Shown here: positions 1-64,000 of the stretch, piece by piece
Numbering within the stretch: the first letter of the stretch is position 1
Layout of the letters: every line of letters begins with the position of its first letter
Source: a phage
Length of the DNA stretch: 64,000 nucleotides
Reading direction: 5' to 3' (one strand)
Sequence record: PX880100.1
The notes under the pieces: generated by a model
The model's database searches: none
The model's input: only the letters and a program-made list of their open reading frames with translations
What the model was told of the DNA's origin: nothing
Program-made: the position numbers and the translations under genes

Positions 1-1704
1 AATACTGGATTCATCCGGGAACTCATAAGCATGAGCTTTTGACAGCATCTTACGGTGATGATTATAAAATGCTACTGGTTTATCAAACTCAATCAAAGAG
101 CCATATGCTTCAATTGTTTCTGCACTAATATCCCCATCAGATAATATAATAATTTTTGCAGTTGCAAGAATGTCCCGAAGAACCTGAATACATTCACGAC
201 GTTGTTTAACAACCGGGGCGAATAATAGGTCATTCATTACAGCATCACATTCATCGATAAAGATTGCATCAATTTGACCAATAAAACTCTTGAACTTATG
301 CAAAGAGTGAATAGTTGTGGACATACGGTCAATAGCACCACGCTTAAAATTAAGCATATCTACAGACTTATCATATTGTCCTGCACTGAATTTCTTAGCA
401 TTTGAAGACACCAGCGCTCTAGTATTGGTAATTGCTAAGAAATTACCTTTAATAACTCCCGAATCTAACCAACGCACAACCGCCGTAGTTTTACCTGTAC
501 CTAGACTTGCTTTTACAAAAGTCATATAACCTTCTGGTGGCACAGTATTTAATTTCAAGAAGTTATCAGTTTCTAGAGAATTAGTTTCTAGCTTTTTAAG
601 TGGAATACCTTTTAAAACATCTGGTATATCACGTTTAGAATTATTAACAAATGCTTTCAGAGCCTGTTTACGACCATTATTAAAGTAATCTTGAATATTG
701 CGACTATTATCTTTAGTTGCAATATATTCTGATAAGGCTGGACGAATTTCTTTTTCTAGCCATGCAAAATCAACACCATCCTCCAAAGCTCTATGATAGA
801 GTTTAGGGATAATACGTAGATACACCCCATCCTCAGCTTCTTCTAGTTCGCTGATAGTTTCCTCTACTTTATCAGAGGCAGCTTTTTTACCTTTAATTTG
901 ATCGAGTAAAGAGTAAAACTCCTCCTTAAACTCACCTCTAGTTGTTTCATAGTCAACCAGATTATTGGGTAAATTTACTTTAGAACCCTTAACAAATACC
1001 AGACGTGAAGCACCCTCCGCTTTAAACGGATCTACTATACCATCAATAAATAACGGATCTGCAAAATAATGGAGCTGTACGGAAGAGTAATAAGCTAAGT
1101 CGGCAATATCAAAGCCATACTTTTGTCTACTACTTTCGTTGATAGATGTAAATAAGAATTTGATTTGACCCTGAGTTACTTTAACATTAGATTCTAGTAT
1201 TAAGTGCATTCGGATACCTGGTTTTAGCCCAGCCGAAGACGATGCATGAGCAATAAACCCTGCATCAAGAGGAAACATATCCTCACTAATACTATTTAAC
1301 ATTCTAATAATATGTCGAGCCATGCCAACAAGATCAAACTTGTTACAACCACCTGTATCTACAATACCATCCACGTCCATTGCAATTATATGACTTGGGT
1401 TAGATACATTAAAGTTGCCCTTCTTACGTCGCACATTATTTTTAGGTGCAAGACATCGACCTCGTACCGCAACGATATGAGGGTCAGACGTTAAACGTCT
1501 CATAAGAGGAAGCATTTCTACTAGGGTTTGAGGATCAACTTCATCAATTACATCAAACTTGAAGGGCATTGAAGCTGGTTTACCTTCAGGATGCTTTGAG
1601 GAAAATCTTTTAGCAAAAAGATAGTCTTCTGCTTTAACTTCTCGCCAATTGCCTGTGGCTAAATCGCGATGAAATCCTGCATGACCTTGTAGGATTGAGA
1701 ACAC
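1..1704 (-). CDS. DNA replication P-loop ATPase (primase/helicase-like), partial, runs off window start; probable GTG start at 1704
   Basis: Minus-strand frame open to window edge; Walker A GTGKT; AGGAG 7 nt upstream of GTG; absent from ORF track (truncated, non-ATG start). Confidence 0.55.
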   Translation of the reverse strand, partial: MFSILQGHAGFHRDLATGNWREVKAEDYLFAKRFSSKHPEGKPASMPFKFDVIDEVDPQTLVEMLPLMRRLTSDPHIVAVRGRCLAPKNNVRRKKGNFNVSNPSHIIAMDVDGIVDTGGCNKFDLVGMARHIIRMLNSISEDMFPLDAGFIAHASSSAGLKPGIRMHLILESNVKVTQGQIKFLFTSINESSRQKYGFDIADLAYYSSVQLHYFADPLFIDGIVDPFKAEGASRLVFVKGSKVNLPNNLVDYETTRGEFKEEFYSLLDQIKGKKAASDKVEETISELEEAEDGVYLRIIPKLYHRALEDGVDFAWLEKEIRPALSEYIATKDNSRNIQDYFNNGRKQALKAFVNNSKRDIPDVLKGIPLKKLETNSLETDNFLKLNTVPPEGYMTFVKASLGTGKTTAVVRWLDSGVIKGNFLAITNTRALVSSNAKKFSAGQYDKSVDMLNFKRGAIDRMSTTIHSLHKFKSFIGQIDAIFIDECDAVMNDLLFAPVVKQRRECIQVLRDILATAKIIILSDGDISAETIEAYGSLIEFDKPVAFYNHHRKMLSKAHAYEFPDESSI

Positions 1705-2275
1705 AACAATACTCCTGTGTTGGAAATGAAATAAGTTTTCTTTAGGACTATTCAGAAAGAATAGAACAACTGTTACTGTCAATTTCTCAACAAATTAATT
1801 GCAAATACTGAAGTGGGGTGGCAACTTCCACTTTCACGCTACACTGCCGCTTCACTATACCGCACAAATCCTTGAGGATGGCCGCTAAGCCAGATTTGCT
1901 CACCTAATGCTTCATGTACTAGCTCATACTAGATGTAGTATACCTTACGTCATCACTTCTCAGAGTTTTTCACTCTTCCCGTCTCACTTCACAACCACCT
2001 CACACTAGGTTGCTTCGAGGCCTTACCAGGGTTCCTACGGGATGTAGATCGCTAAGTATTCTATTAATTATTTGTTTAAAAACCAACACGTAACAGTTAA
2101 AACAACCCTTAATGGGGCAGCCTAACTGTTCCGTATCGCGGATTGTAAACAAGAAAAATTAGCAAAATCAATTTTTACTAATGTCTCTCGATTCAATATA
2201 AATATTATATCAAGATTTTGGGCATCCTGCAAGTAAAATTTTCCGGATGGTGCTATCATTGGTCTTGAGTACGAG

Positions 2276-2300
2276 TAAAACCGAGCCAAAATGACTCGGT
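2276..2300 (-). terminator. Rho-independent terminator after 2309..2506 gene
   Basis: Minus-strand hairpin AACCGAG-loop-CTCGGTT followed by U-tract. Confidence 0.5.
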
Positions 2301-2308
2301 TATGTAGA

Positions 2309-2506
2309 TTAGACACTTAAAATACTTCTAATCTCTTCTATATACTTATCTACTTTTTTAGCATCTACTTTACTTAGTTTTCCTATGTCAAAATCAGGAT
2401 CAGTAAACATTCTAGCTATCTCTATCTCTAGAGACTTACTAATTTTCCCTGTAGTATTCCACTTAGAAATCTTACCTTTTATCTTCCAAAATTCCTTATT
2501 CATCAT
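2309..2506 (-). CDS. hypothetical small protein
   Basis: ORF track; ATG overlaps stop of restored upstream reading frame (coupling). Confidence 0.4.
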   Translation of the reverse strand: MMNKEFWKIKGKISKWNTTGKISKSLEIEIARMFTDPDFDIGKLSKVDAKKVDKYIEEIRSILSV

Positions 2507-2889
2507 TTAACCCCGGAACATATATCCCAACACGGTTTAATTGTTCTTTAGCTTCTTTGAGAATATCTGGAGTGTACTCCCAAATATCATCTTCCACCTG
2601 TAAAAAAATGGGGCGAACAACCATCATCCGGCACACGACATATGGCCAAACAACGTGGATGGAACAAAGAGAAATTTAGGGCAACAATTAAACCCATAGC
2701 AGACAATTCATTCCAATCCAATTCCCATTCCCCGGCGTATCCAGACAGGAAAACGCCAATGCATGGATCATCTATTTGCTGCTCAGGAAAAGTGAAAGAG
2801 ACTTGTCTTACCCCCAACCAACGTTGTAGCAGCTTCTCCGCACGTTTCACCAAACTAGGATCAATCTGACGCCAATATACTTGTTCCAT
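2496..2889 (-). pseudogene. frameshifted paralogue of 2899..3327 (intact N-terminal ORF 2587..2889; C-terminal part in +1 frame after an A7/T7 run at 2602-2608)
   Basis: N-terminal CIG and W-EL-MGL-ALN-LF motifs shared with neighbour; C-terminal W-Y-P...L-R-G...PGL block is only in the shifted frame. Confidence 0.5.
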
Positions 2890-2898
2890 TCTGCCTCC

Positions 2899-3327
2899 TT
2901 AAGCAGTTAAACCTGGGATCATATACCCGAAACGGCGAAGTTTTTGGATACCATCATTCACTTCTTCTGGTGAGTAAGACCAACCATAACGTTCATTAAC
3001 CTGAAAACCAGGAGATTCACTAGTTTTATAGTTAACAACGAGGCGATGCTTAGCAGACATAAACAGCTTATAGTTTAACGCAAAAACTAAGCCCATTTCA
3101 TCTAACTCTTTCCAGCCGACAATCTCTTCAAGGCCCTCTTCTACCTGAACAATTAAACCAATACAGGGGGCCTCATCAATATCATCTTTAAAAGCAAAGG
3201 AGATTTCGTTATTCTCACACCATATTTTCAAGGAGTTAATAGCCTCATTATACAGGCTAGCCGGGAGAGTACGCCAAAAGTTAACCAAAATTGGGTTAGC
3301 TTCTTTAGAGAAGACATTATTAAACAT
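2899..3327 (-). CDS. hypothetical protein, paralogue of 2496..2889
   Basis: ORF track; shared motifs with adjacent gene. Confidence 0.5.
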   Translation of the reverse strand: MFNNVFSKEANPILVNFWRTLPASLYNEAINSLKIWCENNEISFAFKDDIDEAPCIGLIVQVEEGLEEIVGWKELDEMGLVFALNYKLFMSAKHRLVVNYKTSESPGFQVNERYGWSYSPEEVNDGIQKLRRFGYMIPGLTA

Positions 3328-3329
3328 AT

Positions 3330-3842
3330 TTACACCTTAAATTGTTGTAGGGCTTTACACATTTCAAGATCTGGACTAAATTCTAACATATAGCTAACAG
3401 CTTTTAAATCCTGAAGATTTATCCCGGTCCTACCGTTGACTATAACCGTTGGATACTGATACATCATAGCACCCCCATCATCAAGCACACACCAATGTTT
3501 GAGCTTATGCTTTTCAACGAAGCGAAGAACAGAATTACCCCTAGATAATCCACCCCCAGTAAAATCCGTTGTACCAAGAAAACGATCGATAAGACCTAAT
3601 CCGGTCATAATCTGAACGTTCTCCATCTCATTTCTGACAGAGAACCAAGATGATACTCCAACAATCATTATCGGAGAAGGACGAATAAAGTCCTGAAAAG
3701 CCTTGAGAAGCGGTTTGAAAACCCAGTCACTTCCAAAGAAAATCTTTTCATCATCAGGTGCATGATGGTGGGAGATGCTTGAATTGAGCACCCCATCAAT
3801 GTCCAGAAAAATAATTGGAGTATTACTTATTTCCTGACACAT
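3330..3842 (-). CDS. HAD-superfamily phosphatase/hydrolase
   Basis: N-terminal FLDIDGVL (DxDG[TV]) motif I. Confidence 0.6.
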   Translation of the reverse strand: MCQEISNTPIIFLDIDGVLNSSISHHHAPDDEKIFFGSDWVFKPLLKAFQDFIRPSPIMIVGVSSWFSVRNEMENVQIMTGLGLIDRFLGTTDFTGGGLSRGNSVLRFVEKHKLKHWCVLDDGGAMMYQYPTVIVNGRTGINLQDLKAVSYMLEFSPDLEMCKALQQFKV

Positions 3843-4638
3843 GAGGTCTACCCCCTAAATGAGCTTCTACACGAGCAATAAAATCAGGATCACTGAAAGC
3901 ATCTACCGCACCTTTACTCCAGTAAGGGATACCGCGTTCTTCCAGCTGGTACATCTCACTACGAGTCATACCTTGATAGCCAGGTTCCGCCGCTAGGGCA
4001 CTATCATAGTAGTTAACAACCATTAGCTTGGCAGCAGTCAAATTAAGAACAGGAAATAGTTCCCAGTAGAAGTTAATTACTTGGTTAGAGCAACCAACCA
4101 CAATGATCATATCTTGACTGGTAATACCATCAAAAACATTGTACATTTCCGCATATGCTGGAGCATGCTCTCCAAAGAAGATTACATTAGGTTTAACCCA
4201 TTTATAATCATCTGGATCAATAGAATTGTATCCTACATCAATAATCCGTTTATTGCTACTATTGTAGCTATCAGCTACAACAACCTCTTTTAAATATCCG
4301 TGAATGTGCAGAATGTCACTATGTGGAACGCCAGCACGCTCAATAAGGTCATCAACGTTGGTAGTCAAGTTTACTACTTGACCTGGATATTGTTTATACC
4401 ATTCACCAATACGCAAATGCGCAAGATTGGGTTCAACAGTTTTTAGCTCTTCACGACGCCTGTTGTAAAACATATGGGTTTTATGATAAAAATTACCACG
4501 AAAGGCATGAATATTGCATACCTCTTCTAAGTCATAATCATCCCACAATGCTTTACCACTAGCAGTATCAGTACGGAAGGCTCGTACACCGCTTTCAACA
4601 CTCAAACCTGCACCGCTAATAACAATTAATCTACGCAT
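3823..4638 (-). CDS. Sir2-family (sirtuin-like) NAD-dependent deacylase/ADP-ribosyltransferase, apparently zinc-less
   Basis: GAGLSVESGVRAFR Rossmann motif, NVDDL, HIHG catalytic His; no CxxC zinc pairs. Confidence 0.7.
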   Translation of the reverse strand: MRRLIVISGAGLSVESGVRAFRTDTASGKALWDDYDLEEVCNIHAFRGNFYHKTHMFYNRRREELKTVEPNLAHLRIGEWYKQYPGQVVNLTTNVDDLIERAGVPHSDILHIHGYLKEVVVADSYNSSNKRIIDVGYNSIDPDDYKWVKPNVIFFGEHAPAYAEMYNVFDGITSQDMIIVVGCSNQVINFYWELFPVLNLTAAKLMVVNYYDSALAAEPGYQGMTRSEMYQLEERGIPYWSKGAVDAFSDPDFIARVEAHLGGRPHVSGNK

Positions 4639-4852
4639 TTTTCACCTGTTCTCTGAAGTTTTGCCCAATACTGTCTAATAGCTCAGCTAATTCTTTATTG
4701 CCTTTCTCCATTAAGGTATTAGCAATAACTTCTAGCATAGTAGCGCAGGATTCAATACCATCCTTATAGCCAGTTTCCCAGTGCTGCATTAATGCGTTTT
4801 CCAAAGCGGCGTTTAAACCCTTATCTGGTAGCATCGGCTTCGAGAATGCCAT
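4631..4852 (-). CDS. hypothetical protein
   Basis: ORF track, operon context. Confidence 0.4.
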   Translation of the reverse strand: MAFSKPMLPDKGLNAALENALMQHWETGYKDGIESCATMLEVIANTLMEKGNKELAELLDSIGQNFREQVKNA

Positions 4853-5045
4853 AAAGTTTCTCCTCTAGTTCCATAACACGATTTTCATAAGAGGCACGCA
4901 ACTTTTCAATTGCCAGCGCACGCACTGTAACCTCATTAGAATTAATAGCTAACTGGGCCAGATCTTCTGTTTCCATACGTCCGTTGTAAATTAAGCGATA
5001 TTTAAGGTGCTTCACATTCTTAGTCATTATTAAACTCCACTGCAA
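4821..5045 (-). CDS. hypothetical protein
   Basis: ORF track, operon context. Confidence 0.4.
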   Translation of the reverse strand: MQWSLIMTKNVKHLKYRLIYNGRMETEDLAQLAINSNEVTVRALAIEKLRASYENRVMELEEKLYGILEADATR

Positions 5046-5400
5046 CTGTTTCTAGGTCTTCATCAGAAAAACTAGAGTATATATCTTTAAGATACTGTTT
5101 AATACTCCAAGTAATATCTTCATACCCATTGGGGCTACGTTGGTATACTTTTAACACTCTATTATACACAAATTCAAGATTACATTTTACTTCATCTCTG
5201 TCTTCATCAAACAAGCAATATGGGTTATAAGGCGATACATCTAGATTTGTTCCTACCCAATCGCCAATAATGGTAGGGTATGCAACACCCTCTATACGCG
5301 AGTAATCACCTGTGGCAGCAAAGACAGCCTCCGCAATATCATCCACACCCAGATGGAAACTACCACATGTAGATTCAACTATATAAGGCTTTAATTTCAT
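5020..5400 (-). CDS. hypothetical protein
   Basis: ORF track; first gene downstream of nrdD. Confidence 0.45.
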   Translation of the reverse strand: MKLKPYIVESTCGSFHLGVDDIAEAVFAATGDYSRIEGVAYPTIIGDWVGTNLDVSPYNPYCLFDEDRDEVKCNLEFVYNRVLKVYQRSPNGYEDITWSIKQYLKDIYSSFSDEDLETVAVEFNND

Positions 5401-5499
5401 ATTTTTCTCCTCTCAAATTTATAAATCTATTATATATAAATTTTTGGCTGAAAGCAAATAAAATAAAAGCCAGGTCGACTAGCAACCCGGCTGATTAGC

Positions 5500-7374
5500 T
5501 TATTTAGCTCGAATATCCTGATGTTTCACCCTGCCCATAACCTCGTGCTGTTTGCCGGGGTTAAATGGACGAGCACCCGGATTTCCAAGATACCCACAAA
5601 CTCGACGAGTTACTTCAAGAGTTTCGGGGTCATGATTACCACAGATAGGGCACTTAAATCCATCTTCGGATGCTATTGTTTCACCTAAGAATCCACATTT
5701 ACCACAAGAATCCACTGGAGTATTAATACCGAAGTAATGAACCTTACTAGCCGCATAATTAATAACCCATTCCAGTGCATCTGGGAATCGTTTCATATCC
5801 GGTAGTTCTACATAGGAAATGCACCCACCAGAAGCAATCGGAGTAAAGTTAGACTCATAATCAAATTTCACGTTAGGAGCAACTTTACGTTCCACATCAA
5901 GGTGGTGAGAGTTAGTGTAGTATCCTTTGGACAGAATATCTTCATGCTCCGGGAAATATTCACGGTCTAGACGACAAAAACGGTCGCATAGGGATTCTGA
6001 TGGTGTAGCATACAGACTATAACCTAGTTTAGTTTCTTCCTTCTTCTGATCGACTCTATCCCGCATGTACTGCAATACACGCTGAACAAACTTGATGCAG
6101 GTCTCGGACATTGTGTCTACATCTTTGCCAAACATGAACTGTAGCATTTCATGGCAGCCAATATACCCTAGAGATACAGAAGCACGGTTATAGAAATGAT
6201 CGAATACATATTCCTCAGGCCCCAAGCGTAACCCAAAGGCTCCTGACATATAGAGGATGGGTGCAGCTTTAGCTTGAATGTATTTTAAGCGATCAACTCT
6301 CCACTCCAACGCTTTTAATGCTGTATCCACACGTAGCTCAAGCAAATCAAAGAATAGGTCAATATTTCCCTCAGCTTCGATAGCAATTCTAGGCAAGTTT
6401 ACAGAAACAACACCTAAGTTATTACGACCGGCAGTTTCACCATCTTCTGTAGCAGCTAGGAATGAACGACAGCCCATAGAAACTTTGTAGTCCCCAGTAA
6501 CTTCCACAACCTTATCATAGCTGATATAATCTGGATACATACGTTCAGCAGTACATTTCATAGCTAACTTCTTGATGTCATAATTAACATCTCCTGGTTT
6601 CATGTTAACACCATCACGAAGTACAAATACCAGTTTCGGGAAGATAGCTGTACGTTTATTGATACCTAAACCATCCATGCGTACTTTCAGTATTGCTTTC
6701 TGTACTAGACGTGCTTCCCAAGAAGTTCCTAGACCAAAACCAAAGGTAATAAATGGACTCTGACCGTTAGAGTTGAACATTGTATTGATTTCATACTCTA
6801 GACCCTGACAGGCATCATAGACTTCCTTTTCAGTCATCTCCGTAGCCATTACTGATGCTTTGGCTTCATCCTTAGTCCAACGTTTTGCAAACGCATGATT
6901 TTTGTCATAGGATTTACGAACATAAGGGGCTAATACTTCATCAAGGCGATCTACAGAAGTACCACCATACTGATGGGAGCTAACCTGAGTGATAATCTGA
7001 GCAGTAATAGCCGCCGCAGTAGTAATAGAGTTTGGAGTGCTAATTTCAGCATTACCAACCTTCATACCATTCTTCAACATATCTTCCAGAGCTACCAGAC
7101 AACAGTTAGTCATGCCTAATGCAGCATAATCAGCATCATGGAAATGAATATCCCCAATCATATGAGCATTTCGAATCTGAATTGGCATTTCTTCTAGAAT
7201 CAGATACTTACTCAATTCACCTGCAAGCATATCCCTTTGTGTAGGGAAACGTTCTGAGGGTTTATTAGCATTATTAAACAGCAGCTCTTCATCTGCTGAC
7301 CCTTCGATAATCTCTTTGCAGTTTCTAATTAACGCCTGCATTTCTTTATACTTTAGTTCTTCATTGCGATTCAT
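5500..7374 (-). CDS. nrdD: anaerobic ribonucleoside-triphosphate reductase (class III RNR)
   Basis: 624 aa; C-terminal CPICG...RRVCGYLG zinc ribbon plus glycyl radical motif. Confidence 0.9.
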   Translation of the reverse strand: MNRNEELKYKEMQALIRNCKEIIEGSADEELLFNNANKPSERFPTQRDMLAGELSKYLILEEMPIQIRNAHMIGDIHFHDADYAALGMTNCCLVALEDMLKNGMKVGNAEISTPNSITTAAAITAQIITQVSSHQYGGTSVDRLDEVLAPYVRKSYDKNHAFAKRWTKDEAKASVMATEMTEKEVYDACQGLEYEINTMFNSNGQSPFITFGFGLGTSWEARLVQKAILKVRMDGLGINKRTAIFPKLVFVLRDGVNMKPGDVNYDIKKLAMKCTAERMYPDYISYDKVVEVTGDYKVSMGCRSFLAATEDGETAGRNNLGVVSVNLPRIAIEAEGNIDLFFDLLELRVDTALKALEWRVDRLKYIQAKAAPILYMSGAFGLRLGPEEYVFDHFYNRASVSLGYIGCHEMLQFMFGKDVDTMSETCIKFVQRVLQYMRDRVDQKKEETKLGYSLYATPSESLCDRFCRLDREYFPEHEDILSKGYYTNSHHLDVERKVAPNVKFDYESNFTPIASGGCISYVELPDMKRFPDALEWVINYAASKVHYFGINTPVDSCGKCGFLGETIASEDGFKCPICGNHDPETLEVTRRVCGYLGNPGARPFNPGKQHEVMGRVKHQDIRAK

Positions 7375-7403
7375 TATACTCTCCTTCTCTAACTAAGACT
7401 ACT

Positions 7404-7432
7404 ATTATAACTCATTCGAGGGCGGATGTCAA
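7404..7432 (-). promoter_or_regulatory. sigma70-type promoter for nrdD operon
   Basis: TTGACA-17 bp-TATAAT on minus strand. Confidence 0.6.
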
Positions 7433-7483
7433 CAATATTTTACTATAAAGTTCTGTAACATGATCTGAGTCAAAAAATTTTAT

Positions 7484-7512
7484 TTGCCAATCTCTATTAA
7501 AAATTGTATAAT
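7484..7512 (+). promoter_or_regulatory. sigma70-type promoter (rightward)
   Basis: TTGCCA-17 bp-TATAAT. Confidence 0.5.
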
Positions 7513-7623
7513 CACGCACTCGTGCACGCGATATAAAATGATTATCTAGTATCACACATCTCACGTTAAAAGCAAGCAAATTTTTTATTTAAATGCAATA
7601 TCATAGGCTTATTTAAAATTGTA

Positions 7624-7652
7624 GTTGCTTTTTACTGTATATATTGGTATAA
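7624..7652 (+). promoter_or_regulatory. early promoter upstream of phoH
   Basis: TTGCTT-17 bp-TATAAT. Confidence 0.55.
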
Positions 7653-7717
7653 TATATTTGTAAGTTGATAAACAAGATCTTTTTGTTGATCCTCTGTTAG
7701 CGAAGTACACTATAGGA

Positions 7718-8479
7718 GTGTTATTTATGGGAAAAGCACGTCAAAAAAGAGAGAACCGCAATGGTTCAAGAAAGCGTGGCAACAAGTATGAGAATAACGT
7801 AATTCAGGCTGATTTTTCTAATGATTACGCTAACCCAGTTGCTAAATCCCTAGTAGGTAAAAACCGCGAGCAAAAATCATATATCAATATGATCAAGAAC
7901 AACACAGTGACTGTGGGTATTGGTGAGCCAGGTACAGGTAAAACCTTTATTCCGTCTGTTCTTGCAGCTCAGGAACTTGTAGACATTCACTCAGATATTG
8001 AGCAAGTGATCCTCGTACGTCCTAATGAACCTCTAGGTAAGTCTCTTGGTATGCTTCCTGGTGATCTAGCGGAAAAGCTAGAGCCTTGGTTGGAGCCAAT
8101 AGCTGATGGTATGAAATGGGCCATCGGCGATCATGCATATAAAGGATATGTCGAACGTCAGAAAATTAAATTTTTGGCTATCGAACATGCTCGTGGCAGA
8201 ACTTTCAACAACTCCTATGTAATTGTCGACGAAGCTCAGAATATTTCCGTTGAGGCAATGATTTGTCTCCTAACTCGTGTAGGGCAAGACTGCCGTTTAA
8301 TTATCTGCGGAGATATAGCTCAGAAAGACATTAAAGGTGACTCAGGTCTAGCACTCCTTATGGAAGTCTATGAGAAATACGAAAATGCCCCCTTCTCAAT
8401 GATCGAATTGATTGATAACGTTCGTTCTGTTGAGTCTAAAGCATTCTATGATATTTTTAAAGACATGGGGAAGGTGTAA
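7718..8479 (+). CDS. phoH: PhoH-like ATPase
   Basis: Walker A GEPGTGKTF; Walker B VIVDEAQN. Confidence 0.85.
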   Translation: MLFMGKARQKRENRNGSRKRGNKYENNVIQADFSNDYANPVAKSLVGKNREQKSYINMIKNNTVTVGIGEPGTGKTFIPSVLAAQELVDIHSDIEQVILVRPNEPLGKSLGMLPGDLAEKLEPWLEPIADGMKWAIGDHAYKGYVERQKIKFLAIEHARGRTFNNSYVIVDEAQNISVEAMICLLTRVGQDCRLIICGDIAQKDIKGDSGLALLMEVYEKYENAPFSMIELIDNVRSVESKAFYDIFKDMGKV

Positions 8480-8480
8480 T

Positions 8481-8723
8481 ATGGGAAACGTCGTTCATCT
8501 GAGCCGTAAAACTAAAATACATCGTACTTCACTGAGTGCTGCTAATATGATTACACGTAAGGAAGGGGAAGAAAGTCCTAAGACAACCCTAGCGTGGAAA
8601 ATTGTAACCTCAAATCCAAATAAACCATTCAATTATAACGAGCTAAGCACCTCTATAGATATTCTATTAAAAGAAGTAGCTAGAGCTAAAGTAATTGAAC
8701 AAGCTAAAAAGCTAGACTGGTAA
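8481..8723 (+). CDS. hypothetical protein
   Basis: ATG one nt after phoH stop; track ORF 8412..8723 trimmed to this ATG. Confidence 0.4.
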   Translation: MGNVVHLSRKTKIHRTSLSAANMITRKEGEESPKTTLAWKIVTSNPNKPFNYNELSTSIDILLKEVARAKVIEQAKKLDW

Positions 8724-8844
8724 TATACAGGGCCTGGGTATGAAAATACTCGGGCCTTTTCTATCAGAAAATTTTATTTGCCTAATGACCGATAATAAAG
8801 TAGAATATTCCTTAAATCCTGATAACTATAAAAAGGAAAGCCAA

Positions 8845-11175
8845 ATGAGCCATCGCATTGAAAAAGTAATTAAACGTGACGGTACTGTAGAAGACTTTGC
8901 TCCTGAAAAACTCAATGGTTGGGCAGAGTATGGTTGCAAAACAGTTGATGTAAGTTGGTCAGCCATTACTATGGCTGCTCAAAAAACTCTACCTAAAGGG
9001 GTTGTAGATTCCGATACTCTGATGGACGCATTAATTAAGGCTGCCGAAAGTCTTATCAAAGATAACCCAGCATATGATGTGCCCGCAAAGGAATTACGTC
9101 TTGCGCAAATGCGTAAACGTCTTTATGACTCTTTCGAACCGCCTTCTCTGCGCTTCTTCCACGACCATATGGTTAGCGTAGGTGCATGGGAAGACATGAG
9201 TGCATGGATTACCGATGAGCAATTTGAAGCTCTGAATCAGGTTATCGACCATGATCGTGACCGTCTTTTTACTAGTGGTGGACTGAAGCAGTTCTTTGAT
9301 AAGTATTCCCGGCGTAACATAGCCACTGGTGAAATTTATGAAACTCCGCAGTTTGCCTACATGGGTATGGCAATGGCGATGCTATCTCAACCTAACTGGA
9401 CAATTCTAGATGCAATCGACCTCTACAACGCAATGTCACTCCACAAAATCAACGTTCCTACGCCGCCACTGGTTGGTCTGCGCTCTAGTGACCGTGGATT
9501 TGCTAGTTGCTGCCTCGTGGATTCCACTGACACGTTGGATTCAATCGACACCGCCGAGCACATCGTCTTCAAAATGGTCGCAGCCAGAGCGGGAATCGGG
9601 TATCATCTTGAAAGCCGATCAATTGCTGATCCGGTGCGAAATGGGGCATTCCCGCATTCCGGAAAACTGCCATATTATCGACACATTGACCGCTCAGTAA
9701 AGGCTAATACTCAGCAAACTCGTGGTGGTTCTGCTACAGTGTCTTATCCATACTTCGATCCTGAAATCATTCAATTGATGCAGGTTAAGCAACAACGTGC
9801 TACAGATGAGAATAAAATCGATAAGATGGATTATTCTCTGAGCTTCAACAATCTTTTGTTAAAACGTTATCTGAAAAATGAAGATATTACGCTAATGTCA
9901 TACTTCTATGCTCCAGAAGTTCATGAAGCGTTTTATAGTGATGACGAGGCTAAATTTGAAGAAATCTACGTGGCAGCGGAGAAACGTGTGGCATCTCTTA
10001 CAAAGATCGACCACGAAGGAAAAACAGTTCCAGCAGCTCCTAAAGTCTGTGCAAAAGAAATCCTAGATACTTGGCTACGTATCCGAATGGAAACAGGACG
10101 TATGTATGCTCATCACATCGGGGAATCTAATCGTCACGGTAACTTCCTTGATCCGATCCGTATGACAAACCTTTGTGTTGAAATTACTCAGCCTACACGC
10201 CCGTTCCATCATATCACAGAGCTGTATAAGACAAAAGAGCAGCTTGATCAAATGAAGCCGGAGGATATTGGTGAAGTATCTCTGTGTAACTTAGGTGGTG
10301 TTGTACTTGGACGCATGGAATCTCTGGCTGAGTGGGAAAAAACTTGCTACATCCTTCTGAAATTCGTTGATACAATTATTGAAATTCAGGATTATCCATT
10401 CCCAACTATGGAATATACGGCTAAGAAACGTCGTAATGTTGGTATTGGCCTGATGAACGCAGCAGGTGCAATGGCAGCAGAAGGTCTGGCTTATGAAGGT
10501 ATTGAAGCCCGTAACTGGATTCACCGTGAGGCTGAAAAACTGTCTTACTTTCTGCATAAAGCCTCTGTACGCCTAGCTAAAGAACAGGGTGCATGTGAGT
10601 GGTTTGATCGTACTAAACCATCTAAAGGAATTCTGGTAATCGACACTTACAAGAAAACTGTTGATGAACTGGTATCCGTAGGTCTAGAAATGGATTGGGA
10701 GTCTCTGCGTGCAGATATTCTGAAATATGGTATGCGTAACTCTGTTCTGACTGCTCAGATGCCGGGAGAAAGTTCTTCTGTTCTGTTAGGTGTTACTAAC
10801 TCTATTGAACCGCCTCGTAAGATTGTATCTATCAAAGGTAGTGCAGTGAATAAAGTAATTGCAATTGCTCCGGGTGCAACCGATTGGGAAACGTTAATGA
10901 GCTATAAACTGGCTTATGATGTAGATCGTATTGAGTGGATCAAATGGGTAGCAACTATGCAGAAATTCTTCAGTCAGTCTATCAGTACGAATATGTACTA
11001 TGACTACACCAAGTTTGAGAATGAAATCATTCCTGGCCCAGTAGTAGTTCGTGATTTCATGACTGCTGTTAAGTATGGTTGGAAGACTTTCTATTACGCA
11101 AACTTCAACACCGCTAATGGTGGTGGTGCAGGAGAAGAATCCGCAGGCTGCGCTTCTGGTGGTTGTACCATCTAA
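8845..11175 (+). CDS. nrdA: ribonucleoside-diphosphate reductase large subunit (class Ia)
   Basis: ATP-cone-like N-terminus; NLCVEI active-site region; start trimmed to ATG with upstream AAGGAAAG. Confidence 0.9.
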   Translation: MSHRIEKVIKRDGTVEDFAPEKLNGWAEYGCKTVDVSWSAITMAAQKTLPKGVVDSDTLMDALIKAAESLIKDNPAYDVPAKELRLAQMRKRLYDSFEPPSLRFFHDHMVSVGAWEDMSAWITDEQFEALNQVIDHDRDRLFTSGGLKQFFDKYSRRNIATGEIYETPQFAYMGMAMAMLSQPNWTILDAIDLYNAMSLHKINVPTPPLVGLRSSDRGFASCCLVDSTDTLDSIDTAEHIVFKMVAARAGIGYHLESRSIADPVRNGAFPHSGKLPYYRHIDRSVKANTQQTRGGSATVSYPYFDPEIIQLMQVKQQRATDENKIDKMDYSLSFNNLLLKRYLKNEDITLMSYFYAPEVHEAFYSDDEAKFEEIYVAAEKRVASLTKIDHEGKTVPAAPKVCAKEILDTWLRIRMETGRMYAHHIGESNRHGNFLDPIRMTNLCVEITQPTRPFHHITELYKTKEQLDQMKPEDIGEVSLCNLGGVVLGRMESLAEWEKTCYILLKFVDTIIEIQDYPFPTMEYTAKKRRNVGIGLMNAAGAMAAEGLAYEGIEARNWIHREAEKLSYFLHKASVRLAKEQGACEWFDRTKPSKGILVIDTYKKTVDELVSVGLEMDWESLRADILKYGMRNSVLTAQMPGESSSVLLGVTNSIEPPRKIVSIKGSAVNKVIAIAPGATDWETLMSYKLAYDVDRIEWIKWVATMQKFFSQSISTNMYYDYTKFENEIIPGPVVVRDFMTAVKYGWKTFYYANFNTANGGGAGEESAGCASGGCTI

Positions 11176-11234
11176 TATTAACAAGGGGACGTATGTCCCC
11201 TTTATTAGGCCTTTTATGGCTGTAATTTTAAATT

Positions 11235-11717
11235 ATGGAAGAAAAATACAAAGAAATAGCGGGGTTATTTGATTATAATCCAGAAACAGGGATATTTACC
11301 CATAAAGCTAGAGAAGATAAATCCTTCAATACTAGATTTGCTGGCAAAGAGGCTGGTTCTCTAGAAAAATGCTCTGGATATATTGTAATGCAAGTAAAAG
11401 GCACTAAGTATTACGCGCATATCCTAGCATTCCTTATCGTTAATGGGTATATTCCAAAAGAAGTAGATCACGATAATAGAATACGGCATGATAACCGAGC
11501 TATTAATTTAAAGGCCTCTGACAGACACAGTAATGGTAAAAATGTCGGGGCGCACAAAGATAATAAATTAGGTATTAAAAATATTCACCAAAAAGCTAGT
11601 GGATCTTACCAGGTACAGATAGCCCGTAAAGGTGTAAAATATACTAAAACATTCAAAGAACTTGAGGATGCTATAGAGTGGCGCGATATGAAACTATTGG
11701 AGCTTGATAGTTTATAA
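11235..11717 (+). CDS. HNH homing endonuclease with AP2-like DNA-binding domain
   Basis: HNH_3-like HILAFLIVNGY...DHDNRIRHDNRAINL; AP2-like SGSYQVQIARKGVKYTKTF; sits between nrdA and nrdB. Confidence 0.7.
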   Translation: MEEKYKEIAGLFDYNPETGIFTHKAREDKSFNTRFAGKEAGSLEKCSGYIVMQVKGTKYYAHILAFLIVNGYIPKEVDHDNRIRHDNRAINLKASDRHSNGKNVGAHKDNKLGIKNIHQKASGSYQVQIARKGVKYTKTFKELEDAIEWRDMKLLELDSL

Positions 11718-11783
11718 TTTTACTTGCTAATCGCTACCTGATTTGCTATAATATTCCTGAAATAGTGAGAAAGAGGAAAATCA

Positions 11784-12929
11784 ATGACTACTTTACTAAA
11801 CCTGAATTGGGATCATACTAACGCTGATCTTTTCCTGGGCGATTCTCTAGGTATCGCAGATTATGTACGTGTAGCACATCCAGAACTAGAACGTCTGGCA
11901 CTTCTGCAACGCTCTCAATTTTGGACTGAAACTGAAATCAGTCTGGAAGCAGATAAGAAACAATGGCCCAATCTCCCACGTGAAATCCAGGAAATCACAC
12001 TCCTGAACTTAGCATGGCAGACTCAAACAGATTCCTTTATCAGTCGTGCTCCTGAAGCAGCTATTATGCCGCTTGTAAGCCGTCCAGAATTGGAAGGTAT
12101 GCTCAAGCAGTGGAGCTATTTTGAAGACCTGCATAGTCGTGCTTATAGTAATATTATTCGTAATGTGCTGACTGATCCAGCAGAATTTATTGATTCTGTA
12201 ACCAAAAACCAAGAAGCATTCGCACGTATCGCTGATTCTGTTGAGCTGTTCGATGAACTGTACCAGTTAGGTCAGTATTTCATCGCGGTACGTGATCATC
12301 GTGGTGACAATACATATCCAGAAACTGAGTTCCCTGAAGTTAAGCGTGAAACTCAGGCTAAACTGTTAGATGCTTATTTTGCAATCTACGGTCTGGAAGC
12401 AATGCAGTTCTACGCATCCTTTGCATGTACTTTTGCTCTAGCAGAGAACGATATTCTGCAAGGTATTGCTAAAAATCTGCAATTAATCGCTAAAGATGAG
12501 GCTCTGCACACCCAGATGTCTAAAACAATCATCCAGATTATGTTCCAGCAGTTTGACAAAGATCTGGTAGATGAAGCAGTGGCTAAAGCACCAGCACAGC
12601 TCCTGAAAACTCTAAAAACTGAGATTGAATGGGGTCATTTCATTTTCAAAGGTCGTAGTCTGATTGGTTTGAATGCAGAACTTCTAGAAGAATACTTGTA
12701 CTTTGTGGGGCGTAATGCATTTATGCACATTGGTGTAGAATGGCCTAGTCACTTACCAGTAATCACTAAAAACCCTATTCCGTGGATCATGAACTGGTTG
12801 GATACTACTTCTCTACAGCCTGCTCCACAAGAAATCCAGATTGGTGCAGCCTACCGTGTAGGTCAGGTAACTGAGACCTCTACTGATACTCTGGAAGATC
12901 TGGGCAATGAATTTGGAGATTTCCTATGA
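11784..12929 (+). CDS. nrdB: ribonucleoside-diphosphate reductase small subunit
   Basis: 381 aa, ferritin-like R2 protein with EDEALHT iron-ligand region. Confidence 0.85.
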   Translation: MTTLLNLNWDHTNADLFLGDSLGIADYVRVAHPELERLALLQRSQFWTETEISLEADKKQWPNLPREIQEITLLNLAWQTQTDSFISRAPEAAIMPLVSRPELEGMLKQWSYFEDLHSRAYSNIIRNVLTDPAEFIDSVTKNQEAFARIADSVELFDELYQLGQYFIAVRDHRGDNTYPETEFPEVKRETQAKLLDAYFAIYGLEAMQFYASFACTFALAENDILQGIAKNLQLIAKDEALHTQMSKTIIQIMFQQFDKDLVDEAVAKAPAQLLKTLKTEIEWGHFIFKGRSLIGLNAELLEEYLYFVGRNAFMHIGVEWPSHLPVITKNPIPWIMNWLDTTSLQPAPQEIQIGAAYRVGQVTETSTDTLEDLGNEFGDFL

Positions 12930-13459
12930 TTACAGCAATGTATGCAGTTGGGCCGAATGGGGAGTTCGGCCTCCGAGGTAAGCTTCCCTGGGGTTCTTTT
13001 AAAGAAGAACTAGATGCTTTTTATTCACAATTAGATGTACTAAATCCTGATAATATTATTATTGGGGCAGGTACTTATTTAGCTCTTCCATATGCCGTTA
13101 GGGAACGTATGATTGGAGCTTCTGACCTATTTATTCGTGCTGATCGTCCACTGCCAGATGATATTACACATGATATTTACACTCCCATATCAATGATAGG
13201 TGATACATTACCTACTTTTCTAAAAGATCAGCAAACAGTAGTTCTAGGTGGAGCTAATCTTCTTCTAGAAATGTATCAACATGGGCATATTGAAAGTGCT
13301 TTTGTATCTACAATCTTTAGTGAACAGAAGCTAGAGGCAGATACACACCTAGATAGTATGATACTGGATTATAACTATGAATCCACTCGATTAGTCTATG
13401 CAGTTGGCGCAAACAGTGATAACAGCCTGCGATTTGTACAGGAATTGGTTACTTATTAA
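12926..13459 (+). CDS. dihydrofolate reductase
   Basis: N-terminal MYAVGPNGEFGLRGKLPW; overlaps nrdB stop and thymidylate synthase start. Confidence 0.7.
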   Translation: MITAMYAVGPNGEFGLRGKLPWGSFKEELDAFYSQLDVLNPDNIIIGAGTYLALPYAVRERMIGASDLFIRADRPLPDDITHDIYTPISMIGDTLPTFLKDQQTVVLGGANLLLEMYQHGHIESAFVSTIFSEQKLEADTHLDSMILDYNYESTRLVYAVGANSDNSLRFVQELVTY

Positions 13460-14298
13460 TGCAACAATACTTAAAAATTTTGACAGATGTAATTTTACTA
13501 GGTGAACCCCGTAATGACCGTACAGGAACAGGCACAGTTTCAATTTTTGATTCCTATGCTAAGTTTGACCTACGTGAAGGGTTCCCGGCTGTAACTACTA
13601 AACGCCTGGCCTGGAAATCAGTAGTAGGAGAACTCTTATGGTTCCTATCTGGGTCTACAAATCTCCATGATCTGCGTGTATTCACATTTGGTCGTGACGA
13701 AGGACAGTGGACTATCTGGACCCCAAATTATGAAGACCAAGCTATAAGTATGGGGTATGATAAGGGTAACCTAGGACCAGTATATGGTAAACAGTGGCGT
13801 AACTTTGGTGGGCGAGATCAGATTCTAGAACTTATTGAAGGACTCAAGAATAATCCTCATGGCCGCAGACATCTAGTTTCTGCATGGAACGTAGCTGAAC
13901 TAGACAAAATGGCGTTACCACCATGTCACTACGGCTTCCAGTGTTATGTAAGTAACGATGGATACCTAGATCTTAAATGGACACAACGTTCTGTAGATTG
14001 TTTCCTCGGTTTACCTTTCAATATTGCTAGTTATGCTTTATTAACGCATATATTAGCAAAACTGACAGGATTAAAACCTCGTTATCTTATCTTTAGTGGC
14101 GGTGATACTCATATCTATAATGACCACATGGAACAGGTAGAAGAACAGGTAAAACGTAAACCTCGTGCTTTACCTACTCTAGTAATGCCAGAGTTTGTAG
14201 ATCTTTACGATTTATTAGAAAATAATACGGCAGCTTGGTCATTCCATTTAGAGGGGTATGATCCTCACCCAGCTCTTAAAGCTAAGATGTCTTCTTAA
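13459..14298 (+). CDS. thymidylate synthase
   Basis: RRHLVSAWN and catalytic-Cys PCH motif. Confidence 0.85.
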   Translation: MQQYLKILTDVILLGEPRNDRTGTGTVSIFDSYAKFDLREGFPAVTTKRLAWKSVVGELLWFLSGSTNLHDLRVFTFGRDEGQWTIWTPNYEDQAISMGYDKGNLGPVYGKQWRNFGGRDQILELIEGLKNNPHGRRHLVSAWNVAELDKMALPPCHYGFQCYVSNDGYLDLKWTQRSVDCFLGLPFNIASYALLTHILAKLTGLKPRYLIFSGGDTHIYNDHMEQVEEQVKRKPRALPTLVMPEFVDLYDLLENNTAAWSFHLEGYDPHPALKAKMSS

Positions 14299-14390
14299 CT
14301 CAAATAGCCCTTCGGGGCTATTATATTTAAATTTCATTTGCTTACTGAGTGAAATTTAGATATAATATATTTTATAAATCGGAGACAACT

Positions 14391-14645
14391 ATGGGACTCT
14401 TTAAAAAGAAAGTTTATTTAACACAAAGTCAAGAACGTAGGTTCTTAGCTCTGTCTCAATATTATCACTTACCTTTCGATCATTTTGTAGAACGGGCGTT
14501 AGAACAATTCCTAGAAAAGGAATTAAAGGCAATTAGACCTGAACCGCCAAGAGTACCAAATGATGCACAGAGAGGTCATCCATGTATTCCTCCTATGCCG
14601 CCAATTCCTCCAGCGACTAGGGTAATTATAGAAGGCGAAAACTAA
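14391..14645 (+). CDS. hypothetical proline-rich protein
   Basis: Track ORF trimmed to ATG after GGAG; follows promoter. Confidence 0.4.
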   Translation: MGLFKKKVYLTQSQERRFLALSQYYHLPFDHFVERALEQFLEKELKAIRPEPPRVPNDAQRGHPCIPPMPPIPPATRVIIEGEN

Positions 14646-14914
14646 TGTCTATTCTTTTATCTGCTTTAGAAGCAAAACAAAATACTATTGCTGTTATTAA
14701 ACAGGAAGTACTTAATCTAGAGTCACTTATTGCCGTAGAGATTGATAAAGCAATCAAAGAAAAAGAATTTAACTGCCATATTCAGGGATTAACTGAATAT
14801 TCAGAAAACGCCAGAAACAGCGTTATGCAACGACTCACTAAACTAGGCTATGTCGTAGAAGCTAAGTATGAGCAGCGTGAAGGTTTTTGGCTTGAAATTG
14901 ACTGGAGCAAATAA
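14645..14914 (+). CDS. hypothetical protein
   Basis: ORF track; overlapping start/stop coupling. Confidence 0.4.
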   Translation: MSILLSALEAKQNTIAVIKQEVLNLESLIAVEIDKAIKEKEFNCHIQGLTEYSENARNSVMQRLTKLGYVVEAKYEQREGFWLEIDWSK

Positions 14915-15390
14915 TGTCGGTTTTCCACATTTACACAGATGGTGCTTGTAAGTCTAACCCAGGTCCAGGTGCTTGGGGTTTTATTGTCTATGATGATAAC
15001 GACGATCGTTTAGGTTCTAAATCTGGTTATAATCCTAAAACTACAAATAATGAGATGGAACTCACAGCTATTGTAGAAGCTCTACGTTGGTCTGTTAAAA
15101 AAGATAATAGACCAATTGCTATCTATACTGACTCTGCTTATTGCAAAAATGGCATGGAAAGTTGGATGTTTTCTTGGCAAAAGAAAGGCTGGAAGAAAGC
15201 AGATGGTGAAGTTCCTCTTAATCTAGAACTTTGGCAGGAAGCATTTAAATTAACACAGCAGTATATCAACTTTCATAATACTAATCCTACCTTTATTAAG
15301 GTTAAAGGGCATTCTGGTATTAGTGGTAATGAAGCTGTAGATGCATTGTGTAATACAGTTATTACCGAGCAAGAACTTGCCGATATGTAA
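14914..15390 (+). CDS. rnh: ribonuclease H
   Basis: YTDGAC...ELTAI...YTDS...HSG..NE.D RNase HI motifs. Confidence 0.85.
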   Translation: MSVFHIYTDGACKSNPGPGAWGFIVYDDNDDRLGSKSGYNPKTTNNEMELTAIVEALRWSVKKDNRPIAIYTDSAYCKNGMESWMFSWQKKGWKKADGEVPLNLELWQEAFKLTQQYINFHNTNPTFIKVKGHSGISGNEAVDALCNTVITEQELADM

Positions 15391-15466
15391 TAAATAAATT
15401 AAAAATTTTCTTGCTTAAAGCCCTCTAATTTAGTATAATATTCGTATTGAAAGTGAGGAGGGCTTT

Positions 15467-15745
15467 ATGCGAATTTATAACTCAAATTCACTAGGATTTA
15501 AACCATTGAGAAAACGTGCACAATCACCTCGTCAAATAAGAAAGGCTAATATTGGTGAGCCAGAAACACGTCTTCCACCCCCTCCAGAACAACGTTTAGT
15601 TTATCTGGACGAAGAATTAGCTAAACGCGAAAGAAAAGCTCAAGAAGAGATTGAGCGTAAGAAAATGTGTACTGCTCCGGCGTATAATAAAGGAGCGTAT
15701 CAATATGTCTCAGATGCTGAACAAGCTAAGATGGTTGGTAGATAA
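15467..15745 (+). CDS. hypothetical protein
   Basis: ORF track; promoter and GGAGG upstream. Confidence 0.45.
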   Translation: MRIYNSNSLGFKPLRKRAQSPRQIRKANIGEPETRLPPPPEQRLVYLDEELAKRERKAQEEIERKKMCTAPAYNKGAYQYVSDAEQAKMVGR

Positions 15746-15761
15746 TTTTTAAAAAATTCAT

Positions 15762-15790
15762 TTGCTAAACGCTTCAAATTCTCGTATAAT
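15762..15790 (+). promoter_or_regulatory. N25-like early promoter
   Basis: A-tract, TTGCTA-17 bp-TATAAT, then CATAAATTGAT. Confidence 0.65.
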
Positions 15791-15828
15791 ATACTTCATA
15801 AATTGATAAACAAAAAGGAAAACAAATA

Positions 15829-16344
15829 ATGGCTAAGCAGAAAAACGCAAAAACTCAAGCAGCTCCGGCAGTTAAAACTTTCCCGCAGACTGAGGCTAAT
15901 CGCAAAGCTCGTCTGGAACGTCACCTGCGTAAGCATCCTACCGATGCTCAGGCTGCTCAAGCACTGAATAATCCGGCTCCGATTCGTCAGAAGCCTAAAG
16001 CTAAAAATGCCACCCGTAAATCCTACAAAATGGTTATGTATGTAGAAAATTACGGACACAAATCTGTCCCAGTTTCCCTGAGCTTCAACGCTGGGGCTGA
16101 ATTGTTCTCTCGTAATGGTATGTCTATGAAAGACTATGAGAAGGCAGTTAACCAGAAACGTAAACCAACAGCAGATGTATTGCGTGATACTCGTGGACAG
16201 TTTGGTTCTGTTAAGCCAAATATCTTTGGCGTAGAGTATAGTAAAGATAATGTTCGTGCTCTGTGTTACGGTGTAGGCATTAAGTTCACGGGTGATTCTG
16301 CTCGTAAATCTGCTAAACCAGCTCGCAAGCGTAAAGCGAAGTAA
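15829..16344 (+). CDS. hypothetical highly basic protein
   Basis: K/R-rich termini; host-optimal codons (ctg, cgt, ggt). Confidence 0.5.
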   Translation: MAKQKNAKTQAAPAVKTFPQTEANRKARLERHLRKHPTDAQAAQALNNPAPIRQKPKAKNATRKSYKMVMYVENYGHKSVPVSLSFNAGAELFSRNGMSMKDYEKAVNQKRKPTADVLRDTRGQFGSVKPNIFGVEYSKDNVRALCYGVGIKFTGDSARKSAKPARKRKAK

Positions 16345-16407
16345 TAGATAAATAGGGGCAGAAGCCCCTACAATCTACTAATTCTCTAACTAATCAAGGA
16401 TATTTTT

Positions 16408-16623
16408 ATGTTCTCTAAGAAACCACGCTCCGTTACTGAAATCGTTGCTTCCTTTACCACTATCACTGATGAGCTTCAAGCTCGTATTGAGGCTGATCAA
16501 AAAATTGCTGCGGATATTCAGAAACAGCAGGAAGAACTCGCTTTAAAGTTGGCTGAAACCAACAAGAGTGAAAAATCTGCCCAAACTATTATGGAAAATA
16601 TCCTTAAACTGCTGGGCAAGTGA
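16408..16623 (+). CDS. hypothetical protein
   Basis: ORF track; terminator hairpin downstream. Confidence 0.45.
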   Translation: MFSKKPRSVTEIVASFTTITDELQARIEADQKIAADIQKQQEELALKLAETNKSEKSAQTIMENILKLLGK

Positions 16624-16664
16624 TTTAAATCAGGGGGCGAAAGCCCCTCTTATTTGGAGAAACT

Positions 16665-16901
16665 ATGCGTAATTTTGTAGCAAAGAATGATTTTAACCGT
16701 GCTAGCACTCATAAGTCCGCTAGAGATTATACACGACTTTCTAGTCATGAGGTAATGGATACCTGTTATGAAGAGCTGGAAGGTAGCTGGAATGAGTGGC
16801 CCGACTTCTCTATGGAAGAGAACTGGGATGTCAGTGAGGATATGCTTCCTGGTTTTAAAGACCCCAAGAAGTGGGAGTCTATTAAAGAGACAGCTCTTTA
16901 A
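16665..16901 (+). CDS. hypothetical acidic protein
   Basis: ORF track. Confidence 0.4.
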   Translation: MRNFVAKNDFNRASTHKSARDYTRLSSHEVMDTCYEELEGSWNEWPDFSMEENWDVSEDMLPGFKDPKKWESIKETAL

Positions 16902-16929
16902 TAGTTTTCTACACAATAAAGGATAAGTT

Positions 16930-17631
16930 ATGAAAGTAAAACCATTTGGTATGCTAGATATTGAATCTCTGGGAACTCCAGGAGATTGTGGTACTACTCA
17001 TATCGCAATGCCTTCTTTCGCTTTTGTGGCTATGCATGGAATTGATAAAGACCCTGATCTAATATTTGTTACTTTGGATGTACAAGATCAGCTTAATTCT
17101 GGTGCCAAAGTTACAGCATCTACTCTAGCATTCTGGATGGATCAAGCTAAAAATAGCCCGTCTGCTATCCACATTATGGAAGCTATGAAGGAACGTAATC
17201 CAAAACTGATTGCCTTCCAAAATGGTAAACATCATTGCACTAATAAACTCGGCTCTAACTATGCTGCCTACTCTATGGCTAAAAATATTATGGAGTTGGC
17301 TTTAGGCGAAAATGCTTTGTATTATGGCAACGGTCCAGAGTTTGATATGACTATCTACTCTGCAAACACGTTCCATGCTGGAACCAATGAAGAGGTAGTT
17401 CCGTGGAAATTCTGGAATTTGGGTAATGTTCGATCTCTTCGTAACCTCTGGATGCAAGCTGGATACAGTTATAAAGCTCTAGAGACCGAAGGTATTAGCT
17501 GGGCAATAGCTAAAATGGAGAAGATGGACACCATTCGTTATGGGATCTATCCGGTTAAGCACGACCCAGCATTTGATGCCTTAGTTGAAAGCTATTGTGT
17601 TGCAGCTATGATCGAAAAAATGAAAATTTGA
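16930..17631 (+). CDS. DEDDh-type 3'-5' exonuclease (DnaQ-like)
   Basis: LDIESLG exo motif I; C-terminal H-x4-D (HDPAFDA). Confidence 0.55.
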   Translation: MKVKPFGMLDIESLGTPGDCGTTHIAMPSFAFVAMHGIDKDPDLIFVTLDVQDQLNSGAKVTASTLAFWMDQAKNSPSAIHIMEAMKERNPKLIAFQNGKHHCTNKLGSNYAAYSMAKNIMELALGENALYYGNGPEFDMTIYSANTFHAGTNEEVVPWKFWNLGNVRSLRNLWMQAGYSYKALETEGISWAIAKMEKMDTIRYGIYPVKHDPAFDALVESYCVAAMIEKMKI

Positions 17632-17701
17632 TTTGCTTCCGGCCCCAAAATTCTGTATAATATATTCATAAATTTGAGAAAACAACAAAAGGAAAACAAA
17701 T

Positions 17702-17884
17702 ATGCCAGTATCTAAAAATGTTCGTAAAAATGGTAAGAAAGCTACTCGTAATCTGGGTATCCGTCGTATGGCTGAACGTCAATCAGGTGTCCAGAAAATC
17801 TTTGATCTGCTAAATCGTGCTAATCCTAAAATTGATAACAGTAAAGATACTGTTCTGCGTACCTTACTGGCAATGGGTCTGTAA
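17702..17884 (+). CDS. hypothetical small basic protein
   Basis: Promoter cassette upstream; host-like codon usage. Confidence 0.45.
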   Translation: MPVSKNVRKNGKKATRNLGIRRMAERQSGVQKIFDLLNRANPKIDNSKDTVLRTLLAMGL

Positions 17885-17936
17885 TAGACCAACTTTAAAC
17901 AAATTCAAATCTTAAACTTCATATAAGGAAGAAACA

Positions 17937-18575
17937 ATGACCACTCGTATTTCTAAAACTCGTGCTCTGGCAACCATCAAATCTCTGGAAGCTAAAATCC
18001 GTAAAGCTACTGAACAACAGCTTCTGATCGCTGTTGGTGAAGGTAAGGATAAAAACCAGGTTGTAGTTGGCGCTGCAATCGAAGTAGCTGATCTGTCTAC
18101 TCGTATTAAGACTGATTTCCAGTCTCTGCTGGATATGATGTCCCAGCGCGATCGTATCAAAGCTGCTCTGATTAAAAGCAATGCGGAAACAATCGTTGAG
18201 ATTGGCTCTCGTAAGATGACTGTTGCGGAAGCAATTGAAGCTAAGCGTTCTATGGAACTTAAAGCTCAACTGCTGGCTAACATGCGTAAGCAGTTCCATG
18301 CCGCTACAGTTAAGTTTAATGCGCAGAAAGCACAGTTTGATGCTAAATATGAGCGTTTGCAGGATAGCATGGCTACCCGCGATAAGAAAACTTCCGAAGA
18401 TGAAGTTAAAATGCAGCTCAACCTGCTGGAACTCAAGAATACTCCATTCTTGATTGATCCGCTGGAACTGGAGAAGCTGATTAAGCAGCATGACGAGGAA
18501 TACCAGGACTTTGCAACAAATGTTGACTTTGTTCTGTCCGAGTCTAACGCCTCTACCTTCATTGAAGTAGAGTAA
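17937..18575 (+). CDS. hypothetical coiled-coil protein
   Basis: ORF track; strongly host-optimal codon usage. Confidence 0.5.
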   Translation: MTTRISKTRALATIKSLEAKIRKATEQQLLIAVGEGKDKNQVVVGAAIEVADLSTRIKTDFQSLLDMMSQRDRIKAALIKSNAETIVEIGSRKMTVAEAIEAKRSMELKAQLLANMRKQFHAATVKFNAQKAQFDAKYERLQDSMATRDKKTSEDEVKMQLNLLELKNTPFLIDPLELEKLIKQHDEEYQDFATNVDFVLSESNASTFIEVE

Positions 18576-19017
18576 TAATTTAAAAGCTAGTAAATCGGTA
18601 GACGAAAGCCCAAGCATCTTACCTCGCAGCAGCGGTTGAAATACGAGGTTAAATAAGACCGCTGACCATACTATAAAGTATAATCTATTGGAGATTATGT
18701 TTATTACACCAGCCTTTTAAGCTGACACGTAAGAACAAAGCGTCGTTGATATTACCGACACAACTTCAAAGATCAACATTTAAGTATGAAAGCTGAAAAG
18801 TTTAAAGAACTCAAACTTCTAAACTTCTAAAGCTAAAAGATGCAAAGTATTCGTTGATGATTCAAACCCTAGATCAAAGGTACATGGCTCATAAGATATG
18901 GCCTGTGGCGCCTCTAGGCTGTTTATCGGTTTACTAGTTTCACAATTTAAAAATGTATTTGCTAATTTATTAAGTTATCTGTATAATATATTTTTAAATT
19001 GATGAAACGAGGCTATT

Positions 19018-19335
19018 ATGACTTTTCATATTTTGATTGATGATGTGCGTAATCTTCACGGAATGGACATTATCATTCGAACCCCAGAAGCCGCTGTAGA
19101 GTTTCTGAATAAAACTGATACCACCGGCCATTTCGTTTATATGGATAATGACTTGGCTGTAGATGGTATGGAAGGTTATCAAATTCTTCGTTTACTCTTA
19201 GAATTTGGGCAGAGACCAAAGAAAGTGGTACTAGTAACCTCGAACCCAGTAGCTAAGCAAAATATGCGTAATGATTTGCTTGACTTAGGGTATAAAGAAA
19301 ATCCCAATCGTGTTGAATATGATTGGCAGGAGTAA
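19018..19335 (+). CDS. hypothetical protein
   Basis: ORF track after promoter cassette. Confidence 0.45.
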   Translation: MTFHILIDDVRNLHGMDIIIRTPEAAVEFLNKTDTTGHFVYMDNDLAVDGMEGYQILRLLLEFGQRPKKVVLVTSNPVAKQNMRNDLLDLGYKENPNRVEYDWQE

Positions 19336-19790
19336 AAAGAATGAAGGCAGCTTTGCTTTTAGTAGCTGCCCTTACCTTCAGCTTTAGTAGTCAGGCATCG
19401 CACGATGCAAAAGAAATAGATTGCATTGCTAAAAATATCTATTTCGAAAGTCGTGGTGAGGGCATAAAGGGAATGACGGCGATTGCACATGTTACTAAAA
19501 ACCGTGTAAACTCCGGTAAATTCCCAGATTCCTACTGTAAAGTAGTATATCAGTCTAACCAGTTCTCTTGGGTATCTAAGAGACCAAAAGTTGATAAAAC
19601 TGATGAGGCTTGGCAAACCGCTAAGAATTTAGCTAGAGTGATATACTACGTTGATTTACCACAAGATCCTACATATGGAGCACTTTACTTCCATAGTGGT
19701 AAAGATAAACCTTACTGGACAAAGAAGTTTAAGAAAACAACTAAGATTAAGGGACATACGTTTTATAAACCTGTTGTCACTAAAACTTAA
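19323..19790 (+). CDS. SleB-like cell-wall hydrolase with signal peptide
   Basis: N-terminal signal sequence; Hydrolase_2-like NIYFESRGEG and KFPDSYCKVVYQ..QFSW. Confidence 0.6.
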   Translation: MAGVKRMKAALLLVAALTFSFSSQASHDAKEIDCIAKNIYFESRGEGIKGMTAIAHVTKNRVNSGKFPDSYCKVVYQSNQFSWVSKRPKVDKTDEAWQTAKNLARVIYYVDLPQDPTYGALYFHSGKDKPYWTKKFKKTTKIKGHTFYKPVVTKT

Positions 19791-19858
19791 AAATTTACTT
19801 GCTTAAATACTTAAATTTCCGTATAATACTTCCATAAATTAATGAGAGGAAGCGAAAT

Positions 19859-20029
19859 ATGAAATCAGTTGTAATTATTGGTGTTAACACTCGCGGTATT
19901 CGTACTACGAAAACTGTTAAAACTTCCAACGTTGCTGAGATCACTACGAACCCTAAAAAGTTTGATTTCGCCAAAGTCTCAGCAGTTATGACAGAACAAT
20001 CTTTTAACCAAGCGTTAGGAATGAAATAA
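19859..20029 (+). CDS. hypothetical small protein (56 aa)
   Basis: Hand-translated; below track cutoff; promoter cassette and GAGAGGAAG upstream; stop overlaps next ATG. Confidence 0.45.
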   Translation: MKSVVIIGVNTRGIRTTKTVKTSNVAEITTNPKKFDFAKVSAVMTEQSFNQALGMK

Positions 20030-20472
20030 TGGAAGAGAATATTTTAGATGTTTTGCGTAGAGCTTTGCAGGATTCTAAGTTTAATGGTTCTGATAAAGAA
20101 GTCGCTAAAAGCTATCAGACCATAATCGGGGATCTTCAGCGTATTGATAAAGATTTCATCACTTCTGAACAATTTGTGTCTTATCTCAAAGCTCAACTAA
20201 AAAGCATTAACCAGATGAAAGCTAAACTTCATGGTCAAGATCTTGATAGTTATAGCTTGCAGTCCGCTCAGTATGAATACATTCTAAATAAGTGGTTGCA
20301 GGAGTATCTGCCTCCTCAGTTATCTGATACTGAGATTCGTAAATACTTTGCAGAATTAGTTAAGCTAAACCCTGGAATTACAAAAGGTATGCTGATGAAA
20401 GCGATTAAGGAAGAATTTCCTGGGCGTTATGATGGTGGTACTGCTGCTCAGATTGCTGGCGAATTTAATTAA
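20029..20472 (+). CDS. GatB/YqeY-domain protein
   Basis: C-terminal EYLPPQLSDTEIR...GMLMKAIKEEFPGRYDGG resembles YqeY family. Confidence 0.55.
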   Translation: MEENILDVLRRALQDSKFNGSDKEVAKSYQTIIGDLQRIDKDFITSEQFVSYLKAQLKSINQMKAKLHGQDLDSYSLQSAQYEYILNKWLQEYLPPQLSDTEIRKYFAELVKLNPGITKGMLMKAIKEEFPGRYDGGTAAQIAGEFN

Positions 20473-20480
20473 AAATTTAT

Positions 20481-20509
20481 TTGCTAAATGCTTATAAATT
20501 CTGTATAAT
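20481..20509 (+). promoter_or_regulatory. N25-like early promoter driving an ORF-free RNA region
   Basis: TTGCTA-17 bp-TATAAT; no ORF for about 0.8 kb downstream. Confidence 0.6.
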
Positions 20510-20732
20510 ATATTCATAAATTAGAGAACAGCGAGCCGATTACGCTGAGTGCAGAATCCCAACCGGAGCGCATTGAATAGAGTCGGTGGGTTAGTTGTAA
20601 AACTAGTACACAGGGGGCGGCAATCCCGGTTAGTGGCTAGAACGTGTAAAATGAGGCGTCTGAAACCTCTCCCCTAAACTCTTCTCTAATTTATAAATAG
20701 TGGGGTGTGGAAATCACTTATGTAGTAACACT

Positions 20733-20804
20733 GCCGTCCTAGTATAATTGGTATTATCAAGCCGTAACTGGTGGAAGATGTAGGTTCGAATCCTACGGTC
20801 GGTA
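20733..20804 (+). ncRNA. tRNA-like element (canonical T-arm, anticodon arm unresolved)
   Basis: GTAGG-TTCGAAT-CCTAC T-arm and 6/7 acceptor pairing; no clean anticodon stem. Confidence 0.3.
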
Positions 20805-21306
20805 AGAACTGGATAACTGATGCTTTTAACGTAAAAGCTTCCGAGGTTAGTTGCGCACTGCCTAAACCACGCGGTAGTTGGTTCCAGACTAACCAACCAG
20901 TCTGCTGAATAGTTTTATTACGATTTAACTATGTCCAGGCTAAAGAAGAACTTTAGAAGGTATTCTAGGATAGTGAAGTTCTTTCTCCACATCGGAGTAG
21001 TTTTTCAAGCTATCCACAAAGTGGGAAATGCTGACATGAGAGATGTCACTAATGGTGCACAATAGCACAGGTAATTCGCGATAATTCCTGTTGAGTAGCA
21101 GCAAAAGGCGGGAAGTCATGACCCCAAGCCTAACCGAGTCCTCAATATACCGCAGGACATAACCACTAAGTCACCCTGACTTAAACTGGAAAATAATAGA
21201 CGTTACTGTATTTTGTCTTGAAATACTTAATGAGTGAGACTTATGACTCTCCCGGTATCGTCTGTATTTTTAAGAGTTTTTACGAGAGTTCTTAAAAATA
21301 CTTAAA

Positions 21307-21381
21307 CGGGGTGTAGTCTAAGGGAGAGGCAGGAGTCTTCTAAATTCCTTTATGCAGGTTCGAATCCTGTCACCTCGGCCA
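21307..21381 (+). tRNA. tRNA-Arg (anticodon UCU)
   Basis: Hand-folded cloverleaf; T-loop TTCGAAT; encoded CCA. Confidence 0.65.
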
Positions 21382-21415
21382 ATTTTATTAACTGTAACTA
21401 AAACAAAGGAAATAT

Positions 21416-22363
21416 ATGTTTAATACTAAAAATATGAAAGAACTGACTTCTGAGCAGAAAGTAATTCGTACTATTAAACGTTGGGGGATTGGTGCTGTAG
21501 TTGGTTTAGCAGGTTTAGTTCTAGCTCTTAACTCCTATACCGTTGTTCAAGACGGTACTGTTAAGACCCAGACTTTCTTGGGTAAAGTTGATCCTAATCC
21601 AGTATTACCTGGTTTCCATGTTGTAAATCCTTTTGCTTCTTTTGATACTTTTAGTACTAAAGATATTGCTCTAAAATTAGATAAACTTCAGGTTCCTAGT
21701 CAGGATAAGTTTAAATCCACTGTTGACCTGACTGTTATGTTGCAGTTTGATGGTTCTAAAGCACCGATTAACCGTATTAATGCAGGTAATCAGGATCAAG
21801 CGTTAGACAAATATGTAACTGAAAAATTACTGTCTACTATTCGTGAGTTTGGTAAGTCTGTACCTAAAGCACAAGATTTATTTGATGCTAAAATTCAGGC
21901 TCAATTGCAAACTGCAATTCAACAGGAAGTTGAAGAGTATGCACGCCCATATGGTTACACAGTTAAGCAGGTGTTCCTTCAGGATATTACTTTGCCACCG
22001 GTAATCATGGAACAGGTACAGAATACCAAAGTTCGTGAAGAACAGGTTAATGCTGCTAAAGCTGAATTAGCTCGTGTTGAACAGGAAGCACAGCAAAAAG
22101 TTAAACAAGCAGAAGCAGATCGTGAAGCTCGCAACAACCAAGCTATTGCTAATGAACGTGACGCAGATGCTAAACTGTACGCAGCTAAGAAAGAAGCTGA
22201 AGCTAACGCCGCATTGCAACGTACCATTACTCCTGAGATGATTCGCTGGAAGCAACTGGAAGTTGAAATGATCCGTGCTCAGAAGTATCAAGGTGGTGTA
22301 CCACAGACGGTAGTTGGTACTGGTTATGATGGCCAAATGATCATGGATATGCGTAATAAATAA
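21416..22363 (+). CDS. SPFH/band-7 domain membrane protein (prohibitin/HflC-like)
   Basis: N-terminal TM helix; SPFH-like core; long coiled-coil C-terminus. Confidence 0.6.
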   Translation: MFNTKNMKELTSEQKVIRTIKRWGIGAVVGLAGLVLALNSYTVVQDGTVKTQTFLGKVDPNPVLPGFHVVNPFASFDTFSTKDIALKLDKLQVPSQDKFKSTVDLTVMLQFDGSKAPINRINAGNQDQALDKYVTEKLLSTIREFGKSVPKAQDLFDAKIQAQLQTAIQQEVEEYARPYGYTVKQVFLQDITLPPVIMEQVQNTKVREEQVNAAKAELARVEQEAQQKVKQAEADREARNNQAIANERDADAKLYAAKKEAEANAALQRTITPEMIRWKQLEVEMIRAQKYQGGVPQTVVGTGYDGQMIMDMRNK

Positions 22364-22387
22364 TACCCGCATGTAACATCTGAAGTA

Positions 22388-22421
22388 AGCCCTGCGTTTC
22401 CTGGAGAGCGCAGGGCTTTTC
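22388..22421 (+). terminator. Rho-independent terminator
   Basis: AAGCCCTGCG...CGCAGGGCTT hairpin then TTTT. Confidence 0.6.
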
Positions 22422-22459
22422 TATATAATGTAATTATAAAACTAACTAGGAGATTAAAC

Positions 22460-22978
22460 ATGGGTGTTGATGAATTAACACAGCATCTTCTATCTAGAGG
22501 ATTTGATGCAGATAAATATCATTGCTGGTTAAGTCCGGAAGGATGGCTAACAGTCCCGTTGTATGATTTCTCTGGGATGTTGAGGGGCTATCAAACTTAT
22601 AATCCTTCTGCTCCAAAAGGTCATGGTAAGTATCCCTTTGAAGCTAAATATTTTACCTATTCTACTACCCAGTGTGTATGGGGATTAGAAACTCTCAATG
22701 GAGATGAAAAAGTAGTATTGATCGCTGAATCTGTATTTAAGGCAGTTGCGTTACATAACGCTGGTTATCCAGCCCTAGCAATGTTGGGTTCTTCTCCAGG
22801 AAAAGCGTTATTAAAGCAACTGAAATTATTACCTTTTAAATTGGTAGCTGTCGGGGATAACGATCCTGCGGGTGAAAAATTTGCTAGAAAATTAAACGGC
22901 TTTGTTTCTCCTGTAGATGTGGATGAGATGTCTACCGAAAACTTGAAAAATTTTCTTGCTATGAAGCTAAATTTCTAA
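22460..22978 (+). CDS. hypothetical protein, possible Toprim-like fold
   Basis: IAES and GDNDPAG acidic motifs resemble Toprim. Confidence 0.4.
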   Translation: MGVDELTQHLLSRGFDADKYHCWLSPEGWLTVPLYDFSGMLRGYQTYNPSAPKGHGKYPFEAKYFTYSTTQCVWGLETLNGDEKVVLIAESVFKAVALHNAGYPALAMLGSSPGKALLKQLKLLPFKLVAVGDNDPAGEKFARKLNGFVSPVDVDEMSTENLKNFLAMKLNF

Positions 22979-22999
22979 TATAATATATCTTATAAATTC

Positions 23000-23088
23000 G
23001 GAAGAATAGCATAACGGTATTGCAGCAGATTGCTAATCTGTCGGTTTGAAATATAGCCTTGTGGGTTCGATTCCCACTTCTTCCGCCA
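23000..23088 (+). tRNA. tRNA-Ser (anticodon GCU), long variable arm
   Basis: Perfect acceptor stem; T-arm GTGGG-TTCGATT-CCCAC; encoded CCA. Confidence 0.7.
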
Positions 23089-23094
23089 AATTCT

Positions 23095-23172
23095 GGTTCT
23101 CAAGCTCATATGGTATGAGCACCCAGCTCATAACTGGAAGGTACGTAGGTTCGAATCCTCGGGGAGCCACCA
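23095..23172 (+). tRNA. tRNA with CAU anticodon (Met/fMet/Ile2)
   Basis: Acceptor GGTTCTC/GGGAGCC; anticodon loop CTCATAA; weak T-stem. Confidence 0.5.
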
Positions 23173-23390
23173 ACTTAATTAGGGGATTACAAGTGGAATT
23201 ATACATAGTTTATGTTGTGTTTATTCAAGATAGAGAATACCCTGATGAATATAAAAAAGGATATAGGTTAGCCAGAGCTACCTCTGAAGTCCAAGCTATG
23301 GATAAAGTGGCAGATTATATGATTACGGTAGAAAACGTACACTATATCGACTACCTTGAGGCCTCAAAAGTAATTGACTAAGGAGACTAT

Positions 23391-23576
23391 ATGTCCAAGT
23401 TTCAAGAACTCAAGCAAGAGCTAGAAGAATGTGCCTGCCCTGAGTGTAGGGGAATTGGTGAAAGTTCTGATGCAGAAGCAGGAGATACTTTTTGCAATAT
23501 CTGGGTTTGCCCAAATTGCAATGGTACAGGTATTAATCCTAACTGTGGTATTTCTCTAGATATTGAAAGAGGGTAA
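23391..23576 (+). CDS. small zinc-ribbon protein
   Basis: CPECRG...CPNCNG paired CxxC. Confidence 0.45.
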   Translation: MSKFQELKQELEECACPECRGIGESSDAEAGDTFCNIWVCPNCNGTGINPNCGISLDIERG

Positions 23577-23677
23577 TATCTGTGAAACTAAAAGATTATT
23601 ATATTGGTTGGTTTGTGGGACTAGTAGTAGGATTTTCACTAGGCTATAATATGTATCAACTAATAAACTGATTACAC

Positions 23678-23754
23678 GGGGGTGTAATCGAATTGGCATA
23701 GGTACTGGACTTAAAATTCAGGTTTTGTGGGTTCGAATCCCACCACCCCTACCA
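23678..23754 (+). tRNA. tRNA, anticodon UAA (Leu-type) with short variable arm
   Basis: Acceptor GGGGGTG/CACCCCT; T-arm GTGGG-TTCGAAT-CCCAC; loop CTTAAAA. Confidence 0.5.
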
Positions 23755-23769
23755 AATTAAGGAAATAAG

Positions 23770-23937
23770 ATGTATAGACCTCCACCTCCGCCAACACGTC
23801 GTTCTAGAGAAGTTATCCTCATGGAATTGACTAAAAACTTCAAGGCAACTCTTGAAGATAGAGATTTAGGCACGGATGAAGACATTGATTTTATTTGTAG
23901 ACTATTAAAGATGAAACTGGAGAAACAACATGGCTAA
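23770..23937 (+). CDS. hypothetical small proline-rich protein (55 aa)
   Basis: Hand-translated; AAGGAAA upstream; stop overlaps next ATG. Confidence 0.4.
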   Translation: MYRPPPPPTRRSREVILMELTKNFKATLEDRDLGTDEDIDFICRLLKMKLEKQHG

Positions 23938-24136
23938 TCCTGAAATTACCGCACAACGTTTCATGCTTAAAGGCATGATTGCTGAAGCAGGTATGACTCA
24001 AGAGGTTGCAGACTTTCATAAGCAAATTCTTGATATTATAACTCTAGCTAAAGAGACTGGAGAAAAAGAGCACGCAGCAGCAATTATGGCTATATCTCTT
24101 ATTAGTCTAGACTTGGCTGAAGAATCTGGAGTTTAG
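23930..24136 (+). CDS. hypothetical protein
   Basis: ORF track. Confidence 0.4.
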   Translation: MANPEITAQRFMLKGMIAEAGMTQEVADFHKQILDIITLAKETGEKEHAAAIMAISLISLDLAEESGV

Positions 24137-24226
24137 CTCCTCCAAATAGAATTTTTAAAAATGTACTTGCCTTTTGCTTTAAATTTCTGATATAATAGTT
24201 ATATAAATTGATGAAGGAGTTAACTA

Positions 24227-24502
24227 ATGCAAAATCGTGTTATAGCAACTGGTATTGAAAGTGCAATCTGTAAATCCTGGGAAGGCTGGGAAGGTGAGAT
24301 TGAATGGCTTTATTTCTATGATGTAGAACTTCTGCCGGAAGTTAAAGCTAAATGTGTTGAAGCTGGAATGGCTCCAGATGCAAAAGCTGATATTGATATT
24401 TCAATGTCTGAACTTAAAGGCCGTGTAATTACTGTTAGTGATGAGGGTGAAGAAGTTTTCGAACTTCCATTCTCCTTAACTGTCACTCCTAAGTTCGACT
24501 AA
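24227..24502 (+). CDS. hypothetical protein
   Basis: ORF track; promoter cassette and AAGGAG upstream. Confidence 0.45.
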   Translation: MQNRVIATGIESAICKSWEGWEGEIEWLYFYDVELLPEVKAKCVEAGMAPDAKADIDISMSELKGRVITVSDEGEEVFELPFSLTVTPKFD

Positions 24503-24584
24503 CTAATACAGCACTGAGCAAGTTCTTTAAAATTTGACTTGCTCAGTGCCTTAAAACTTGGTATAATAGTTATCTAATTTGGAA

Positions 24585-24634
24585 ACATATTTAAAAGTGT
24601 TTAAACTAGTATTTGAATACTTTTAAATATGTTG
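24585..24634. repeat. perfect palindrome, 15-bp arms (AACATATTTAAAAGT / ACTTTTAAATATGTT)
   Basis: Read directly; between promoter and tRNA-Tyr. Confidence 0.8.
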
Positions 24635-24735
24635 GATTAGTATCGTAGAGGTAGCGAAGCAGACTGTAAATCTGCCGACTCGGAAGGGTCTCGGGTGGTT
24701 CGACTCCATCATCCATCATCCATCATCCAACACCA
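24631..24735 (+). tRNA. tRNA-Tyr (anticodon GUA) with 14-nt heptamer expansion before the 3' acceptor strand
   Basis: Anticodon stem GCAGA/TCTGC; T-arm GGTGG-TTCGACT-CCATC; ATCCATC x2 inserted before ATCCAAC-A-CCA. Confidence 0.5.
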
Positions 24736-24742
24736 AATTTAA

Positions 24743-24819
24743 GTCCTGTTAGACAAACTGGTAAAGTCACTACCCTTTCAAGGTAGGATTTGCGGGTTCG
24801 ATCCCCGCACAGGACGCCA
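24743..24819 (+). tRNA. tRNA-Glu (anticodon UUC)
   Basis: Perfect acceptor and anticodon stems; T-arm GCGGG-TTCGATC-CCCGC; CCA. Confidence 0.7.
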
Positions 24820-24827
24820 ATTTCTGC

Positions 24828-24904
24828 ATTCCTAGAGTGTTACTGGACAGCATGTCGGTCTCCAAAATCGTACGGTCTAGGTTCGAGTCCTAGTAGGTTT
24901 GCCA
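24828..24904 (+). tRNA. tRNA-Trp (anticodon CCA)
   Basis: T-arm CTAGG-TTCGAGT-CCTAG; loop CTCCAAA; acceptor has two U-U mismatches. Confidence 0.5.
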
Positions 24905-24910
24905 AAATTT

Positions 24911-24985
24911 GCACCTTTAGCTGAGATGGATTAGCGCTTGCCTGAAGAGCTTGAGAGGTTCGTTCGATACGAACAGGGTGCACCA
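24911..24985 (+). tRNA. tRNA-Phe (anticodon GAA)
   Basis: Acceptor GCACCTT/AGGGTGC; T-arm GTTCG-TTCGATA-CGAAC; anticodon stem imperfect. Confidence 0.5.
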
Positions 24986-25002
24986 AATTGAGGGGGCTGC
25001 TG

Positions 25003-25275
25003 ATGCATCCTGAAAACTTCTTTATTTACTGCGCTGATAAGTCGCTGAAACGTAGAATTAACAAAGTCTATCATTATCGTGCTAGTCAACAGCCTTATGT
25101 ATATGCTTTTGACGGTGATCACATTCCATTAGAACAATTATCTTGTGATTACATGATATTGAAGAACTTTGACGAGACAAAGATCTCAAGCGTTCATAAT
25201 CGACAGAATCCCTTAACGTGGAAATATAAGAAGAAAAAGAAAGGCATCAAATTCTTAAAAAATGTAGTTGCTTAG
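25003..25275 (+). CDS. hypothetical protein
   Basis: Track ORF trimmed to first ATG after GAGGGGG, clear of tRNA-Phe. Confidence 0.4.
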   Translation: MHPENFFIYCADKSLKRRINKVYHYRASQQPYVYAFDGDHIPLEQLSCDYMILKNFDETKISSVHNRQNPLTWKYKKKKKGIKFLKNVVA

Positions 25276-25307
25276 TTTCCAAAAGTTCTGTATAATAATT
25301 ACATAAA

Positions 25308-25550
25308 TTGAACTGGAGAAGCAACATGACAGAACAAGAATTGAATGAACGTAAGCTGGTAATGCTCCGCTTACTAAACATTTTCTCTGGTATGGATGGG
25401 GGTATTGACTTTGTTCATCTACGTTCTTTTGTAGAAGAAGCAGAAGGTGAATCTATCACTAAAATCCTTAAACATATGGGTTTACTATTAGATGCTGCTG
25501 GTGTAGCAACGGAATATAACCTCGAAGATCTACCGGAGCGTATTAAATGA
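25308..25550 (+). CDS. hypothetical protein
   Basis: ORF track; promoter cassette and GGAGAAG upstream. Confidence 0.45.
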   Translation: MNWRSNMTEQELNERKLVMLRLLNIFSGMDGGIDFVHLRSFVEEAEGESITKILKHMGLLLDAAGVATEYNLEDLPERIK

Positions 25551-25735
25551 AGAAGCCAAAAGCTAAATTAGTTAAGTTCGACTGTTGTGACACAGAAATC
25601 TTATTCACTAAGTTTGGTGAATTTAAGATGTGTGAATGTGGAACATGTGGTTATGATCATGGTGATGGATATTATTGCAGGACTCTTGGACCAGCAAATC
25701 TAATCCACTTTTCATGGCCGGAAGATAAAGAATAA
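25547..25735 (+). CDS. small Cys-rich protein
   Basis: CC..., CECGTCGYDHGDGYYC; overlapping start. Confidence 0.4.
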   Translation: MKKPKAKLVKFDCCDTEILFTKFGEFKMCECGTCGYDHGDGYYCRTLGPANLIHFSWPEDKE

Positions 25736-25737
25736 TT

Positions 25738-25812
25738 GCATCCTTGTCCGAGTGGCTTAGGTGACGGTCTGCAAAATCGTCTAGGTTGGTTCAATTCCAG
25801 CAGGGTGCTCCA
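25738..25812 (+). tRNA. tRNA-Cys (anticodon GCA)
   Basis: Acceptor GCATCCT/AGGGTGC; loop CTGCAAA; T-arm GTTGG-TTCAATT-CCAGC; weak D-stem. Confidence 0.55.
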
Positions 25813-25818
25813 AATTCA

Positions 25819-25901
25819 GGGTCGTTAGCCAAGCGGTTTGGCGGTGGACTGTTAATCCATGTCGAAAGACAACGTAGGTTCGAATCCTACACGGCCCGCC
25901 A
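25819..25901 (+). tRNA. tRNA, anticodon GUU (Asn-type) with 13-nt variable arm
   Basis: Good D-stem and anticodon stem; T-arm GTAGG-TTCGAAT-CCTAC; CCA. Confidence 0.55.
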
Positions 25902-26003
25902 AATTCTGTGTAGAGTTAAGTAAACCGGTAGCCAACCAGCTATCATTGCTGACATCGAATTCAGCCACAGATACCATTTTCATTAATAACTGAGGAAACA
26001 AGC

Positions 26004-26189
26004 ATGTCCAAGAATGTAATTGCGCAGCTAGAAGTTCATCGTGATAGCACTATCAACAATATTGAAGTTGAGAAGAAATACATCGAAGAACTTAAACATG
26101 ATATACTAGTAAGTCTCAACCGTCTTAATGTACGAAAAGAGTTTCTTAAAGAACTTAATGCAGCTATTGAAAAACTCAAAGCTGAGTAA
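26004..26189 (+). CDS. hypothetical protein
   Basis: ORF track; GAGGAAA upstream. Confidence 0.4.
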   Translation: MSKNVIAQLEVHRDSTINNIEVEKKYIEELKHDILVSLNRLNVRKEFLKELNAAIEKLKAE

Positions 26190-26198
26190 ATGAATTAT

Positions 26199-26275
26199 GC
26201 GACCGGGGCTGGCTTGGTAATGGTACTCCCCTGTCACGGGAGGGAATGTGGGTTCAAATCCCATCGGTCGCGCCA
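26199..26275 (+). tRNA. tRNA-Asp (anticodon GUC)
   Basis: Perfect acceptor and anticodon stems; T-loop TTCAAAT; CCA. Confidence 0.7.
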
Positions 26276-26292
26276 AATAAGGTAGGTTAGCT

Positions 26293-26451
26293 ATGGAACG
26301 TAGAGAGTTTACTCCAGAAGAGATAGAGCAGATAAAAGAATCTGCTACGAAAAATGCTAGAATATCTCTGTCACTAGAAGGTATCATTATTAGTGATGTA
26401 AACTTTGAAAAAATCAAAGCCATAGCTGATGAACTGGAAAAAGTAATTTAA
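26293..26451 (+). CDS. hypothetical small protein (52 aa)
   Basis: Hand-translated between tRNA-Asp and tRNA-Lys. Confidence 0.35.
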   Translation: MERREFTPEEIEQIKESATKNARISLSLEGIIISDVNFEKIKAIADELEKVI

Positions 26452-26452
26452 T

Positions 26453-26528
26453 ACATCCATAGCTCAATGGTTAGAGCTACCGCCTCTTAAGCGGAGGGTT
26501 CTAGGTTCAAGTCCTAGTGGGTGTACCA
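26453..26528 (+). tRNA. tRNA-Lys (anticodon CUU)
   Basis: Canonical D-arm TAGCTCAATGGTTAGAGC; T-arm CTAGG-TTCAAGT-CCTAG; CCA. Confidence 0.7.
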
Positions 26529-26554
26529 AACTAAACTAGCACGAGAAATATACT

Positions 26555-26902
26555 ATGCGTAATGCTAAAGAAGAGTTGTTACTTGCCTTAAAAAATACTA
26601 ATTCTGAAGTTAAGTGTATTAAAATAGAATTCGGGTATTATGGGGACAAAAAAGTTTGGGTATTACCTCTGGGGTATACAGAAGAAGATATTGGGGATTT
26701 TCTTAATAACCTAGACTTTGAGTATGATTCTGGTTATGGTGGACAACTACTTTATGGTAATGTATGGTTTGCCGATGGAACCTGGCTAGAACGTGGGGAA
26801 TATGATGGAGCTGAGTGGTGGGAATACAAGGCTACTCCAGCAATTCCAGAGGAATGCCGAACAATTAATGGTGAAGTAGATAATACTTTAAGGTTAAACT
26901 AA
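26555..26902 (+). CDS. hypothetical protein
   Basis: ORF track. Confidence 0.45.
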   Translation: MRNAKEELLLALKNTNSEVKCIKIEFGYYGDKKVWVLPLGYTEEDIGDFLNNLDFEYDSGYGGQLLYGNVWFADGTWLERGEYDGAEWWEYKATPAIPEECRTINGEVDNTLRLN

Positions 26903-27295
26903 TAAAATTTCAGTGCAGAACACGGAGCTAGCAATTCGGAAGTGCTGACTCATGATAAGCTGCCTATGTACTTGCAAAGCGGTCGTGTCCAAGACTCGGA
27001 CTCTTGCACTGAAAACAATCAAACATTCTAGCGTGGTTGATGGGGAAACCAGCTTGGCTAGGGCAGAAGCTCGTTCGATTCGAGTGAAAGAATGGTTCTC
27101 GTAAGTCCGCACAAGTGATAATAGGTTCGAGTCCTGTCTAGAATGACACTATAAAGTTTACTTATTATGTAGGTTCCGATAGATCGGCGGGTCTATTCTG
27201 GCATTTAAGAGAGGTCTCGCAAACTTCTTTGTCAGCCGTGGGGTTGGTAGCCTCCAGGTGGCCTACACAATAAGTAAATTTATTAAAAATTCATT

Positions 27296-27324
27296 TGCTA
27301 TTTCTCTTAATTATCTGTATAATA
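27296..27324 (+). promoter_or_regulatory. N25-like early promoter driving tRNA-Pro/tRNA-CAU
   Basis: TTGCTA-17 bp-TATAAT; followed by SD plus ATG with only 3 codons, then tRNAs. Confidence 0.6.
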
Positions 27325-27518
27325 TATTTTATAAAGTGAAGAGAAGGAAAGCAAAATGAAACACAAGATAGCTCAAGTTTTTATGGCATTATGGTGTATG
27401 CCAATAGCTATAACAGCATTTAATCTAGATACTTTTACTATAGAAGAAAAATGTATCGGATTAGTTAGTGGCTTTAGTATGCTTGGCTTATCTTTGTTGT
27501 GGTTGAAGAAATAATATT

Positions 27519-27596
27519 CTCCGTGTAGCTCAGTTTGGCCAGAGCGTTTCGTTTGGGGCGATAGGGTCGGGGGTTCAAATCCTCCCACGGAGACCA
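27519..27596 (+). tRNA. tRNA-Pro (anticodon UGG)
   Basis: Acceptor CTCCGTG/CACGGAG; D-arm GCTC...GAGC; T-loop TTCAAAT; CCA. Confidence 0.6.
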
Positions 27597-27602
27597 AACA
27601 AT

Positions 27603-27680
27603 TGCGGGTTAGATCTCTGGTAGAGATCGCTAGTCTCATAAGCTAGAAAGAGGTAGGTTCGATTCCTGCACCCGCTTCCA
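27603..27680 (+). tRNA. tRNA with CAU anticodon (Met/fMet/Ile2)
   Basis: D-stem GATC/GATC; anticodon stem CTAGT/GCTAG; T-loop TTCGATT; CCA. Confidence 0.6.
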
Positions 27681-27700
27681 TTTTAATAGAGGATTTCGAA

Positions 27701-27868
27701 ATGAAAGTATTTCGATTAGTAGTAAGTGACAAACGCTTAGGTAAGAATACATCAAAATCCTTACTTGCTCATTATGGTAGAAATTGGGATGAAGTAATGG
27801 CAGAGTTTAGTACTAATCACTCTTACTTGAAAGTTCACTCTATTAAAGAAGTATACAATGGTTACTAA
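27701..27868 (+). CDS. hypothetical small protein (55 aa)
   Basis: Hand-translated; SD-like upstream; ends 2 nt before tRNA-Lys. Confidence 0.4.
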   Translation: MKVFRLVVSDKRLGKNTSKSLLAHYGRNWDEVMAEFSTNHSYLKVHSIKEVYNGY

Positions 27869-27869
27869 T

Positions 27870-27948
27870 AGATCGCTAGCTCAATAGGTTTAGTAGCATC
27901 CGACTTTTAATCGGAAGGTTCTGGGTTCAAGTCCCAGGCGATCTACCA
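27870..27948 (+). tRNA. tRNA-Lys (anticodon UUU)
   Basis: Perfect acceptor AGATCGC/GCGATCT; anticodon stem TCCGA/TCGGA; T-loop TTCAAGT; CCA. Confidence 0.7.
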
Positions 27949-27952
27949 ATTT

Positions 27953-28026
27953 GCTCGGTTAGTTTAATGGGAGAACCCCGTCTTTACATGGCGGTTGAGA
28001 TAGTTCGATTCTATCACCGGGTACCA
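27953..28026 (+). tRNA. tRNA-Val (anticodon UAC)
   Basis: T-arm GATAG-TTCGATT-CTATC; anticodon stem CCGTC/GGCGG; CCA. Confidence 0.65.
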
Positions 28027-28045
28027 ATTAACTCAAAATAAGGAA

Positions 28046-28405
28046 TTGCAAATGCAATTATCAAGCAAGATTCAAGGTTATTTCGGTCATGTGACAATGG
28101 AGTTCGCTATCTCTAAAGGTTGGGACTTCGAACAAGATTTAGCTGAGTTCTACAAAGATATTGATCTGAACGTACCGTACATGGGACTTTCTACTGGTCA
28201 GGAGATCACAGAAGCCGATGTATTCAAGGCAAGTCAAGGTGAGGTAACACCTAGTTTTGCCGAGTTCTGGTTAGGCATTACGTTAAAAGAAGATGCACCA
28301 GATAGTGGTGTACTAATGTCTAGTATGCACTCTGGAAGTTCCGATTACCTTTTCATTAGCGATGTTAAGGAAATACAAGAAGTCTGCAAAAATGTACTTG
28401 CTTGA
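28046..28405 (+). CDS. hypothetical protein
   Basis: ORF track; AAGGAAT upstream. Confidence 0.45.
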   Translation: MQMQLSSKIQGYFGHVTMEFAISKGWDFEQDLAEFYKDIDLNVPYMGLSTGQEITEADVFKASQGEVTPSFAEFWLGITLKEDAPDSGVLMSSMHSGSSDYLFISDVKEIQEVCKNVLA

Positions 28406-28664
28406 TGCTTAATTTCTTGTTATAATATTTATATAAATTGATGAGGAGAAATCCTCATCATAGTTCACTAAGGTATTAGCTCGACCTAGGACTGGCTGCC
28501 AAAAAGCACGATCCCTACGATTCGGGAGAAGTTCTAGATTGGTCCACTAGATTCAGCGGCAACTGAATAGTGTATTGGGTTTGCGAGATGACGTAGTTCC
28601 TTCCGCTCTAAGCGAAGGTGCTGTAGTTACGCCGAGCTAATAGCCTTAGTAAACTAAAGAATTT

Positions 28665-28743
28665 GGGGAATGGGTCTGCATGGAGTGGACACCTCGCTTG
28701 CACCGAGGACATCAGAACGGTTCGATTCCGTTATTCTCCACCA
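28665..28743 (+). tRNA. tRNA-Ala (anticodon UGC)
   Basis: Anticodon stem CCTCG/CGAGG; T-arm AACGG-TTCGATT-CCGTT; CCA. Confidence 0.65.
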
Positions 28744-28748
28744 AATAC

Positions 28749-28825
28749 GCGTGATTGATGGAATTGGCATACATACCGTCCTTAGAAGTCGGGTTTTGAG
28801 GGTTCGAATCCCTTGTCACGCACCA
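28749..28825 (+). tRNA. tRNA, anticodon UAG (Leu-type) with short variable arm
   Basis: Perfect acceptor GCGTGAT/GTCACGC; T-loop TTCGAAT; loop CTTAGAA. Confidence 0.5.
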
Positions 28826-28937
28826 AATTTGATGGTCAGAGTAAATTAAACCTACTATCTCGGTTGAGCTGTTTTAATGGGTTCGAATCCCAGCGAGGCG
28901 TAACTGCCTGGTGTGATAGAGGCATCATCTTATTATT

Positions 28938-29028
28938 GGAAGAGCAAATCGAATTGGCGACGAAAACCGCTTGGAAAGTGGCTGACTGGTAAAACGGCTT
29001 GAGAGTTCAAATCTCTCCTCTTCCGCCA
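28938..29028 (+). tRNA. tRNA-Ser (anticodon GGA), class II
   Basis: Perfect acceptor GGAAGAG/CTCTTCC; T-arm GAGAG-TTCAAAT-CTCTC; long variable arm; CCA. Confidence 0.6.
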
Positions 29029-29040
29029 AACAATTTATAT

Positions 29041-29135
29041 GGTAGGTCAATCCAATGGCTGGCGTGGGACTCCGACTTGAAATCGGTTGATCGTAGTGAT
29101 ACGGTGTAAGGGTTCGATCCCCTTACCTACCTCCA
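29041..29135 (+). tRNA. tRNA-Ser (anticodon UGA), class II
   Basis: Perfect acceptor GGTAGGT/ACCTACC; T-arm AAGGG-TTCGATC-CCCTT; 20-nt variable arm; CCA. Confidence 0.6.
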
Positions 29136-29501
29136 AATCTTGAAGTATGCCGGAATCGGTAGACGGGGCTGCCTAAAAGGTTTATAGGGAACATCCACTC
29201 CCTGCAACATACCCCATAAAGCGGCTGAGATAAATGGTCTATCTCGTGAAGGTTCAAGTCCTTCTGCTTCTTGATACATCAATGGCTCAAAGTGTAACGG
29301 CGCTATTTGATGCGCTTAGTAAGACTTCCCCGACATGCGTTCGGGAGTAAGCTGCTAAGGCTAGAGTAGAAGAGTTTCTGAGAGCCGCCACAATTGAAGA
29401 TTCGTACTCGTCTTGAGCTGCGTGCAATAGGAGATAACTTGATTAGTATTCTAGAACATGCTAATTGAGGAAGGTTTCGCTAACCCTGCGAGTTTTCAAT
29501 T

Positions 29502-29578
29502 GTGGCTATATCATAATTGGTTAATGATCCTGATTGTGAATCAGGCCTATGTGGATTCGAATTCCACTAGCCACCCCA
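29502..29578 (+). tRNA. tRNA-His (anticodon GUG)
   Basis: Perfect acceptor and anticodon stems; T-arm GTGGA-TTCGAAT-TCCAC; CCA. Confidence 0.7.
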
Positions 29579-29603
29579 AATTAACTTAAATAGGAAATAA
29601 AAT

Positions 29604-29798
29604 ATGGCTGATTTCTGCAAACAATGCTCCATTGATATGTGGGGCAGAGATACTGGTGATCTTTCTGGTTTGATTACAGAAGCTGAAGTTAAAGAAGGCT
29701 ACGGTGCTGTTGTGATTTGCGAGGGATGCGGAGTTATTCGAGTAGATCATGAAGGCAAACGTTTGGAAGAATCTGAGCCAACAACAATTTTTCCGTAG
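29604..29798 (+). CDS. small zinc-ribbon protein
   Basis: CKQC...CEGC; AGGAAAT upstream. Confidence 0.45.
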   Translation: MADFCKQCSIDMWGRDTGDLSGLITEAEVKEGYGAVVICEGCGVIRVDHEGKRLEESEPTTIFP

Positions 29799-29810
29799 AA
29801 TAAAAATTAT

Positions 29811-29886
29811 TGGGATGTAGATCAATTGGCAGATCGTCGGCCTCTGACTCCGAAGGCTCCACGTTCGATCCGTGGCATCCCAGCCA
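29811..29886 (+). tRNA. tRNA-Gln (anticodon CUG)
   Basis: Perfect acceptor TGGGATG/CATCCCA; D-stem GATC/GATC; T-arm CCACG-TTCGATC-CGTGG; CCA. Confidence 0.65.
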
Positions 29887-29892
29887 AATAAT

Positions 29893-29968
29893 TGGAGAGT
29901 AGTGTAACGGTTAGCACAACGGCCTTTGACTCCGTTAATGGTAGGTTCGATTCCTCCTTCTCCAGCCA
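29893..29968 (+). tRNA. tRNA-Gln (anticodon UUG)
   Basis: Paralogous anticodon arm to previous tRNA; T-loop TTCGATT; CCA. Confidence 0.6.
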
Positions 29969-29976
29969 AATAATAA

Positions 29977-30052
29977 GCGGTTAAGCACACGGGTTGTGTC
30001 GCAGGCCTTCCAAGCCTCGCTGAGTAGGGTTCGATTCCCTCTAGCCGCTCCA
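29977..30052 (+). tRNA. tRNA-Gly (anticodon UCC)
   Basis: Acceptor GCGGTTA/TAGCCGC; loop CTTCCAA; T-loop TTCGATT; CCA. Confidence 0.55.
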
Positions 30053-30068
30053 ACTTTAAGGGGACATT

Positions 30069-30290
30069 ATGCACGTTTTTGAGTTTCGTAATAAAAGTAC
30101 CGATAAACGAGTTATTGTTATCGGGGAAACATACCGAGCATACGAACAAACTGACGGCTCTGTTATCCTGAATGACGAAAAAGGAGGTTTTAGCTTTTAT
30201 CCCAAAGAAACTTACGAAGAATTTCGTACAAAGTTTCTTCTACCAGACTGGCTAGAAGTAGCGCAGCAACGAGAACCCGAAGATGGCTGA
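30069..30290 (+). CDS. hypothetical protein
   Basis: ORF track; SD-like AAGGGGA upstream. Confidence 0.45.
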   Translation: MHVFEFRNKSTDKRVIVIGETYRAYEQTDGSVILNDEKGGFSFYPKETYEEFRTKFLLPDWLEVAQQREPEDG

Positions 30291-30447
30291 TAACCTAAAA
30301 GTCAAGATCGATAAACAAAAGAAACGTGTCGAAGTAGAGATTGGTGAAGAACGTGTAGCCTTCACCTTTGAATTTCTACAACAAATGGCAATGACAGTTA
30401 TGACTGATAAGTCTCCTGTTATTGAAAAAGAAATCCCGTTGAAATAA
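30283..30447 (+). CDS. hypothetical small protein (54 aa)
   Basis: Hand-translated; ATG overlaps upstream stop (ATGGCTGA). Confidence 0.35.
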   Translation: MADNLKVKIDKQKKRVEVEIGEERVAFTFEFLQQMAMTVMTDKSPVIEKEIPLK

Positions 30448-30456
30448 CGGGCTATC

Positions 30457-30531
30457 GCTCCTAAAGCATTGTTGGCGATGCAGTTGCCTTGTAAGCATCT
30501 GAACCGGGTTCGATTCCTGGTGGGAGCACCA
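30457..30531 (+). tRNA. tRNA-Thr (anticodon UGU)
   Basis: D-stem GCAT/ATGC; T-arm CCGGG-TTCGATT-CCTGG; CCA. Confidence 0.6.
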
Positions 30532-30546
30532 AATTTAAAAATTCAT

Positions 30547-30575
30547 TTGCTTTCTCTCTTATTTCTTGTTATAAT
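30547..30575 (+). promoter_or_regulatory. N25-like early promoter
   Basis: TTGCTT-17 bp-TATAAT, then ATAAATTAATGAGAGGG. Confidence 0.65.
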
Positions 30576-30605
30576 ATTTATATAAATTAATGAGAGGGAA
30601 GCCAA

Positions 30606-30899
30606 ATGAAACGTTATCTTTCTGTTGTGTTCCAAACTGGTGGTCAGCGCTATACTTACGAATTTCCTGGCTCTTGGAAAGTCAAAGAAGGTGATCAAGT
30701 AGTTGTATTAACACCGCGTGACGGGTATAAGGTAGTAACGGTTAAGCAAGTATTTTCAAAAGACTATGAACCGTCTAAGTCTATTAACTATAAGATGATT
30801 CATGGTGTAGTTCGTCAAGTACCACGAGCGGAAGTCGAAATCAAAGTAGATAAAGATGATAAACTTAAATATACCTCTTGCATAGACGAGTTGCTATAA
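30606..30899 (+). CDS. hypothetical protein
   Basis: ORF track; promoter and SD upstream. Confidence 0.5.
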   Translation: MKRYLSVVFQTGGQRYTYEFPGSWKVKEGDQVVVLTPRDGYKVVTVKQVFSKDYEPSKSINYKMIHGVVRQVPRAEVEIKVDKDDKLKYTSCIDELL

Positions 30900-31105
30900 T
30901 GAGGATTACTTTTACAGAAAAGATTATGAGTAATGGTGTTATGATCATTACCGCATGGGACAGTAATCAGTGGTGTAGTGTTTCAGGTATTAAGCCTGAA
31001 GAACAAACACTAGAAAATATCTCAAAGATTAAGCGAAGAATGGCAGAACGTGCACGACTTCCAGGTGCACCTAGAAATGGCAAACGTTCTGCTGTGAAAT
31101 GTTAA
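30878..31105 (+). CDS. hypothetical protein
   Basis: ORF track; start uncertain. Confidence 0.35.
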   Translation: MHRRVAIMRITFTEKIMSNGVMIITAWDSNQWCSVSGIKPEEQTLENISKIKRRMAERARLPGAPRNGKRSAVKC

Positions 31106-31106
31106 T

Positions 31107-31183
31107 GCTTCGGTAGCTTAGCGATCTAAAGCACTCGGCTGATAACCGAGAGATCGGGGGTTTAAATCCCTCCCGGAGTACCA
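31107..31183 (+). tRNA. tRNA-Ile (anticodon GAU)
   Basis: Perfect anticodon stem CTCGG/CCGAG; T-loop TTTAAAT; CCA. Confidence 0.6.
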
Positions 31184-31279
31184 AATTTAGGAATTAAGAC
31201 TATGCGTCCAGGAAAGTTTAGAAAAGCTAATTGGTCTAAAGAGTATAAAGAATACTTACTTAGTCTAGTAAAACATAAC

Positions 31280-31355
31280 AGTTAGTTGGCAGAGTGGTTA
31301 TGCACCTCCTTCATACGGAGCGACTACAGTGGTTCAAATCCACTACTAACTACCA
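31280..31355 (+). tRNA. tRNA with CAU anticodon (Met/fMet/Ile2)
   Basis: Perfect acceptor AGTTAGT/ACTAACT; T-arm AGTGG-TTCAAAT-CCACT; CCA. Confidence 0.6.
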
Positions 31356-31392
31356 TTAAAACAGCTAGAGATAGCTAAATATAGGAGCAATT

Positions 31393-31587
31393 ATGTTAAC
31401 AGTTAAAATAATGTCCACTGATGGTGGTGAGCAGATTCATGTTGGTAAAAGCGTAGGGTTTAACCCCAGAAATAAAAGCATAGCTATTTCTGGAATAGAT
31501 CAAGCAATCTTCTTAAAAGAAGATGAAGTAGCATACGTTATGAACCAAACCGGTAAGACAGTTTCTGTATATCGTGGTAAACTATAG
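31393..31587 (+). CDS. hypothetical protein
   Basis: ORF track; AGGAGCAA upstream. Confidence 0.45.
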   Translation: MLTVKIMSTDGGEQIHVGKSVGFNPRNKSIAISGIDQAIFLKEDEVAYVMNQTGKTVSVYRGKL

Positions 31588-31629
31588 AGAATAAAGAGCT
31601 GAGCCAATTTCTAACATCAGGGAGATCTA

Positions 31630-31998
31630 ATGAAAGCATATCAAAATCTTAAATCTGGAGTAATCAACCTCGTTCATGAAAATCAGATCATTCAACTATA
31701 CTCCGATAACGGTGAACTTAAACAGAAAGTTCTAGTTGAAGACCTAGAAGGTATCACACCACAATTCGATCCCGAAGCCTTCCGTGAGGTCAAAGTGGAA
31801 GTCGCCCCTCAAATCGAAGGTGGTCAACACCTAAACGTCAATGTGTTAAGCCGTGATCAGCTTTTGGATGCGCAGAAACATCCTGAAAAATACCCTCAAT
31901 TAACTATCCGTGTTTCAGGGTACGCTGTACGTTTTAACGCACTGACGCGTGAACAACAGAACGACGTTATTAGTCGTACATTTACTCAGGCGATGTAA
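31630..31998 (+). CDS. grcA: autonomous glycyl radical cofactor (GrcA/YfiD-like)
   Basis: C-terminus [10 protein letters not shown]...[20 protein letters not shown] matches the glycyl-radical domain signature RVSGY. Confidence 0.75.
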
Positions 31999-32079
31999 TG
32001 GGGTTTGGATACGGTTTCTCCGAACTACGCAAGGTAGTCGAGCAAACTCCATTTATCTCTCAAGTTTTAGGAGAAATGT

Positions 32080-32394
32080 GTGGATCGAGCATTAAGACGT
32101 CATCACCGCCAACGTGTGAAGAACAACCGCAAGAAGTATTGGACAGTCTTTCCACATGAAGAAAGCCCTAAGCGGTTAGGTATTATCACTACTACTCCTT
32201 GCATCTGTTCTTGTTGGATGTGTGGGGACCCTCGCAAATACTATAAGAATAGTAAAGCAGGCATGAAAATTTCGGAGATTAGAAAAATGGAAGCAATGAT
32301 TATGGGCATCTCAAATGATGAATTTGATGGCTTTGTAGGATTCGGAGAAGGAATTAGCTCAGGCTGTTTCGAAGATGAACGCCCCGATCTGTAA
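32080..32394 (+). CDS. hypothetical basic Cys-rich protein
   Basis: ORF track; terminator immediately downstream. Confidence 0.4.
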   Translation: MDRALRRHHRQRVKNNRKKYWTVFPHEESPKRLGIITTTPCICSCWMCGDPRKYYKNSKAGMKISEIRKMEAMIMGISNDEFDGFVGFGEGISSGCFEDERPDL

Positions 32395-32403
32395 TTAATA
32401 ACA

Positions 32404-32440
32404 AACCCCAGCTATTGAATAAGTAGTCTGGGGTTTTTCT
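32404..32440 (+). terminator. Rho-independent terminator
   Basis: AACCCCAG...CTGGGGTT hairpin then TTTTT. Confidence 0.6.
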
Positions 32441-32515
32441 GTATACAGGTAAATAATCTATGTATAATAAAATTCATCCACATTAGGTTAATTTAAAAGA
32501 CTTAATGGAGGTAAT

Positions 32516-32863
32516 ATGAGCCGTACTTATCGTAAACAATCTGGTGATCAGTGGTGGAAGTCTAAAGAACACTTCTCTCAAGAATATTCTTTCTTCAAAG
32601 AAAATGGCTACTGGATTCGTGTTATTTATGCCAAATCCTGGGACGACATCAAAAAAGAAATGAAGGAAGCAACCATTCGTAATGAGAAAAAGGATGGTTA
32701 TAACTGGAATTCCATTAGTAAGAATGTTAAGTGGCACTCTAATAAAATGGTTCGTCAAGGGAATCGTCAAGAACTCCACCGCGTGATGAAAGATCCAGAA
32801 AATTACGATTATAATCGCGATCATGACATGCGTAAGCGTGGGTTATGGTGGTGCTATGACTAA
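32516..32863 (+). CDS. hypothetical Trp-rich protein
   Basis: ORF track; GGAGG upstream. Confidence 0.45.
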   Translation: MSRTYRKQSGDQWWKSKEHFSQEYSFFKENGYWIRVIYAKSWDDIKKEMKEATIRNEKKDGYNWNSISKNVKWHSNKMVRQGNRQELHRVMKDPENYDYNRDHDMRKRGLWWCYD

Positions 32864-32939
32864 ATTCTGAAATAATTCATTTGCTAAACCTCTCTTTTCT
32901 TGCTATAATATATTTATAAATTGATGAGAGAGGTTTGAA

Positions 32940-33221
32940 ATGAAAAATCGCCTAGACTGTGCCATTCATGTTCTTGAACATGATGTTACTGGAACCTGTA
33001 TGTCCTACCATGAAGCAGGTCGTTTAATTAAAGAACGTGTGGCAGATGTGTGCGGATTGAAGATTACTGCTGAGGAAGCTGATGATCTTTTAGGTCAAGC
33101 ACTGGAGAAAACCGAAATGTTCCTCTGCGATTCTTGTTCTTGGTGGTGTGAAGCTCACGAACGTTCTTTCAACGATTATGATGTATGTCGTGATTGTAGT
33201 GGGGAGGATGAAGATGAATAA
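32940..33221 (+). CDS. hypothetical Cys-rich acidic protein
   Basis: ORF track; promoter cassette upstream. Confidence 0.45.
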   Translation: MKNRLDCAIHVLEHDVTGTCMSYHEAGRLIKERVADVCGLKITAEEADDLLGQALEKTEMFLCDSCSWWCEAHERSFNDYDVCRDCSGEDEDE

Positions 33222-33513
33222 GTTTATTATTGCACTGATGATCTCCGCAGTTAGTTTCGGTTCTCTGGCGTCTACCAAAGTTTCTATGAAAAATGGTAAT
33301 GTTAAAGTCCAACAGAGCGGCATTATTACCGAGTATGGTAAAGTTCGTGATGTTAAAGAACGTAATGGTAAGGTAGAAATCTATACTAATAAAAACTTCT
33401 CTACTCCAGCCGTTACTATTAGCAAACGCGGTGAAATAACCACTCAACGTACTAATAGCTCCAGTTCTTTTACTTGTCGTTATGATTGCGACTTTGAAGG
33501 TGAAGATGAATAA
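33214..33513 (+). CDS. secreted protein with signal peptide
   Basis: MNKFIIALMISAVSFGSLAS signal sequence; start trimmed to ATG 6 nt after GGAGG. Confidence 0.45.
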   Translation: MNKFIIALMISAVSFGSLASTKVSMKNGNVKVQQSGIITEYGKVRDVKERNGKVEIYTNKNFSTPAVTISKRGEITTQRTNSSSSFTCRYDCDFEGEDE

Positions 33514-33901
33514 TTTAGACCCTAGAATTAAATTTGCAATTACAGAAATCCAAGATCAAATTGATGAGGACTTCACTGTTTGGTCAAGGTCTGGTAATGG
33601 AGAATATTGCCAGCTTTATAGCATGAAAATGGGTATCTCAATTGAGCTTAATATCAACTCTGAAGGCAGAGTAGAAGCCCAACCCATGTTCAGTGTTCCA
33701 GGCTTCTCTGGATTTGTTGCAGGTATAAAATTGTGTCTACCAAATAACCATCTTCATCGAGTTATTTGTCAGCTAGAGACTATTAAGCATTTCTTGCCAG
33801 AAGATAACATTAATGACTACTACCACGAAGTTGTAGCAGCTCATATGATGAAAGAATCTAAACGTCGGAGAGAAGAACGTGAAAAGACTAAACATCAATA
33901 G
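33506..33901 (+). CDS. hypothetical protein
   Basis: Track ORF 33482..33901 trimmed to ATG overlapping upstream stop. Confidence 0.4.
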   Translation: MNNLDPRIKFAITEIQDQIDEDFTVWSRSGNGEYCQLYSMKMGISIELNINSEGRVEAQPMFSVPGFSGFVAGIKLCLPNNHLHRVICQLETIKHFLPEDNINDYYHEVVAAHMMKESKRRREEREKTKHQ

Positions 33902-34175
33902 CACAGTGCAGATTCCAGCAACTAAGGATGTTTTAACATTCCTACGGAGTGAAAACGCTCAGTTTTGGCATGATCATGTTGTAAAGAACGGTAGTACTCC
34001 AGATGTAGTTGCCTTTGCTAAAAAACGTATCGAAGAATATAAAGATCCAGAGATTAAAGATGGGATGATTACTATGCAATTGTGGGTAGCCATGAATACG
34101 TTTGGACCTACTATGAGTCTAGGAGTTACTCCACTGTTTACTAATATTCTAATTAATGAAAAGGATCTGAAATGA
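33879..34175 (+). CDS. hypothetical protein
   Basis: ORF track. Confidence 0.4.
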   Translation: MKRLNINSTVQIPATKDVLTFLRSENAQFWHDHVVKNGSTPDVVAFAKKRIEEYKDPEIKDGMITMQLWVAMNTFGPTMSLGVTPLFTNILINEKDLK

Positions 34176-34456
34176 TTATCTCTCCATTTGCTCTTTGGTT
34201 CGTCATTGGATCTATAGTAGCTATTTACAGCTTGGTTGATGATCTGTATATTTCTAAGAATAAAGATGTAATATTATACGTTATACATAAAACTCGACCG
34301 TTAGATCTGCCTCCTCTTGATGATAAAACATTACTCAGATGTGCTAGATCTATGATATTTATTGTGGATATTCTTCTAGGCCCAACATCTGTATTTTTCT
34401 TTTATAGAAAGACTCGTAATATGAAAAAATTTAAAGCTGAAATGCAGAATACCTAA
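34172..34456 (+). CDS. hypothetical membrane protein
   Basis: Two hydrophobic segments. Confidence 0.4.
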   Translation: MIISPFALWFVIGSIVAIYSLVDDLYISKNKDVILYVIHKTRPLDLPPLDDKTLLRCARSMIFIVDILLGPTSVFFFYRKTRNMKKFKAEMQNT

Positions 34457-34566
34457 AGAACTCGCGTAGGACCGAGTTGCGTCACCTGCAGCTGTTACGG
34501 ATAAGGGAGTCGTGCCCCTTAGTGCGGTAAGTGGTGAGGTGGCTGCTAGCCATAACTGGAGATAAT

Positions 34567-34911
34567 ATGACTACATTACTAATTCTTGTTACAACTTGGT
34601 TTTTAATCGGTGCTGGATATGCGATAGCTATTATTAGACATCTGGACGAATATTCTGCTGAATGGTTTGTTAAGTATCTACGTATTGATGATCAAGAACA
34701 GAAGTTTAAAGATGAAAAGCAGAAAAAAGCAGTAAATAATATGACAGCCAAAGAATGCTTGTTCTACATGCGTATTGTAGGGTTCTTTGGACTATTAGTT
34801 GCTGGCCCAATTGGTTCTACCATTGCCCCGTATAAAGAAACAGTTGCTGACATCAAATTGTGGAGAAATGCAGGGGTACTACGCAAAGCTAGAGAAACTA
34901 ATATTACATAA
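34567..34911 (+). CDS. hypothetical membrane protein
   Basis: Track ORF trimmed to ATG after GGAG; two predicted TM helices. Confidence 0.4.
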   Translation: MTTLLILVTTWFLIGAGYAIAIIRHLDEYSAEWFVKYLRIDDQEQKFKDEKQKKAVNNMTAKECLFYMRIVGFFGLLVAGPIGSTIAPYKETVADIKLWRNAGVLRKARETNIT

Positions 34912-35066
34912 GATTGATATTAAAATCAACTTACTAGCAAAAGCAAATAATGACAAAGCCCAGCCTGCAAAGTTGCGACTGGGCTATTTTTATAATAAAA
35001 TTTTAGTTGCTTAGATGCCCAAACTTTTGTATAATATGTTTATAGATTGAGGCAAGAGGATTAAAT

Positions 35067-35765
35067 ATGAGGATTATTTCTAAGTTCGCCGATGTGTATG
35101 ATTTGCAGAACAGTTTGTTAGACCCAGATCGTGTTTGGGAACGTAAAACTGAAGAGTTGCTGGTTAAAGTAACCGATGATGCAGAAAAGAACATTGTGCA
35201 CACTCGCCAGGTATTTCGTGATGGTTCGCTATCTTTCCGTGGTGATTTCGAATATTTTGTAAACCCACTATTTGTTGCAGGTGAAGTTTACTGGTTACAC
35301 GAGCTATACTGCTGGCATCCAGCATTTAGCTTCAAAACGTTTAATCTCGACACTATGTTCGATAAAATGGAAGAGATGGGATTGCATGCTCGTTCTTACT
35401 TAATGGATAAGAGTCGCGGAGATGTTCGTGAAACAATGCGTGATTTGCTCGCTGAAGCAAAACCTAAAGCAGAACGTATCTTATCCGAACTGCGTGTACC
35501 GATTGCATATGTGAAAGGTATTAAAAAGAACGATAACGATGATGTTCGTAACTTCGTGATTCAGACTAACATTCGTTTCCATCAGTCAGGTATTCCGTGG
35601 CAGGAAATTGAAAGTAACTTATACCGTTTACACCAAGTTCTCGAACAGTATATCTTTGGAGTACTAGGAACTGGTGAGCCTGATATGATTAAAGTATCAG
35701 ATAAAGACAGGTTAGCAGCGCATGGATTTGATACAAAAACTTCTTTCAGGAATATGGCACGGTAA
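35067..35765 (+). CDS. hypothetical protein
   Basis: ORF track; promoter cassette and AGAGGA upstream. Confidence 0.5.
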   Translation: MRIISKFADVYDLQNSLLDPDRVWERKTEELLVKVTDDAEKNIVHTRQVFRDGSLSFRGDFEYFVNPLFVAGEVYWLHELYCWHPAFSFKTFNLDTMFDKMEEMGLHARSYLMDKSRGDVRETMRDLLAEAKPKAERILSELRVPIAYVKGIKKNDNDDVRNFVIQTNIRFHQSGIPWQEIESNLYRLHQVLEQYIFGVLGTGEPDMIKVSDKDRLAAHGFDTKTSFRNMAR

Positions 35766-36171
35766 GTGGTATATCCTGGGAGCAGGTCTAGCGATAGGCA
35801 TCGGGTTTGGTACTTATCACTTAGTAGATAAAGTGGAGACTCTAGCAGGTGATCTTGCAGTAGCTACTAAAAAGATCTCTTCTCTAGAGACTTCGCTTAA
35901 TAAGGTGAAAGCTGAAAGCGAACTTCGTGAGACTAGAATGAATCAGTATTTCACGATGAATAACATTTCGCAAACAGATCTAGACAAAAAGATTAAGCAG
36001 TTAGATAAAGCTCTTAGTCGACAAGATATTATAGCTGCAAAGCCTGGATTGGTAACATTAATTGCTAAAAAGCAGAGTAAAGAGTTCGAGGAAAGATTAG
36101 CGTGTTTAACTGGAAACTTGGAATACTGCTCGCAGCCGCAATCACAATCACAGGCTGTGCAGAAGAAATAA
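35722..36171 (+). CDS. membrane-anchored coiled-coil protein (possible i-spanin)
   Basis: N-terminal TM helix then coiled-coil; overlaps downstream lipoprotein gene. Confidence 0.4.
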   Translation: MDLIQKLLSGIWHGKWYILGAGLAIGIGFGTYHLVDKVETLAGDLAVATKKISSLETSLNKVKAESELRETRMNQYFTMNNISQTDLDKKIKQLDKALSRQDIIAAKPGLVTLIAKKQSKEFEERLACLTGNLEYCSQPQSQSQAVQKK

Positions 36172-36455
36172 AACCAGAGCCATCTCATGAGTTAAAGCAA
36201 GCTCATGTAGACTGGCCTAAAGGACTTCAACCGTGTAGCTTTGACTTTAAGTTTGAAAAGAAATTAGCTACAAATGGAGAAGATGGCGTAGTAGTTGTTG
36301 TACCATATAAAGATTGGAATATGTTGGCAAAATGCCGTGAGGCAGAATATTCATATATTTCACGACTGACTGGTATGGTTTGCTTCTATCGCCAAGATTT
36401 ACAAGAAAAACGTTGCTTAGTTTACTATCCACCAATTAACAATAGGAAAGATTAA
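36102..36455 (+). CDS. lipoprotein (possible o-spanin)
   Basis: Signal peptide with lipobox ITGC; overlaps upstream gene by about 70 nt. Confidence 0.4.
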   Translation: MFNWKLGILLAAAITITGCAEEIKPEPSHELKQAHVDWPKGLQPCSFDFKFEKKLATNGEDGVVVVVPYKDWNMLAKCREAEYSYISRLTGMVCFYRQDLQEKRCLVYYPPINNRKD

Positions 36456-37207
36456 TGTCAGTATTAGTCGGTTTACATGGTGAAGCTGGTTCGGGAAAAG
36501 ATACCGTTGCAAAATTAATTATCGATTGGTGTAATGACACGTATCCAACGTGTTTATCCCGTCGTTATAGTTTTGCTAAGCCCGTTTATGAACTTGCATC
36601 CGTAATCCTCGGTGTAACTCCAGAGTTTCTAGGAGAGCGCAGGGGAAAAGAGATTGACCAATGGTTTACGGTCACACAATCTCAGTTGGAGCGAGCCAGG
36701 GATGTATGGTTTAAGTACGGTATCGATAAGTTCGAAGATTTCTCGTACGTTTGGCCTATTTTTGAGGAAAAATATCTTAATCCTCAACAACTTATATCAG
36801 AGAATAAAGAAGACGGTCTTTATAGTTTATTTATTTCTCCGAGAAAAATGTTACAGCTCGTAGGAACAGAGCTAGGAAGGCAGCTGGTGCATGAACGCAT
36901 TTGGCTCATAATTCTGGAGCAATCCATCTCTAAAGACGACCCAGATGTCGCCGTAATAACAGATGTTAGATTCCCCAATGAAGGAGAGCTACTCAGAGAA
37001 ACAAACCATTTAGATATGGATTCTTTGATAGTAAATGTAGTACCAGCTGAGCAGAAGTTCACTATTAAATCAGATCATCCATCTGAAAGTGGTATTCCTG
37101 CAAAATATATTACTCACGAATTAGTTAATAAATTCGATGGTATCAATAACCTTAAACTAGAAGTTTATAACTTCTGTGACTTAGAGCTAGAACCACTAGT
37201 TGGATAA
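36455..37207 (+). CDS. deoxynucleoside monophosphate kinase
   Basis: N-terminal P-loop GEAGSGKDT, as in phage dNMP kinases. Confidence 0.7.
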   Translation: MSVLVGLHGEAGSGKDTVAKLIIDWCNDTYPTCLSRRYSFAKPVYELASVILGVTPEFLGERRGKEIDQWFTVTQSQLERARDVWFKYGIDKFEDFSYVWPIFEEKYLNPQQLISENKEDGLYSLFISPRKMLQLVGTELGRQLVHERIWLIILEQSISKDDPDVAVITDVRFPNEGELLRETNHLDMDSLIVNVVPAEQKFTIKSDHPSESGIPAKYITHELVNKFDGINNLKLEVYNFCDLELEPLVG

Positions 37208-37219
37208 TCAAGGATCGCT

Positions 37220-37819
37220 ATGACTAATAAAAAAGAAGAAAAGACTAACCTGTTTCACTCCATTCGCCAATCTAATGAGTATACCTTTTTCTTTGATGAA
37301 GAATTAGGCCCGCCGGATGAATACCGTGATTTATCAATGGTACTTATGCAGGCAAATGAGGACGACGAAATTAATCTGATGATTAATGGCCCAGGTGGTT
37401 ATGTTGATACTGCTGCACAGTTATCTAACTTAATTGCTAATTGCCGTGGAACAGTTATAGGGCATCTGGTTGGTCCTAGTGCTTCTGCTTACTGTACAAT
37501 TTTCCTATCCTGTCATGGATGGGTAGTACATCCACATGCTACGCTAATGGGACACACGTTCTCTGGCGGATTCTGTGAGAAGGGTCAAGAAATCAAGAAA
37601 GCCTATGAATCTTACAACAAGTTCGTAGAAGATATGATGCTAGATGTCTACTATCCGTTCTTCTCAATAGACGAAATCGACGAGATGGTAAAAGACAACA
37701 AAAATATCTATCTAGATAGCAAAGAAATCCATAAGCGTATTGAAATCTTGGCGAAATATCGATCTGAGCAGTATAATAAAGCCCAGTTACCTCAATCCGA
37801 GGAGTATAACGAAGAGTAA
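37220..37819 (+). CDS. ClpP-like serine peptidase (S14 family)
   Basis: INGPGG, GPSASA (Ser) and H motifs resembling the ClpP triad region. Confidence 0.5.
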   Translation: MTNKKEEKTNLFHSIRQSNEYTFFFDEELGPPDEYRDLSMVLMQANEDDEINLMINGPGGYVDTAAQLSNLIANCRGTVIGHLVGPSASAYCTIFLSCHGWVVHPHATLMGHTFSGGFCEKGQEIKKAYESYNKFVEDMMLDVYYPFFSIDEIDEMVKDNKNIYLDSKEIHKRIEILAKYRSEQYNKAQLPQSEEYNEE

Positions 37820-37826
37820 GTAGTTT

Positions 37827-37859
37827 TAAGCCAGGGTTTAACGACCCTGGCTTTTCTTT
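37827..37859 (+). terminator. Rho-independent terminator
   Basis: AGCCAGGG...CCCTGGCT hairpin then TTTT. Confidence 0.7.
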
Positions 37860-37975
37860 TATCTAAAATTCTTCTTGACAACGACAAAATTTTGTGCTCC
37901 AAAGAAAATCTTTAAAAACACATTGTAATTTTCCTCCAAAATTAGTATAATGGTACTGGTTAGAGGAGGTTACAA

Positions 37976-38632
37976 TTGGAAAAGTTCTTACAATTATTAA
38001 CGGTACTGCTCCAAGAAGCGAAAGATCCAGCATCGCTTCTTAAACGTCTGCTAACTATCTTAGTTGCTGTCATTATTTTCTTATTTGTTAGTAATACTAG
38101 CGAGGTGATGTCATTCTTAAAGACTTTCTCCACGTCTGCGGTTCTACAGGATGTTCAAACTCAAAGGATAGATAACTTTCCTAATGTAGCTAGAGAAAAG
38201 AGCATGGTACTCTTTTCTCAAACGGGTGCGGATGCTGTTTTTGTAGTCAAGTATAAACCCGATGCCATTAATGATTATTCTAACATTATTGCATGGGAAA
38301 GCAATGCGCAATTAGATAGGGCTGACTTGGCCGATAAAGCAGTAAATAAAACGTCTGAGCTATACAGACGTCACTTAGAGGGCTTTAACTACGCATCGGA
38401 TTTAAGTGTAAGAGTAAATAAATATACGGGGTTAAATATACCTGCGTTTAAGAATGTTACTTTTAATTACATATACACTTGTCCATATTTCAATCTAAAC
38501 AATATCTATGCTGGATATATTGGTATTGCTTGGAAAGATAATCCTGTAGATGCAGCCGATTCTGAGAAATTCAAGGAATATTTAACAAAGCTCTGTTCCC
38601 CACAACAGAGATCTTTAGGTAGATCAATATGA
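37976..38632 (+). CDS. hol: putative holin (TTG start)
   Basis: Hydrophobic N-terminal segment; immediately upstream of endolysin with overlapping stop/start; GAGGAGG SD. Confidence 0.45.
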   Translation: MEKFLQLLTVLLQEAKDPASLLKRLLTILVAVIIFLFVSNTSEVMSFLKTFSTSAVLQDVQTQRIDNFPNVAREKSMVLFSQTGADAVFVVKYKPDAINDYSNIIAWESNAQLDRADLADKAVNKTSELYRRHLEGFNYASDLSVRVNKYTGLNIPAFKNVTFNYIYTCPYFNLNNIYAGYIGIAWKDNPVDAADSEKFKEYLTKLCSPQQRSLGRSI

Positions 38633-39042
38633 GTTTTAAATTTGGTAAAAACAGCGAAAAACAATTAGCTACCGTTAAGCCAGAGCTACAAAAAGTAGCT
38701 CGTAGAGCTTTAGAATTATCTCCATATGATTTCACGATCGTACAGGGTATTCGTACAGTAGCACAAAGTGCCCAGAATATTGCTAATGGTACCTCATTTT
38801 TAAAAGATCCTAGTAAAAGCAAGCATATTACTGGGGATGCGCTTGATTTTGCTCCATATATTAATGGCAAAATTGATTGGAATGACTTAGAAGCATTTTG
38901 GGCGGTTAAAAAGGCTTTTGAACAAGCGGGTAAAGAACTAGGTATTAAACTTCGTTTTGGTGCTGATTGGAATAACTCCGGAGACTATCACGATGAAATA
39001 AAACGTGGTACCTATGACGGCGGTCATGTCGAACTAGTTTAA
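38629..39042 (+). CDS. lys: endolysin, L-alanyl-D-glutamate peptidase (M15-like)
   Basis: 137 aa; H..D and DGGH metal-ligand pattern; lysis-cassette context. Confidence 0.7.
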   Translation: MSFKFGKNSEKQLATVKPELQKVARRALELSPYDFTIVQGIRTVAQSAQNIANGTSFLKDPSKSKHITGDALDFAPYINGKIDWNDLEAFWAVKKAFEQAGKELGIKLRFGADWNNSGDYHDEIKRGTYDGGHVELV

Positions 39043-39051
39043 TTAATAACT

Positions 39052-39077
39052 GAGGCGGGAATATTCCCGCCTTTTTA
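39052..39077 (+). terminator. Rho-independent terminator
   Basis: GGCGGGA...TCCCGCC hairpin then TTTTT. Confidence 0.7.
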
Positions 39078-39119
39078 GGCAAAGGGGGCTTTAATAATTT
39101 TTGAAGATAGGAGAAAGCC

Positions 39120-39536
39120 ATGTTTGCAGAACTATTCACTATGATGCTGCTAGGTATCTGGAAAATAAGTCTAGTAGTATTCGTTTTAATGATAGTCTTC
39201 ACTATCATTGCATTAACTACCCGAAATAGCTTATTAATAAAGGTTATTCACGGACTAGAGTATATAATTATGGGTTCATTCGGCGTTTGTAAATGCAATT
39301 GCCATAGAGATACGAAATATTGTTGGTTATGGATGGAACTAGAGAATCCTATATCCATAGCTTTGGCTGTTTCATTCGGTATGATTCTTATGGCCCTTAC
39401 TCTAGCATTAATACCTTTGATGTTAGCTGGGGGAGTTACAGCGTATTTCACCCTTTTCTCCCCGATACTTATGTACTCAATTTACCCAGTAACTATGTAT
39501 CTAGTTAGGAAAAAATTTATACATGCAGTAGATTAA
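39120..39536 (+). CDS. hypothetical polytopic membrane protein
   Basis: Three or four hydrophobic helices. Confidence 0.4.
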   Translation: MFAELFTMMLLGIWKISLVVFVLMIVFTIIALTTRNSLLIKVIHGLEYIIMGSFGVCKCNCHRDTKYCWLWMELENPISIALAVSFGMILMALTLALIPLMLAGGVTAYFTLFSPILMYSIYPVTMYLVRKKFIHAVD

Positions 39537-39611
39537 GATAAAAAAGTAGTTGACTTTTAGCCCTAGTTATTATATAATATATACATAAATTAGTTAAGAG
39601 AGGTATATATT

Positions 39612-40043
39612 ATGTCTGATCGTTTCTATACTCAAATGGCGGAGCATTTTCGTATACCACATTACGAGCTAAACATTGCACTCCGTGATCATGACTCTCC
39701 TGAGTACAAAAAGCTCGAAAAGAAAGCGGAAAAATCTATTGATACAAAGGTAGGTGCATCTATGTCTAAGGGCAAAAAGTTAACTCGTCTTGATCTTAAT
39801 AAAATTTTAACTGAACTTTTGGGTACTGATATTGAGGGTGCTAAATTACCGCTTATTGTACTAGAGACTATGATTAAAAAGGTCAAAAATAAAGAATATA
39901 AGAAGGTAGAAGTCCCAGAAGGCAGATTAAAGGCTCCTTATCAGGAAGCATTAACCGAGTGTTTGGGTGTAAATCTTGATCTGAGCACCGCAACCGTAAA
40001 AACTATGAAAAACTTCTTAGAGGCCATTAATAACTATGAGTAA
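39612..40043 (+). CDS. hypothetical protein
   Basis: ORF track; promoter TTGACT-17-TATAAT and GAGAGG upstream. Confidence 0.5.
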   Translation: MSDRFYTQMAEHFRIPHYELNIALRDHDSPEYKKLEKKAEKSIDTKVGASMSKGKKLTRLDLNKILTELLGTDIEGAKLPLIVLETMIKKVKNKEYKKVEVPEGRLKAPYQEALTECLGVNLDLSTATVKTMKNFLEAINNYE

Positions 40044-40326
40044 ATTAGTATATCTATTGAAAGGTTCCACCTGCAATCCTTGCAAGATGTTTGAGCCAGT
40101 ATTTGATAAAGTAGTCAGTGACTATAATTTGGAAATCCATAAAGAGACTGATAATACAGAATTAATGCAGAAATTTGGTGTGCGCCAAGTTCCTGTAGTA
40201 GTTCTAGCAGATCGCTTACCTAATGGTCGAGTAGAAGCCAATCATATTTTGATTGGACGTCAGCTTCGTAAAGAAACTATGCACGAAGCTATTAAAAATT
40301 TCCTGGATGATAATCCAGAGGACTAA
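40036..40326 (+). CDS. thioredoxin/glutaredoxin-like protein
   Basis: CNPC redox motif in a small alpha/beta protein. Confidence 0.55.
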   Translation: MSKLVYLLKGSTCNPCKMFEPVFDKVVSDYNLEIHKETDNTELMQKFGVRQVPVVVLADRLPNGRVEANHILIGRQLRKETMHEAIKNFLDDNPED

Positions 40327-40423
40327 TAAACAAAGCCTGATCTTAGCGGATCAGGCTTTTATTTTACTTGCTTTTTGCTAAAAATTTTGGTATAATACTT
40401 ATATAAATTGATTGGAGGATTAA

Positions 40424-40669
40424 ATGTTAGCGGAACAGGCAAAACGTTTAGCCAGGATAAATAGAGCTGCCCTTCTTAAGAGCAGAAAGAAACCATATAA
40501 ATATGTTAAAAAGAGAATAGTTTCTTCTGTGGGGATTGGAGGTTCTTTTGTACAGTTTAATCGTGATGAAATCAGTTATGAGGCTATAAAAGCCCTCTAT
40601 AAAGAGGGTTATACTCTACAACTATCTAATGATTATGGCACAACTATTTTAACTGTTATTTGGGAATAA
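40424..40669 (+). CDS. hypothetical protein
   Basis: ORF track; promoter cassette upstream. Confidence 0.45.
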   Translation: MLAEQAKRLARINRAALLKSRKKPYKYVKKRIVSSVGIGGSFVQFNRDEISYEAIKALYKEGYTLQLSNDYGTTILTVIWE

Positions 40670-41535
40670 TTATGAAAAAAGAATTTAATGTACATAAAAC
40701 TCTAGTAGTGCCAGATGACGCCAACTTGTTTTTCGTCGGTGATATTCATGGATGCAATGATTTGCTAGAAGATGCACTGAAATTAGCTGGGTATAATAGC
40801 AAAAAAGATTGCTTAGTATGTGTTGGTGACTTAATTGACCGAGGCACACAAAACCTACAAGTTTTAGCCAAATTCCTGTATAATCCACATTTTGTCAGTG
40901 TCCGTGGTAATCACGACCAGTTTATGATTGCAGGAGATTGGGCTAATTGGATGTATAACGGTGGTATATGGGCTATGGAAGAGCTGGATGCAGACACCAT
41001 TAAAAATATCGCCGAAGATATGGCTGAAAAAATGCCAGTATTCCTAACTGTTAGACATCGTGGTAAGAAGTATGGTGTTGTTCATGGTGGTGTACCTTTT
41101 ACATACAAAGAATGCGGTAATGAGGTAGAAACCCCAGTATGGGATAATCTTATTGCACAAGTAGAAGCAGCTAAGGAAGACCCACATGACCATCCTGGAT
41201 ACCATATTGAACCATATTTATGGGATCGAGATGTAATCCAAGAAATAGGCTTCTACTTGTCCAAAAACGGTGAGGAACATCCGTATTTTCAGCGTTATGC
41301 AGGATTTAAAGAAAAATACATGGTAGAAGTGCCCGAAGTTAAAGGGGTAGATTTCGTGTTTCATGGACATACTGGAGTACCTTACCCACTTCTTTATAAA
41401 AACCGTGTTTACCTTGATACTGGCGGTGTTTTCAACGGGCAGTTGACGGTTGCGCAAGTTAACGATGAAACTGGCAAAATCACCACATTTACCACAGACA
41501 AAAATAATAGCTGCGGTGTACAGAGGATTCTTTAA
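40660..41535 (+). CDS. Ser/Thr protein phosphatase (calcineurin-like metallophosphatase)
   Basis: GDIHG, GDLIDRG and GNHD metallophosphatase motifs. Confidence 0.75.
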   Translation: MGIIMKKEFNVHKTLVVPDDANLFFVGDIHGCNDLLEDALKLAGYNSKKDCLVCVGDLIDRGTQNLQVLAKFLYNPHFVSVRGNHDQFMIAGDWANWMYNGGIWAMEELDADTIKNIAEDMAEKMPVFLTVRHRGKKYGVVHGGVPFTYKECGNEVETPVWDNLIAQVEAAKEDPHDHPGYHIEPYLWDRDVIQEIGFYLSKNGEEHPYFQRYAGFKEKYMVEVPEVKGVDFVFHGHTGVPYPLLYKNRVYLDTGGVFNGQLTVAQVNDETGKITTFTTDKNNSCGVQRIL

Positions 41536-41834
41536 TGAATGATAGAATGAAAGAGGTACGAGAAGAATTACAAGCCATGCATATTGATGCCCTTCGTTGG
41601 AGGGCATTAGTTAATGCTTTCGTCAAAGGAGATACCGGAGTAATATATTCTGGAATAGCAGTCAATTTTTGTTTTAATTCTCCTGCTGAAATAGAGATAG
41701 AGACAAGGCTTACTACCTATCTTAATGAGGTAGACCTTAAGGAAGGAGAGACTCCTGAGGAGTTTAAAACCAAAGTGTTAACCTCTTGGGTTGATAGTTT
41801 AATACAGAATAAGGAAAAGAGTAATGAAAGTTAA
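41535..41834 (+). CDS. hypothetical protein
   Basis: ORF track. Confidence 0.4.
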   Translation: MNDRMKEVREELQAMHIDALRWRALVNAFVKGDTGVIYSGIAVNFCFNSPAEIEIETRLTTYLNEVDLKEGETPEEFKTKVLTSWVDSLIQNKEKSNES

Positions 41835-42414
41835 ATTCTGGTCAGACTTGCACTTAGACCACCCTGGAGCGTTACGTTTCCGTCCGTGGTTTAAGAACAT
41901 GAAAGAGCACGATGAGTATATTCTAGATACTTTGTCCAAGCATATTGGTAAGCGAACAAAACTTATTTTGCTAGGGGATATTGCAGTAGGTCGTGAAGGT
42001 CTGGCCAAATTAAAGTCGGTTATCCACAATGTTCCTAACCAACTCATTATGGGTAATCATGATGCGGAACGTCAAGGACTGAGCATTAGGGACTTAGCAG
42101 AAGTTTATGATGATATTCAGGCTCTAGGTAAACAGACTGGAGGTGGCAAAAAGTTTTGGCTATCTCACTGCCCTTTACATCCTAATGAACTTCGTGGCAA
42201 ACTAAATATTCACGGACATGTACATACTATTTCTTTACGTGACCCACGTTATATTAATGTCTCATTTGAAATGAGTAAAACTCCAGTTCCACTAGAGGAT
42301 ATTGTGTCTGGTAAGTTTACTAGCTATGACAGAGTAGTTAATTGTACTACCGGTGAAGTATTACAAATAGGGGAAGATGTAGCTGCTGTATTACGTGGTG
42401 ATATAAATGTCTGA
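41824..42414 (+). CDS. metallophosphoesterase
   Basis: DLHLDHP, GDIAVGR, GNHD and HGHVH motifs. Confidence 0.65.
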   Translation: MKVKFWSDLHLDHPGALRFRPWFKNMKEHDEYILDTLSKHIGKRTKLILLGDIAVGREGLAKLKSVIHNVPNQLIMGNHDAERQGLSIRDLAEVYDDIQALGKQTGGGKKFWLSHCPLHPNELRGKLNIHGHVHTISLRDPRYINVSFEMSKTPVPLEDIVSGKFTSYDRVVNCTTGEVLQIGEDVAAVLRGDINV

Positions 42415-42581
42415 GTATATAGCTGAGGCTATTATTAAACGAATCATACAAGCGATAGCAATACTTATAATCCTTTGTATTGCTATTGGTACGGGATTAG
42501 GCATTTTAATTAAAAGTTTTATTTGCTAAAATGCTTAAGTTTCTGTATAATTACTTTATAAATTGATGAGAAGGAATCAAA

Positions 42582-43013
42582 ATGAACAAAGTTGATAAAG
42601 CTCTAGTTTTCGCAGCAGCAGATAAGTTTGAACAAGTTAAGGCAACTTTCCGAACCCTGTTCCAGTCTTACGTTCAGGATAAGTCTAATCCTATTTCTGA
42701 ACGTTTGATGGTCTGGGAATGCCATGCCTGCAATGCCCTATTAATTGCGGATTATCGTAGCGATATAGATAAAGATCTGTGCGAAATCCTTATCCCTGAG
42801 GAGGCAGAACGTTATCAGTTAATCTCTTTCCAAGATTTGGCGGAACATATCATTCCTGATGATCTTTGGGATAAATACTACGGTGATCCTGAGGACGAAG
42901 GAATGACTCCAGAAGCCTGTATTGAGCTGATCTGCAAAGATCATCCTGAAATTGCAGAGAAATTTGAAAAAGTTTTTGCTTCTGAGTTCTCCGGCGTTGT
43001 TAACGATTGGTAA
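42582..43013 (+). CDS. hypothetical protein
   Basis: ORF track; promoter cassette upstream. Confidence 0.45.
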   Translation: MNKVDKALVFAAADKFEQVKATFRTLFQSYVQDKSNPISERLMVWECHACNALLIADYRSDIDKDLCEILIPEEAERYQLISFQDLAEHIIPDDLWDKYYGDPEDEGMTPEACIELICKDHPEIAEKFEKVFASEFSGVVNDW

Positions 43014-43091
43014 GTAATTAAAAAATTCAGTTGCTTTAAGCCTTAAAATTCTGTATAATAAGTTCATAAATTAATGAGAGAGGAAATTCTA

Positions 43092-43343
43092 ATGGAAAAC
43101 ATGACTAAAAACGAAATGGCTAACGTTCTGGCAATTCTCCTCGACATGCAGGGTTTTGAGGGTCAGCTCATGAAGATGTCTATTCCGGCAATGAAAAAGA
43201 TGTATGATTCTCTGAATAAGAATGCTATGGCGTTCAACCTCGCAAAACAGGAAGCACGTTTTGCGAAAGAGCATCAAGCGACTGCCGAACGTCGTGCAGC
43301 ATCTTTTGAGCGTGAAGTTAAGCAACTGAAAGGTAAGAAATAA
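43092..43343 (+). CDS. hypothetical protein
   Basis: Track ORF trimmed to ATG after GAGAGG. Confidence 0.45.
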   Translation: MENMTKNEMANVLAILLDMQGFEGQLMKMSIPAMKKMYDSLNKNAMAFNLAKQEARFAKEHQATAERRAASFEREVKQLKGKK

Positions 43344-43506
43344 TGGAAAGGGTATCAATTGCACTCCTATCATTACTTATAGGAATACTAGTATATAATA
43401 TGGTTGCTCTTAACATACACTTAACCGAAGTAGACAAGTCTCTCCATGAGCTAAATGTAGAGATTTGCAAAGTAACTCCAAATAACGAAAAATGTAAGGG
43501 TATTTA

Positions 43507-43788
43507 ATGTTAATTGAAATTCTTATTGGATTGTTAGTGCTTATGACACTAGCAGCGATTGGTGGGATTATTGGTATTGTAAGCATACGAAAAAATATGG
43601 AGAGTATGCTTATTACTAATAGTGGACTCCACTGTCGCTTAATAGAACAAGAACAAGATATTGAACTAGCACAAAGACGCTCAGATATTCTAAAAGAAAA
43701 ACTAAACAATATTGAAGCAATAGTTGGGAATACAAAATTACCTAATAAAGTGATGCGTGCACAGATAATTACGGAGATTAAAAAATGA
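43507..43788 (+). CDS. hypothetical membrane protein
   Basis: N-terminal TM helix. Confidence 0.4.
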   Translation: MLIEILIGLLVLMTLAAIGGIIGIVSIRKNMESMLITNSGLHCRLIEQEQDIELAQRRSDILKEKLNNIEAIVGNTKLPNKVMRAQIITEIKK

Positions 43789-44030
43789 TGATGTTTATTC
43801 TAGCGTTTTATCTAATTGTGGTTGGTGTACTGGTTACTAAATACCACACATGGACGCCAAAGAATGTTGTTAAGGTAGCCTTATTTGTTATCCCAGTTCC
43901 ACTTATTATCTTTTCTATGTTACTGGTGATGTTAGTTGGTAAAGTAACAAAAACCGATATTAAACGTATTGCTGATGAATTACAACAGTCTTGTGATATG
44001 GTAGAGGATATTCTCAAAGATGAAGCTTAA
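43785..44030 (+). CDS. hypothetical membrane protein
   Basis: Two hydrophobic helices. Confidence 0.4.
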   Translation: MMMFILAFYLIVVGVLVTKYHTWTPKNVVKVALFVIPVPLIIFSMLLVMLVGKVTKTDIKRIADELQQSCDMVEDILKDEA

Positions 44031-44346
44031 TTTTAATGAATTAAATACCTTACATGAGATACTACAGTTTGTAAATAATAATATTAGTATTCCAGATGAT
44101 ACATTAGAAGTTCTCACGTTAATCGAGAAAAAGGTAGGAATTGAGATTGAGGACTCTTGGAAACCACTCTCTGTATTAACACCACTTAATATGAAAGTGA
44201 TAGTTAAAAATATTGATACTGGTGAAGAGTGTGAAATGATTCGTAAAGAACTAGCTGATAGCTATTCACCAAAGTCTGTAGTAATGTACCATGATGATAC
44301 CGCTAAGACTCTACAGACAGCTAATTACGTATGGCGTCTCCCATGA
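44020..44346 (+). CDS. hypothetical protein
   Basis: ORF track. Confidence 0.4.
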   Translation: MKLNFNELNTLHEILQFVNNNISIPDDTLEVLTLIEKKVGIEIEDSWKPLSVLTPLNMKVIVKNIDTGEECEMIRKELADSYSPKSVVMYHDDTAKTLQTANYVWRLP

Positions 44347-44445
44347 TTGATTTAGTACCAATTACTGCGGGGCTACTAGCACTATTAGTGCTCGCAGTTT
44401 TTATTATTGTGGAGCAGGCCAAAGTAATAAGGAGACTTAAAAACA

Positions 44446-44646
44446 ATGATAAAACGTCTTGTTTATCAGGCACCAAAGATTGTAACTGAGTATTTTGTAT
44501 TACTGCCTCAGATTGTATTTCTAACAGCGTTATTTAATATACTTTTTCAACATCTAGGAATAACGGAAAATATCTTCTACACTTCTGAACTACTTCCTTT
44601 TATGTACGAAGGCATCATCGTGGCAATTAACGGAGTTCGTAAATGA
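44446..44646 (+). CDS. hypothetical protein
   Basis: ORF track. Confidence 0.35.
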   Translation: MIKRLVYQAPKIVTEYFVLLPQIVFLTALFNILFQHLGITENIFYTSELLPFMYEGIIVAINGVRK

Positions 44647-45104
44647 CAGCACTACAACAACTACAGAATTACTGGTTTGATAACCAATTTAACGATCTCT
44701 TTATCCAGTTATTTGTCGAAACGAACGGACGCTTCAACTACCGATTCTTTAATAAGTTTCACGAAACAAAATTCTCGCATACAGAAATTAATGCAGCGAT
44801 CCAAGACCTAACTGGTTCTAAAGTAATCCAGTATCGTGAAGTCTACTTCACACCAGATTGTTTTGGGTTTGAATTGTTTAAGAAAGCATATAAATTTGGT
44901 AAGTTTGAAGATGCTCGTCAATGGGTTTACGATTTCTGGTACAACACTGATATTGTTCCTAGTCGTGTGCTGATTCTTAACTGGATTGCTAAGCAACATC
45001 CACCTAAAGCTCAATCGTCCTTCTTACCAACTGACACAGGAAATCTCTACCATGACAGAAAAGAAAAATCCATTGCTGGAGCAGATGAAGGAATGGGAGA
45101 GTAA
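44643..45104 (+). CDS. hypothetical protein
   Basis: ORF track. Confidence 0.4.
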   Translation: MTALQQLQNYWFDNQFNDLFIQLFVETNGRFNYRFFNKFHETKFSHTEINAAIQDLTGSKVIQYREVYFTPDCFGFELFKKAYKFGKFEDARQWVYDFWYNTDIVPSRVLILNWIAKQHPPKAQSSFLPTDTGNLYHDRKEKSIAGADEGMGE

Positions 45105-45423
45105 TATTGAATCTGGTCTAGTAGACGGAGAAGATATTGTTAACTCTATGTTAGAAGTAACAATAGATAATATTAACCCTATTTTGGCCAGTGAAACCTC
45201 AGATCTTATAGGACTTTCTAGTACTTTCGATTCTTTAGCTAAATTAGCTTTAGATGATGAAGAGATAACCAAAGAAGATCTCGCCTCAGCTATGAATATG
45301 GCTATTAACGCTTACATTGGCAAACGTACCGATGAACTTGACAAACAAATCAAAAAGCGTGATACAACGTTAAATCTTATGGAAACGGCCACTATTTTAA
45401 GAAGTGGTAAACAACTTCATTAA
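45052..45423 (+). CDS. hypothetical acidic protein
   Basis: Track ORF trimmed to ATG after AGGA; terminator downstream. Confidence 0.4.
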   Translation: MTEKKNPLLEQMKEWESNIESGLVDGEDIVNSMLEVTIDNINPILASETSDLIGLSSTFDSLAKLALDDEEITKEDLASAMNMAINAYIGKRTDELDKQIKKRDTTLNLMETATILRSGKQLH

Positions 45424-45430
45424 TTCTAGA

Positions 45431-45458
45431 GGCCAGGACTTAATTGTTCTGGCCTTTT
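45431..45458 (+). terminator. Rho-independent terminator
   Basis: GGCCAG...CTGGCC hairpin then TTTT. Confidence 0.65.
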
Positions 45459-45681
45459 GTGTTTCAAGGAACTTCAAATGCAAGTATATGTCCTTACTAG
45501 AGATATAAATGAGTATAATCAGGATGGAGAGTATTTTGTAAAAGTATTCGCTGAAAAGCCAAGTAAACAACAATTATTAGATGCTGGAGTACCAGAAGAC
45601 CAGGCTAAGTGTATACTACAAGATAAAGAGTTTACTGGTGATGCTTACGAATGTTTCTACCTTAGCTGTGAGAATATCTAA
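45457..45681 (+). CDS. hypothetical protein
   Basis: ORF track. Confidence 0.4.
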   Translation: MCFKELQMQVYVLTRDINEYNQDGEYFVKVFAEKPSKQQLLDAGVPEDQAKCILQDKEFTGDAYECFYLSCENI

Positions 45682-45682
45682 T

Positions 45683-46129
45683 ATGAGAGAAAAAGTAAAT
45701 GAATTATTAATCGAGGAAGCTAACAACTTCCCAATAAATAGGTTTATCAAATCGGATGGATCTATTAATAGAACTAAGATTAAGCAGCTACATCCCGACT
45801 TTCAACAAGAAGCGCTAAACCTTATATTTATCAAGAAAGCTGTTGCAGCTCATGGAGTTTTCTTTGGGTATGAACGTGTAAATTATAAGACAATGCAACA
45901 GCAAGTAGAGATCTATTGTCCAGATCATGATGGTTATTACTGGCAAACTGCTAGATCTCATTTAGAAGGGCATGGTTGTCGACTGTGTGCACACAAGGTT
46001 GTGCAGCGTGTCACGGATTATGGAACTTATACAGTACCAGCATGTTATCATAAATTTGTAATTGACGATAATCATATAGTTTGGTATAATAAGTTTTCAA
46101 AGTTAAGAATGGAGATAAATAGTGAGTAG
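45683..46129 (+). CDS. hypothetical Cys/His-rich protein
   Basis: CPDHDGYYW...HGCRLCAH; start trimmed to internal ATG. Confidence 0.35.
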   Translation: MREKVNELLIEEANNFPINRFIKSDGSINRTKIKQLHPDFQQEALNLIFIKKAVAAHGVFFGYERVNYKTMQQQVEIYCPDHDGYYWQTARSHLEGHGCRLCAHKVVQRVTDYGTYTVPACYHKFVIDDNHIVWYNKFSKLRMEINSE

Positions 46130-46412
46130 CTATATTATATGGTCAAACCCATTAGCAGCACTTAGTAACAAACTATTTAAAACAACGTGGGGATATAATG
46201 AAATAGACTTAAGCAGTCGCCCAATATCAAATACATGCTCTCTAGTCCCAGATCTGTATAAAGTAGTAATAAATAGCGTAGAATATTTGGTTGACGAATT
46301 TGATAGAAGACATATACTAGAGGGCATTTATGATAACAATACATCAATGAATGAATTGATAGAACATGCCCAAATGTGTGATAAAAGCTGGATGTTAATA
46401 TGGAAGTCATAG
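46122..46412 (+). CDS. hypothetical protein
   Basis: ORF track. Confidence 0.4.
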   Translation: MSSYIIWSNPLAALSNKLFKTTWGYNEIDLSSRPISNTCSLVPDLYKVVINSVEYLVDEFDRRHILEGIYDNNTSMNELIEHAQMCDKSWMLIWKS

Positions 46413-46633
46413 CAATTATTTTAGTAATTATGTTATTCATCGTAATACTTGTATCTTTTGCTATTATGCATAGAGCCAGAGAATTAGCAGAAGATGTAGT
46501 AAAATTACGGGGTGAGTTGGCCGCTCTCAAACTACAACGTGAAGCTCTCAAGCTATTCGTAGCTCAAGGTAGCGTGGAGCATACAGCGGAAGACTTCATC
46601 ATATATCTCAAACGTTACATGGGAATCAAATAA
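46400..46633 (+). CDS. hypothetical membrane protein
   Basis: N-terminal TM helix. Confidence 0.4.
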   Translation: MEVIAIILVIMLFIVILVSFAIMHRARELAEDVVKLRGELAALKLQREALKLFVAQGSVEHTAEDFIIYLKRYMGIK

Positions 46634-46818
46634 TGGAAACTCTTTTTCTTTTAATGCTCGTAGGTTCACTGCTATTAATACTAGCACTTCTGCTAATCTG
46701 CAACATTCTTAATAATAAGAATCTAGAGTTAAAGTGTGAGAACCAAATCCTTAACCGTGAACTTAAACAATATAATCTAGCAGCCCATAAACTGTTAGAC
46801 AAACTGGAGAATAAATAA
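46633..46818 (+). CDS. hypothetical membrane protein
   Basis: N-terminal TM helix. Confidence 0.35.
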   Translation: METLFLLMLVGSLLLILALLLICNILNNKNLELKCENQILNRELKQYNLAAHKLLDKLENK

Positions 46819-47432
46819 TGTTTACACAACAACCTATTCAAGTAGTACCAGACCATGAACTGAACACATGGGATTATAGCTTTAAAGATTTAACTGCTAC
46901 TGTACAATTCAAATCTATGAAGCTAACATTTGCACACACTGACCTTAGAGCCTGTAAAGATCTTGAAAGTAAGCTCGAAGATGCTCGTAAGATTTTTGGC
47001 ACGGCTCGCATCCCGGCTGATAACCTGATTAATGCACTGATCGATGCAGGGTACAAACTTGTGAAGACTGAGGTAAATCGTCCCAGTACCCCAGTGACTA
47101 TTAGAGATCCGTGGCAATCAGGGCCAATCGCAATGCTAAATAACTCCGATAAAAGATTAATGTCGGATATGCACAATGTTCCTTGTGGGGGTGTGATAAG
47201 TAGTACGCAGTCATATAAGTTTGCGGAAGATTACGGCCCATCTGTGCAGTTAAAACATACTCAAGAAGCTTTTGAATCTGATATACGAAGCGCAGCACCT
47301 GCGGATGCTGGAGTTTCTAGGAGTTCTGTTTGTACTACTCATTTTAATAATCCTAGTAAACATGGAAGTTTAGAGGATGCTATTATGGAGGCGTTAGGAG
47401 CTGCTCTTAATGAAGATAAGAGAGGTAATTAA
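46818..47432 (+). CDS. hypothetical protein
   Basis: ORF track. Confidence 0.45.
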   Translation: MFTQQPIQVVPDHELNTWDYSFKDLTATVQFKSMKLTFAHTDLRACKDLESKLEDARKIFGTARIPADNLINALIDAGYKLVKTEVNRPSTPVTIRDPWQSGPIAMLNNSDKRLMSDMHNVPCGGVISSTQSYKFAEDYGPSVQLKHTQEAFESDIRSAAPADAGVSRSSVCTTHFNNPSKHGSLEDAIMEALGAALNEDKRGN

Positions 47433-48322
47433 TGGGATTTTATAGTAATAGAAAACCAAAAGGTGTAACTGGTAAATTCGCAGTTGAAGAAAGACCTTTT
47501 CCACCAGTAGATGTAGAGAAACTACGTGAACTTCTAGAAATGCTAGAAGGTTGCCATGAACGTTGTTATTCTGAACTCTCTTTAAATGAGAAACGTGTTG
47601 TTGAGATGTTCTGTATTCGTTCAGCTAGAACAGCTAAAGGTACTTCTCCAAAAGATGAAGTAAAAGAATACAGAGTTCTAGTGATGCATGCTTGGGCACA
47701 ACGTTTTGCAGTTCATTCACTTCAGGAATGGTTTAATCTTCCAGCATATAAAGATTTCCATGTTTATGAAGATGAAGTTATGAATTATAATGAGTTGTAT
47801 GGTTTGTCTTTCAAAAAGACAGGCTCACCGATGCATGATGCACTCAATTCATTCCCTGATCATTACCTTCCAGTTCGTGAATACAGAGATCGTGAAGGAA
47901 ATAAACCCTGCTTCACTATTTGGAACAAGTCTAAGACGATATCTGATCTAGATAATTATTGGTTCCGCACAAAAGAAGGATTCCTAGGAACAGAGCCTTT
48001 ACCTAAGGATCTCAAACCTATCCTTCCGCCTGCGAAACCTAAGCATGAAGTAACGATTGCTATTAATAGAATAATTCTAGGAGCAGATGATCTTACTAAA
48101 CAAATCGCCGCAGTTATCGCAGTTCTATTTGATGGTACAAATTCTTCTGCACGTTATGAGAAGCTAACAGGTAACAAATTGCAGATACCTAACGAGTTAT
48201 ATGAGAGTTCGTGCAAGATCTATGATAATTTTAGTAAAGTAGATTACCCCGTGAGGTCCATCAAAGAACTCATGGAGTATGCGGAGATGGGGATGAAAGG
48301 AAATCTCATGTTCGATGAATAA
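47432..48322 (+). CDS. hypothetical protein
   Basis: ORF track; last early-type gene before repeat region. Confidence 0.45.
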   Translation: MGFYSNRKPKGVTGKFAVEERPFPPVDVEKLRELLEMLEGCHERCYSELSLNEKRVVEMFCIRSARTAKGTSPKDEVKEYRVLVMHAWAQRFAVHSLQEWFNLPAYKDFHVYEDEVMNYNELYGLSFKKTGSPMHDALNSFPDHYLPVREYRDREGNKPCFTIWNKSKTISDLDNYWFRTKEGFLGTEPLPKDLKPILPPAKPKHEVTIAINRIILGADDLTKQIAAVIAVLFDGTNSSARYEKLTGNKLQIPNELYESSCKIYDNFSKVDYPVRSIKELMEYAEMGMKGNLMFDE

Positions 48323-48659
48323 ACTCTACTTGACGTTATGATTTCTGCATGTTATAATAACTCTATGAAATAACATAGAATAAAGAGATCCACCCGGATA
48401 CGGATAGTGGATGGGAAACTTCTATTTCCCCCGTAGCTTGTCGGAGGGCTAGGGAAATCTTAAGAAGTTTTGTACCATCTCACGCAATTCGTATCCCAGG
48501 GGTGGAGCATCTCTTCCAATCTTTGGGGGATCTTATATTTAAATTAAAGGTAAAACTTTTGACCACATAATTTACATTCAAGATGATACACTTGTTGCCA
48601 CCGCTCTTCCTAGGATGGCACGACACTTTCTAGTAGACTCCTAAGTTTCTAGGAAAATC

Positions 48660-49398
48660 CTGTCGTATTTGCACATATTATAGGGCAGTTTCTCTCCTGC
48701 TATAAATATCCTAGGCCGGTTTTCCTACACAGGGCGGTTATTGGGAGGGCGGTTATTTCTAGAAGACATTTTTCCAAAACACATTTCCAGAATTCATTGT
48801 CGGATTCGCACATTGTGTTTCTAGAAATTTATGGTCGGATTTGCACAATCGCCTAAGTTTTTAGGAACATATAATCTCCTGAAAATGGCAGCATTATTTC
48901 GGGCCGAAGGCCCATGATTGCCTGAGTTTTTAGAGCCACAAGAATTTTCGCTTGTCAAGCTATTTTGCCCCATTTAGCTAATAAAATTTTACCTTTTCTG
49001 CACTTATCTCAAATTAACCCAAATCTTCTCAACTCTTCCCCAAAATCCCCGCAAATCAGGTGCTCCGCACCAAACATGCACCTCTCTCACAGTTCTCTCA
49101 AATTTTTCTCGCTCTCTCAACTTCTCCCCGAACTCATACAATCACACACCCTCTAATCGAAGTCACAAAAATCTTGTCGGATTCGCACAAATAAACCCAT
49201 GTCGGATCTGCACATACTCTAGCTAATTCCACAGGATTGATGCGCAGCATCGGATTGCTGGAGTTTTTGGGAAAATTCATTGTCGGATTTGCACACTATA
49301 AAAATTTTTCGGGTCGGATTTGCACACTACCAAAAATTGTCGGATTTGCACATACACGCCCACGCGTAATCCATGGGGGCAAATGTCGGATTTGCACA
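48660..49398 (+). repeat. nine direct copies of the 15-bp motif TGTCGGATTTGCACA at irregular spacing (injection-stop-like region)
   Basis: Copies near 48660, 48798, 48834, 49175, 49199, 49280, 49312, 49338, 49384, all same orientation. Confidence 0.85.
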
Positions 49399-49441
49399 AA
49401 AGCGCAGGGCAATTGCCCTGCTCGCCTGAATGCGAATAAAA

Positions 49442-49612
49442 ATGAGAATGATTCTCATTTAAAAAGCGGAATGCGAATGATAATGATTCGTATTTAAGAA
49501 TGGAAATGAGAATTATTCAGGAAGTGAAACGATTCTCATTTAAAAAGTGGAATGATTATTAGTTACATAGTAAAACGCGAATGATAATGATTCGTATTTA
49601 AGAATGGAAGAG
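49442..49612. repeat. tandem repeats with embedded palindromes (AATGAGAATGATTCTCATT; CGAATGATAATGATTCG...)
   Basis: Two copies of each ~40-bp unit; related palindrome at 49939-49957; 18-bp palindrome GCAGGGCAATTGCCCTGC at 49404-49421. Confidence 0.8.
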
Positions 49613-49620
49613 AGAAACAC

Positions 49621-49810
49621 TATTATTTAAGTTATCCACAGACTTATTAACAGCACGATTTGACTTGACAGAATCCTAGCCATTTTGAGGCGTTATTAAC
49701 AGACTTATCCACAGCTTATCCTACTGTATAAATATACAGTATTCCTACGCAGTGAATAATTCTAATATAGCGTTAAAACGTCCTAGATCGCATTCTAACG
49801 CGTTTAATTT
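49621..49810. repeat. left ~180-bp inverted repeat with two consensus DnaA boxes (49632-49640, 49705-49713)
   Basis: TTATCCACA x2; imperfect reverse-complement match to 53280-53460. Confidence 0.75.
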
Positions 49811-50107
49811 TGTTGGGGATACTAAAACAAGGGCAAAATTGGAGGAGGCTTAGAAATTAGTTAGCTCGCTAACGATCACACAAGGCGACACGTAACACCC
49901 TAACCATTAGCAGGCTAACCATCGCGGGCGCGGTCAAATGAGAATCATTCTCATTTGAGAATTGGGGGCACTTCCCGATAGTTGCGCCCCGTGATTATTA
50001 CAGTAGTGGGCAACCGTTACGTTTTGCCCACTCCCGCCACTCATCTTGATACCTAGACTTGCGACGGCGTACTAAAAACCGTTTATACCAGTGATTAAAC
50101 CATTGTT

Positions 50108-50341
50108 TCATAAATCCTCCTCCGGTAGTCGATGCGTGATTTTTTCCTCCTCCCCGTAGGAATCCGCCAAATGCTGATAATAACCATCGTGATCATAAAT
50201 CACTTTATCATACTCGCCACGCTCGACCGCTTGCCGATTCTCCGGCGTATCGGGCACATAAAAAACATCAACCATTGTACTAGTTTTGGTCACAATAATT
50301 TTATTGCTCATAATAACTCCTAGTAAATATATTTTTGCCAA
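50108..50341 (-). CDS. hypothetical protein
   Basis: ORF track; GC-richer module. Confidence 0.4.
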   Translation of the reverse strand: MAKIYLLGVIMSNKIIVTKTSTMVDVFYVPDTPENRQAVERGEYDKVIYDHDGYYQHLADSYGEEEKITHRLPEEDL

Positions 50342-50411
50342 TAGTGGCGAACGTTATCGCCACCAGCGGAATCATTAGCTGCCTCAACATTACCAACGAA
50401 AATATATAATT

Positions 50412-50795
50412 TCATTGCGCCACCTTTCGAAACGCTGTTTCAATACTATCAGCGGTGGATTGAATATACGCGCCTTTCATTATCAGGCGCTCGGTGCACA
50501 CCTTGCGGAAAATATTAATAAAATCATCTTCATTTTCTGCAATTAACGCTTCACCCATAACCTGAACATCACAAGATGCAAAGGTCAAAAATTGAAACGC
50601 TAGTTCACGGGCAACGACCGCATTGATTTTATAATGCGCCTTGCCCTCATAAATATTAATAACGCCCTTATAAGCGGGTGAAAGCTGATTCAAATAGTTT
50701 GCTAGTAATGCCGGACGGCAATTAGCAACAAAACGATTGCCTTCATAAATAACCATTTTATAACACCCCACGAAACGCAGCGTAAAAGGTGGCAA
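50412..50795 (-). CDS. hypothetical protein
   Basis: ORF track; start uncertain. Confidence 0.4.
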   Translation of the reverse strand: MPPFTLRFVGCYKMVIYEGNRFVANCRPALLANYLNQLSPAYKGVINIYEGKAHYKINAVVARELAFQFLTFASCDVQVMGEALIAENEDDFINIFRKVCTERLIMKGAYIQSTADSIETAFRKVAQ

Positions 50796-50970
50796 AGTGT
50801 TTAACCGTTTCAGCGATCACGTTGCCGCGCTTGTCGAATTTTTTCTCAGTAACACGAAAGGCATTTTTATTACGTGCTACATATTCGATTTTACAGTCTT
50901 CACGCTCGAACGTGTTAACGTCCACCAGCTTAAAGCCTTTCGAACGTGCAAGGGAAACGTTACGAATCAT
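50758..50970 (-). CDS. hypothetical protein
   Basis: ORF track. Confidence 0.35.
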   Translation of the reverse strand: MIRNVSLARSKGFKLVDVNTFEREDCKIEYVARNKNAFRVTEKKFDKRGNVIAETVKHFATFYAAFRGVL

Positions 50971-51168
50971 TTTTATTCTCCTTTACCAGTCATGCAGCCC
51001 AGCAGATAAGAAAACGCAGCAATTACCGCGCCAATAATAACGGCGTGAACACCGAAAGCTATTGCAAACAACGATAAAATAGCGCCCAAGATACCCGCCA
51101 GAATAGCTCGAAAAATAATCATTTTTATTCTCCTAGTCAGTGGGGGATATAATATCCCCCGTTACTAA

Positions 51169-51399
51169 TTACATTAAAACAATTTTTGCAGCTTGTTTTT
51201 TAGTACAGTGTTCCGCTTTCAGCGTGTCCAGCAAAAAGCCCGCCGTTTGCTGATCGATTTTATCGGCGTTGTATAGTTCTTGGATGGTGTTATAAGTTTT
51301 AGCAATGCCGAACTCCTGCACCATTTCATGAATGATTACGCGATTAGACACCCAACCTTGAGCGGTGAACAGATGACTAGCAGAAGAGTATGCAACCAT
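51169..51399 (-). CDS. hypothetical protein
   Basis: ORF track. Confidence 0.4.
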   Translation of the reverse strand: MVAYSSASHLFTAQGWVSNRVIIHEMVQEFGIAKTYNTIQELYNADKIDQQTAGFLLDTLKAEHCTKKQAAKIVLM

Positions 51400-51503
51400 T
51401 TTAAGCCTCCAAATTTTTGGGAAATTTTCAATCCACCGTTTTGGTGTAAAGGCATTATAACAAAAAAGGCCACCATAAAAGGCGACCTTTACAAAACTTT
51501 ACA

Positions 51504-51998
51504 TTAGACTACCTGCAAGGATTCAATATTGAAACATCGTTTCAATTCGTCATGCAAGACAGCATATTCCTCCCATCGGGTACTATCAGGAATATAAACA
51601 AGCTGTTTTAGTCGATTTGCGTATATTACCGCTTTGTTACCAACTATCTCGACGCCACCATATTTAATAATTAATTTCATGACGGAATTAATAGGATCGC
51701 CGCCGTTTACATATGTGCCGGATTTACTTAACTGATAATGATAAAGACTTGCGTATACGTTTTCATTCTCATACCATTCGCCCGTTTCCTCATCCTCATA
51801 TCCATCGCTACCAAAACGAGAAGCATTATCAATAGCCATTTCGTGAGCTAAAGCGTCCAGATCCGTACCAGCAGGAACAAAATATTCCTCGGTATTCCCT
51901 TCCCCGCAATAGCCAGTATGACAATCGACTAAAATGATCATATCATGTTTAGCCGTGCTCACTTCTCCTAGCGAGAAGCCGTATTTTTCCTCAGCCAT
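51504..51998 (-). CDS. hypothetical protein
   Basis: ORF track; SD-like sequence upstream. Confidence 0.5.
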   Translation of the reverse strand: MAEEKYGFSLGEVSTAKHDMIILVDCHTGYCGEGNTEEYFVPAGTDLDALAHEMAIDNASRFGSDGYEDEETGEWYENENVYASLYHYQLSKSGTYVNGGDPINSVMKLIIKYGGVEIVGNKAVIYANRLKQLVYIPDSTRWEEYAVLHDELKRCFNIESLQVV

Positions 51999-52063
51999 TT
52001 ATTAGTCTCCTATTAGTTAACAAGGGAATAGTAAAGCGGGGAAATAATCCCCACTAGATATTA

Positions 52064-53074
52064 TTACTCGCTTTCGGTGTTAGTGGTAAAAGTAGAAATA
52101 TCGATACCTTTTACCATTTCATCAATCATTTCAGCGATGTTAAAACTTTGCACCATTTCCAGCATTGCCGCTTCCATAGCTGCGCCTGCTACCGCTTTCG
52201 CCTTTTGGTTACTCGGTGCGTACTGGTCAACCGCTACACTCAGCAGGTTGGCAATCACTACTCGACCAATAGGCGTATCGATATAACCTTTGATCATGAA
52301 CGGTGCTTTTTTAGCCGCTACTTTCGTAATTTGAGTCAGTGCAATTTTACCCGCTTCCAGTTTTGCAGCATTTACAACAGCGGATTTATTAGCGGCAACG
52401 ATGTTAGCAATCTTGGTCATGGTATTTTTTCCTTTGTTTTCAGTAGTTTGAGTATTAACATTTTGAGTGTTAGAATTTACAGCATGGTTTTCTACGCTGT
52501 CAATAATCTGATCTTCATCTTTCCAGAAAGAAAAACCAGCGCTTTCTATATCCCCATCATAAATATACGGGTATAACTCCCGTGGTAACAAAAAATTACC
52601 ATCGCCATCAAAAGCCATTATACCAGTATATTGAGATCCGTCGTTATCCGGCTTATGCCATCCAGCGGGTAAATACTTCCAGATAACATCTAAAAATCCC
52701 TCAATGCTAGAAAGTCCATTTATCAGATCAAGCCCAATAAGCTCGAAACCATTTATATTAAATGATTGACGGCCTGAATTGCTATGATACGCAACAATAT
52801 TATTACCCTGCGCAATAATAAAATCGGCATCCGGCCCCGCTCCCCTGCCTGTAAAGATATGGCAATCCCGATTATATAAAACTAGCGTTGCCCCTTGTTT
52901 ATATAACGGCAAAAAACCATCCATATCATAAGCGTCATAATCATCAAAAAAGTTTTGATGAATAGTCTCAATCTTGTTAATAAAATGTTTAATGCTGGTT
53001 GACTTGCTACCGTCCAGCAGGTTGCGCAGCGCCCCCTTTAATACGGTAGCATTATCAGGTTGATACAGCCTCAT
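52064..53074 (-). CDS. hypothetical protein (about 336 aa)
   Basis: Track ORF 52064..53242 trimmed to ATG 9 nt after GAGGGAGG. Confidence 0.5.
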   Translation of the reverse strand: MRLYQPDNATVLKGALRNLLDGSKSTSIKHFINKIETIHQNFFDDYDAYDMDGFLPLYKQGATLVLYNRDCHIFTGRGAGPDADFIIAQGNNIVAYHSNSGRQSFNINGFELIGLDLINGLSSIEGFLDVIWKYLPAGWHKPDNDGSQYTGIMAFDGDGNFLLPRELYPYIYDGDIESAGFSFWKDEDQIIDSVENHAVNSNTQNVNTQTTENKGKNTMTKIANIVAANKSAVVNAAKLEAGKIALTQITKVAAKKAPFMIKGYIDTPIGRVVIANLLSVAVDQYAPSNQKAKAVAGAAMEAAMLEMVQSFNIAEMIDEMVKGIDISTFTTNTESE

Positions 53075-53279
53075 TTGTTCGGCCTCCCTCGTTAATCGGT
53101 GAGTGAATGATATAGATATTTGTCCACTAGGGGCAAGAAAAAAGAAAATGTTTTTTATTCCTTGCCTAGCGCCTATTTTTATGCTAACCGCGCAGCGGTG
53201 CAATAAAGAGCAAACCACGGCGAAGCCACCAGGGCGACGCATTAAGGCTTTACTTTAATATTACCCCGCAGCGTTTAGC

Positions 53280-53460
53280 TCGTTAGAATGCGTTTTAAGC
53301 CGCTTAAAATTGATTGCAGTTGTTAACACTACCTTTTTACCCTGTATATTTATACAGTAGAATAACCTGTGGATAAGTCTGTGCAAAAGTCCTTATATCG
53401 CCGCCTATCGTGTCAAATTATTTTGTGCTGTGGATAACGTTGTGGATAACTTAAATGATA
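53280..53460. repeat. right ~180-bp inverted repeat with three consensus DnaA boxes on minus strand
   Basis: TGTGGATAA at 53368, 53429, 53441; reverse-complement partner of 49621-49810. Confidence 0.75.
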
Positions 53461-54180
53461 GTGGTTCTCACTTAGCTAGATGATTTCTTATAGTTATTAT
53501 TTCTCATTAATTTATATGTATATTATATATCATGAAATAATTAGTTAGCTAATGAGATTTTCCGTGATTAATAGTCAGCTAATAGTTTAGGCTGTTACAA
53601 TCCACCAGCATGATTATCATCCTAGCAATTATTAGCCTGCTATCTTTCTGATGCATACTAACAAATAAAAGTCAATTAATTTATTTCATAAAATAAGTAG
53701 TTATCCACTGGAAAATAAAAGTCAAGTGGATAACTAGGAAAATTTCATTTTTGCTTTTGGGGATAAGTTATCAACAGGGCTAGAATGCGCCTAAAACGCC
53801 CTAGAACGTGATGAAGTTTTTAGCCATCCCATCATAAGGGGATAAGCCGTTTATCGCTGCCACGAGCTTTTTAGATTTTGTCAAGTAGGGGAAAGCAAAT
53901 ATAAATGAAAAAATTACTTGCCTATTTGCTTTATTTTGTGGTATTCACGCGCCCGTTTCTTTTAATTTTAGGCCATCGCCGCACGGTGTCCGGTGAGTTT
54001 TGTCTTTACGTTTCTTTACAAAAATAAGGTTGCGCCATTTTTGGGAATCCCCTATTATTTATCACGTAGGGCGGCAATGACGAACTACACGGCGGGAAGT
54101 TTACCGCCACGCTCTTTAAAAATTGGGTACATCTTAAAGCCTATCGGCGGTAAACTTATTCATTATAAGGAATCGACGAT

Positions 54181-54384
54181 ATGAAACAAACTCTTTTGAT
54201 CACTGGTAAGCCTATTAAGGCACTAGATAGCAAAACAAAAAATTTGTTGACAGTAGCGCAAAGATCGGTAAAATATCGATTTAAGCAGTACAAGAAAGGT
54301 CGCCAGCAAGGTCTGGAAATGATCTGGCGAAATATTATGATTGACCTGAAAGAAAATCATAAAAAACTGCAAAAAATTGTTTGA
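54181..54384 (+). CDS. hypothetical basic protein (pre-early block)
   Basis: ORF track; AAGGAAT upstream. Confidence 0.4.
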   Translation: MKQTLLITGKPIKALDSKTKNLLTVAQRSVKYRFKQYKKGRQQGLEMIWRNIMIDLKENHKKLQKIV

Positions 54385-54610
54385 CAACCTAGCCGATAGG
54401 TTTTAAGATGTACCCAGTTCGATAAGAGCGATAACTTGATAAAATTTGACGGTCGGTGCTTACCATAATGCACCCCGCCCCCTAACGGGATATAGCGGCC
54501 TACGTGGAGTTCTTTAAATTGATTATAGCGGCGGGAGGATTGTTACTTATTACCTGCTACCTTCTAGCAGGTAATGCGGAACAATCCATCAAATAACTGG
54601 AGTTTATACT

Positions 54611-54862
54611 ATGCAAAACGTTATTACCGCGCCAAAAATTGGTCAATCCGTCTTTATTCCTTTCGTTACTAAAACGGATGAATTAACCGGAAAAGCCGAA
54701 CGCATTAAAGGTGCGGCGCTTATGCCGTTCGATACAATCGACGCGGTATACGCTGAAAATGAACGCAGTAACAACGGCAAGCCCGTTTTTAGCGTTCGCG
54801 TTAAATCCGGCGATGTTGTAAAGGTTGTTCAACGCAACGAAAAATGGGAAGCTGTTTTGTAA
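54611..54862 (+). CDS. hypothetical protein (pre-early block)
   Basis: ORF track; GGAG upstream; terminator hairpin downstream. Confidence 0.45.
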   Translation: MQNVITAPKIGQSVFIPFVTKTDELTGKAERIKGAALMPFDTIDAVYAENERSNNGKPVFSVRVKSGDVVKVVQRNEKWEAVL

Positions 54863-54963
54863 TTTAGTGTTAACTTTATATTCCCCTGAAATATGGGGAA
54901 TATAACGATTAACATTAAGTTAATCATTAAATCCCTTAAATTAAACTAATAGGAGTTTTTACC

Positions 54964-55371
54964 ATGACTAACGCAAAAACCGCAAAATTCGCATGGAATG
55001 AAGAAAACACTCAGAAAGCTGTTACCATGTACCAGCAGTTAATCAACGAAAACGGTTTAGATTTTGCAAATAGCGACGGCCTGAAAGAGATTGCAAAAGC
55101 AGTAGGCGCGGCCTCCCCCGTATCCGTTCGGTCAAAATTGACCAGTGCAAAAGCCTATCAAAAAAGCGATAAGCCGCGTAAAGTTGGCGGCGGTAGCTCT
55201 GTGCGTAAAGCTCACTATGTGCGAGTAATTGCAAAACACGCTATCGATTCCGGTATTATCAAAGACGCCGATGATCTGGCAAGCCTTGAAAGTGCTAAAC
55301 TGGAAACGCTGGACGCGGTGGCGCAACTGTTAGGCGTTGCCGATGAAGTAAAACAAGCCGCAGGCGAATAA
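54964..55371 (+). CDS. A2: A2-like pre-early protein
   Basis: 135 aa, upstream of A1-like gene, matching T5 pre-early layout; identity from size and context only. Confidence 0.5.
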   Translation: MTNAKTAKFAWNEENTQKAVTMYQQLINENGLDFANSDGLKEIAKAVGAASPVSVRSKLTSAKAYQKSDKPRKVGGGSSVRKAHYVRVIAKHAIDSGIIKDADDLASLESAKLETLDAVAQLLGVADEVKQAAGE

Positions 55372-55461
55372 TAGTTATACCTTGCCCCCTTCTAGTAAGG
55401 GGGCAATAATATAACTGTTTAGCGATAGTTATTTTCTTCCCTTAAATCAGGAGTTTTAAAA

Positions 55462-55659
55462 ATGGTTTTCTTTCCTACTGAATCTTTAATTCTAGGCTTA
55501 TTTATTATGGCGGCCTCGTTATTGTTCGCTTATTTTCAAAATGATTTAGATTCATATTATTTTAAGCGTAAGTCTAAATTGGCAAAGCGTTTAGGTCTGA
55601 TTTGTTTTATTGCCGCCGTTGCTTGTGGTGTTAGTTCTAGCCTTATGCCTTTAAATTAA
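55462..55659 (+). CDS. hypothetical small membrane protein
   Basis: Two hydrophobic helices. Confidence 0.4.
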   Translation: MVFFPTESLILGLFIMAASLLFAYFQNDLDSYYFKRKSKLAKRLGLICFIAAVACGVSSSLMPLN

Positions 55660-55749
55660 TGTTGCAAATTATAACGCCTATTGTTCGAGGCGTTATATTT
55701 GGCAATATTGCCATTATTAATCTAATCCCTTTAATGGAGTTTTATTACT

Positions 55750-57414
55750 ATGATTATTTCCGCAGAAAAACAAACCGTTATCCTGAAAATGGCCGCTGAC
55801 TTTAATTTCTATGGTAAACGTCTGCGCGCTACTAAACTGGAAGTCTGCGACGATATTTCGAAAGCGGTATACGATACTACTAAACACTCCACCGCCATTT
55901 GTGATTGGTTGGAAGCAAATAAGCCAGCGAAACCAAAAGCGGCAAAAGTAGCAAAAGCCATTAAAAACGATGAGCGCCCAGAAGCGGCTGGGATTGTTTC
56001 TAGCACGGTTGAGCAATGGGAAGTAAAACAAGGTAAACGCTTTATTATTACGTCGATTCAGAATAATACTTTCCCGCATAAAAACTTTTTAGCCTCACTG
56101 GAGCAATTTGCTAAATATATCGGTGCTGATTTGCTTGTTTCTAAGTATATTTATAATAAAAACGGCTTCCAGAATGGAGAAGGTGCGGATGGAATCAAAT
56201 ATGATTCCGCTTTTGATAAATATATTTGCAGCAAAAACGTGTTTTTAAATAACCGCCGTTTCGCTTTCATGGCTGAAATTAATGTTTTGCCAACCGCAGA
56301 TTATCCGCTTTCTGGATTCGCAGAAACTGCAACGGCTTTAAATATTGAAGGTCTGGCAATTGGTCACGCTAAAATTACCGCTGAAAGTGTGCCAGCTTTG
56401 AAAGGTGAAGTAGTGCGCCGCATGTATTCAACCGGAACGGCAACGCTCAAAAACTACATTCAGCAGAAAGCAGGACAGAAAGCGGAAGCACTTCATAACT
56501 TCGGTGCGCTGATTGTTGAGTTCGACGACGACGGGGAATTTTTTGTTCGCCAGCTTGAAACAATGGACGAAAGCGGGGTGTTTTATGATCTGAATGTTTG
56601 CGCTACTCCTGCCGGATGCTATGAAACATCGGGGCATGTTTTAGGCTTGCAATACGGCGATATTCACGCCGAAAAATTAGATGACGATTGCGCCGCTGCG
56701 TCATGGGCTGGCGAAAATAGCTTGCTTGATATTCTTAAACCAAAATATCAGTTTGTGCACGACGTTCACGATTTTACATCGCGCAATCATCATAACCGCG
56801 CGTCGGGTGTATTCCTAGCAAAACAGTACGCCGCCGGACGTGATAAAGTTCTGGATGATCTTATCGATACCGGTCGCGTGCTGGAGTCGATGGAACGTGA
56901 TTTTAGTCAAACGATCATCGTAGAATCTAATCACGATTTGGCGCTATCCCGTTGGCTTGATGATCGTAATGCTAACATCAAAGACGATCCCGCGAACGCG
57001 GAACTGTATCACCGCCTGAATGCTGCAATCTATGCGGCAATCGGTGAACACGACGAAACGTTTAACGTGCTAGATTATGCGTTGCGCAAGGTTGCAGGTT
57101 GCGAGTTTAACGCCATTTTTCTGACCACTGACCAATCTTTCAAGATTGCAGGCATTGAATGCGGCGTACACGGTCACAACGGCATTAACGGCAGCCGTGG
57201 CAATCCTAAGCAGTTTAAGAAATTGGGCAAGTTAAACACCGGACACACTCACACTGCCAGCATTTACGGCGGCGTATATACCGCTGGCGTTGCTGGTAGT
57301 CTGGATATGGGTTACAACGTGGGCGCGTCAAGCTGGACGCAAACGCATTTAATTACCTATGCAAACGGTCAGCGCACTTTGATTGACTTTAAGAATGGTA
57401 AATTCTTTGCGTAA
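55750..57414 (+). CDS. A1: A1-like pre-early protein (metallophosphatase-like)
   Basis: 554 aa; GDIH and ESNHD metallophosphatase-like motifs; context with A2 and dmp. Confidence 0.6.
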   Translation: MIISAEKQTVILKMAADFNFYGKRLRATKLEVCDDISKAVYDTTKHSTAICDWLEANKPAKPKAAKVAKAIKNDERPEAAGIVSSTVEQWEVKQGKRFIITSIQNNTFPHKNFLASLEQFAKYIGADLLVSKYIYNKNGFQNGEGADGIKYDSAFDKYICSKNVFLNNRRFAFMAEINVLPTADYPLSGFAETATALNIEGLAIGHAKITAESVPALKGEVVRRMYSTGTATLKNYIQQKAGQKAEALHNFGALIVEFDDDGEFFVRQLETMDESGVFYDLNVCATPAGCYETSGHVLGLQYGDIHAEKLDDDCAAASWAGENSLLDILKPKYQFVHDVHDFTSRNHHNRASGVFLAKQYAAGRDKVLDDLIDTGRVLESMERDFSQTIIVESNHDLALSRWLDDRNANIKDDPANAELYHRLNAAIYAAIGEHDETFNVLDYALRKVAGCEFNAIFLTTDQSFKIAGIECGVHGHNGINGSRGNPKQFKKLGKLNTGHTHTASIYGGVYTAGVAGSLDMGYNVGASSWTQTHLITYANGQRTLIDFKNGKFFA

Positions 57415-57470
57415 TTAAATTATTTCCCTAGCGGCTTGAAATAAAGCCGCTATTATAGGAGTCACAAAAA

Positions 57471-57728
57471 ATGAAAGTTACATTACCCAAAACATTGGAC
57501 GAAAAAGTATTCATTTCACCGGATGAAATGGAATCCGATAAAGTTTACAGCTTCGGGCCTATCCTAGCCTCCAAAACTGATACTGATGGTATTATTTCCG
57601 TCGATTCCCGTGATAATGATATTGTTCCTTTTGATGACGATGGCGCTTTTTATGAGTGGTTAAGCGATAATAATTTACCCGTAAACGGTGAATTAACGCC
57701 GTACCAGATGCAGATTATTATCAAATAA
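57471..57728 (+). CDS. hypothetical acidic protein
   Basis: ORF track; GGAG upstream. Confidence 0.4.
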   Translation: MKVTLPKTLDEKVFISPDEMESDKVYSFGPILASKTDTDGIISVDSRDNDIVPFDDDGAFYEWLSDNNLPVNGELTPYQMQIIIK

Positions 57729-57766
57729 ATTAAATCCATTATTAAACTAATTGGGGTTTTATAAAT

Positions 57767-58159
57767 ATGAAAAAGCAAAATATTCCATTCGATCGCGCTC
57801 AATCTTCCATTGTTCTGGTTTATTCTAATGGTGAACGTTACCACGTCGAGGCGGGGCACGTTATTGATGATCTGTTAGATTTCAATGACGCTTTGCAGGT
57901 TACTACGTTTGCCTATACGCAGGGCAAACTAACCAGCCATATTAAAGCAAAAGGTGTTTATGTTGACACGGTGAAACAAGAAACGATTATCATCGACGCC
58001 GTAAAATCCGGTCTAGCCTTTGCAGTTGTCGCGCCTTGCCTCGCTTGCCTCGATGATCAATTGATCAGCGCAAAAGTATATACTTGTGCGGGGATTCGTT
58101 CCAGCGTATCCGGTGAAGATGTTAGTTTTATTGCCGATGCGTTGGCTTATGGTCTTTAA
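57767..58159 (+). CDS. hypothetical protein
   Basis: ORF track. Confidence 0.4.
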   Translation: MKKQNIPFDRAQSSIVLVYSNGERYHVEAGHVIDDLLDFNDALQVTTFAYTQGKLTSHIKAKGVYVDTVKQETIIIDAVKSGLAFAVVAPCLACLDDQLISAKVYTCAGIRSSVSGEDVSFIADALAYGL

Positions 58160-58239
58160 TAGTTAATTTATTATTACCCGCTATCTACAAGCGGGTAATG
58201 CTGAATTAATCTAATCCCTTAAATGGAGAACGTAACAAA

Positions 58240-58974
58240 ATGAATAAAGCTATTATGAATATTTCCCGCAGCTTCCCGCATATTTCCCGCGTTATGATTT
58301 GGGATTTAGACGGCACTATCGTTAATTCTTTCCATCGTGTAGCGCCTTGCTTTGATAGTGAGGGCAATTTAGATTTAAATAAGTATAAAAATGAAGCGTG
58401 TAAACATCATTTAATAATGCAGGATTCTTTATTGCCATTGGTTGAATACATGCGCCAATGTATGAATGACGCAAATACTTTAAACATTATTTGTACCGCT
58501 CGACTAATGAGCAAATCAGATTATTACTTCCTGCGTAAACAAGGTCTGCGCGGTCGTGGTAATAGTAATATCCGCGTGTTTTCCCGTGATACACTACACA
58601 AATATTTTGAAGCTGATAAAGTTAGCGAGATATACCACAGTAAGGACGCAGTTTATAAATCTTATTATTTTGAATTATTTAAACAGTTATATCCGAACGC
58701 TGATTTTACAATGATTGATGATCATAAAGGTGTATTATCAGCGGCGGCATCATACGGATTTAAAACGCTGGACGCACAAGCCGTTAATGATATTCTATCA
58801 ATCGGCGTGGCATTGATAGGTGAAACCTTTATTGATGAATCTCTCGACGATGATAATGATTATCAGTTCCTAGCTGATCGTTTGAAATTATGCTGGGAAG
58901 GTATGACCGAGGAAGAACGCGCAGAATATAGTTGCAGCCCGCAACAATATATTGAGAAATTAAAAGTTGCGTAA
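58240..58974 (+). CDS. dmp: 5'-deoxyribonucleotidase (HAD-like)
   Basis: 244 aa; N-terminal MIWDLDGTIVNSF (DxDGT); pre-early context. Confidence 0.65.
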   Translation: MNKAIMNISRSFPHISRVMIWDLDGTIVNSFHRVAPCFDSEGNLDLNKYKNEACKHHLIMQDSLLPLVEYMRQCMNDANTLNIICTARLMSKSDYYFLRKQGLRGRGNSNIRVFSRDTLHKYFEADKVSEIYHSKDAVYKSYYFELFKQLYPNADFTMIDDHKGVLSAAASYGFKTLDAQAVNDILSIGVALIGETFIDESLDDDNDYQFLADRLKLCWEGMTEEERAEYSCSPQQYIEKLKVA

Positions 58975-59125
58975 TAATTAAAGTTGAAATAGTCACGGTG
59001 TGTAATGATAACATGCCGTGACTATTAGCTTGCTAAGTACCGGGCGGTAATGAGACTCATTCTCATCTGGGAGGCCACTGGACACACCTCCATGTGTAAT
59101 CTTATGAAATTTGGCAAAAGTCAAA

Positions 59126-59371
59126 TTAGCGCATAGAAGGGTCATCAAACCTGTGTTCTGGTCTGAACTCACGGAATCTCTTCCGCGACGCCCGAGATCC
59201 ATCTGACCACTCCCGCTCAAACTCCGCACGTTTCTCGTCAAACTTCCGCTCCCTTTCCGCAATCTCCCGAGACACTCCCGCAATATATTTACGATGCTTG
59301 TTAATTGCCGCAGTTGTCCCGAAAACTCCCGCGAGTATCCCGATAATAAAAGCAATTACAATACTAAACAT
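59126..59371 (-). CDS. hypothetical membrane-anchored protein
   Basis: N-terminal TM helix then charged tail. Confidence 0.4.
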   Translation of the reverse strand: MFSIVIAFIIGILAGVFGTTAAINKHRKYIAGVSREIAERERKFDEKRAEFEREWSDGSRASRKRFREFRPEHRFDDPSMR

Positions 59372-59558
59372 CTAATTCCCTCTCAATTTGCAGAATACGG
59401 GTGCTATCACAACGTTGGAGTAATACTAGCTTTTCTAGAGCAACTTGTTGTTGTTTTACCTGAGCTTCTAGAGTTTTTAGGCGAATGTACACAATACGAG
59501 AGGCAATAAAGATTATCCAGACTAATATTACCATTAGTGTAATTGCTACTTCCATCAT
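59364..59558 (-). CDS. hypothetical membrane-anchored coiled-coil protein
   Basis: N-terminal TM helix. Confidence 0.4.
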   Translation of the reverse strand: MMEVAITLMVILVWIIFIASRIVYIRLKTLEAQVKQQQVALEKLVLLQRCDSTRILQIERELDV

Positions 59559-59967
59559 TTACGTTTCCCCGATAGTAAGGTTTCGATTCTAGCTAAATGA
59601 TTATCTAAAATACACTGCCCAATAATCACAATCCCTAGTAGTGCAATAATTACCCATTCCATTAGATCCACCCCGCCATAGCTGCTAACCAAAAACCTAT
59701 GAAGATTAGGAATAATACAAAACCAAATCCGTAAATATTAACCCACGCTTCGTATACTTCTCCGCGTCTGTTCTTTCTTTTATTTGACATATCTTTCGTA
59801 CTCCCGTAAATGTGGTATTTTAAATTATTTTATAATTTGTGCATAACCAACCATGCTTGTGACTTCCTAGAAGGACTTCTACTTTTCTTACATAGTGGTT
59901 TCTGCCAATACACCATCCAAAAAATAAAAAATTTAGTTTACTTGGATGTCTTTTTGCTTTATACTAA

Positions 59968-60234
59968 TTACAGGTAGTTAGATTGCTCTAGTTTAAATTT
60001 ACAATCCCCGTATTTAAGATCAAACTGACTGAGATCCCACCACCCAAATTTAGTACGGAGTTGTACTACTGGAAAGCGATCTCCCTTAATACGAACTTTT
60101 TGAACCTTGAGGCCATAATGTTCTTCTCCCGCACCACCAAAAGATTTTACAAATCCAGTACAAAATGGTTTGGGAGCAGGTGCACAACCAGATAACATAA
60201 CTGCGGCAACTAGTGCAATCACAAACTTTTTCAT
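59968..60234 (-). CDS. llp: Llp-like lipoprotein (receptor-blocking, superinfection exclusion)
   Basis: Signal peptide with lipobox LSGC; divergent from adjacent RBP gene as in T5 llp/oad. Confidence 0.65.
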   Translation of the reverse strand: MKKFVIALVAAVMLSGCAPAPKPFCTGFVKSFGGAGEEHYGLKVQKVRIKGDRFPVVQLRTKFGWWDLSQFDLKYGDCKFKLEQSNYL

Positions 60235-60265
60235 ATTTATCTCTCCATTTCTAATTTATGAGTAT

Positions 60266-60294
60266 ATTATAGCAAAATAGAGAGATAAAAGCAA
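60266..60294 (-). promoter_or_regulatory. early-type promoter for llp
   Basis: Minus strand TTGCTT-17 bp-TATAAT then CATAAATTAG. Confidence 0.55.
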
Positions 60295-60319
60295 ATACAT
60301 TTTTATAATAGGAGATTAT

Positions 60320-62077
60320 ATGGGTTTTTTCGCTGGTAAATATAGCGATGGTAAGACCGTACTATCTTTAAATACTGAATCTGGTGGTGACATTAATCGT
60401 CACTATAGTCCAAATGCCAATAGTATTTTTCATAGTGATATGCCATTTGTCCTAGTTGATGGTACTTATGAGTCTGGGTTAGGTGATGCCGGTAATGGGT
60501 TTTTTGTATGTCAAATGCCCGCTGACATAATAAATATTAAATCTAACGATCCTGGTAGAGTTATACTAACTGCTATTGAGATAAATGGTACTCACAGAGC
60601 CTTTCTTAATGGTACTCAGAGTAAGGTAGGTCAAACTATAGTTGCTACTCAGGCAGATCCTTTTAGATCTTTTGCTAGCGTTTCCCAGACTAGTGGGTTC
60701 GCTTTTGGTAATAGCCTGGCATCTGGCACATATAACTATAATCCATCTATAGGGCATGAAGAATCTATCTCTAGAAATGGTACTGGTGGAACCACCCTAC
60801 ATAGTACGTACCATGGTATAGTTAGGCCAGGTGCAGGGGCTCCAGTAGGGGTTACTGTTGCAGAAGCTTTTGCACAGTTGGGTTTTCCTACTAATAGTAG
60901 TACAGTACCTATAGATGGGAATAACCAAAATTACTGGGATCCAGGATGGATGTCTCCTTTAGGATCAGCACACAGAGGGCACGATTGGTTCTATGTTTGT
61001 AACTCTAACATACGGGGGTATGGTGGGGTAAGACAAGGTCTTCCTGGTAGTGTAAATACTATGTATCATGATGGGGGTAATAGATTTGTTTGTAGGGGTT
61101 CTACAACTAATTTAGCTAATCAATCTGGTGATTCTACAATACTACAAGATTGGTATAACATAACTCCTACTAAGGTTATTTGGTACGTTTTGAATTTAAG
61201 ATACTCAAATGGTGGTATGAGTATCTCTGGTAATCCTTTTACTGGTTCAGATATTCTTATATCTCCTTCTAATTTCATAATTAAAGGGGTTAGTCTTCCC
61301 AATACTGGATACAAGTTTATTAACCAGAACGCTTTCGGTAACTTAGGTTATAGACCAGATATGGAATATATTGGAAATAATGCAGCGTACACTGGGGCCT
61401 TTGGGGATACCACCGCAAGGTGTGAACTTGTAGGTTCTAGTAACGGGAGTTTATGGTCTCCTGTGGACTATGGGGGGGCTAAGTCTCAAATTAGTATTTA
61501 CAAATTCGGAGCTGGTAAGCAATGGTATGTAAACTCCAATGATAATACTATCGGTAATGAACACGGGGTTGTTTGGGGACCATCAGCAGTTCCATTACGA
61601 CTTTTTGGTGGAAATGTAGGTAGTTCTTATATGGGAGATGATATTACTCCCAGCTACCCGGGAACAGGAGATAGATACGTTGGTTTATCAACTATTGGGC
61701 TAGGTATACCGGGTGGCAATGCTACAGTAATTCTTACCACTGAAGTTATATCAGGTAATCTTAACTGTGCAGGTGTTCCTGCTAATACATGGAATAACGG
61801 TGTGTTTCAAGTGCAGGGAAGAAGAGCATATAGTTATAGTAATGGAGACGCGATATTCCACCAGATTTTAACACTACCAGTAGGGTATTTAGTACCTTTT
61901 CATACTACATCTGCTTTTAGATACACACCTAACAATGCCCTAAGTAGAAATAGTTTTATATACACTGCTAAAAATCTGGGGAACGGAAATGTAGAGTTAG
62001 GGGTAGTTATGCACGTAAGTTTAGGTAGTGCAGTTTTTCTACCTAGATTAAGAGTAACAGTTCAACGCCTTACCTAA
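60320..62077 (+). CDS. receptor-binding tail protein (pb5/Oad-like)
   Basis: 585 aa, Gly/Asn/Ser/Thr-rich; MGFFAGK start and QRLT end recalled as pb5-like; adjacent llp. Confidence 0.7.
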
Positions 62078-62087
62078 AGGAGGAAAT

Positions 62088-62570
62088 ATGGCAAATGATG
62101 TATTAGTACCAGATCTTATGTCCCCTGAAGGGATGGATGTGATTGAAGCTTATTTACAGTGCGGAAGTGATGTGCCTTCTGCCGCACGTAGTCTTGGAAT
62201 GTCCGAAATTGCTTTCCGAGATATTATGAATCGTAGCGAAGTTAAGAACTACTTAAACGATATTTTTATGGAAAGTGGATTCCGTAACAGAGATCGTTTG
62301 TTCGGTGTTCTAGATGAAGTTATTAAACGTAAGCTAGAGGAACTAGAAGAAACTGGCATGGGTTCTGACCAGGATATTATGGATATTCTCTGGAAGGCAC
62401 ATAAAATGAAGATGGAAGAGATGAAAATGATGGTGGAACTAGAAAAAGCTAAAGCTGCCGTACGAGCTCCAGCTAACCAGACCAATATCCAGAATAACAT
62501 TATTGCTGGAGCTGGGGATCAAAACTACATGGACTTAATTACTTCCCTAGCTACTGGAGGTAAGAAGTAA
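62088..62570 (+). CDS. putative terminase small subunit (HTH)
   Basis: HTH-like [17 protein letters not shown]; immediately upstream of terminase large subunit. Confidence 0.45.
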
Positions 62571-63886
62571 TGGAAGTATCAAGACCCTACGTTAACACAG
62601 TAGATGTTATTGATTTCGGAATAGATAAACGTTTCTTTCGTCTACCTGTTTCGGGAATACTAGCACAAGAAGGTATTACACCTAATGGTCCTCAAATAGC
62701 AATCATCAATGCTTTAGAAGATCCTAGACATCGTTTTGTAACGGCGTGTGTGTCACGCCGTGTAGGCAAATCCTTTATAGCATATACACTTGGGTTCCTA
62801 AAATTGTTGGAACCTAATGTGAAAGTGTTAGTAGTTGCTCCCAACTACTCACTGGCCAACATCGGATGGTCTCAGATTCGTGGTCTTATTAAGAAGTATG
62901 GCCTACAAACCGAACGTGAAAACGCTAAAGATAAAGAAATAGAGTTGGCTAATGGTTCTTTGTTTAAACTAGCTTCTGCGGCGCAGGCTGACTCCGCAGT
63001 TGGACGTTCATATGACTTTATCATCTTTGATGAGGCGGCAATTTCCGATGTAGGTGGTGATGCCTTTAGAGTTCAGTTGCGTCCTACCCTAGATAAACCA
63101 AACTCTAAGGCTCTATTTATCTCTACTCCTCGCGGTGGTAACTGGTTTAAAGAGTTTTATGCCTATGGATTTGATGATACATTGCCTAACTGGGTATCTA
63201 TTCATGGTACATATCGTGATAACCCACGTGCTGACCTGAATGACATCGAAGAAGCACGTCGCACAGTTAGTAAAAACTACTTCCGCCAAGAATACGAGGC
63301 TGACTTCTCTGTATTCGAAGGTCAGATCTTTGATACCTTTAATGCTATCGATCATGTTAAAGATCTCAAAGGTATGCGTCACTTCTTTAAAGATGATGAA
63401 GCATTCGAAACGTTGCTTGGTATTGACGTTGGCTATCGTGATCCTACAGCAGTTCTTACTATTAAGTACCACTATGATACAGATACCTACTATGTATTAG
63501 AAGAGTACCAGCAGGCGGAGAAAACCACAGCTCAGCATGCTGCGTATATTCAGCACTGTATAGATCGTTATAAAGTTGATCGTGTTTTTGTTGACTCTGC
63601 AGCAGCTCAGTTCCGCCAGGACTTAGCTTATGAACATGAAATTGCATCAGCTCCAGCTAAAAAATCTGTCCTAGATGGTCTAGCGTGTTTGCAAGCATTA
63701 TTCCAACAGGGTAAAATTATTGTAGATGCCTCATGTTCCTCATTAATTCATGCATTGCAGAACTATAAGTGGGACTTCCAAGAAGGTGAAGAGAAATTAT
63801 CACGTGAAAAACCACGTCATGATGCTAACTCTCACCTTTGTGATGCGCTCCGCTATGGAATTTACTCTATTTCCCGTGGTAAATAA
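62570..63886 (+). CDS. terL: terminase large subunit
   Basis: 438 aa; Walker A-like RRVGKS, Walker B IIFDEAA, C-terminal nuclease-like acidic residues. Confidence 0.8.
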   Translation: MEVSRPYVNTVDVIDFGIDKRFFRLPVSGILAQEGITPNGPQIAIINALEDPRHRFVTACVSRRVGKSFIAYTLGFLKLLEPNVKVLVVAPNYSLANIGWSQIRGLIKKYGLQTERENAKDKEIELANGSLFKLASAAQADSAVGRSYDFIIFDEAAISDVGGDAFRVQLRPTLDKPNSKALFISTPRGGNWFKEFYAYGFDDTLPNWVSIHGTYRDNPRADLNDIEEARRTVSKNYFRQEYEADFSVFEGQIFDTFNAIDHVKDLKGMRHFFKDDEAFETLLGIDVGYRDPTAVLTIKYHYDTDTYYVLEEYQQAEKTTAQHAAYIQHCIDRYKVDRVFVDSAAAQFRQDLAYEHEIASAPAKKSVLDGLACLQALFQQGKIIVDASCSSLIHALQNYKWDFQEGEEKLSREKPRHDANSHLCDALRYGIYSISRGK

Positions 63887-64000
63887 ATAAGTATAGGATG
63901 GGATACTACTCAGTTGGTATCCCATTCCTGTATTTTAAAATCCCCTTTACAAATTCGATACGATTATGTATACTATATTCATACAGTTGAGGAGAACACT

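Follow-up and report, generated by a model that had tools for sequence, protein, structure and literature searches.

Positions 20516-21306 (+ strand) of the window, the whole 64,000-nucleotide stretch of phage DNA that was analysed (PX880100.1), probably constitute the ortholog of T5 rnaX: one non-coding RNA gene of ~790 nt that heads the phage tRNA island. As a gene, RNAX is already known from the T5 annotation; what is new is comparative evidence that points to a single multi-domain structured RNA, rather than to debris or to several small RNAs. The original prediction of a non-coding, promoter-driven RNA other than tRNA agrees with the rnaX annotation of T5 and DT57C. Its terms "small RNAs" and "degenerate tRNAs" do not fit, since annotation and comparative structure together indicate one multi-domain transcript of ~0.8 kb.

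Identity and transcription of the RNA gene

The gene and its immediate flanks comprise the following features.

20481..20509, + strand: early sigma-70 promoter (scan, conservation in relatives, T5 annotation "promoter P16-17")
20516..21306, + strand, 791 nt: RNAX ortholog, reaching from the presumed transcription start up to tRNA-Arg (T5 rnaX alignment, T5 and DT57C annotation, covariation)
21307..21381, + strand: tRNA-Arg(UCU), co-transcribed, whose 5' end sets the annotated 3' end of RNAX (ARAGORN, Rfam 49.3 bits, T5 annotation)

In the T5 RefSeq record (NC_005859, locus_tag T5s08) the orthologous stretch is a misc_RNA named rnaX/RNAX, and the same label is found in the T5 fragment AY734508 and in the DT57C RefSeq record (ACQ32_gs001). 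In the two RefSeq entries it is further described as a "stable RNA with unknown functions"; accumulation in infected cells is taken from this database label. The annotated RNA extends in T5 from promoter P16-17 to the last base before tRNA-Arg, and it is given as one RNA in each phage, of 719 nt in T5 and 636 nt in DT57C. Positions 8-517 of T5 rnaX align with 20677-21191 of the window at 91.3% identity, and positions 582-719 align with 21169-21306 at 98.6%. The two copies differ in that T5 lacks the ~150-nt 5' module (20528-20676) of the window copy, whereas the window copy lacks a ~88-nt insert of T5 that duplicates the AGUCACCUUGAC hairpin. Gene order and strand are common to both: a YqeY-like gene, promoter P16-17, the RNA, tRNA-Arg and an SPFH gene. 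The T5 annotation carries no structure, family or function, and a literature search in a limited library found neither a paper on RNAX of T5 nor a published RNAX structure. The deletion of T5 st0 (33667-41891) spans rnaX (40848-41566), and RNAX is thus dispensable in the laboratory.

The predicted consensus early promoter was confirmed. Its -35 box (TTGCTA, 20481-20486) and -10 box (TATAAT, 20504-20509) are separated by a 17-nt spacer and match 10 of 12 consensus positions, and the TTGCTA-17-TATAAT arrangement is retained in every relative read. The scan by itself lends no support, as the number of promoter-like sites is not raised in this region (6 versus an expected 7.5); this promoter is supported by its conservation and by its annotation in T5. 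Judging by spacing and by the form of T5 early promoters, transcription presumably starts at A20516, within a T5-type initial transcribed sequence TTCATAAATT. The predicted end of the region at a tRNA-Arg also holds, ARAGORN placing tRNA-Arg(tct) at 21307-21381. Terminator calls on the + strand begin only at 22387, and none lies between RNAX and tRNA-Arg. The primary early transcript would carry RNAX, tRNA-Arg and the mRNA of the SPFH protein; RNase P cleavage at the tRNA-Arg 5' end would then free RNAX, whose 3' end would be shielded by its terminal hairpin. Release and protection of this kind would account for a "stable" RNAX.

The region had been described as free of credible ORFs, and this was upheld: the longest ORFs within 20510-21306 have 60, 59, 45, 44 and 42 codons for amino acids, and none is conserved as coding. 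A reading in which these ORFs encode small proteins can point to their presence and to the hypothetical proteins annotated in many GenBank records (CDS in Stokescottia, PMBT27, Roth49, K7_rec12 and others), but we give it next to no likelihood. Mismatches show no third-position excess (e.g. 15/12/6 and 13/10/10 over the three codon positions), frameshifting indels and additional stops occur in T5, S124, Kp127 and KKP_3711, the 42-aa ORF falls inside the 5' module that T5 lacks, and the ORFs, on both strands, overlie covarying RNA helices. A coding region was rejected on the substitution pattern, indels and stops.

Evidence for selected RNA structure

Homologs were collected with nhmmer and structures were drawn manually or with RNAalifold; the 3' alignment comprises 401 columns. 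The covariation analysis across T5-like phages that the original prediction had proposed revealed compensatory double changes in 15 and 19 pairs of the two scored alignments. In alignment A1 (37 pairs), 85.9% of cells are paired, compared with 30-46% in slid controls; the 15 pairs changed on both sides compare with 2-7 in the slid controls, and covariation is 0.217 versus at most 0.067. For four of five measures no shuffle out of 500 came up to the real alignment, and for the remaining one, the count of further pair types, 6 shuffles did. The shuffle control ignores phylogeny, and covariation throughout draws on perhaps 8-10 independent lineages. In alignment A3 (55 pairs), from which the scored structure was itself derived, 96.4% of cells are paired (35-48% in slid controls), the 19 pairs changed on both sides compare with 3-7, and covariation is 0.168 versus at most 0.049.

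Among the modelled pairs, G·U is far commoner than A·C (115:4 and 76:8), an excess indicating that selection acts on the + strand RNA. This asymmetry also bears on a DNA-level role of the inverted repeats (in replication initiation, in nicking or as an array of protein-binding sites, for example), which we consider extremely improbable. Many inverted repeats are present, GTCATGAC and AGTCA-N3-TGACT are palindromic, and sequence-specific nicks are known nearby in T5, where nick 3 is located downstream of the SPFH gene. However, tolerance of G·U and not of A·C is expected only for a + strand RNA, a cloverleaf and a pseudoknot are meaningless in duplex DNA, and the annotated nick falls outside the RNAX region.

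The comparative evidence likewise weighs on the possibility that the region is debris, that is, a decayed tRNA gene with homing-endonuclease remnants transcribed merely as a long leader of tRNA-Arg. T5-like tRNA islands are mosaic with HNH homing endonuclease genes, some of them inside the RNAX unit, the T5 record AY587007 labels the tRNA-like element a pseudo-tRNA, the region is dispensable in T5 st0, and the single-sequence folding energy is no better than that of shuffles (z = -1.0 for the + strand, -0.9 for the - strand). Against this stand compensatory changes in at least 34 modelled pairs (A1 and A3), the strong G·U to A·C asymmetry, a covarying pseudoknot, an architecture kept in seven genera, and single-stranded motifs and a hairpin loop that do not vary even between subfamilies whose sequences blastn can otherwise hardly align. 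Debris is thus disfavoured and very improbable, and a structured RNA remains the preferred reading.

The 5' module and leader

20516..20693, + strand: optional 5' module, closed by helix P1 (indel between relatives, MFE fold, compensatory variants)
20529..20547, + strand: hairpin Pa, CAGCG, loop AGCCGAUUA, CGCUG (compensatory switches)
20699..20732, + strand: conserved leader motif AGUGGGGUGUGGAAAUCACUUAUGUAGUAACACU (invariant columns in alignment A1, nhmmer)

Helix P1 (20516-20528 with 20681-20693; 13 bp, span 165 nt) is seen in the MFE fold and has compensatory variants, AGATG/CATCT in L004 and TTAAAGAGAA/TTCTCTTAA in KKP_3711. The interior of the module (20528-20676) is missing in T5, DT57C and others, where P1 is a small hairpin. 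The stem of Pa occurs as CAGCA/UGCUG in relatives, and its loop (GCCGA, 20535-20539) pairs with UCGGU at 20583-20587 in a pseudoknot. Complementarity of the two segments is complete in 10 of 10 lineages, at distances of 34-63 nt, with switches to GCAGA/UCUGU (DU_PP_V, My1 and Stubb) and GCAUA/UAUGU (PR1). Downstream of the module, the leader motif shows the highest sequence conservation among the single-stranded or irregular segments; nhmmer recognizes it in Stubb (E 4.6e-6) and PR1 (E 2.5e-5).

A tRNA-like domain with a hairpin at the anticodon position

20733..20804, + strand: tRNA-like domain (Rfam tRNA score, pair counts, annotation in relatives)

The domain consists of an acceptor stem (20733-20739 with 20797-20803), a D arm containing GG (about 20742-20758), a short arm at the anticodon position (about 20761-20772) and a T arm (GUAGG-UUCGAAU-CCUAC, 20780-20796). 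Its score with the Rfam tRNA model (RF00005), 35.5 bits, is above the gathering threshold of 29 (E 1.6e-5 in a 1-kb search), the anticodon arm being treated as an 18-nt local insertion. Of the tRNA-like fragments originally predicted, one element with a canonical T arm is thus present; further fragments did not appear, as an Rfam search of the region at E ≤ 10 returned no second one. ARAGORN called neither a tRNA nor a tmRNA at 20733-20804 or elsewhere in the ORF-free region, so that the standard predictors do not resolve the region into ordinary tRNA genes, an outcome that would have spoken against the original prediction. tmRNA, considered as a candidate, was rejected: ARAGORN and Rfam made no such call, and the RNAX domain is contiguous and internal instead of being built from 5' and 3' ends.

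The arm at the anticodon position, earlier described as unfoldable, does fold, as a stem of 3-4 bp with the 6-nt loop GUAACU, and the stem covaries. Pairs changed on both sides number 4 of 7 in the acceptor stem, 2 of 4 in the D stem, 2 of 3 in the short anticodon-like stem and 2 of 5 in the T stem, and the proportion of paired cells is 82.5% (acceptor), 79.6% (D) and 98.5% (T). Because compensatory changes preserve the acceptor, D and T stems, a degenerate tRNA is not a suitable description.

With canonical tRNA the domain has in common the acceptor stem, the GG-containing D arm and the UUCGAAU T arm. It differs in its embedding in a larger RNA, in lacking a 5-bp anticodon stem and a 7-nt loop with an anticodon conserved among orthologs, and in its 3' end, where no CCA is encoded. 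The acceptor strand is followed by A-AGAAC (AAAGAG in relatives, AAGA being conserved), whereas the neighbouring tRNA-Arg encodes GCCA and CCA is also encoded in the other tRNAs of this phage. Within the acceptor stem, the mismatches U5·U68 and G1·U/A72 are conserved. Viral tRNA-like structures and tmRNA can be listed alongside the domain as tRNA mimics.

Annotations of the element in relatives disagree. ARAGORN calls it SeC(tca) in S147 and Ser(act) in T5 and S124, and it is annotated as pseudo-tRNA or tRNA-OTHER in T5 AY587007, VSe12 and Stokescottia. The arm at the anticodon position is swapped for unrelated hairpins in DU_PP_V, IME260, KFSSM and phiR2-01. The loop has 5 nt in DU_PP_V, and IME260 and Sugarland share a long hairpin, GGGGA-GCCA-UCCCC. 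The "anticodon" arm is a non-decoding hairpin that differs between lineages. In STG2, SH9, Stubb and PR1, a plain non-tRNA hairpin occupies the position of the whole domain and the flanking motifs are still contiguous.

The tRNA-like domain, a possible substrate of RNase P or RNase Z, is also where a transcript could be divided. If RNase P and 3' processing acted there, the region would yield separate, independently acting stable RNAs, namely a 5' module RNA of ~215 nt, a tRNA-like RNA of 72 nt and a 3' RNA of ~500 nt, a possibility that comes near the original prediction and that we consider rather unlikely. The acceptor stem, T arm and elbow, which are compatible with RNase P, are kept under selection, no covarying helix spans the domain (P1, GUGG/CCAC and AGACG/CGUCU each lie on one side), modules have been gained and lost independently, and the T5 tRNA island holds seven small stable RNAs (73-172 nt), three of them tRNA-like. 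On the other hand, T5 and DT57C are each annotated with a single RNA of 719 and 636 nt, the U5·U68 and G1·U/A72 mismatches are conserved, CCA is not encoded as it is in tRNA-Arg, and the flanks stay contiguous where the non-tRNA hairpin replaces the element. One undivided RNAX remains our preferred reading.

Middle hairpins, 3' core and terminal hairpin

20822..20838, + strand: hairpin B2, GCUUUUA-ACG-UAAAAGC (pair counts, helix 7)
20846..20862, + strand: hairpin B3 (GUUAG/CUGCC, weak in the window), immediately 5' of the conserved UAAACCACG (helix 8)
20877..20897, + strand: conserved hairpin GUUGGUU-CCAGACU-AACCAAC, 20877-20883 with 20891-20897 (sequence comparison)
20905..21019, + strand: variable middle region with local hairpins, e.g. 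UAGAA-GGUA-UUCUA and GGAUAG...CUAUCC (read from the alignment, outside the pair counts)
21021..21182, + strand: 3' core domain (RNAalifold and pair counts)
21113..21122, + strand: invariant hairpin loop with the self-complementary octamer GUCAUGAC (invariant columns in A3)
21198..21263, + strand: multi-helix junction closed by AGACG 21198-21202 and CGUCU 21259-21263 (MFE fold, alignments A2 and A3)
21264..21301, + strand: terminal hairpin, a 17-bp stem capped by the tetraloop UACG, ending 5 nt before tRNA-Arg (helix 9)

Three pairs of B2 change on both sides, and columns 145/153 are UA in 14, CG in 8 and AU in 5 sequences. At B3, the RNAs of the Sugarland, KFSSM and DU_PP_V types carry a larger branched insert. 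The hairpin at 20877-20897 has the compensatory variant GUUGAUU/AAUCAAC in KKP_3711 and the wobble variant GUUGGUU/AAUCAAC in DT57C. It overlaps the inverted repeat CAGACT-AACCAACC-AGTCTG, which is present as had been noticed, at 20885-20904 rather than near 20870. As a conserved element, CAGACU/AGUCUG was rejected: its complementarity is lost in S147, and the overlapping GUUGGUU/AACCAAC hairpin is conserved instead. In the variable middle region, Kp127 has UAGGC-GGUA-GCCUA, with two compensatory pairs.

The 3' core is closed by a long-range helix, GUGG 21021-21024 with CCAC 21163-21166 (span 145 nt), and contains Z1 (21032-21037/21043-21048), the palindromic-loop hairpin (21106-21131) and Z6 (21138-21143/21152-21158); Z7 (AAGUCA-CCC-UGACUU, 21168-21182) lies just outside the closing helix. 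Double-sided changes affect 2-5 pairs in every one of core helices 2, 3, 5, 6 and 7. The GUGG/CCAC helix and Z7 never vary, and hence covariation neither supports nor contradicts either of them. The palindromic loop AGUCAUGAC (21114-21122) is unique in the window, and its stem, AGGC-GGG / CCC-GCCU, covaries (helix 6, 3 pairs changed on both sides). The loop is also found in Sugarland-type phages, DU_PP_V, phiR2-01 and Stubb; PR1 has no palindrome.

The junction at 21198-21263 holds two inner hairpins and a conserved CUUAAU, the second hairpin being GAGU/ACUC in the window, GGG/CCC in S147 and GGGGA/UCCCC in IME260; these were read by eye from A2 and A3, where alignment between groups is unreliable, and the junction was left out of the pair counts. 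In the terminal hairpin, 100% of cells are paired and 3 pairs are changed on both sides; in KKP_3711, compensatory changes affect 4 pairs. With blastn, the hairpin still aligns to DU_PP_V (92.9% over 42 nt), which no other part of the RNA does. No U-tract follows it, which indicates that it is not a terminator.

The position of this hairpin raises the question of a cis-acting 5' leader that would regulate the tRNA-Arg and SPFH/band-7 operon or assist its processing, serving as a tRNA sensor, RNase entry site or stability element. RNAX always lies 5' of tRNA-Arg in the same transcription unit without an intervening terminator, and its terminal hairpin directly adjoins the tRNA. We nevertheless judge a leader function very unlikely. 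ORFs or unannotated coding sequence separate the terminal hairpin from tRNA-Arg in seven phages (S147, KFSSM, KKP_3711, Kp127, IME260, PR1 and phiR2-01) while the RNA is unchanged, its size of 0.65-1.3 kb and its complexity are far above those of known leaders, and no riboswitch, T-box or leader family of Rfam matches.

Distribution among phages

Between 444 and 538 phage records carry the RNAX region. The architecture of this single structured RNA recurs in Tequinta-, Epseptima-, Sugarland-, Hongcheon-, Myuna-, Novosib- and Priunaviruses, i.e. in at least seven Demerecviridae genera, with sizes of 0.65-1.3 kb. The same promoter, motifs and place before tRNA-Arg are found in Epseptimavirus, Sugarlandvirus, KKP_3711, DU_PP_V, My1, phiR2-01, Stubb and PR1. 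Modules have been gained and lost independently, the 5' module and the cloverleaf being replaceable in nature, and in Stubb and PR1 the domains appear to follow a different order. An HNH ORF lies inside the unit in S147, KFSSM, mar003J3 and IrmaTschudi, and in IrmaTschudi, Roth49 and K7_rec12 nhmmer finds the 3' domain beneath annotated ORFs.

A scan of IMG/VR with terminal-hairpin and leader patterns retrieved Demerecviridae isolates only, and a metagenome scan gave four T5- or Sugarland-like contigs and two apparent chance matches. In GTDB genomes the pattern scan gave four matches, about the chance expectation, all in coding-like sequence without any other RNAX motif. These scans need exact matches and would therefore miss divergent members. 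Synteny with the SPFH gene was rejected as a route to homologs, as it led to T4-like and FelixO1-like phages without RNAX homology.

Comparison with known RNAs and possible function

Rfam searches of the whole window at the gathering threshold, and of the region and three divergent relatives at E ≤ 10, returned tRNA matches only; weak matches to Hrs13, miRNA and snoRNA models, far under the gathering scores and not reproducible, were discarded. No Rfam family matches RNAX beyond its tRNA-like element. The GOLLD and ROOL covariance models had no match at E ≤ 10 in 20400-21420 or in L045, L047 and L052.

GOLLD and ROOL are phage or prophage RNAs found near tRNA islands that assemble via kissing loops (PMC5737381, PMC12286853). 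In GOLLD, which exceeds 800 nt, conservation is confined to the 3' part, the 5' part varies, and the linker sometimes contains tRNAs; GOLLD is non-essential and its function is unknown (PMC5737381, PMC12286853). ROOL, of ~580 nt, has many junctions and pseudoknots, is very abundant and non-essential, and forms an RNA-only nanocage (PMC5737381, PMC12286853). RNAX is phage-borne, lies by a tRNA island, exceeds 500 nt, and has several junctions and a covarying pseudoknot. It shares with GOLLD (RF01998) a similar size, a place beside tRNA islands in phages, an embedded tRNA-like element, modular or variable parts and a conserved palindromic loop, but no covariance-model match, and its hosts are phages of Enterobacterales; with ROOL, neither a covariance-model match nor common motifs were seen. 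RNAX resembles GOLLD and ROOL in lifestyle but could not be detected as a member of either family; such likeness is not proof of homology.

Smaller RNAs of T5 offer another comparison. Its tRNA island has seven other "stable RNAs" of 73-172 nt (RNAI, RNAIII, RNAIV, RNA1, RNA2, RNA2H and RNA3), three of them called tRNA-like, and all seven have orthologs in the window. Like RNAX, they are non-tRNA stable RNAs co-transcribed with tRNAs; RNAX exceeds them 4- to 10-fold in size and is a multi-domain RNA. Similar non-tRNA stable RNAs are the species 1 and 2 RNAs (rnaC and rnaD) of the T4 tRNA cluster.

By analogy, we speculate that RNAX may be an accessory RNA of the tRNA island, a GOLLD/ROOL-like scaffold presenting a tRNA mimic, a proposal that we consider less likely than not. 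RNAX would be a self-folding scaffold and may self-associate via its putative kissing element, the invariant self-complementary loop GUCAUGAC, which is the sole pointer to homo-oligomeric assembly. It would offer a non-chargeable tRNA mimic to tRNA-binding factors of host or phage; candidate targets are processing or modification enzymes, tRNA-targeting defence nucleases and the neighbouring, weakly YqeY-like protein. Such an RNA would help in natural hosts yet be dispensable in laboratory E. coli. A bolder version, in which RNAX is a third and unrelated class of ornate tRNA-island RNA after GOLLD and ROOL, specific to Demerecviridae, self-assembling via the palindromic loop and acting as a tRNA-mimic decoy or scaffold, is doubtful on present evidence; if true, RNAX would be a decoy or scaffold in the contest between phage and host over tRNAs.

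Few non-coding RNAs of bacteria and phages are both large and structured. For GOLLD and ROOL cryo-EM structures exist, yet we know of no function and no convenient genetic system. RNAX has a GOLLD/ROOL-like size and setting and no Rfam family, and T5, which carries it, is among the E. coli phages that have been studied most thoroughly. Covarying helices, the pseudoknot, a tRNA mimic without an anticodon, the palindromic loop and a putatively protective terminal hairpin provide handles for experiments. As T5 is genetically tractable and the st0 deletion is at hand, RNAX would be the first practical system for studying the role of such RNAs.

For the annotation of T5-like genomes, "tRNA-OTHER", "tRNA-Sec" and "tRNA-Ser(act)" calls correspond to the tRNA-like domain of RNAX and not to a decoding tRNA, and many of the GenBank "hypothetical protein" calls across the RNAX interval are probably spurious.

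An ORF-free region at the border of the tRNA island is the ortholog of T5 rnaX

The window belongs to a T5-like phage: by megablast, its positions 20400-21400 match 444 phage records with up to 99.7% identity, almost all of them from Tequintavirus or Epseptimavirus, and ARAGORN and Rfam place 24 tRNA genes in one + strand block at 21.3-31.4 kb. At the upstream border of this tRNA island, between a 147-aa ORF (20029-20472) and tRNA-Arg(UCU) (21307-21381), the original prediction described an early promoter firing into a region without a credible ORF that ends at tRNA-Arg. The promoter sequence is real; a scan finds TTGCTA-17-TATAAT at 20481-20509, it is retained in all relatives read, and the T5 annotation calls it early promoter P16-17. 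The tRNA-Arg boundary likewise stands.

The name of the feature surfaced when sequence of a Pectobacterium phage, a distant query, was compared by blastn and T5 records came back with the feature 'rnaX: RNAX' under the match. In the T5 RefSeq record (NC_005859), rnaX (T5s08) is a misc_RNA of 719 nt, noted as 'stable RNA with unknown functions', with its 5' end within P16-17 and its 3' end exactly one base short of tRNA-Arg; the same feature is present in T5 fragment AY734508 and phage DT57C. Window 20677-21306 aligns with T5 rnaX at 91-99%. The original description was essentially right, and the feature is real but already known as a T5 annotation. In AY587007, another T5 record, a pseudo-tRNA is marked at the tRNA-like piece alone, which other genomes label tRNA-OTHER, tRNA-Sec or tRNA-Ser; elsewhere 'hypothetical protein' CDSs cover the region. 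We found no paper on T5 RNAX in the literature searched, 'stable' being a database label. RNAX is moderately interesting as an annotated RNA with no Rfam family, no assigned function and no published structure that we could find.

We infer that the transcript starts near A20516, 7 nt past the -10 box, in the initial context TTCATAAATT, which we take to be typical of T5 early promoters. Because the window scan called no + strand terminator upstream of 22387, i.e. until past the SPFH gene, RNAX, tRNA-Arg and the SPFH mRNA are probably a single early transcript. About the first 50 nt of the unit (20473-20528, comprising the -35 and -10 boxes and the start ATAAATTAGAGA) recur elsewhere in T5-like genomes at 80-97% identity, as 'repeat c' of AY587007, so that helix P1 takes its 5' strand from part of the generic T5 early-promoter initial transcribed sequence.

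The interval is non-coding

All ORFs inside the RNAX interval are ≤60 aa. We mapped relatives to every window ORF in the interval and tallied mismatches per codon position; a protein-coding interval was rejected, since mismatches lack a third-position excess and relatives carry frameshifting indels and stops. For the 60-aa minus-strand ORF the counts by codon position are 15/12/6 against S147 and 13/10/10 against KKP_3711. Indels that are not multiples of three and additional in-frame stops occur in T5, S124, Kp127 and KKP_3711, and a 42-aa ORF sits in a 150-nt block entirely absent from T5 and several other phages. In five phages (IrmaTschudi, Roth49, K7_rec12, Stokescottia and PMBT27), 'hypothetical protein' CDSs overlap RNAX domains detected by nhmmer (related-phage loci L050, 2085-2581; L094 and L095, 2392-2832; L001, 1650-1778 and 2041-2220; L093, 1016-1660); these are probably over-predictions.

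RNAX is probably a single modular RNA, with support from covariation

Modules of RNAX in the window (+ strand)
20516-20528 with 20681-20693: helix P1, closing an optional 5' module that contains hairpin Pa and a pseudoknot
20699-20732: highly conserved leader
20733-20804: tRNA-like domain
20822-20838: hairpin B2
20846-20862: hairpin B3, with conserved UAAACCACG directly after it
20877-20897: hairpin, followed by a variable middle region
21021-21024 (GUGG) with 21163-21166 (CCAC): helix closing the 3' core, which contains Z1, a palindromic-loop hairpin and Z6
21114-21122: invariant loop sequence AGUCAUGAC, in a 3' core hairpin on a covarying stem
21168-21182: hairpin Z7
21198-21263: junction closed by AGACG with CGUCU
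21264-21301: terminal hairpin, 17 bp with a UACG loop, then five bases before tRNA-Arg

Single-sequence folding of RNAX was uninformative (z about -1 on each strand). Two alignments were scored by partner-sliding and column shuffling. A1 aligns window 20699-20873 in 27 distinct copies; its structure, drawn by hand, has 37 pairs and covers the leader, tRNA-like domain, B2 and B3. Paired cells amount to 85.9%, against 30-46% with the partner slid 1-3 columns; 15 pairs show two-sided changes, against 2-7, and covariation scores 0.217, against ≤0.067. On four of five measures, no column shuffle out of 500 matched the observed values; on the count of further pair types, 6/500 did. For A3 (19 Markadamsvirinae copies of the 3' domain, window 21004-21301), RNAalifold predicted 55 pairs from the very alignment used for scoring, of which 19 show compensatory double changes. 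Here the paired cells reach 96.4% (controls, 35-48%), two-sided changes affect 19 pairs (3-7), and the covariation score of 0.168 (≤0.049) was matched by 0/500 shuffles. For both alignments, the shuffle control is blind to relatedness, and only some 8-10 lineages behind the covariation are truly independent. The GUGG/CCAC helix and Z7 are invariant and give no signal either way. Cells with G·U or U·G outnumber those with A·C or C·A by 115:4 and 76:8, a strand asymmetry that fits a + strand RNA but neither a minus-strand RNA nor an element acting as DNA.

In the 5' module, the loop of Pa (CAGCG/CGCUG) pairs with a strand 34-63 nt downstream, and Pa and the pseudoknot switch together. The pseudoknot is GCCGA/UCGGU in T5-like phages, Sugarland, KKP_3711 and phiR2-01, GCAGA/UCUGU in DU_PP_V, My1 and Stubb, and GCAUA/UAUGU in PR1, with complete complementarity in 10/10 lineages.

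By comparative sequence analysis, RNAX is a structured RNA whose fold is under selection on the + strand. The original proposal of several small RNAs or degenerate tRNAs gives way, in view of this modular structure and the T5 annotation, to one large, covariation-supported RNA with an embedded tRNA mimic. The inverted repeat placed near 20870 exists, but at 20885-20904.

The loop AGUCAUGAC and the invariant Z7 hairpin AAGUCA-CCC-UGACUU, of which T5 has a second copy, have the half-sites GUCA and UGAC in common. In principle, the loop could pair alternatively by invading the hairpin, or one dimeric binder could recognise the two of them.

The tRNA-like domain is a module and not a decoder

The Rfam tRNA model matches 20733-20804 with 35.5 bits while skipping the anticodon arm, and ARAGORN makes no call there. 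It is the only such fragment; Rfam at E ≤ 10 gives no second one, although fragments in the plural had been proposed.

Its T stem varies as GUAGG/CCUAC, GUGGG/CCCAC or GCAGG/CCUGC (A1), and 4/7 acceptor pairs change, even between near-identical Tequintaviruses: A-U replaces U5·U68 in T5, U-A replaces it in locus L008, and in L012 U-A stands in place of C6-G67. Most copies have the D stem GUAU/(A/U)UAU, whereas Sugarland-type phages have AAGU/ACUU. The 'anticodon' arm of the window has a 3-4 bp stem, which covaries (GCC/GGU vs GGC/GCC in Kp127 and KKP_3711), and a 6-nt loop. S147 shares this geometry with a different loop, DU_PP_V has a 5-bp stem and 5-nt loop, and IME260 and Sugarland carry a long hairpin, GGGGA-GCCA-UCCCC. 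In STG2, SH9, Stubb and PR1, the base helix is the same but carries a plain stem-loop in place of the whole cloverleaf. CCA is encoded by the adjoining tRNA-Arg and not by the domain, which, with its hairpin-type 'anticodon' arm, therefore fails on two defining tRNA features. It does retain an acceptor stem, a T arm and the D/T elbow.

The 147-aa protein encoded at 20029-20472 matches Pfam YqeY weakly (E 1.7e-5; 25.4 bits, cutoff 27) and is annotated elsewhere as 'tRNA amidotransferase', 'recombination related exonuclease' or 'YqeY-like'. Its homologs lie upstream of RNAX in Markadamsvirinae, DU_PP_V, Stubb and PR1, and not in Sugarlandvirus. Since the GatB tail domain, related to YqeY, touches tRNA, the protein is a candidate for interaction with the tRNA-like domain.

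Distribution of RNAX

We defined the unit by its promoter, conserved motifs, ORF-free 0.65-1.3 kb and placement before tRNA-Arg. So defined, it occurs in Tequintavirus, Epseptimavirus (S147, S124, KFSSM, mar003J3, SH9, STG2, phiR2-01), Enterobacter phage KKP_3711, Sugarlandvirus (about 1.29 kb), Pectobacterium phages DU_PP_V and My1 (Mccorquodalevirinae), Proteus phage Stubb (Novosibvirus) and Providencia phage PR1 (Priunavirus). Outside this phage family, pattern scans turned up none in IMG/VR, metagenomes or GTDB genomes. Several Epseptimaviruses have insertions at module boundaries, consisting of homing-endonuclease or other ORFs, which leave the RNA blocks undisturbed.

In Stubb (L091, 3760-4511) and PR1 (L090, 3770-4467), nhmmer detects the leader (E 5e-6 and 3e-5, respectively); T5 motifs are shared in an apparently changed order, with a GUCAUGAC hairpin ahead of the leader, which may reflect domain shuffling or permutation. 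At the cloverleaf position, both carry a hairpin loop GAGAGUGUUUACGGGAG resembling the distal stem and loop of the T5 terminal hairpin, and Stubb has a separate upstream acceptor/T-arm-like element, UUAUCUG...CUGGGUUCAACUCCCAG...CAGAUAA.

In Yersinia phage phiR2-01 (L092, ~1740-2260), a stretch of about 0.5 kb that separates the RNAX terminal hairpin from tRNA-Arg has no annotation; it apparently begins an ORF (ATGAGGGATAACTC...) and is possibly an inserted gene. Three blastn matches (H59, H65, H99) named 'Campylobacter phage C13' or 'Listeria phage LM 4-14-1' contain the T5-like region at 96-98% identity; probably their hosts are mislabelled or the assemblies contaminated.

Maturation and possible function

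The 3' end of RNAX would be made by RNase P cutting at the 5' end of tRNA-Arg, and the T5 annotation puts the end at the same place. The long terminal hairpin, which lies five bases before this end, would then keep 3' exonucleases out and so account for the stability of RNAX. RNAX is dispensable on laboratory E. coli, because the T5 st0 deletion (annotated ends 33667 and 41891) takes out rnaX (40848-41566).

In lifestyle, RNAX is closest to GOLLD and ROOL, large non-essential phage and prophage RNAs found beside tRNA islands, which form RNA-only cages via kissing loops; in GOLLD, the 3' region is conserved, the 5' region varies, and tRNAs are embedded in some cases (PMC5737381, PMC12286853). 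The covariance models of GOLLD and ROOL do not match RNAX, which is therefore not recognisable as belonging to one or the other. By analogy in lifestyle, we tentatively propose, as a reading more doubtful than probable, that RNAX might be a self-folding and possibly self-associating scaffold displaying its tRNA mimic to tRNA-binding factors. An invariant 8-nt palindrome in a hairpin loop would be a candidate self-association contact.

Other stable RNAs of the tRNA island

The T5 RefSeq record lists eight stable RNAs of unknown function in the tRNA island, RNAX being by far the largest. The other seven have window orthologs in ORF-free gaps of the island (85-100% identity), none with an Rfam family at the gathering threshold.

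Window orthologs of the other T5 stable RNAs, from the T5 alignment
25904-25976: RNA3
27024-27148: RNA2
27167-27269: RNAIV
28474-28645: RNA2H
29139-29283: RNA1
29284-29390: RNAI
29395-29500: RNAIII

At the gathering threshold, Rfam fails to find two tRNAs that ARAGORN calls, at 28665 (Ala) and 29041 (Ser-tga). A tRNA at 23095-23172 (Rfam, 38.2 bits; not called by ARAGORN) is 100% identical to T5 tRNA-Ile2(CAU), T5t23.

Follow-up and report, generated by a model that had tools for sequence, protein, structure and literature searches.

Two tRNA-Leu genes that lack the long variable (V) arm and a tRNA-Asn gene that carries a stem-loop V arm are present in the tRNA gene cluster of a T5-like (AKFV33-type) phage (sequence record PX880100.1), of which a stretch of 64,000 nucleotides, here called the window, was analysed. 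According to textbooks and reviews, the long V arm of bacteria is limited to the Leu, Ser and Tyr tRNAs (plus Sec), and bacterial tRNA-Leu is nearly all type II (PMC6614811). Phages and mobile tRNA arrays depart from both V-arm rules, and the pattern matches the rules of synthetase recognition: loss of the arm is confined to Leu, whose synthetase ignores it, and does not extend to Ser or Tyr, and gain is seen where identity resides in the anticodon and position 73 (Asn). The three genes have tRNA structure, are conserved with compensatory changes, retain the known determinants and are widely distributed. All known features read by the host enzymes are kept and both designs are widespread, which argues that the genes most likely encode functional tRNAs of a kind that has been little described. 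They are probably genuine, functional elongator tRNAs that are charged by the host LeuRS and AsnRS according to their anticodons and decode UUR, CUN and AAY; aminoacylation and translational use are what we infer from these features. The genes and their V regions are located as follows.

20733..31355, + strand: T5-type tRNA gene cluster (24 ARAGORN tRNAs and 2 Rfam-only matches)
23678..23754, + strand: type I tRNA-Leu(UAA), CCA encoded (ARAGORN, 77 nt including CCA; Rfam, 57.4 bits)
23722..23726, + strand: 5-nt V loop GUUUU of tRNA-Leu(UAA) (parsed ARAGORN structure)
25819..25901, + strand: tRNA-Asn(GUU) with class-II-like V arm, CCA encoded (ARAGORN, 83 nt; Rfam, 59.0 bits)
25861..25873, + strand: 13-nt V arm of tRNA-Asn(GUU), GUCGAAAGACAAC (parsed ARAGORN structure; RNAfold)
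28749..28825, + strand: type I tRNA-Leu(UAG), CCA encoded (ARAGORN, 77 nt; Rfam, 47.5 bits)
28793..28797, + strand: 5-nt V loop GUUUU of tRNA-Leu(UAG) (parsed ARAGORN structure)

Small ORFs are interspersed in the cluster, and all genes are on the + strand. The cluster is syntenic with those of AKFV33, which is 99.2% identical to the window over 6.2 kb, and of T5; T5-type early promoters are annotated in the syntenic tRNA region of both records. The tRNA-Tyr neighbouring the three genes looks degenerate. In the other 16 class I isotype tRNAs of the window the V region is 4-7 nt long, and in the Ser and Tyr tRNAs it is 18-20 nt long, so that only Leu(UAA), Leu(UAG) and Asn(GUU) are class-discordant. 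The same three are the sole UUR, CUN and AAY tRNAs that ARAGORN finds in this phage.

All three have a 7-bp acceptor stem and D, anticodon and T arms (RF00005, ARAGORN), and the tRNA tertiary nucleotides U8, A14, G18G19 and U33 and the T loop GGTTCGAATCC can be read from the sequences and alignments. Rfam RF00005, with a gathering score of 29, matches each of them over its full length and places the anticodon loops at CUUAAAA for Leu(UAA), CUGUUAA for Asn(GUU) and CUUAGAA for Leu(UAG). In the AKFV33 GenBank record, annotated with tRNAscan-SE, the same genes are tRNA-Leu, tRNA-Asn and tRNA-Leu. A preliminary description, based on folding by hand, had proposed type I tRNA-Leu for UAA and UAG and a stem-loop V arm for the GUU tRNA; ARAGORN reproduces this architecture at exactly the same coordinates. 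The description had allowed that predictors might shift the anticodon loops and restore the standard classes. None of the predictors moves an anticodon loop, and because the three, which are independent, agree on the anticodons, this possibility falls away.

The long V arm, the hallmark of class II, is absent from both tRNA-Leu, in which the V region is 5 nt. The D arm consists of a 3-bp stem and an 11-nt loop spanning positions 13-22, GAAUUGGCAUA, equal in length to the E. coli sequences GAAAUUGGUAGA and GAAUCGGUAGA, and like the V loop the D arm is the same in the two genes. When they are aligned with E. coli leuZ and leuW, A14, A15, G18, G19 and A73 are invariant. Both genes end in ...A-CCA, which gives A73; A20a is kept, positions 13 and 22 form a non-Watson-Crick G13.A22 as in class II, and the last base of the V loop is U48, so that an A15:U48 Levitt pair is possible. 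The anticodon stem of Leu(UAG) has a U30.U40 mismatch, and position 37 is A in this tRNA versus G in E. coli leuW. An MFE cloverleaf was not obtained for either Leu sequence (z = -1.2 and -1.4). The two tRNAs may be regarded as class II tRNA-Leu cores after loss of the long arm, with the 3-bp D stem, the unpaired 13:22, A14, A15:U48, G18G19, A20a and A73 retained. Such a loss would be tolerable since the arm is not read by LeuRS of bacteria: the determinants of the E. coli enzyme are A73, A15-U48, G18G19 and A20a, the V arm is not one of them, and arm-less variants are active (PMC9976931).

The V region of Asn(GUU), at 13 nt, is not a class I loop of 4-5 nt; it is a stem-loop of the class II kind (at least 10 nt), in which GUC and GAC pair as a 3-bp stem topped by a GAAA tetraloop (25861-25870), with AAC following. 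The RNAfold MFE structure is a five-arm cloverleaf that includes this stem and loop (z = -2.3). G34, U35, U36 and the discriminator G73 are kept, and the anticodon stem-loop, GGACUGUUAAUCC, is identical to that of E. coli asnT. The first pair is G1-C72, not the U1-A72 common in bacterial tRNA-Asn. The D stem has 4 bp with A13-U22, and G13.A22 is found in relatives such as X20, SB9, ESCO13 and Roth01. G2:C71 and G73 of the window gene are both SerRS determinants as well. The gene could be described as a tRNA-Asn whose variable region acquired a small hairpin with a GNRA cap while GUU and G73 were kept. AsnRS reads the anticodon and G73, not the V arm, and these four nucleotides suffice to transplant Asn identity. 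The preliminary description had supposed that identity elements differ from those of the host. This was not borne out, as the LeuRS set (A73, A14, A15:U48, G18G19, A20a) and the AsnRS set (GUU, G73) are present in full.

Both designs, at first treated as a peculiarity of a single genome, turned out to be widespread across phages and tRNA arrays in the surveys and homologue counts. The surveys, which are based on ARAGORN, favour sequences folding as tRNAs, and the sequences are related, so that the counts do not equal independent events. In an IMG/VR sample about one third of phage tRNA-Leu is without the long arm, compared with about 1-3% of Ser and Tyr. The short:long counts in 94 viral loci are 45:84 for Leu, 1:82 for Ser and 1:32 for Tyr. 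Loss of the arm in Leu alone fits the expectation if LeuRS is the one synthetase that tolerates it. As in long-arm Leu, the 69 unique short-arm Leu sequences have A73 (67/69), A14A15 (60/69) and U48 (65/69); the combined Leu signature occurs in 74% of them versus 7% of 1289 other class I tRNAs. A Watson-Crick 13:22 pair is found in 3/133 short-arm and 4/211 long-arm Leu.

For long-arm tRNA-Asn the surveys yielded about 160 distinct sequences, from phages and from tRNA arrays of bacteria. Their V hairpins are conserved and comprise 72 distinct stem strands; of the 144 unique V regions, 87.5% can pair over at least 3 bp, versus 57.6% of shuffles (maximum, 68.8%). The V stems have 3-4 bp, like those of Leu and Tyr, and Ser has mostly 5-7 bp; a GNRA cap is present in 49% of the long-arm Asn V arms versus 1% for Tyr. 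The core is shifted towards class II, with Watson-Crick 13:22 in 30% of long-arm versus 72% of short-arm Asn. G73 is present in 140/159, and U1-A72 is as frequent in long-arm (116/162) as in short Asn (125/172); Tyr has G1-C72. The 2:71 pair in the family is GC in 9, CG in 7, AU in 4 and UA in 1. A tRNA-Ser identity of the window gene is not supported by the 3-bp stem; G2:C71 is present but not conserved in the family. Against an anticodon-shifted tRNA-Tyr (GUA to GUU) speak G73, U1-A72 in most relatives and the difference in GNRA caps. No published description of a long-arm tRNA-Asn was found in the literature.

Identical copies of Leu(UAA) occur in at least 292 phage records, and copies at 95% identity or more in 325. 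At this identity the short allele of Leu(UAG) is found in 162 records versus 52 for the T5 type, and the long allele of Asn in 269 versus 132; the designs of the window are the majority alleles in T5-like phages. The corresponding T5 alleles, tRNA-Leu1(UAG) of 85 nt and class II and tRNA-Asn(GUU) of 78 nt and class I, are of the opposite class. They have the same syntenic positions and anticodons but different sequences and adjoin homing-endonuclease genes, and the anticodon stem of T5 Asn is diverged, whereas that of the window is host-identical. Full-length homologues of Leu(UAG), 84-88% identical, are present in PVP-SE1 and in Mooglevirus/Felixounavirus phages. The differences between near homologues are almost all compensatory: at 2:71, 4:69 and 50:64 between the window and PVP-SE1 for Leu(UAG), and at 5:68 and 50:64, together with a paired insertion in the V stem, between the window and Proteus phage 2 for Asn. 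The V stems of the Asn homologues are GUUC/GAAC, AUCC/GGAU, GUCA/UGAC and GAGU/ACUC. Both designs are probably ancient tRNA lineages that phages and tRNA arrays share horizontally, rather than local accidents.

Other explanations were weighed against charging and use in translation. The remodelled tRNAs might not be used in translation at all; they could instead sequester host tRNA-targeting nucleases as uncharged decoys or competitive inhibitors, or be decaying pseudogenes. The MFE folds of the Leu sequences that are not cloverleaves, the U.U mismatch in the Leu(UAG) anticodon stem, the failure of E. coli LeuRS on a foreign type I tRNALeu and the degenerate look of the neighbouring tRNA-Tyr speak for this. 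It is nevertheless unlikely: a decoy has no need of A73, A15:U48, A20a or G73, all of which are retained by divergent copies in their hundreds, compensatory changes occur in all four or five stems, CCA is encoded, the covariance model scores are 47-59 bits and the genes are the phage's only UUR, CUN and AAY tRNAs. The foreign tRNA in question is the type I tRNALeu(CAA) from Streptomyces coelicolor, which the E. coli enzyme left uncharged in vitro (PMC6614811), and this is a caveat that counts against Leu charging in the preferred reading.

A switch of identity, in which the GUU tRNA is charged by SerRS (or TyrRS or LeuRS) or the arm-less UAA and UAG tRNAs by a non-Leu enzyme, with deliberate or ambiguous recoding of the codons, is more improbable still. 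G73, G2:C71, C11:G24 and the V hairpin of the window Asn do overlap the E. coli Ser identity set, and nev-tRNAs are a precedent for V-arm tRNAs with anticodon and charging at odds (PMC3333845). However, G2:C71 varies among the long-arm Asn tRNAs, whose V stems are shorter than those of most Ser tRNAs, and G73 excludes LeuRS and TyrRS, as both enzymes require A73. No part of the AsnRS set is missing, most members show their Asn lineage by U1-A72, and the Leu tRNAs hold all LeuRS determinants. We know of no synthetase other than LeuRS that reads a UAA or UAG anticodon. A prediction artefact, with anticodon loops put in the wrong place and ordinary class I or II tRNAs of other isotypes behind the three genes, has a practically negligible probability. 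Hand folding is error-prone and some relatives carry the labels 'tRNA-OTHER' or 'tRNA-Xle', but the predictors, with which this was tested, agree on boundaries as well as anticodons, and the 77- and 83-nt lengths allow no other class assignment.

The tRNA-Leu with a short V loop have known counterparts. The S. coelicolor tRNALeu(CAA) coexists with LeuRS and depends on A73 and A14 (Fan et al. 2019, PMC6614811). It is chromosomal and requires a LeuRS whose leucine-specific domain is adapted; the short Leu tRNAs of the phage have a D arm like that of E. coli and have to rely on the enterobacterial enzyme. Animal mitochondrial type I tRNALeu(UUR) is also identified by A73 and A14 (PMC9976931), but a mitochondrial LeuRS is dedicated to it and its structure is floppy and reduced, whereas the D and T loops of the phage tRNAs are canonical. 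Arm-less E. coli tRNALeu variants remain substrates of E. coli LeuRS provided that they preserve A73 and the D/T tertiary core (Larkin et al. 2002; Asahara 1993/1998; Tocchini-Valentini 2000; reviewed in PMC9976931); in phages the solution of these laboratory constructs is natural and frequent, with the same features retained. Like phage Asn, the nev-tRNAs of nematodes and the allo-tRNAs combine a V arm with anticodons of class I amino acids, but they bear the identity elements of Leu or Ser and receive the wrong amino acid, whereas phage Asn has the Asn set (G73, GUU, and U1-A72 in most relatives).

Why the V region was remodelled is a matter for speculation. T5 and SP15 tRNA-Tyr with a distinctive V loop resists Retron-Eco7 and Septu PtuAB (PMC12673091, PMC13096335, PMC11555353); a V region differing from that of the host decides the outcome against a nuclease that cuts the host tRNA V loop. 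These tRNA-Tyr are class II with a lengthened arm, unlike the Leu and Asn tRNAs of the window. This is a precedent for a counter-defence role, and selection of the V region for a shape differing from host tRNAs targeted by immune nucleases may tentatively be considered. It is similarly possible, though doubtful, that V-arm remodelling with synthetase recognition intact serves tRNAs of phages and mobile arrays generally as a counter-defence strategy. We know of no nuclease directed at the V arm of tRNA-Leu, nor of one that a V arm on tRNA-Asn blocks. If the idea is true, deletion of the Leu arm or grafting of the Asn hairpin would leave host immune nucleases and toxins that recognise tRNA shape (PARIS AriB, PtuAB of Septu/Retron-Eco7 and further ones still to be discovered) with a tRNA that they cut badly or that inhibits them. 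The findings point to the variable region as a second site, besides the anticodon loop, of phage-host tRNA divergence in the arms race with tRNA-cleaving defence. The help against PARIS by T5 tRNA-Asn and the suppressor action of T5 Leu1 belong to the canonical alleles, not to those of the window. BASEL phage Bas33 (HildyBeyeler), which has long-arm Asn, long-arm Thr(UGU) and both short Leu tRNAs, is viable, and this is indirect experimental support for working tRNAs; its escape from PARIS required only T5 tRNA-Lys (PMC12409363).

The remodelled tRNAs offer a natural test set for the tolerance of LeuRS, AsnRS, EF-Tu, the ribosome and modification enzymes, and may serve as compact orthogonal tRNA scaffolds. 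Isotype-specific tRNA models will mislabel such genes, to judge by the 'tRNA-OTHER' and 'Xle' annotations. The long-arm tRNA-Asn family, if the counter-defence idea is true, would form a new kind of 'class II' tRNA that is specific to mobile elements. The same GNRA-capped hairpin is found in relatives on Thr(UGU), Lys(UUU), Ile(UAU) and Met/Ile(CAU) tRNAs.

The window belongs to a T5-like phage (Demerecviridae, Tequintavirus) and is 99.2% identical over 23000-29200 to Escherichia phage vB_EcoS_AKFV33. It carries 24 tRNA genes at 21307-31355, every one on the + strand (ARAGORN), and two further matches to the Rfam tRNA model. Three of its tRNA genes, all with CCA encoded at the 3' end, have unusual variable (V) regions.

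tRNA genes with unusual V regions. Scores are for full-length matches to the Rfam tRNA model (gathering score 29 bits); anticodon loops are from Infernal and V regions from parsed ARAGORN structures.
23678-23754, + strand, tRNA-Leu(UAA): 57.4 bits; anticodon loop CUUAAAA; V region GUUUU
25819-25901, + strand, tRNA-Asn(GUU): 59.0 bits; anticodon loop CUGUUAA; V region GUCGAAAGACAAC
28749-28825, + strand, tRNA-Leu(UAG): 47.5 bits; anticodon loop CUUAGAA; V region GUUUU

RNAfold alone yields a five-arm cloverleaf for the Asn gene, with a GUC/GAC V stem and a GAAA cap, and the AKFV33 GenBank record (tRNAscan-SE) lists the same three genes as Leu, Asn and Leu. The unusual V arms of the two Leu genes and the Asn gene, noted in the preliminary description, are confirmed by ARAGORN, Rfam/Infernal, RNAfold (for Asn) and the AKFV33 annotation. 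The predictors place the anticodon loops exactly where they had been proposed, and a prediction artefact is excluded.

The accompanying proposal that the identity elements differ from those of the host is not supported: the known LeuRS and AsnRS determinants are present in the three genes. E. coli tRNA-Leu requires A15-U48, G18G19 and A20a, and it stays active when the variable arm is missing (PMC9976931). When the window Leu genes are aligned with E. coli leuZ and leuW and T5 Leu1, A14, A15, G18, G19 and A73 are invariant. In the same alignment the 3-bp D stem and the 11-nt 13-22 segment are of equal length (GAAUUGGCAUA in the window, GAAAUUGGUAGA in E. coli), and U48 is the final base of the 5-nt V loop. 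The retained determinants, the D-arm length and U48 mark both genes, at the level of sequence, as class II Leu cores minus the arm. Asn identity consists of the anticodon and G73 and, according to published work, can be transplanted into tRNA-Lys. Both GUU and G73 are present in the window Asn gene, which shares its entire anticodon stem-loop, GGACUGUUAAUCC, with E. coli asnT. Since the determinants are retained in the Leu and Asn genes, charging of all three tRNAs by host enzymes would be expected. A published result points the other way: the Streptomyces coelicolor type I tRNALeu(CAA) was not charged by E. coli LeuRS (PMC6614811). The anticodon stem of Leu(UAG) contains a U30.U40 mismatch (window 28778-28790), which is kept in the homologues of phages PVP-SE1 and Sf15, and the adjoining pair 29:41 covaries from G-C to A-U. 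The m1G37 of E. coli tRNA-Leu(UAG) is impossible in this tRNA because position 37 is A.

Salmonella phage PVP-SE1 (Vequintavirinae), Vibrio phage River4 and Pseudomonas phage ZC03 carry short genes (77-79 nt) that are annotated as tRNA-Leu, and in Shigella phage Sf15 (Mooglevirus) all three Leu tRNAs are of this kind. Long-arm tRNA-Asn of 83-86 nt are found in Proteus phage 2, Serratia phage X20, T4-like Klebsiella phages, Marfavirus Potts1, Phapecoctavirus ESCO13, PVP-SE1 and Epseptimavirus SB9, with the V stems GUC/GAC, GUUC/GAAC, AUCC/GGAU, GUCA/UGAC and GAGU/ACUC. Nearly all differences between close homologues are compensatory: between the window Asn and that of Proteus phage 2 the changes lie at 5:68 and 50:64, with a paired V-stem insertion as well, and the window Leu(UAG) differs from that of PVP-SE1 at 2:71, 4:69 and 50:64. 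With Leu(UAA) as BLAST query, 5,426 complete E. coli genomes gave no chromosomal match and only 23-nt T-arm matches on plasmids; the search is uninformative on ancestry.

IMG/VR and GTDB genomes were scanned with a pattern in which a GUU anticodon loop and the T arm downstream of it are widely spaced. The bacterial-genome matches listed lie mostly inside multi-tRNA arrays, together with short Leu and often long-arm Lys(UUU). In total, at least about 160 unique long-arm Asn(GUU) were gathered. G73 is present in 140 of 159. A V hairpin of at least 3 bp forms in 87.5% of 144 unique V regions, compared with 57.6% of shuffled sequences (maximum 68.8%), and 72 different stem strands occur. Watson-Crick pairing at 13:22 falls from 72% in short Asn to 30% in long-arm Asn, the class II pattern (Fisher p = 7e-15, for sequences that are related and not independent events). 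The short-arm Leu keep the class II 13:22 mismatch, and A73, A14A15 and U48 are as frequent in them as in long-arm Leu. An alignment of the long-arm family (A5) showed 100% pairing and double changes in all four V-stem pairs, but it is not relied upon because its sequences had been pre-selected for pairing in that register; the unbiased shuffle test replaces it.

Several ideas on origin and pattern failed. Isotypes could not be told apart by whole-body identity to the tRNAs of E. coli, T5 and the window, the best matches being 0.6-0.7 to unrelated isotypes, and identity-element tests were therefore used instead. A GUC/GAC V stem and an AGCGG D loop are also present in E. coli tRNA-Tyr, which suggested that the long-arm Asn might have arisen from tRNA-Tyr through a change of anticodon from GUA to GUU. 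This origin is rejected for the family, because U1-A72 is found in 72% of long-arm Asn (73% of ordinary tRNA-Asn; tRNA-Tyr has G1-C72), because G73 is the rule, and because a GNRA cap is present in 49% versus 1% in Tyr. The GNRA cap is not peculiar to the Asn arm, being equally common in Ser and Leu arms.

In scans without selection for arm class, the long arm was found in 9 of 120 viral Asn matches and the short arm in 24 of 113 viral Leu(UAA) matches. Among 94 viral loci holding five or more tRNAs each, short-to-long counts were 45:84 for Leu, 1:82 for Ser and 1:32 for Tyr. Because this skew is seen for Leu and not for Ser or Tyr, arm loss is specific to Leu, the sole class II isotype whose synthetase can do without the arm. 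Long V arms were weakly enriched among tRNAs for ANN codons, the PARIS target set (about 12% versus 5.5% in a biased first sample), and the enrichment was unclear in the 94 viral loci; as it is only weak, no claim is made.

Other unusual arms were met in these surveys. V arms of 20-27 nt are frequent on tRNA-Ile(UAU) in IMG/VR and GTDB loci (e.g. L141, L199 and L232; 7 of 20 in the class-agnostic sample). CAU-anticodon tRNAs and Lys(UUU) can bear long V arms too, often sharing arrays with long-arm Asn and short Leu. Verrucosispora/Micromonospora chromosomes (loci L140, L145 and L176) hold arrays of more than 30 tRNAs within 8 kb that include several type I Leu as well as Asn(GUU) whose 17-nt V arm has a 6-bp stem; thus the same two non-canonical designs occur in actinobacterial tRNA arrays. 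In PVP-SE1 an 86-nt 'tRNA-Lys(UUU)' (L247:1557-1642) has additional nucleotides separating its D and anticodon arms, and River4 has an 87-nt tRNA-Gly(UCC) with a GAAA-capped V hairpin (L249:3087-3173).

At the syntenic sites T5 has canonical alleles, an 85-nt class II Leu1(UAG) and a 78-nt class I Asn, and it lacks Leu(UAA), whose place is occupied by a homing-endonuclease gene. The window and T5 alleles are distinct sequences, not in-place deletions, and the window alleles are the commoner for all three genes.

Allele counts (INPHARED records at >= 95% identity).
Leu(UAA): window allele (short) 325; T5 allele none
Leu(UAG): window allele (short) 162; T5 allele 52
Asn: window allele (long arm) 269; T5 allele 132

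The alleles form a mosaic among the BASEL phages: Bas31 has T5-type alleles adjoining homing endonucleases, Bas32 has window-type alleles, and a third Asn allele, long-armed and 86 nt in length, is present in Bas33 and Bas29. Homing-endonuclease genes in Bas31 (locus L484, 10740-11258, 14409-14993 and 15844-16425) and T5 (locus L003, hegA-hegD) abut exactly the tRNAs that have alternative alleles, Asn, Leu(UAG) and Gln, which suggests cassette exchange driven by the endonucleases. No such gene lies within the tRNA cluster of the window.

A role of the three tRNAs as decoys or pseudogenes is improbable, because synthetase determinants are retained, evolution is compensatory and the three genes are the phage's only tRNAs for their codons. 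A switch of identity, with the V-arm GUU tRNA charged by SerRS for example, is less probable still: the V stems are shorter (3-4 bp) than most of those in Ser (5-7 bp), G2:C71 lacks conservation, and LeuRS and TyrRS are excluded by G73.

For remodelling of the V arm as counter-defence, phages of this very group offer a direct precedent. The variable loop is where Retron-Eco7 and Septu PtuAB cut host tRNA-Tyr, and the tRNA-Tyr of the T5-like phage SP15 resists through a distinctive variable loop, whose deletion or swap abolishes the effect (PMC12673091, PMC13096335). The PARIS nuclease AriB targets tRNA-Lys(UUU), Thr(UGU) and secondarily Asn(GUU), cuts between positions 40 and 41 and also reads distal features such as U16 (PMC12409363). 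The window Asn keeps the host cleavage-site sequence UAAUC|C and differs from host tRNA-Asn in C16 and the V hairpin. Bas33 has long-arm Asn and long-arm Thr(UGU) and lacks Lys(UUU), and T5 tRNA-Lys alone rescued it from PARIS (PMC12409363). This fits long-arm tRNAs that are functional and not limiting, but is no proof, because T4, which has no tRNA-Asn, was rescued likewise. Bas34, a PARIS-sensitive T5 relative, has its own tRNA-Asn, which did not suffice. By analogy with SP15, a counter-defence role of the remodelled arms is conceivable but tentative; the alternative is tolerated drift in lineages spreading through recombination and homing-endonuclease-driven exchange. An 87-nt tRNA-Thr(UGU), the isotype that is a prime AriB target, has a GUAA-capped V hairpin in the T5-like phages Bas33 HildyBeyeler (L483:16173-16259) and SESL (L001:10580-10666).

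Annotations of the three genes already stand in hundreds of records, and type I tRNA-Leu is a known kind, from mitochondria, S. coelicolor and engineered E. coli variants. The open-access literature yielded no description of type I tRNA-Leu in phages, whether as a frequent design or at all, and none of a long-arm tRNA-Asn family, which is weak evidence of novelty. For tRNA specialists the surprise is modest; the possible tie to tRNA-targeting immunity is experimentally approachable.

Other RNA features of the window deserve mention. In tRNA-Tyr(GUA) (24631-24729) the 7-nt unit CATCCAT is repeated three times across the 3' acceptor strand; acceptor pairing is poor, there is no clean CCA, the Rfam score is 32.6 bits, and in relatives the gene is labelled 'tRNA-Pseudo-GTA' or 'tRNA-OTHER'. 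One possibility is that the long-V-loop tRNA-Tyr guarding T5-like phages against Retron-Eco7 survives here as a decaying copy. The matches missed by ARAGORN lie at 23095-23169 (38.2 bits; anticodon CAU, the counterpart of T5 tRNA-Ile2(CAU), 'tRNA-Met' in AKFV33) and at 20733-20804 (35.5 bits), inside the region annotated in T5 as stable 'RNAX'. Isolated T-arm-like hairpins, UGGGUUCGAAUCCCA, with weak matches to the tmRNA model, lie between tRNA genes at 28878-28892 and 29001-29017 and may be tRNA-gene remnants or the tRNA-like stable RNAs described in T5. The 95-nt tRNA-Ser(UGA) (29041-29135) scores 35.4 bits on the tRNA-Sec model, below the threshold of 47 and better than it reached on the general tRNA model at the gathering threshold, and its D arm appears unusual.

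Follow-up and report, generated by a model that had tools for sequence, protein, structure and literature searches.

The closest described counterpart of the locus analysed here is the tRNA-Tyr gene of phage SP15 (PhitRNA-Tyr_SP15; AP019559), which counteracts a bacterial retron. The retron-Eco7 effector PtuAB depletes host tRNA-Tyr, and T5-like phages lacking a tRNA-rich region of about 8 kb are rescued from retron-Eco7 by the SP15 tRNA-Tyr, a rescue that is abolished by an anticodon change or by stem-loop mutations in the tRNA (Azam et al., Nat Commun 2024, PMC11555353). The promoter of the SP15 gene is exceptionally strong, the tRNA-rich region has been lost spontaneously in the viable T5n and SP15m, and another SP15 gene, ORF75, is a determinant for the evasion of both retron-Eco2 and retron-Eco7 by T5-like phages (PMC11555353). 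Deletions in the tRNA region of T5 are likewise described as non-essential (PMC11464382).

The tRNA-Tyr genes of T5 and BF23 (AY734508, NC_042564) resemble the gene studied here in their locus, their T arm (GGTGGTTCGACTCCATC), the anticodon GUA, the long variable arm and an unusual spacing before the D stem, but they represent a different, 88-nt allele with the acceptor stem GGGGGAG/CTCCCCT and another D arm, anticodon stem and variable arm. With CTCCCCT as the acceptor 3' strand, this allele lacks the CCATCATCC micro-repeat, and hence any substrate for the slippage discussed below. A preliminary sequence-only reading of the locus had proposed tRNA-Tyr of T5-like phages as the comparison; T5 itself proves to be the wrong partner, since its acceptor stem differs, and the allele shared by SP15 and AKFV33 is the right reference.

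The window, a 64,000-nt stretch of a phage genome (PX880100.1), has as its nearest record Escherichia phage vB_EcoS_AKFV33 (Tequintavirus). Because the identity to AKFV33 reaches 99.2% over window positions 22000-27000 but only 92-98% elsewhere, the window derives from a distinct T5-like phage of the genus Tequintavirus. Its tRNA-Tyr gene belongs to a T5-type cluster with 24 tRNA genes in the region and agrees with the SP15 gene at 91 of 91 bases once 14 inserted bases are removed. The same allele is held by AKFV33, T5_ev219 and more than 100 other Tequintavirus genomes, and the SP15-type locus shares with the window its position 3' of a 91-aa ORF and 7 nt upstream of the genes for tRNA-Glu, tRNA-Trp and tRNA-Phe, as well as the promoter hexamers. 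In the window, unlike in the SP15 allele, 14 additional bases part the T stem from the acceptor 3' strand, and the native T stem is lost in the predicted fold (Table 1).

Table 1. Coordinates of the tRNA-Tyr gene, its parts and neighbouring features in the window.
Feature	Coordinates	Strand	Sequence or description	Basis
Promoter of the tRNA-Tyr/Glu/Trp/Phe cluster	24539-24568	+	-35 TTGCTC 24539-24544, 17-nt spacer, -10 TATAAT 24562-24567	homology
tRNA-Tyr (GUA) gene	24631-24735	+	105 nt: 91-nt SP15/AKFV33-type allele plus 14-nt insertion	sequence, 16-relative alignment, SP15 identity
Acceptor 5' strand	24631-24637	+	GTTGGAT	sequence
Unusual 5-nt connector, 5' of the D arm	24638-24642	+	TAGTA	sequence
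D arm	24643-24657	+	TCG / loop TAGAGGTAG / CGA	sequence, RNAfold structure, Rfam alignment
Anticodon arm	24659-24675	+	GCAGA-CTGTAAA-TCTGC, anticodon GTA at 24666-24668	sequence, ARAGORN
Long variable arm	24677-24690	+	GACTC-GGAA-GGGTC, 5-bp stem, GNRA-type tetraloop	sequence, ARAGORN, folding
Native T arm	24694-24710	+	GGTGG-TTCGACT-CCATC	sequence
Competing helix (predicted), replacing the native T stem	24693-24714	+	GGGTGGT 24693-24699 / ATCATCC 24708-24714	ViennaRNA minimum free energy structure
Perfect period-7 tandem array	24705-24729	+	unit TCCATCA, 3.6 copies	Tandem Repeats Finder, 100% matches
Inserted 14 bases	24711-24724	+	2 x ATCCATC	single 14-nt gap against AKFV33 and all other relatives
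Acceptor 3' strand, discriminator and encoded CCA	24725-24735	+	ATCCAAC, A, CCA	sequence
Downstream tRNA-Glu, tRNA-Trp and tRNA-Phe	24743-24985	+	7 nt past the tRNA-Tyr CCA	unchanged against relatives
172-aa ORF	22460-22978	+	98% identical to SP15 E0157_075 (ORF75)	sequence identity

Direct reading of the window bears out to the base the earlier report that the heptamer ATCCATC has been inserted twice. The T-stem 3' strand CCATC (24706-24710) is followed by ATCCATC (24711-24717), a second ATCCATC (24718-24724), ATCCAAC (24725-24731), A (24732) and CCA (24733-24735); the placement of the insertion is a matter of convention, as any 14-nt frame inside the array is equivalent. The resulting array is the sole perfect short tandem array in the window, and the 14-mer ATCCATCATCCATC, with at most one mismatch allowed, finds three overlapping matches there against 0.02 expected by chance. 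A location inside a coding region was ruled out, as no ORF of at least 50 aa overlaps the array.

Most features of a bacterial-type tRNA-Tyr are present in the gene. The anticodon loop has seven bases, including U33, the GUA anticodon and A37, on a 5-bp stem; the variable arm is long and paired; and the discriminator A73 (A24732) precedes an encoded CCA (24733-24735). The T arm is present in sequence, with a 5-bp stem and a TTCGAnT loop, although folding of the window allele gives its stem a pairing probability of only about 0.03. The 5' acceptor strand GTTGGAT is the perfect complement of ATCCAAC at 24725-24731 and can form six of seven pairs with either ATCCATC copy. What the gene lacks is the direct junction of the T stem with a 7-bp acceptor strand, a contiguity present in all relatives examined: 14 bases split CCATC from ATCCAAC, and the heptamer that is contiguous with the T stem offers only six of seven acceptor pairs and has no CCA after it.

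The sequence-only reading had described the gene as folding canonically, a description that is only partly right, given the 5-nt connector and the D arm, which is weak even without the insertion. Instead of a two-base connector and a D stem of 3-4 bp, five bases precede the sole good D stem (TCG/CGA), and the D stem assigned by ARAGORN in one-copy relatives has only two good pairs. These oddities of the D arm are a family trait and not a defect, because the SP15 allele works in vivo; the functional one-copy allele departs from the usual connector and D stem in the same way, so that the departure implies no loss of function in the window. The Rfam tRNA model (RF00005) matches the gene at 24634-24715 with 32.6 bits, above the gathering score of 29 and the lowest of 24 regional tRNA hits, and its alignment prefers GGAUUAG as the 5' acceptor strand, leaving three acceptor positions unpaired.

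Across T5-family tRNA-Tyr alleles (window 24638-24657 and loci L002, L015, L016 and L018), three to five bases rather than two separate the acceptor stem from the D stem. The T5/BF23, KPP2018/NBSal005 and EC122/IME178 alleles even reach slightly higher scores under the Rfam tRNA-Sec model than under the general one, at 28.6-34.9 bits for the T5-, KPP2018- and EC122-type alleles, which is under the tRNA-Sec gathering score of 47. A longer, tRNA-Sec-like acceptor stem was considered for the window allele and rejected, as the complementary bases are not present. The unusual D-arm geometry of T5-family tRNA-Tyr may be linked to resistance against tRNA-targeting nucleases.

Outside the window, the gene was seen with a single heptamer only. 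In all relatives with the allele it spans 91 nt and reads GTTGGAT...CCATC-ATCCAAC-A-CCA. A gapped pattern accepting 0-30 extra bases at the junction found the zero-gap form alone in 10 of 10 IMG/VR contigs and in all three metagenome contigs, and three further SP15-type assembly contigs are single-heptamer as well. In GenBank, where 172 phage records match, the 60 best and 60 evenly spaced rows were sampled (about 100 records), and every span among them is exactly 14 nt shorter than the query. A pattern for at least two heptamers matched no contig in IMG/VR; its lone match in bacterial and archaeal genomes was rejected as chance, since the site, in a metagenome-assembled genome, is an unrelated low-complexity stretch and has no tRNA close by. 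An exact look-up of the neighbouring 91-aa protein, which is widespread, gave 10 contigs; with 98-99% identity to the window at best, none of them is the window genome, and the SP15-type contigs among these 10 have one heptamer each.

Alignment of 16 loci shows the 91 tRNA bases to be 100% identical in all of them, including two (L009 and L013) in which the upstream flank is heavily diverged. This invariance even beside a diverged flank indicates, as judged from the alignment, that the one-copy form either is kept by purifying selection or has recently spread as a module; with no variation among the 16 loci, covariation support was obtainable for none of the pairing registers. In the alignment with AKFV33, 5.2 kb contain no indel besides the 14-nt gap, and across the 10.9-kb tRNA region all other length differences are paired single-base shifts, so that no second multi-base indel occurs there. 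The sequence-only reading had named a single heptamer in related genomes as the observation that would count against it. All relatives examined do show one, yet the insertion itself stands, and the expanded allele is private to this genome, a restriction compatible with a recent mutation as well as with an artefact, both of which that reading had raised.

In two further loci, L025 (ERZ27278378 k141_18412) and L031 (GCA_047588565.1), the 91-aa ORF is separated from the downstream genes by a 181-aa gene with a T5orf172/MUG113 domain, a putative homing-type endonuclease, and the T-arm motif of the SP15-type tRNA-Tyr allele was not found in either. This arrangement suggests that mobile-element traffic may reshape the tRNA-Tyr locus.

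The architecture of the insertion is consistent with replication slippage, as the sequence-only reading had proposed. In relatives, the meeting of the T-stem 3' strand CCATC with the acceptor 3' strand ATCCAAC already creates the micro-repeat TCCATCATCCA, which amounts to 1.6 copies of the unit with TCCA repeated at a spacing of 7, and the window holds 3.6 perfect head-to-tail copies at the same place. The window thus shares with microsatellite-type slippage mutations its perfect head-to-tail copies, a prior partial repeat and a length change that is an exact multiple of the unit. In contrast to recurrent contingency loci, however, the array shows no copy-number polymorphism among relatives, all of which are in the one-copy state, and in contrast to frameshifting microsatellite slippage it lies in an RNA gene, where its effect would be structural. 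The proposal of slippage is therefore supported by the perfect copies on a pre-existing partial repeat, as slippage requires, but not by any variation in copy number. No intermediate with two heptamers (+7) occurs in any relative examined, which implies that both steps were recent in this lineage or that the expansion is an artefact, and two successive slips starting from a 4-nt repeat are in themselves somewhat unlikely.

With three heptamers present, the 5' acceptor strand has three possible partners and the T stem can pair with any of three CCAUC segments; ViennaRNA ranks the resulting folds as follows. The cloverleaf that uses the first heptamer has a canonical geometry with a U2-U71 mismatch and no CCA (-21.6 kcal/mol). 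The cloverleaf that combines the third heptamer with the native T stem has a perfect acceptor stem followed by ACCA, and a 14-nt unpaired insert (-25.5 kcal/mol). The minimum free energy structure (-29.8 kcal/mol) retains the third-heptamer acceptor register, uses a 4-bp D stem and has a shifted 7-bp helix in place of the native T stem, a displacement that becomes possible when the acceptor stem no longer binds the first heptamer. Under this nearest-neighbour model, which ignores tertiary contacts, base modifications and co-transcriptional folding and charges nothing for unpaired multiloop bases, the native T stem has an ensemble probability of about 0.92 with one heptamer but of about 0.03 with the three of the window; the values for the shifted helix and for most of the third-heptamer acceptor helix are about 0.62 and about 0.99, the latter dropping to about 0.8 at the innermost pair. 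Inclusion of the leader and trailer leaves the ensemble results unchanged.

The sequence-only reading had allowed that a predictor might find a canonical fold it had missed. ARAGORN does return an alternative fold, of 84 nt at 24635-24718, which closes on the first heptamer and contains two acceptor-stem mismatches; the Rfam tRNA model gives 32.6 bits to both the window allele and the one-copy allele, so that the predictors do not rank the expanded gene any lower. Among the three outcomes that had been left side by side, namely an inactivated tRNA, maturation from an unusual precursor and an alternative acceptor pairing, the folding predictions favour a misfolded and probably inactive product. 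The likely form of this product, according to the model, is a 105-nt RNA in which the acceptor end is normal, the junction of T stem and acceptor is broken and the T arm is misfolded.

Taken together with the phage biology described above, we consider it modestly probable that the window carries a slippage mutation that inactivates a dispensable anti-defence tRNA-Tyr. The wild-type allele is a strongly transcribed tRNA-Tyr that refills the pool depleted by the retron-Eco7 effector PtuAB. Slipped-strand mispairing at TCCATCATCCA would have added a first heptamer, and the lengthened repeat would have slipped once more to gain the second. In the transcript of the expanded gene, the 5' acceptor strand would pair perfectly with the third copy, with ACCA after it, and the processed RNA would be 105 nt long and look normal at its acceptor end. 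The insertion would interrupt the path from T stem to acceptor strand, and the freed AUCC would let the shifted 7-bp helix oust the native T stem. With the L-shape lost, charging, EF-Tu binding and ribosomal decoding would probably be lost too, and the window allele is, on these folding predictions, most likely null or severely weakened. The loss would be tolerated in that the phage can do without the tRNA region in the laboratory, obtains tRNA-Tyr from its host and keeps the ORF75 homologue; through this homologue the phage may be resistant to the retron even if its tRNA-Tyr is dead.

A sequencing or assembly artefact, in which the phage DNA has a single heptamer and the extra units are read or consensus errors introduced, for example, by long-read consensus or polishing, is rather unlikely in our estimation. 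It would account for an expansion seen in no other record or contig examined and for the missing two-heptamer intermediate, and neither reads nor a second assembly of this genome turned up in the collections searched, where two window proteins used as probes, of 315 aa and 172 aa, have no exact match on record. On the other hand, an array of 25 nt is far below read and k-mer length and creates no assembly ambiguity, the flanks are clean against AKFV33 (no other indel in 5.2 kb and only paired single-base shifts over 10.9 kb), and the window, with no other perfect short tandem array, shows no pattern of repeat inflation. Because the array is so short and the surrounding sequence so clean, a real mutation seems to us likelier than an artefact.

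If the insertion is real, the tRNA could in principle work through the first heptamer (24711-24717), with the U2-U71 mismatch and A24718 as the discriminator. Host nucleases would trim the trailer UCCAUCAUCCAACACCA and the CCA-adding enzyme would rebuild the CCA, giving a 91-nt tRNA one base off the wild type. E. coli is able to process precursors of phage T4 tRNAs in which no CCA is encoded. The first heptamer lies directly 3' of the T stem and makes six of seven acceptor pairs, both ARAGORN and the Rfam model place the 3' end there, and, being transcribed first, it could pair co-transcriptionally. We nevertheless hold this register to be improbable, as it lies 4 kcal/mol above the third-heptamer register and 8 kcal/mol above the minimum free energy structure, its ensemble probability is close to 0, the perfect third-copy stem with ACCA is the expected stop for 3' exonucleases, and A24718 is followed by UCC rather than CCA.

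That the expanded gene is real and yields any working product, either this 91-nt tRNA-Tyr (A71U) or a stable 105-nt tRNA-like RNA that counters retron-Eco7 PtuAB or Septu, seems to us decidedly doubtful; were it the case, the window would hold a natural bacterial-type tRNA that tolerates or exploits a 14-nt insertion at the junction of T stem and acceptor stem. A real insertion that was also selected, as a decoy or non-cleavable competitor for nucleases that target tRNA-Tyr or as relief from the cost of tRNA-Tyr overexpression, would suit a gene behind a promoter reported to be very strong and a tRNA known to be targeted by both Septu and the retron-Eco7 effector PtuAB, but it is extremely improbable, as the allele occurs in a single genome with no sign of selection and a pure decoy conflicts with the loss of rescue upon anticodon change, from which Azam et al. 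conclude that the decoding function is required (PMC11555353).

The inactivating slippage mutation that we favour would leave a mutated version of a phage tRNA that is already known and has been characterised by experiment, and in any event the expansion is an ordinary private mutation or an artefact and not a new element. If the insertion is real, the window holds a natural allele that probably lacks anti-retron-Eco7 activity while the strong promoter and the ORF75 homologue are kept. Such a phage would be predicted to escape retron-Eco7 via ORF75 alone, and the cloned 105-nt allele to fail in rescuing mutants that have lost the tRNA region. The case also calls for caution in annotation: a tRNA-Tyr is still predicted at this place by ARAGORN, with its 84-nt fold, and by Rfam, with 32.6 bits, so that the gene would be counted as intact though it probably is not.

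The promoter in the window is homologous to one annotated in AKFV33 (locus L014, positions 2540-2569), and both of its hexamers, with their 17-nt spacing, are identical to those in AKFV33 and to those upstream of the SP15 tRNA-Tyr, the gene for which the exceptional promoter strength was reported. A simple sigma-70 scan did not report this promoter, the T5-type -35 element TTGCTC agreeing with TTGACA at three of six positions; because the scan missed this element, the promoter is called by homology to AKFV33 and SP15. Since tRNA-Glu, tRNA-Trp and tRNA-Phe have no annotated promoter of their own, we infer that they are co-transcribed with tRNA-Tyr.

Two inverted repeats lie near the promoter and the start of the gene. 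A perfect 13-nt repeat (24511-24523 / 24537-24549) follows the end of the 91-aa ORF, its 3' arm overlapping the -35 TTGCTC of the tRNA promoter, and the same arms are readable in SP15. A 22-nt repeat with 91% complementarity occupies the tRNA-Tyr leader (24584-24605 / 24612-24633), where its 3' arm overlaps the first three tRNA bases (GTT), so that the upper end of the acceptor stem could face competition from a leader hairpin. AKFV33 differs at three positions of this 3' arm and the flank is heavily diverged in L009 and L013; judged from these comparisons, conservation of the 22-nt repeat is unlikely.

Elsewhere in the region, the Rfam tRNA model reports two hits on the + strand that are absent from the ARAGORN calls. 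One, at 20733-20804, scores 35.5 bits, above the gathering score. The other, at 23095-23169, scores 38.2 bits and lies directly 3' of tRNA-Ser; its counterpart in AKFV33 is annotated as tRNA-Met (tRNAscan-SE).

Follow-up and report, generated by a model that had tools for sequence, protein, structure and literature searches.

The tRNA-Tyr operon of the window

The window, by which we mean the whole 64,000-nt stretch of record PX880100.1 analysed here, belongs on its sequence to a T5-like phage (Tequintavirus). It spans the classic T5 tRNA gene region, with 24 tRNA genes, all on the + strand. One of these encodes tRNA-Tyr(GUA), complete with its CCA end, and is directly preceded by a long palindrome. 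Over 1 kb around the palindrome, identity to many T5-like phages (Tequintavirus/Epseptimavirus, Demerecviridae) is 95–98%, and it is highest with AKFV33 (97.6%). The features of the locus, and those elsewhere that touch on it, are collected in Table 1.

The tRNA-Tyr/Glu/Trp/Phe operon has an early sigma-70 promoter whose −35 element is TTGCTC; a different assignment (TTGACT) was rejected, as its spacer would be 22 nt. The same 30-nt promoter is annotated in AKFV33 and is contained in 'promoter 14a' of BF23. From the distance to the −10 element, transcription would start near 24574, with the hairpin about 10 nt further downstream. The leader so delimited consists of a single-stranded tail of about 10–13 nt (CUAAUUUGGAAAC), then the hairpin, and its last base is U(−1).

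The 5′ end of tRNA-Tyr was placed by ARAGORN at 24635. Pairing of the acceptor strands (GTTGGAT/ATCCAAC, followed by discriminator A and CCA) moves it to 24631, in agreement with the alignment of relatives. The final GTT of the palindrome is thus the beginning of the tRNA, and the outer 3 bp (AAC/GTT) make use of its first three bases. These outer pairs exist only with a tRNA allele of the window type; where the allele starts GGG or GCA, only the C:G(+1) pair can still form.

The AAUUUGG of the leader tail (24574–24583) is complementary to CCAAAUU, formed by the CCA end and the spacer behind it (24733–24741), and the predicted 7-bp pairing displaces the acceptor stem in the minimum-free-energy fold. 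CCA-plus-AAUU spacers resembling that of tRNA-Tyr trail several other tRNAs of the cluster. This pairing was set aside: T5 promoters and tRNA spacers carry such motifs generically, and the match may be coincidence.

Table 1 Features of the tRNA-Tyr locus and related elements (window positions unless a locus is named)
Feature	Position	Strand	Remarks
Region before RNA X hairpin end	about 20880–21300		about 400 nt, no convincing ORF
Hairpin at 3′ end of RNA X homologue	21263–21301	+	17 bp, AU-rich, three G.U pairs; 5 nt before tRNA-Arg (21307)
Upstream ORF	24227–24502		
Upstream hairpin	24511–24549	+	perfect 13-bp arms GCACTGAGCAAGT / ACTTGCTCAGTGC, 13-nt loop
Early sigma-70 promoter of tRNA-Tyr/Glu/Trp/Phe operon	24539–24568	+	−35 TTGCTC 24539–24544; 17-nt spacer; TGn; −10 TATAAT(A) 24562–24568 (TATAAT 24562–24567)
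5′ leader of primary transcript	24574–24630	+	57 nt; start predicted from distance to −10; 3′ end at tRNA +1 boundary
Perfect palindrome arms	24584–24598, 24619–24633		15 nt each, AACATATTTAAAAGT / ACTTTTAAATATGTT
Leader hairpin	24584–24633	+	arms 24584–24605 / 24612–24633; loop 24606–24611 (6 nt)
Part of helix wholly inside leader	24587–24630		19 bp
tRNA-Tyr(GUA)	24631–24735	+	encoded CCA
CCATCAT copies in tRNA-Tyr	24706–24712, 24713–24719, 24720–24726		three copies; one in relatives
tRNA-like match	20733–20804		35.5 bits, tRNA (Rfam)
tRNA-like match	23095–23169		38.2 bits, tRNA (Rfam)
tRNA-like match	29976–30049		30.9 bits, tRNA-Sec (Rfam)
Form-3 element, L106	533–649		
Form-3 element, L107	533–648		
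Form-3 element, L108	901–1015		
Form-3 element, L109	901–1000		

The palindrome as a predicted RNA hairpin

The perfect 15-nt arms that the first-pass annotation had described are real, although it had placed them at 24585–24634, one base too high. Among perfect inverted repeats of the hairpin type they rank first in length across the 64 kb; simulated sequences of that size (first-order Markov, 30 runs) had longest arms of 10–13 nt. If two mismatches are allowed, the palindrome extends to 22-nt arms, and both mismatches read as wobbles (G.U and U.G) on the + strand, which is the transcribed one. The long AU-rich hairpin that the annotation predicted immediately 5′ of tRNA-Tyr is supported by folding: the leader hairpin has −15.5 kcal/mol (z = −6.0) and none of 200 shuffles was as stable. 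Since both mismatches pair as G.U on this strand, it folds much more stably than the opposite one, which reaches −9.0 kcal/mol at best. The helix holds only two G-C pairs, one of them with G(+1) of the tRNA. After the stem comes GUUGGAUUAG, which contains no U-tract.

The palindrome is present once. No further copy of an arm or of the whole promoter-leader was found in the window, and the second places suggested by BLAST were the palindrome matching itself. A search of Rfam with the tRNA region of the window and the leaders of relatives (E-value and gathering thresholds) matched none of the three leader forms described below to a family; the best results at the hairpin were chance-level microRNA-like matches, with E of at least 0.4 and far under gathering scores. 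Rfam also gave three tRNA-like matches in the window that ARAGORN does not call (Table 1), and which, to go by their sequence, may be pseudo-tRNAs or 'tRNA-like RNAs' of the BF23 type.

Two neighbouring features deserve description. Just past the stop codon of the upstream ORF lies a second hairpin, the second-longest perfect hairpin repeat in the window, whose 3′ arm overlaps the −35 element and spacer of the tRNA-Tyr promoter. No U-tract follows its stem. In relatives (L004, L011, L029, L047, L107), two of its pairs have changed in a compensatory manner, one from C-G to U-A and the other from A-U to G-C; the intermediates pair as G.U on the + strand. The upstream hairpin therefore looks like a selected RNA structure. 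On the other side, the heptamer expansion that had been reported in the adjoining tRNA-Tyr was found as described, with three CCATCAT copies in place of the single one of relatives. The extra 14 nt come after the T-stem and before the 3′ acceptor strand. Of 155 phage records with an alignment over this segment, none shows the expansion, and the tRNA is probably impaired. An analogous expansion, three copies of GGCGAC, occurs in the D-arm of a different tRNA-Tyr allele in L009 (IMGVR_UViG_2974499565).

Three leader forms in relatives

The leader was compared across 35 loci with the same promoter (T5-like phages, IMG/VR and metagenomes) together with further annotated records; a pattern scan of metagenomes gave chiefly chance AT-rich matches and only a few T5-like contigs. 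Homologues of the upstream ORF outside the T5-like phages do not adjoin a tRNA: those in Klebsiella Sugarlandvirus and Vibrio Thalassavirus have none after them, and the match in Erwinia phage KEY precedes the gene for DNA ligase subunit B, with no tRNA near. A more distant comparison is therefore not possible.

Among the relatives, the leader position holds one of three forms, of which the window has the shortest. Form 1, the short hairpin of the window, AKFV33, SP15 and ESCO30, accounts for 234 of 493 promoter-region records at a query coverage of at least 80%. Form 2 is an extended imperfect hairpin of about 107–112 nt, found in T5, BF23, saus132 and Th1 (155 records at the same minimum coverage). 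Form 3, a branched RNA of about 117 nt with three internal hairpins, occurs in HZ_ZJUN2, S124 and otherwise only a small minority of T5-like phages. Forms 1 and 2 have a common helix base, ACATAT(C/T)T ... AAATATG, outside which they are about 41% identical; their upper stems differ in sequence and both are self-complementary. Form 3 has no evident similarity to either. All three nevertheless have the same layout. The closing helix begins 11–14 nt into the predicted transcript, is long and AU-rich with wobble pairs (about 19–22 bp in forms 2 and 3), and stops precisely at the RNase P site, −1, where the base is U in every form.

At least six tRNA-Tyr(GUA) alleles stand behind these leaders, in several combinations. 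Both form 1 and form 2 are found with the window-type allele, and each also with several others. The first-pass annotation had held that absence of the palindrome from close relatives with identical tRNA-Tyr expression would refute its reading. Two relatives, saus132 (L002) and CitS1 (L100), have the same allele behind a different, longer leader. That leader is also a hairpin and is built on the same base. By the criterion of the annotation, this particular palindrome is dispensable, yet a self-closing leader beside the RNase P site is kept. The pattern also marks the tRNA-Tyr locus (24631–24735; L001–L107) as a hotspot of cassette exchange.

Form 3 has counterparts elsewhere. It is 80–92% identical to an unannotated element in the tRNA clusters of Stephanstirmvirinae myoviruses (about 150 records, for example Phapecoctavirus ukendt and Justusliebigvirus JohannJBalmer). 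The closing helix of this element has at least one compensatory change, and Rfam gives no match. From its sequence it looks like an undescribed structured RNA family common to unrelated phage families.

Conservation and covariation of the leader

Where the upstream ORFs of two genomes agree at only about 80% of their DNA positions, identity is 93% for the promoter and 94% for leaders of the same form. For the tRNA it is 73%, owing to allele replacement. The conservation of the leader sequence could partly stem from recent recombination instead of selection. Among short-form leaders the arms hardly vary, the left one showing a single T-to-C change, at position 8. The loop, by contrast, differs both in sequence and in length, from 6 to 11 nt.

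The covariation test on 14 distinct short-form variants revealed no double-sided compensatory change and gave no statistical support for pairing. Thirteen of the 22 pairs never vary and four change on one side to a wobble. Of the remaining five, pair 11 is an A.C mismatch in 8 of the 14 variants, single mismatches affect two more, and the outermost two fail with tRNA alleles that start GGG or GCA. Single substitutions keep the pairing in about four of seven cases, roughly the neutral expectation. The AKFV33 variant largely lacks the upper stem and folds at −7.3 kcal/mol (z = −1.7). Support for selection on structure comes from the architecture common to three different leaders and from the strand asymmetry, not from covariation statistics.

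The SP15 cassette contains the hairpin

The tRNA-Tyr that T5-like phages encode has been shown to counter the retron-Eco7/PtuAB defence, an effect that relies on the expression cassette of the phage (PMC11555353). In SP15, a T5-like close relative, tRNA-Tyr rescues infection from retron-Eco7 and the phage "tRNA-Tyr promoter" is required (Azam et al., Nat Commun 2024, PMC11555353); the phage tRNA-Tyr is called highly expressed in that study. Besides the promoter, the cassette used there takes in the upstream hairpin and all of the leader hairpin, as far as ...CTTCTAAATAT (PMC11555353, supplementary file 3). Joined at +1 to heterologous tRNAs it yielded functional tRNAs, and joined directly to RBS-RFP with primers P223/P224 it yielded more RFP than the E. 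coli tyrT/tyrV promoters (PMC11555353). The authors ascribe the higher reporter output to the promoter; the hairpin goes unmentioned (PMC11555353).

The first-pass annotation was right to place the palindrome between a promoter and tRNA-Tyr: it lies in the transcribed leader, and the SP15 fragment that spans promoter and hairpin leader drives strong expression (PMC11555353). These fusions, which concern the variant of a relative in a plasmid context, show that the hairpin is transcribed and is compatible with accurate tRNA maturation whatever tRNA comes next.

Comparison with known RNAs

The tRNA regions of T5 and BF23 encode 'stable RNAs with unknown functions', namely RNA X, RNA 2H, RNA III, RNA I and RNA IV (NC_042564, AY692264). 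In BF23, RNA X (784 nt) runs from its own promoter to tRNA-Arg, RNA 2H lies between promoter P13b and tRNA-Ala, and RNA III adjoins tRNA-His; RNA 2H, RNA III and RNA IV fold with long closing helices. The tRNA-Tyr leader resembles them in strand and region, and in coming after a promoter or a tRNA and before a further tRNA, where a processing cut would set the 3′ end. Its hairpin is on the + strand, ends at −1 of tRNA-Tyr and has the strong structure of such RNAs (z = −6.0). It differs from them in being, in the window, a simple hairpin of about 57 nt (the annotated RNAs have 103–784 nt), and in that it is annotated as RNA in neither NC_042564 nor AY692264. We regard the leader as an unannotated and fairly ordinary addition to the structured RNAs, other than tRNAs, that the T5 tRNA region encodes. 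In the literature searched on T5 stable RNAs, transcriptomes and leader processing, no mention of the tRNA-Tyr leader hairpin was found.

Comparison of sequences gave no homology of the leader to the T5/BF23 stable RNAs beyond a weak post-hoc match (14/19) to a hairpin arm of RNA X. A motif, TATTTWWAAGWGTTTWWAC, common to the hairpin arms of tRNA-Tyr and RNA X was discarded, as it matches those two sites only and was derived from them, which makes the argument circular. The hairpin at the 3′ end of the RNA X homologue (Table 1), which is similar in kind to that of the leader, is identical in sequence in T5, and the L076 variant keeps the structure.

Other systems are similar in part. Like the leader hairpin, the RNase III sites of phages (T7 early R1–R5 and T4 species 1) are duplexes of about two turns in a phage polycistronic transcript, and T4 species 1 RNA likewise derives from a tRNA cluster. 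An internal loop is characteristic of the T7 sites, whereas the helix of the window is continuous and only in relatives is it interrupted, by the A.C mismatch. The pre-tRNA-Tyr of E. coli tyrT/tyrV also has a leader of tens of nucleotides that is removed by RNase P ahead of a class II tRNA-Tyr, but these leaders do not form long perfect hairpins next to −1. The RNA of about 117 nt from Stephanstirmvirinae (Phapecoctavirus, Justusliebigvirus) sits, in some T5-like phages, exactly at the position of the palindrome, with an AU-rich helix to −1 of tRNA-Tyr. It differs in sequence, in its branched interior with three internal hairpins and in its spread over unrelated phage families, and it is absent from the window.

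Discussion

We propose that the palindrome acts at the RNA level, as the self-folding leader of the tRNA-Tyr/Glu/Trp/Phe operon, which RNase P would release as a small closed hairpin akin to the stable RNAs of T5 and BF23; we put the probability of this reading at about one half. Transcription from the strong early promoter would begin near 24574 and produce the short tail, after which the transcript would fold co-transcriptionally into an AU-rich helix of 19–22 bp with its last pair at −1. The cut by RNase P would fall between U(−1) at 24630 and G(+1) at 24631 and yield two products, tRNA-Tyr and a leader RNA of about 57 nt, the latter sealed at its 3′ end by a blunt helix. As an autonomous closed module, the leader would not mispair with the interchangeable tRNA downstream, and once released it would resist 3′ exonucleases, like the neighbouring stable RNAs.

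Several observations count against this proposal. The expert record of BF23 (NC_042564) lists other stable RNAs but not the 101-nt tRNA-Tyr leader. The null covariation of the short form, the roughly 4/7 of substitutions that keep pairing and the loss of stem in AKFV33 have likewise to be counted against it. Bacterial RNase P contacts and prefers a single-stranded leader. A helix paired up to −1 should, if anything, hinder its binding, and the AU-rich base would need to breathe.

A neutral origin, in which the palindrome is a remnant of form 2 after an interior deletion, or arose in one step by template switching, and was kept through close kinship and frequent recombination, seems unlikely to us, though much of the above would fit it: the helix base common to forms 1 and 2, the missing double-sided covariation with pairing kept in 4/7 substitutions, the partial reliance of the perfect 15-bp arms on the first three bases of one tRNA allele, and the replacement of the palindrome by other leaders before the same tRNA. 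It does less well with a leader that is as conserved as the promoter and more so than the adjoining ORF, with arms that stay fixed as the loop varies, and with upper stems in forms 1 and 2 that are unlike in sequence yet each self-complementary. Form 3, which has no evident similarity to the others and still runs from a closing helix to −1, is hard to explain without selection for the layout. RNase III is a second candidate. The canonical minimum substrate of this enzyme is about two helical turns. A role for the hairpin as a processing signal, as the first-pass annotation suggested, is plausible from the sequence; with RNase III, a cut in the duplex would either separate the tRNA precursor from upstream read-through mRNA or destroy the leader, as at the T7 early sites and in T4 species 1 RNA in vitro. 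The helix, nearly without G-C pairs, offers continuous dsRNA of the required 20 bp or so (22 pairs including two G.U, 19 of them in the leader), the closing helices of forms 2 and 3 are of similar length, and read-through from an upstream promoter is possible since the upstream hairpin lacks a U-tract. Against this, the A.C mismatch interrupts the helix in most relatives, AKFV33 loses the upper stem, RNase P alone suffices for release of the tRNA, and a promoter belonging to the operon itself lies just upstream. Strong RFP expression with the hairpin as 5′ UTR neither requires nor excludes such cleavage, and no report of RNase III cleaving this hairpin, in vivo or in vitro, was found in the literature searched. 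We consider RNase III processing quite unlikely.

An element acting at the level of DNA would be an operator for a phage or host DNA-binding protein, or else a cruciform or recombination hotspot that exchanges tRNA-Tyr cassettes. The perfect dyad does lie at about +11 to +60 of a strong promoter, at a mosaic junction where leader forms and tRNA alleles reassort, and homing endonuclease genes are present in these tRNA regions. Pairing of the mismatches as G.U, though, is confined to the transcribed strand, and the other one folds much worse. Nor does the protein-binding site put forward in the first-pass annotation fare well as a dsDNA operator: the conserved outer half-sites are anywhere from 6 to about 70 nt apart among relatives, a misfit for a dimeric operator, the half-sites occur nowhere else in the window and nothing similar lies by any of its other promoters. 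Cruciform extrusion is disfavoured in T5 DNA, which is linear and nicked. A DNA-level role is improbable on this evidence. The attenuator suggested by the same annotation, or a terminator limiting tRNA-Tyr expression, can be given hardly any weight. Only position speaks for it, a stable hairpin in the nascent transcript between promoter and gene; a U-tract is missing (GUUGGAUUAG), there are only two G-C pairs, a terminator scan lists nothing at the hairpin, and the phage tRNA-Tyr is highly expressed according to Azam et al. (PMC11555353). The SP15 cassette of promoter plus hairpin gave strong RFP and functional tRNAs on a plasmid (PMC11555353), so the hairpin is neither terminator nor attenuator in that context. 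There is also a small chance that the three swappable structured leaders before the anti-defence tRNA-Tyr, one of them shared with unrelated myoviruses, are functional RNAs in themselves. Made from the same very strong promoter as the tRNA, they could serve as decoys for, or inhibitors of, a host defence or nuclease that targets RNA, and the hairpin of the window would then be a minimal dsRNA version.

By itself, the self-folding leader is one more unannotated structured RNA in a region known for stable RNAs, and it alters no major view. The swappable leaders, the hypervariable tRNA-Tyr alleles, the tandem-repeat expansions within tRNAs and the covarying hairpin over the −35 element are at least as interesting as the palindrome. 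The exchange of tRNA-Tyr cassettes fits an arms race against nucleases that target tRNA-Tyr. The cassette that Azam et al. term "the promoter" includes the hairpin leader, which affects how those experiments are read. A conserved, modular leader with three alleles bears on the design of tRNA expression cassettes, and on how phage tRNA operons are processed and exchanged.
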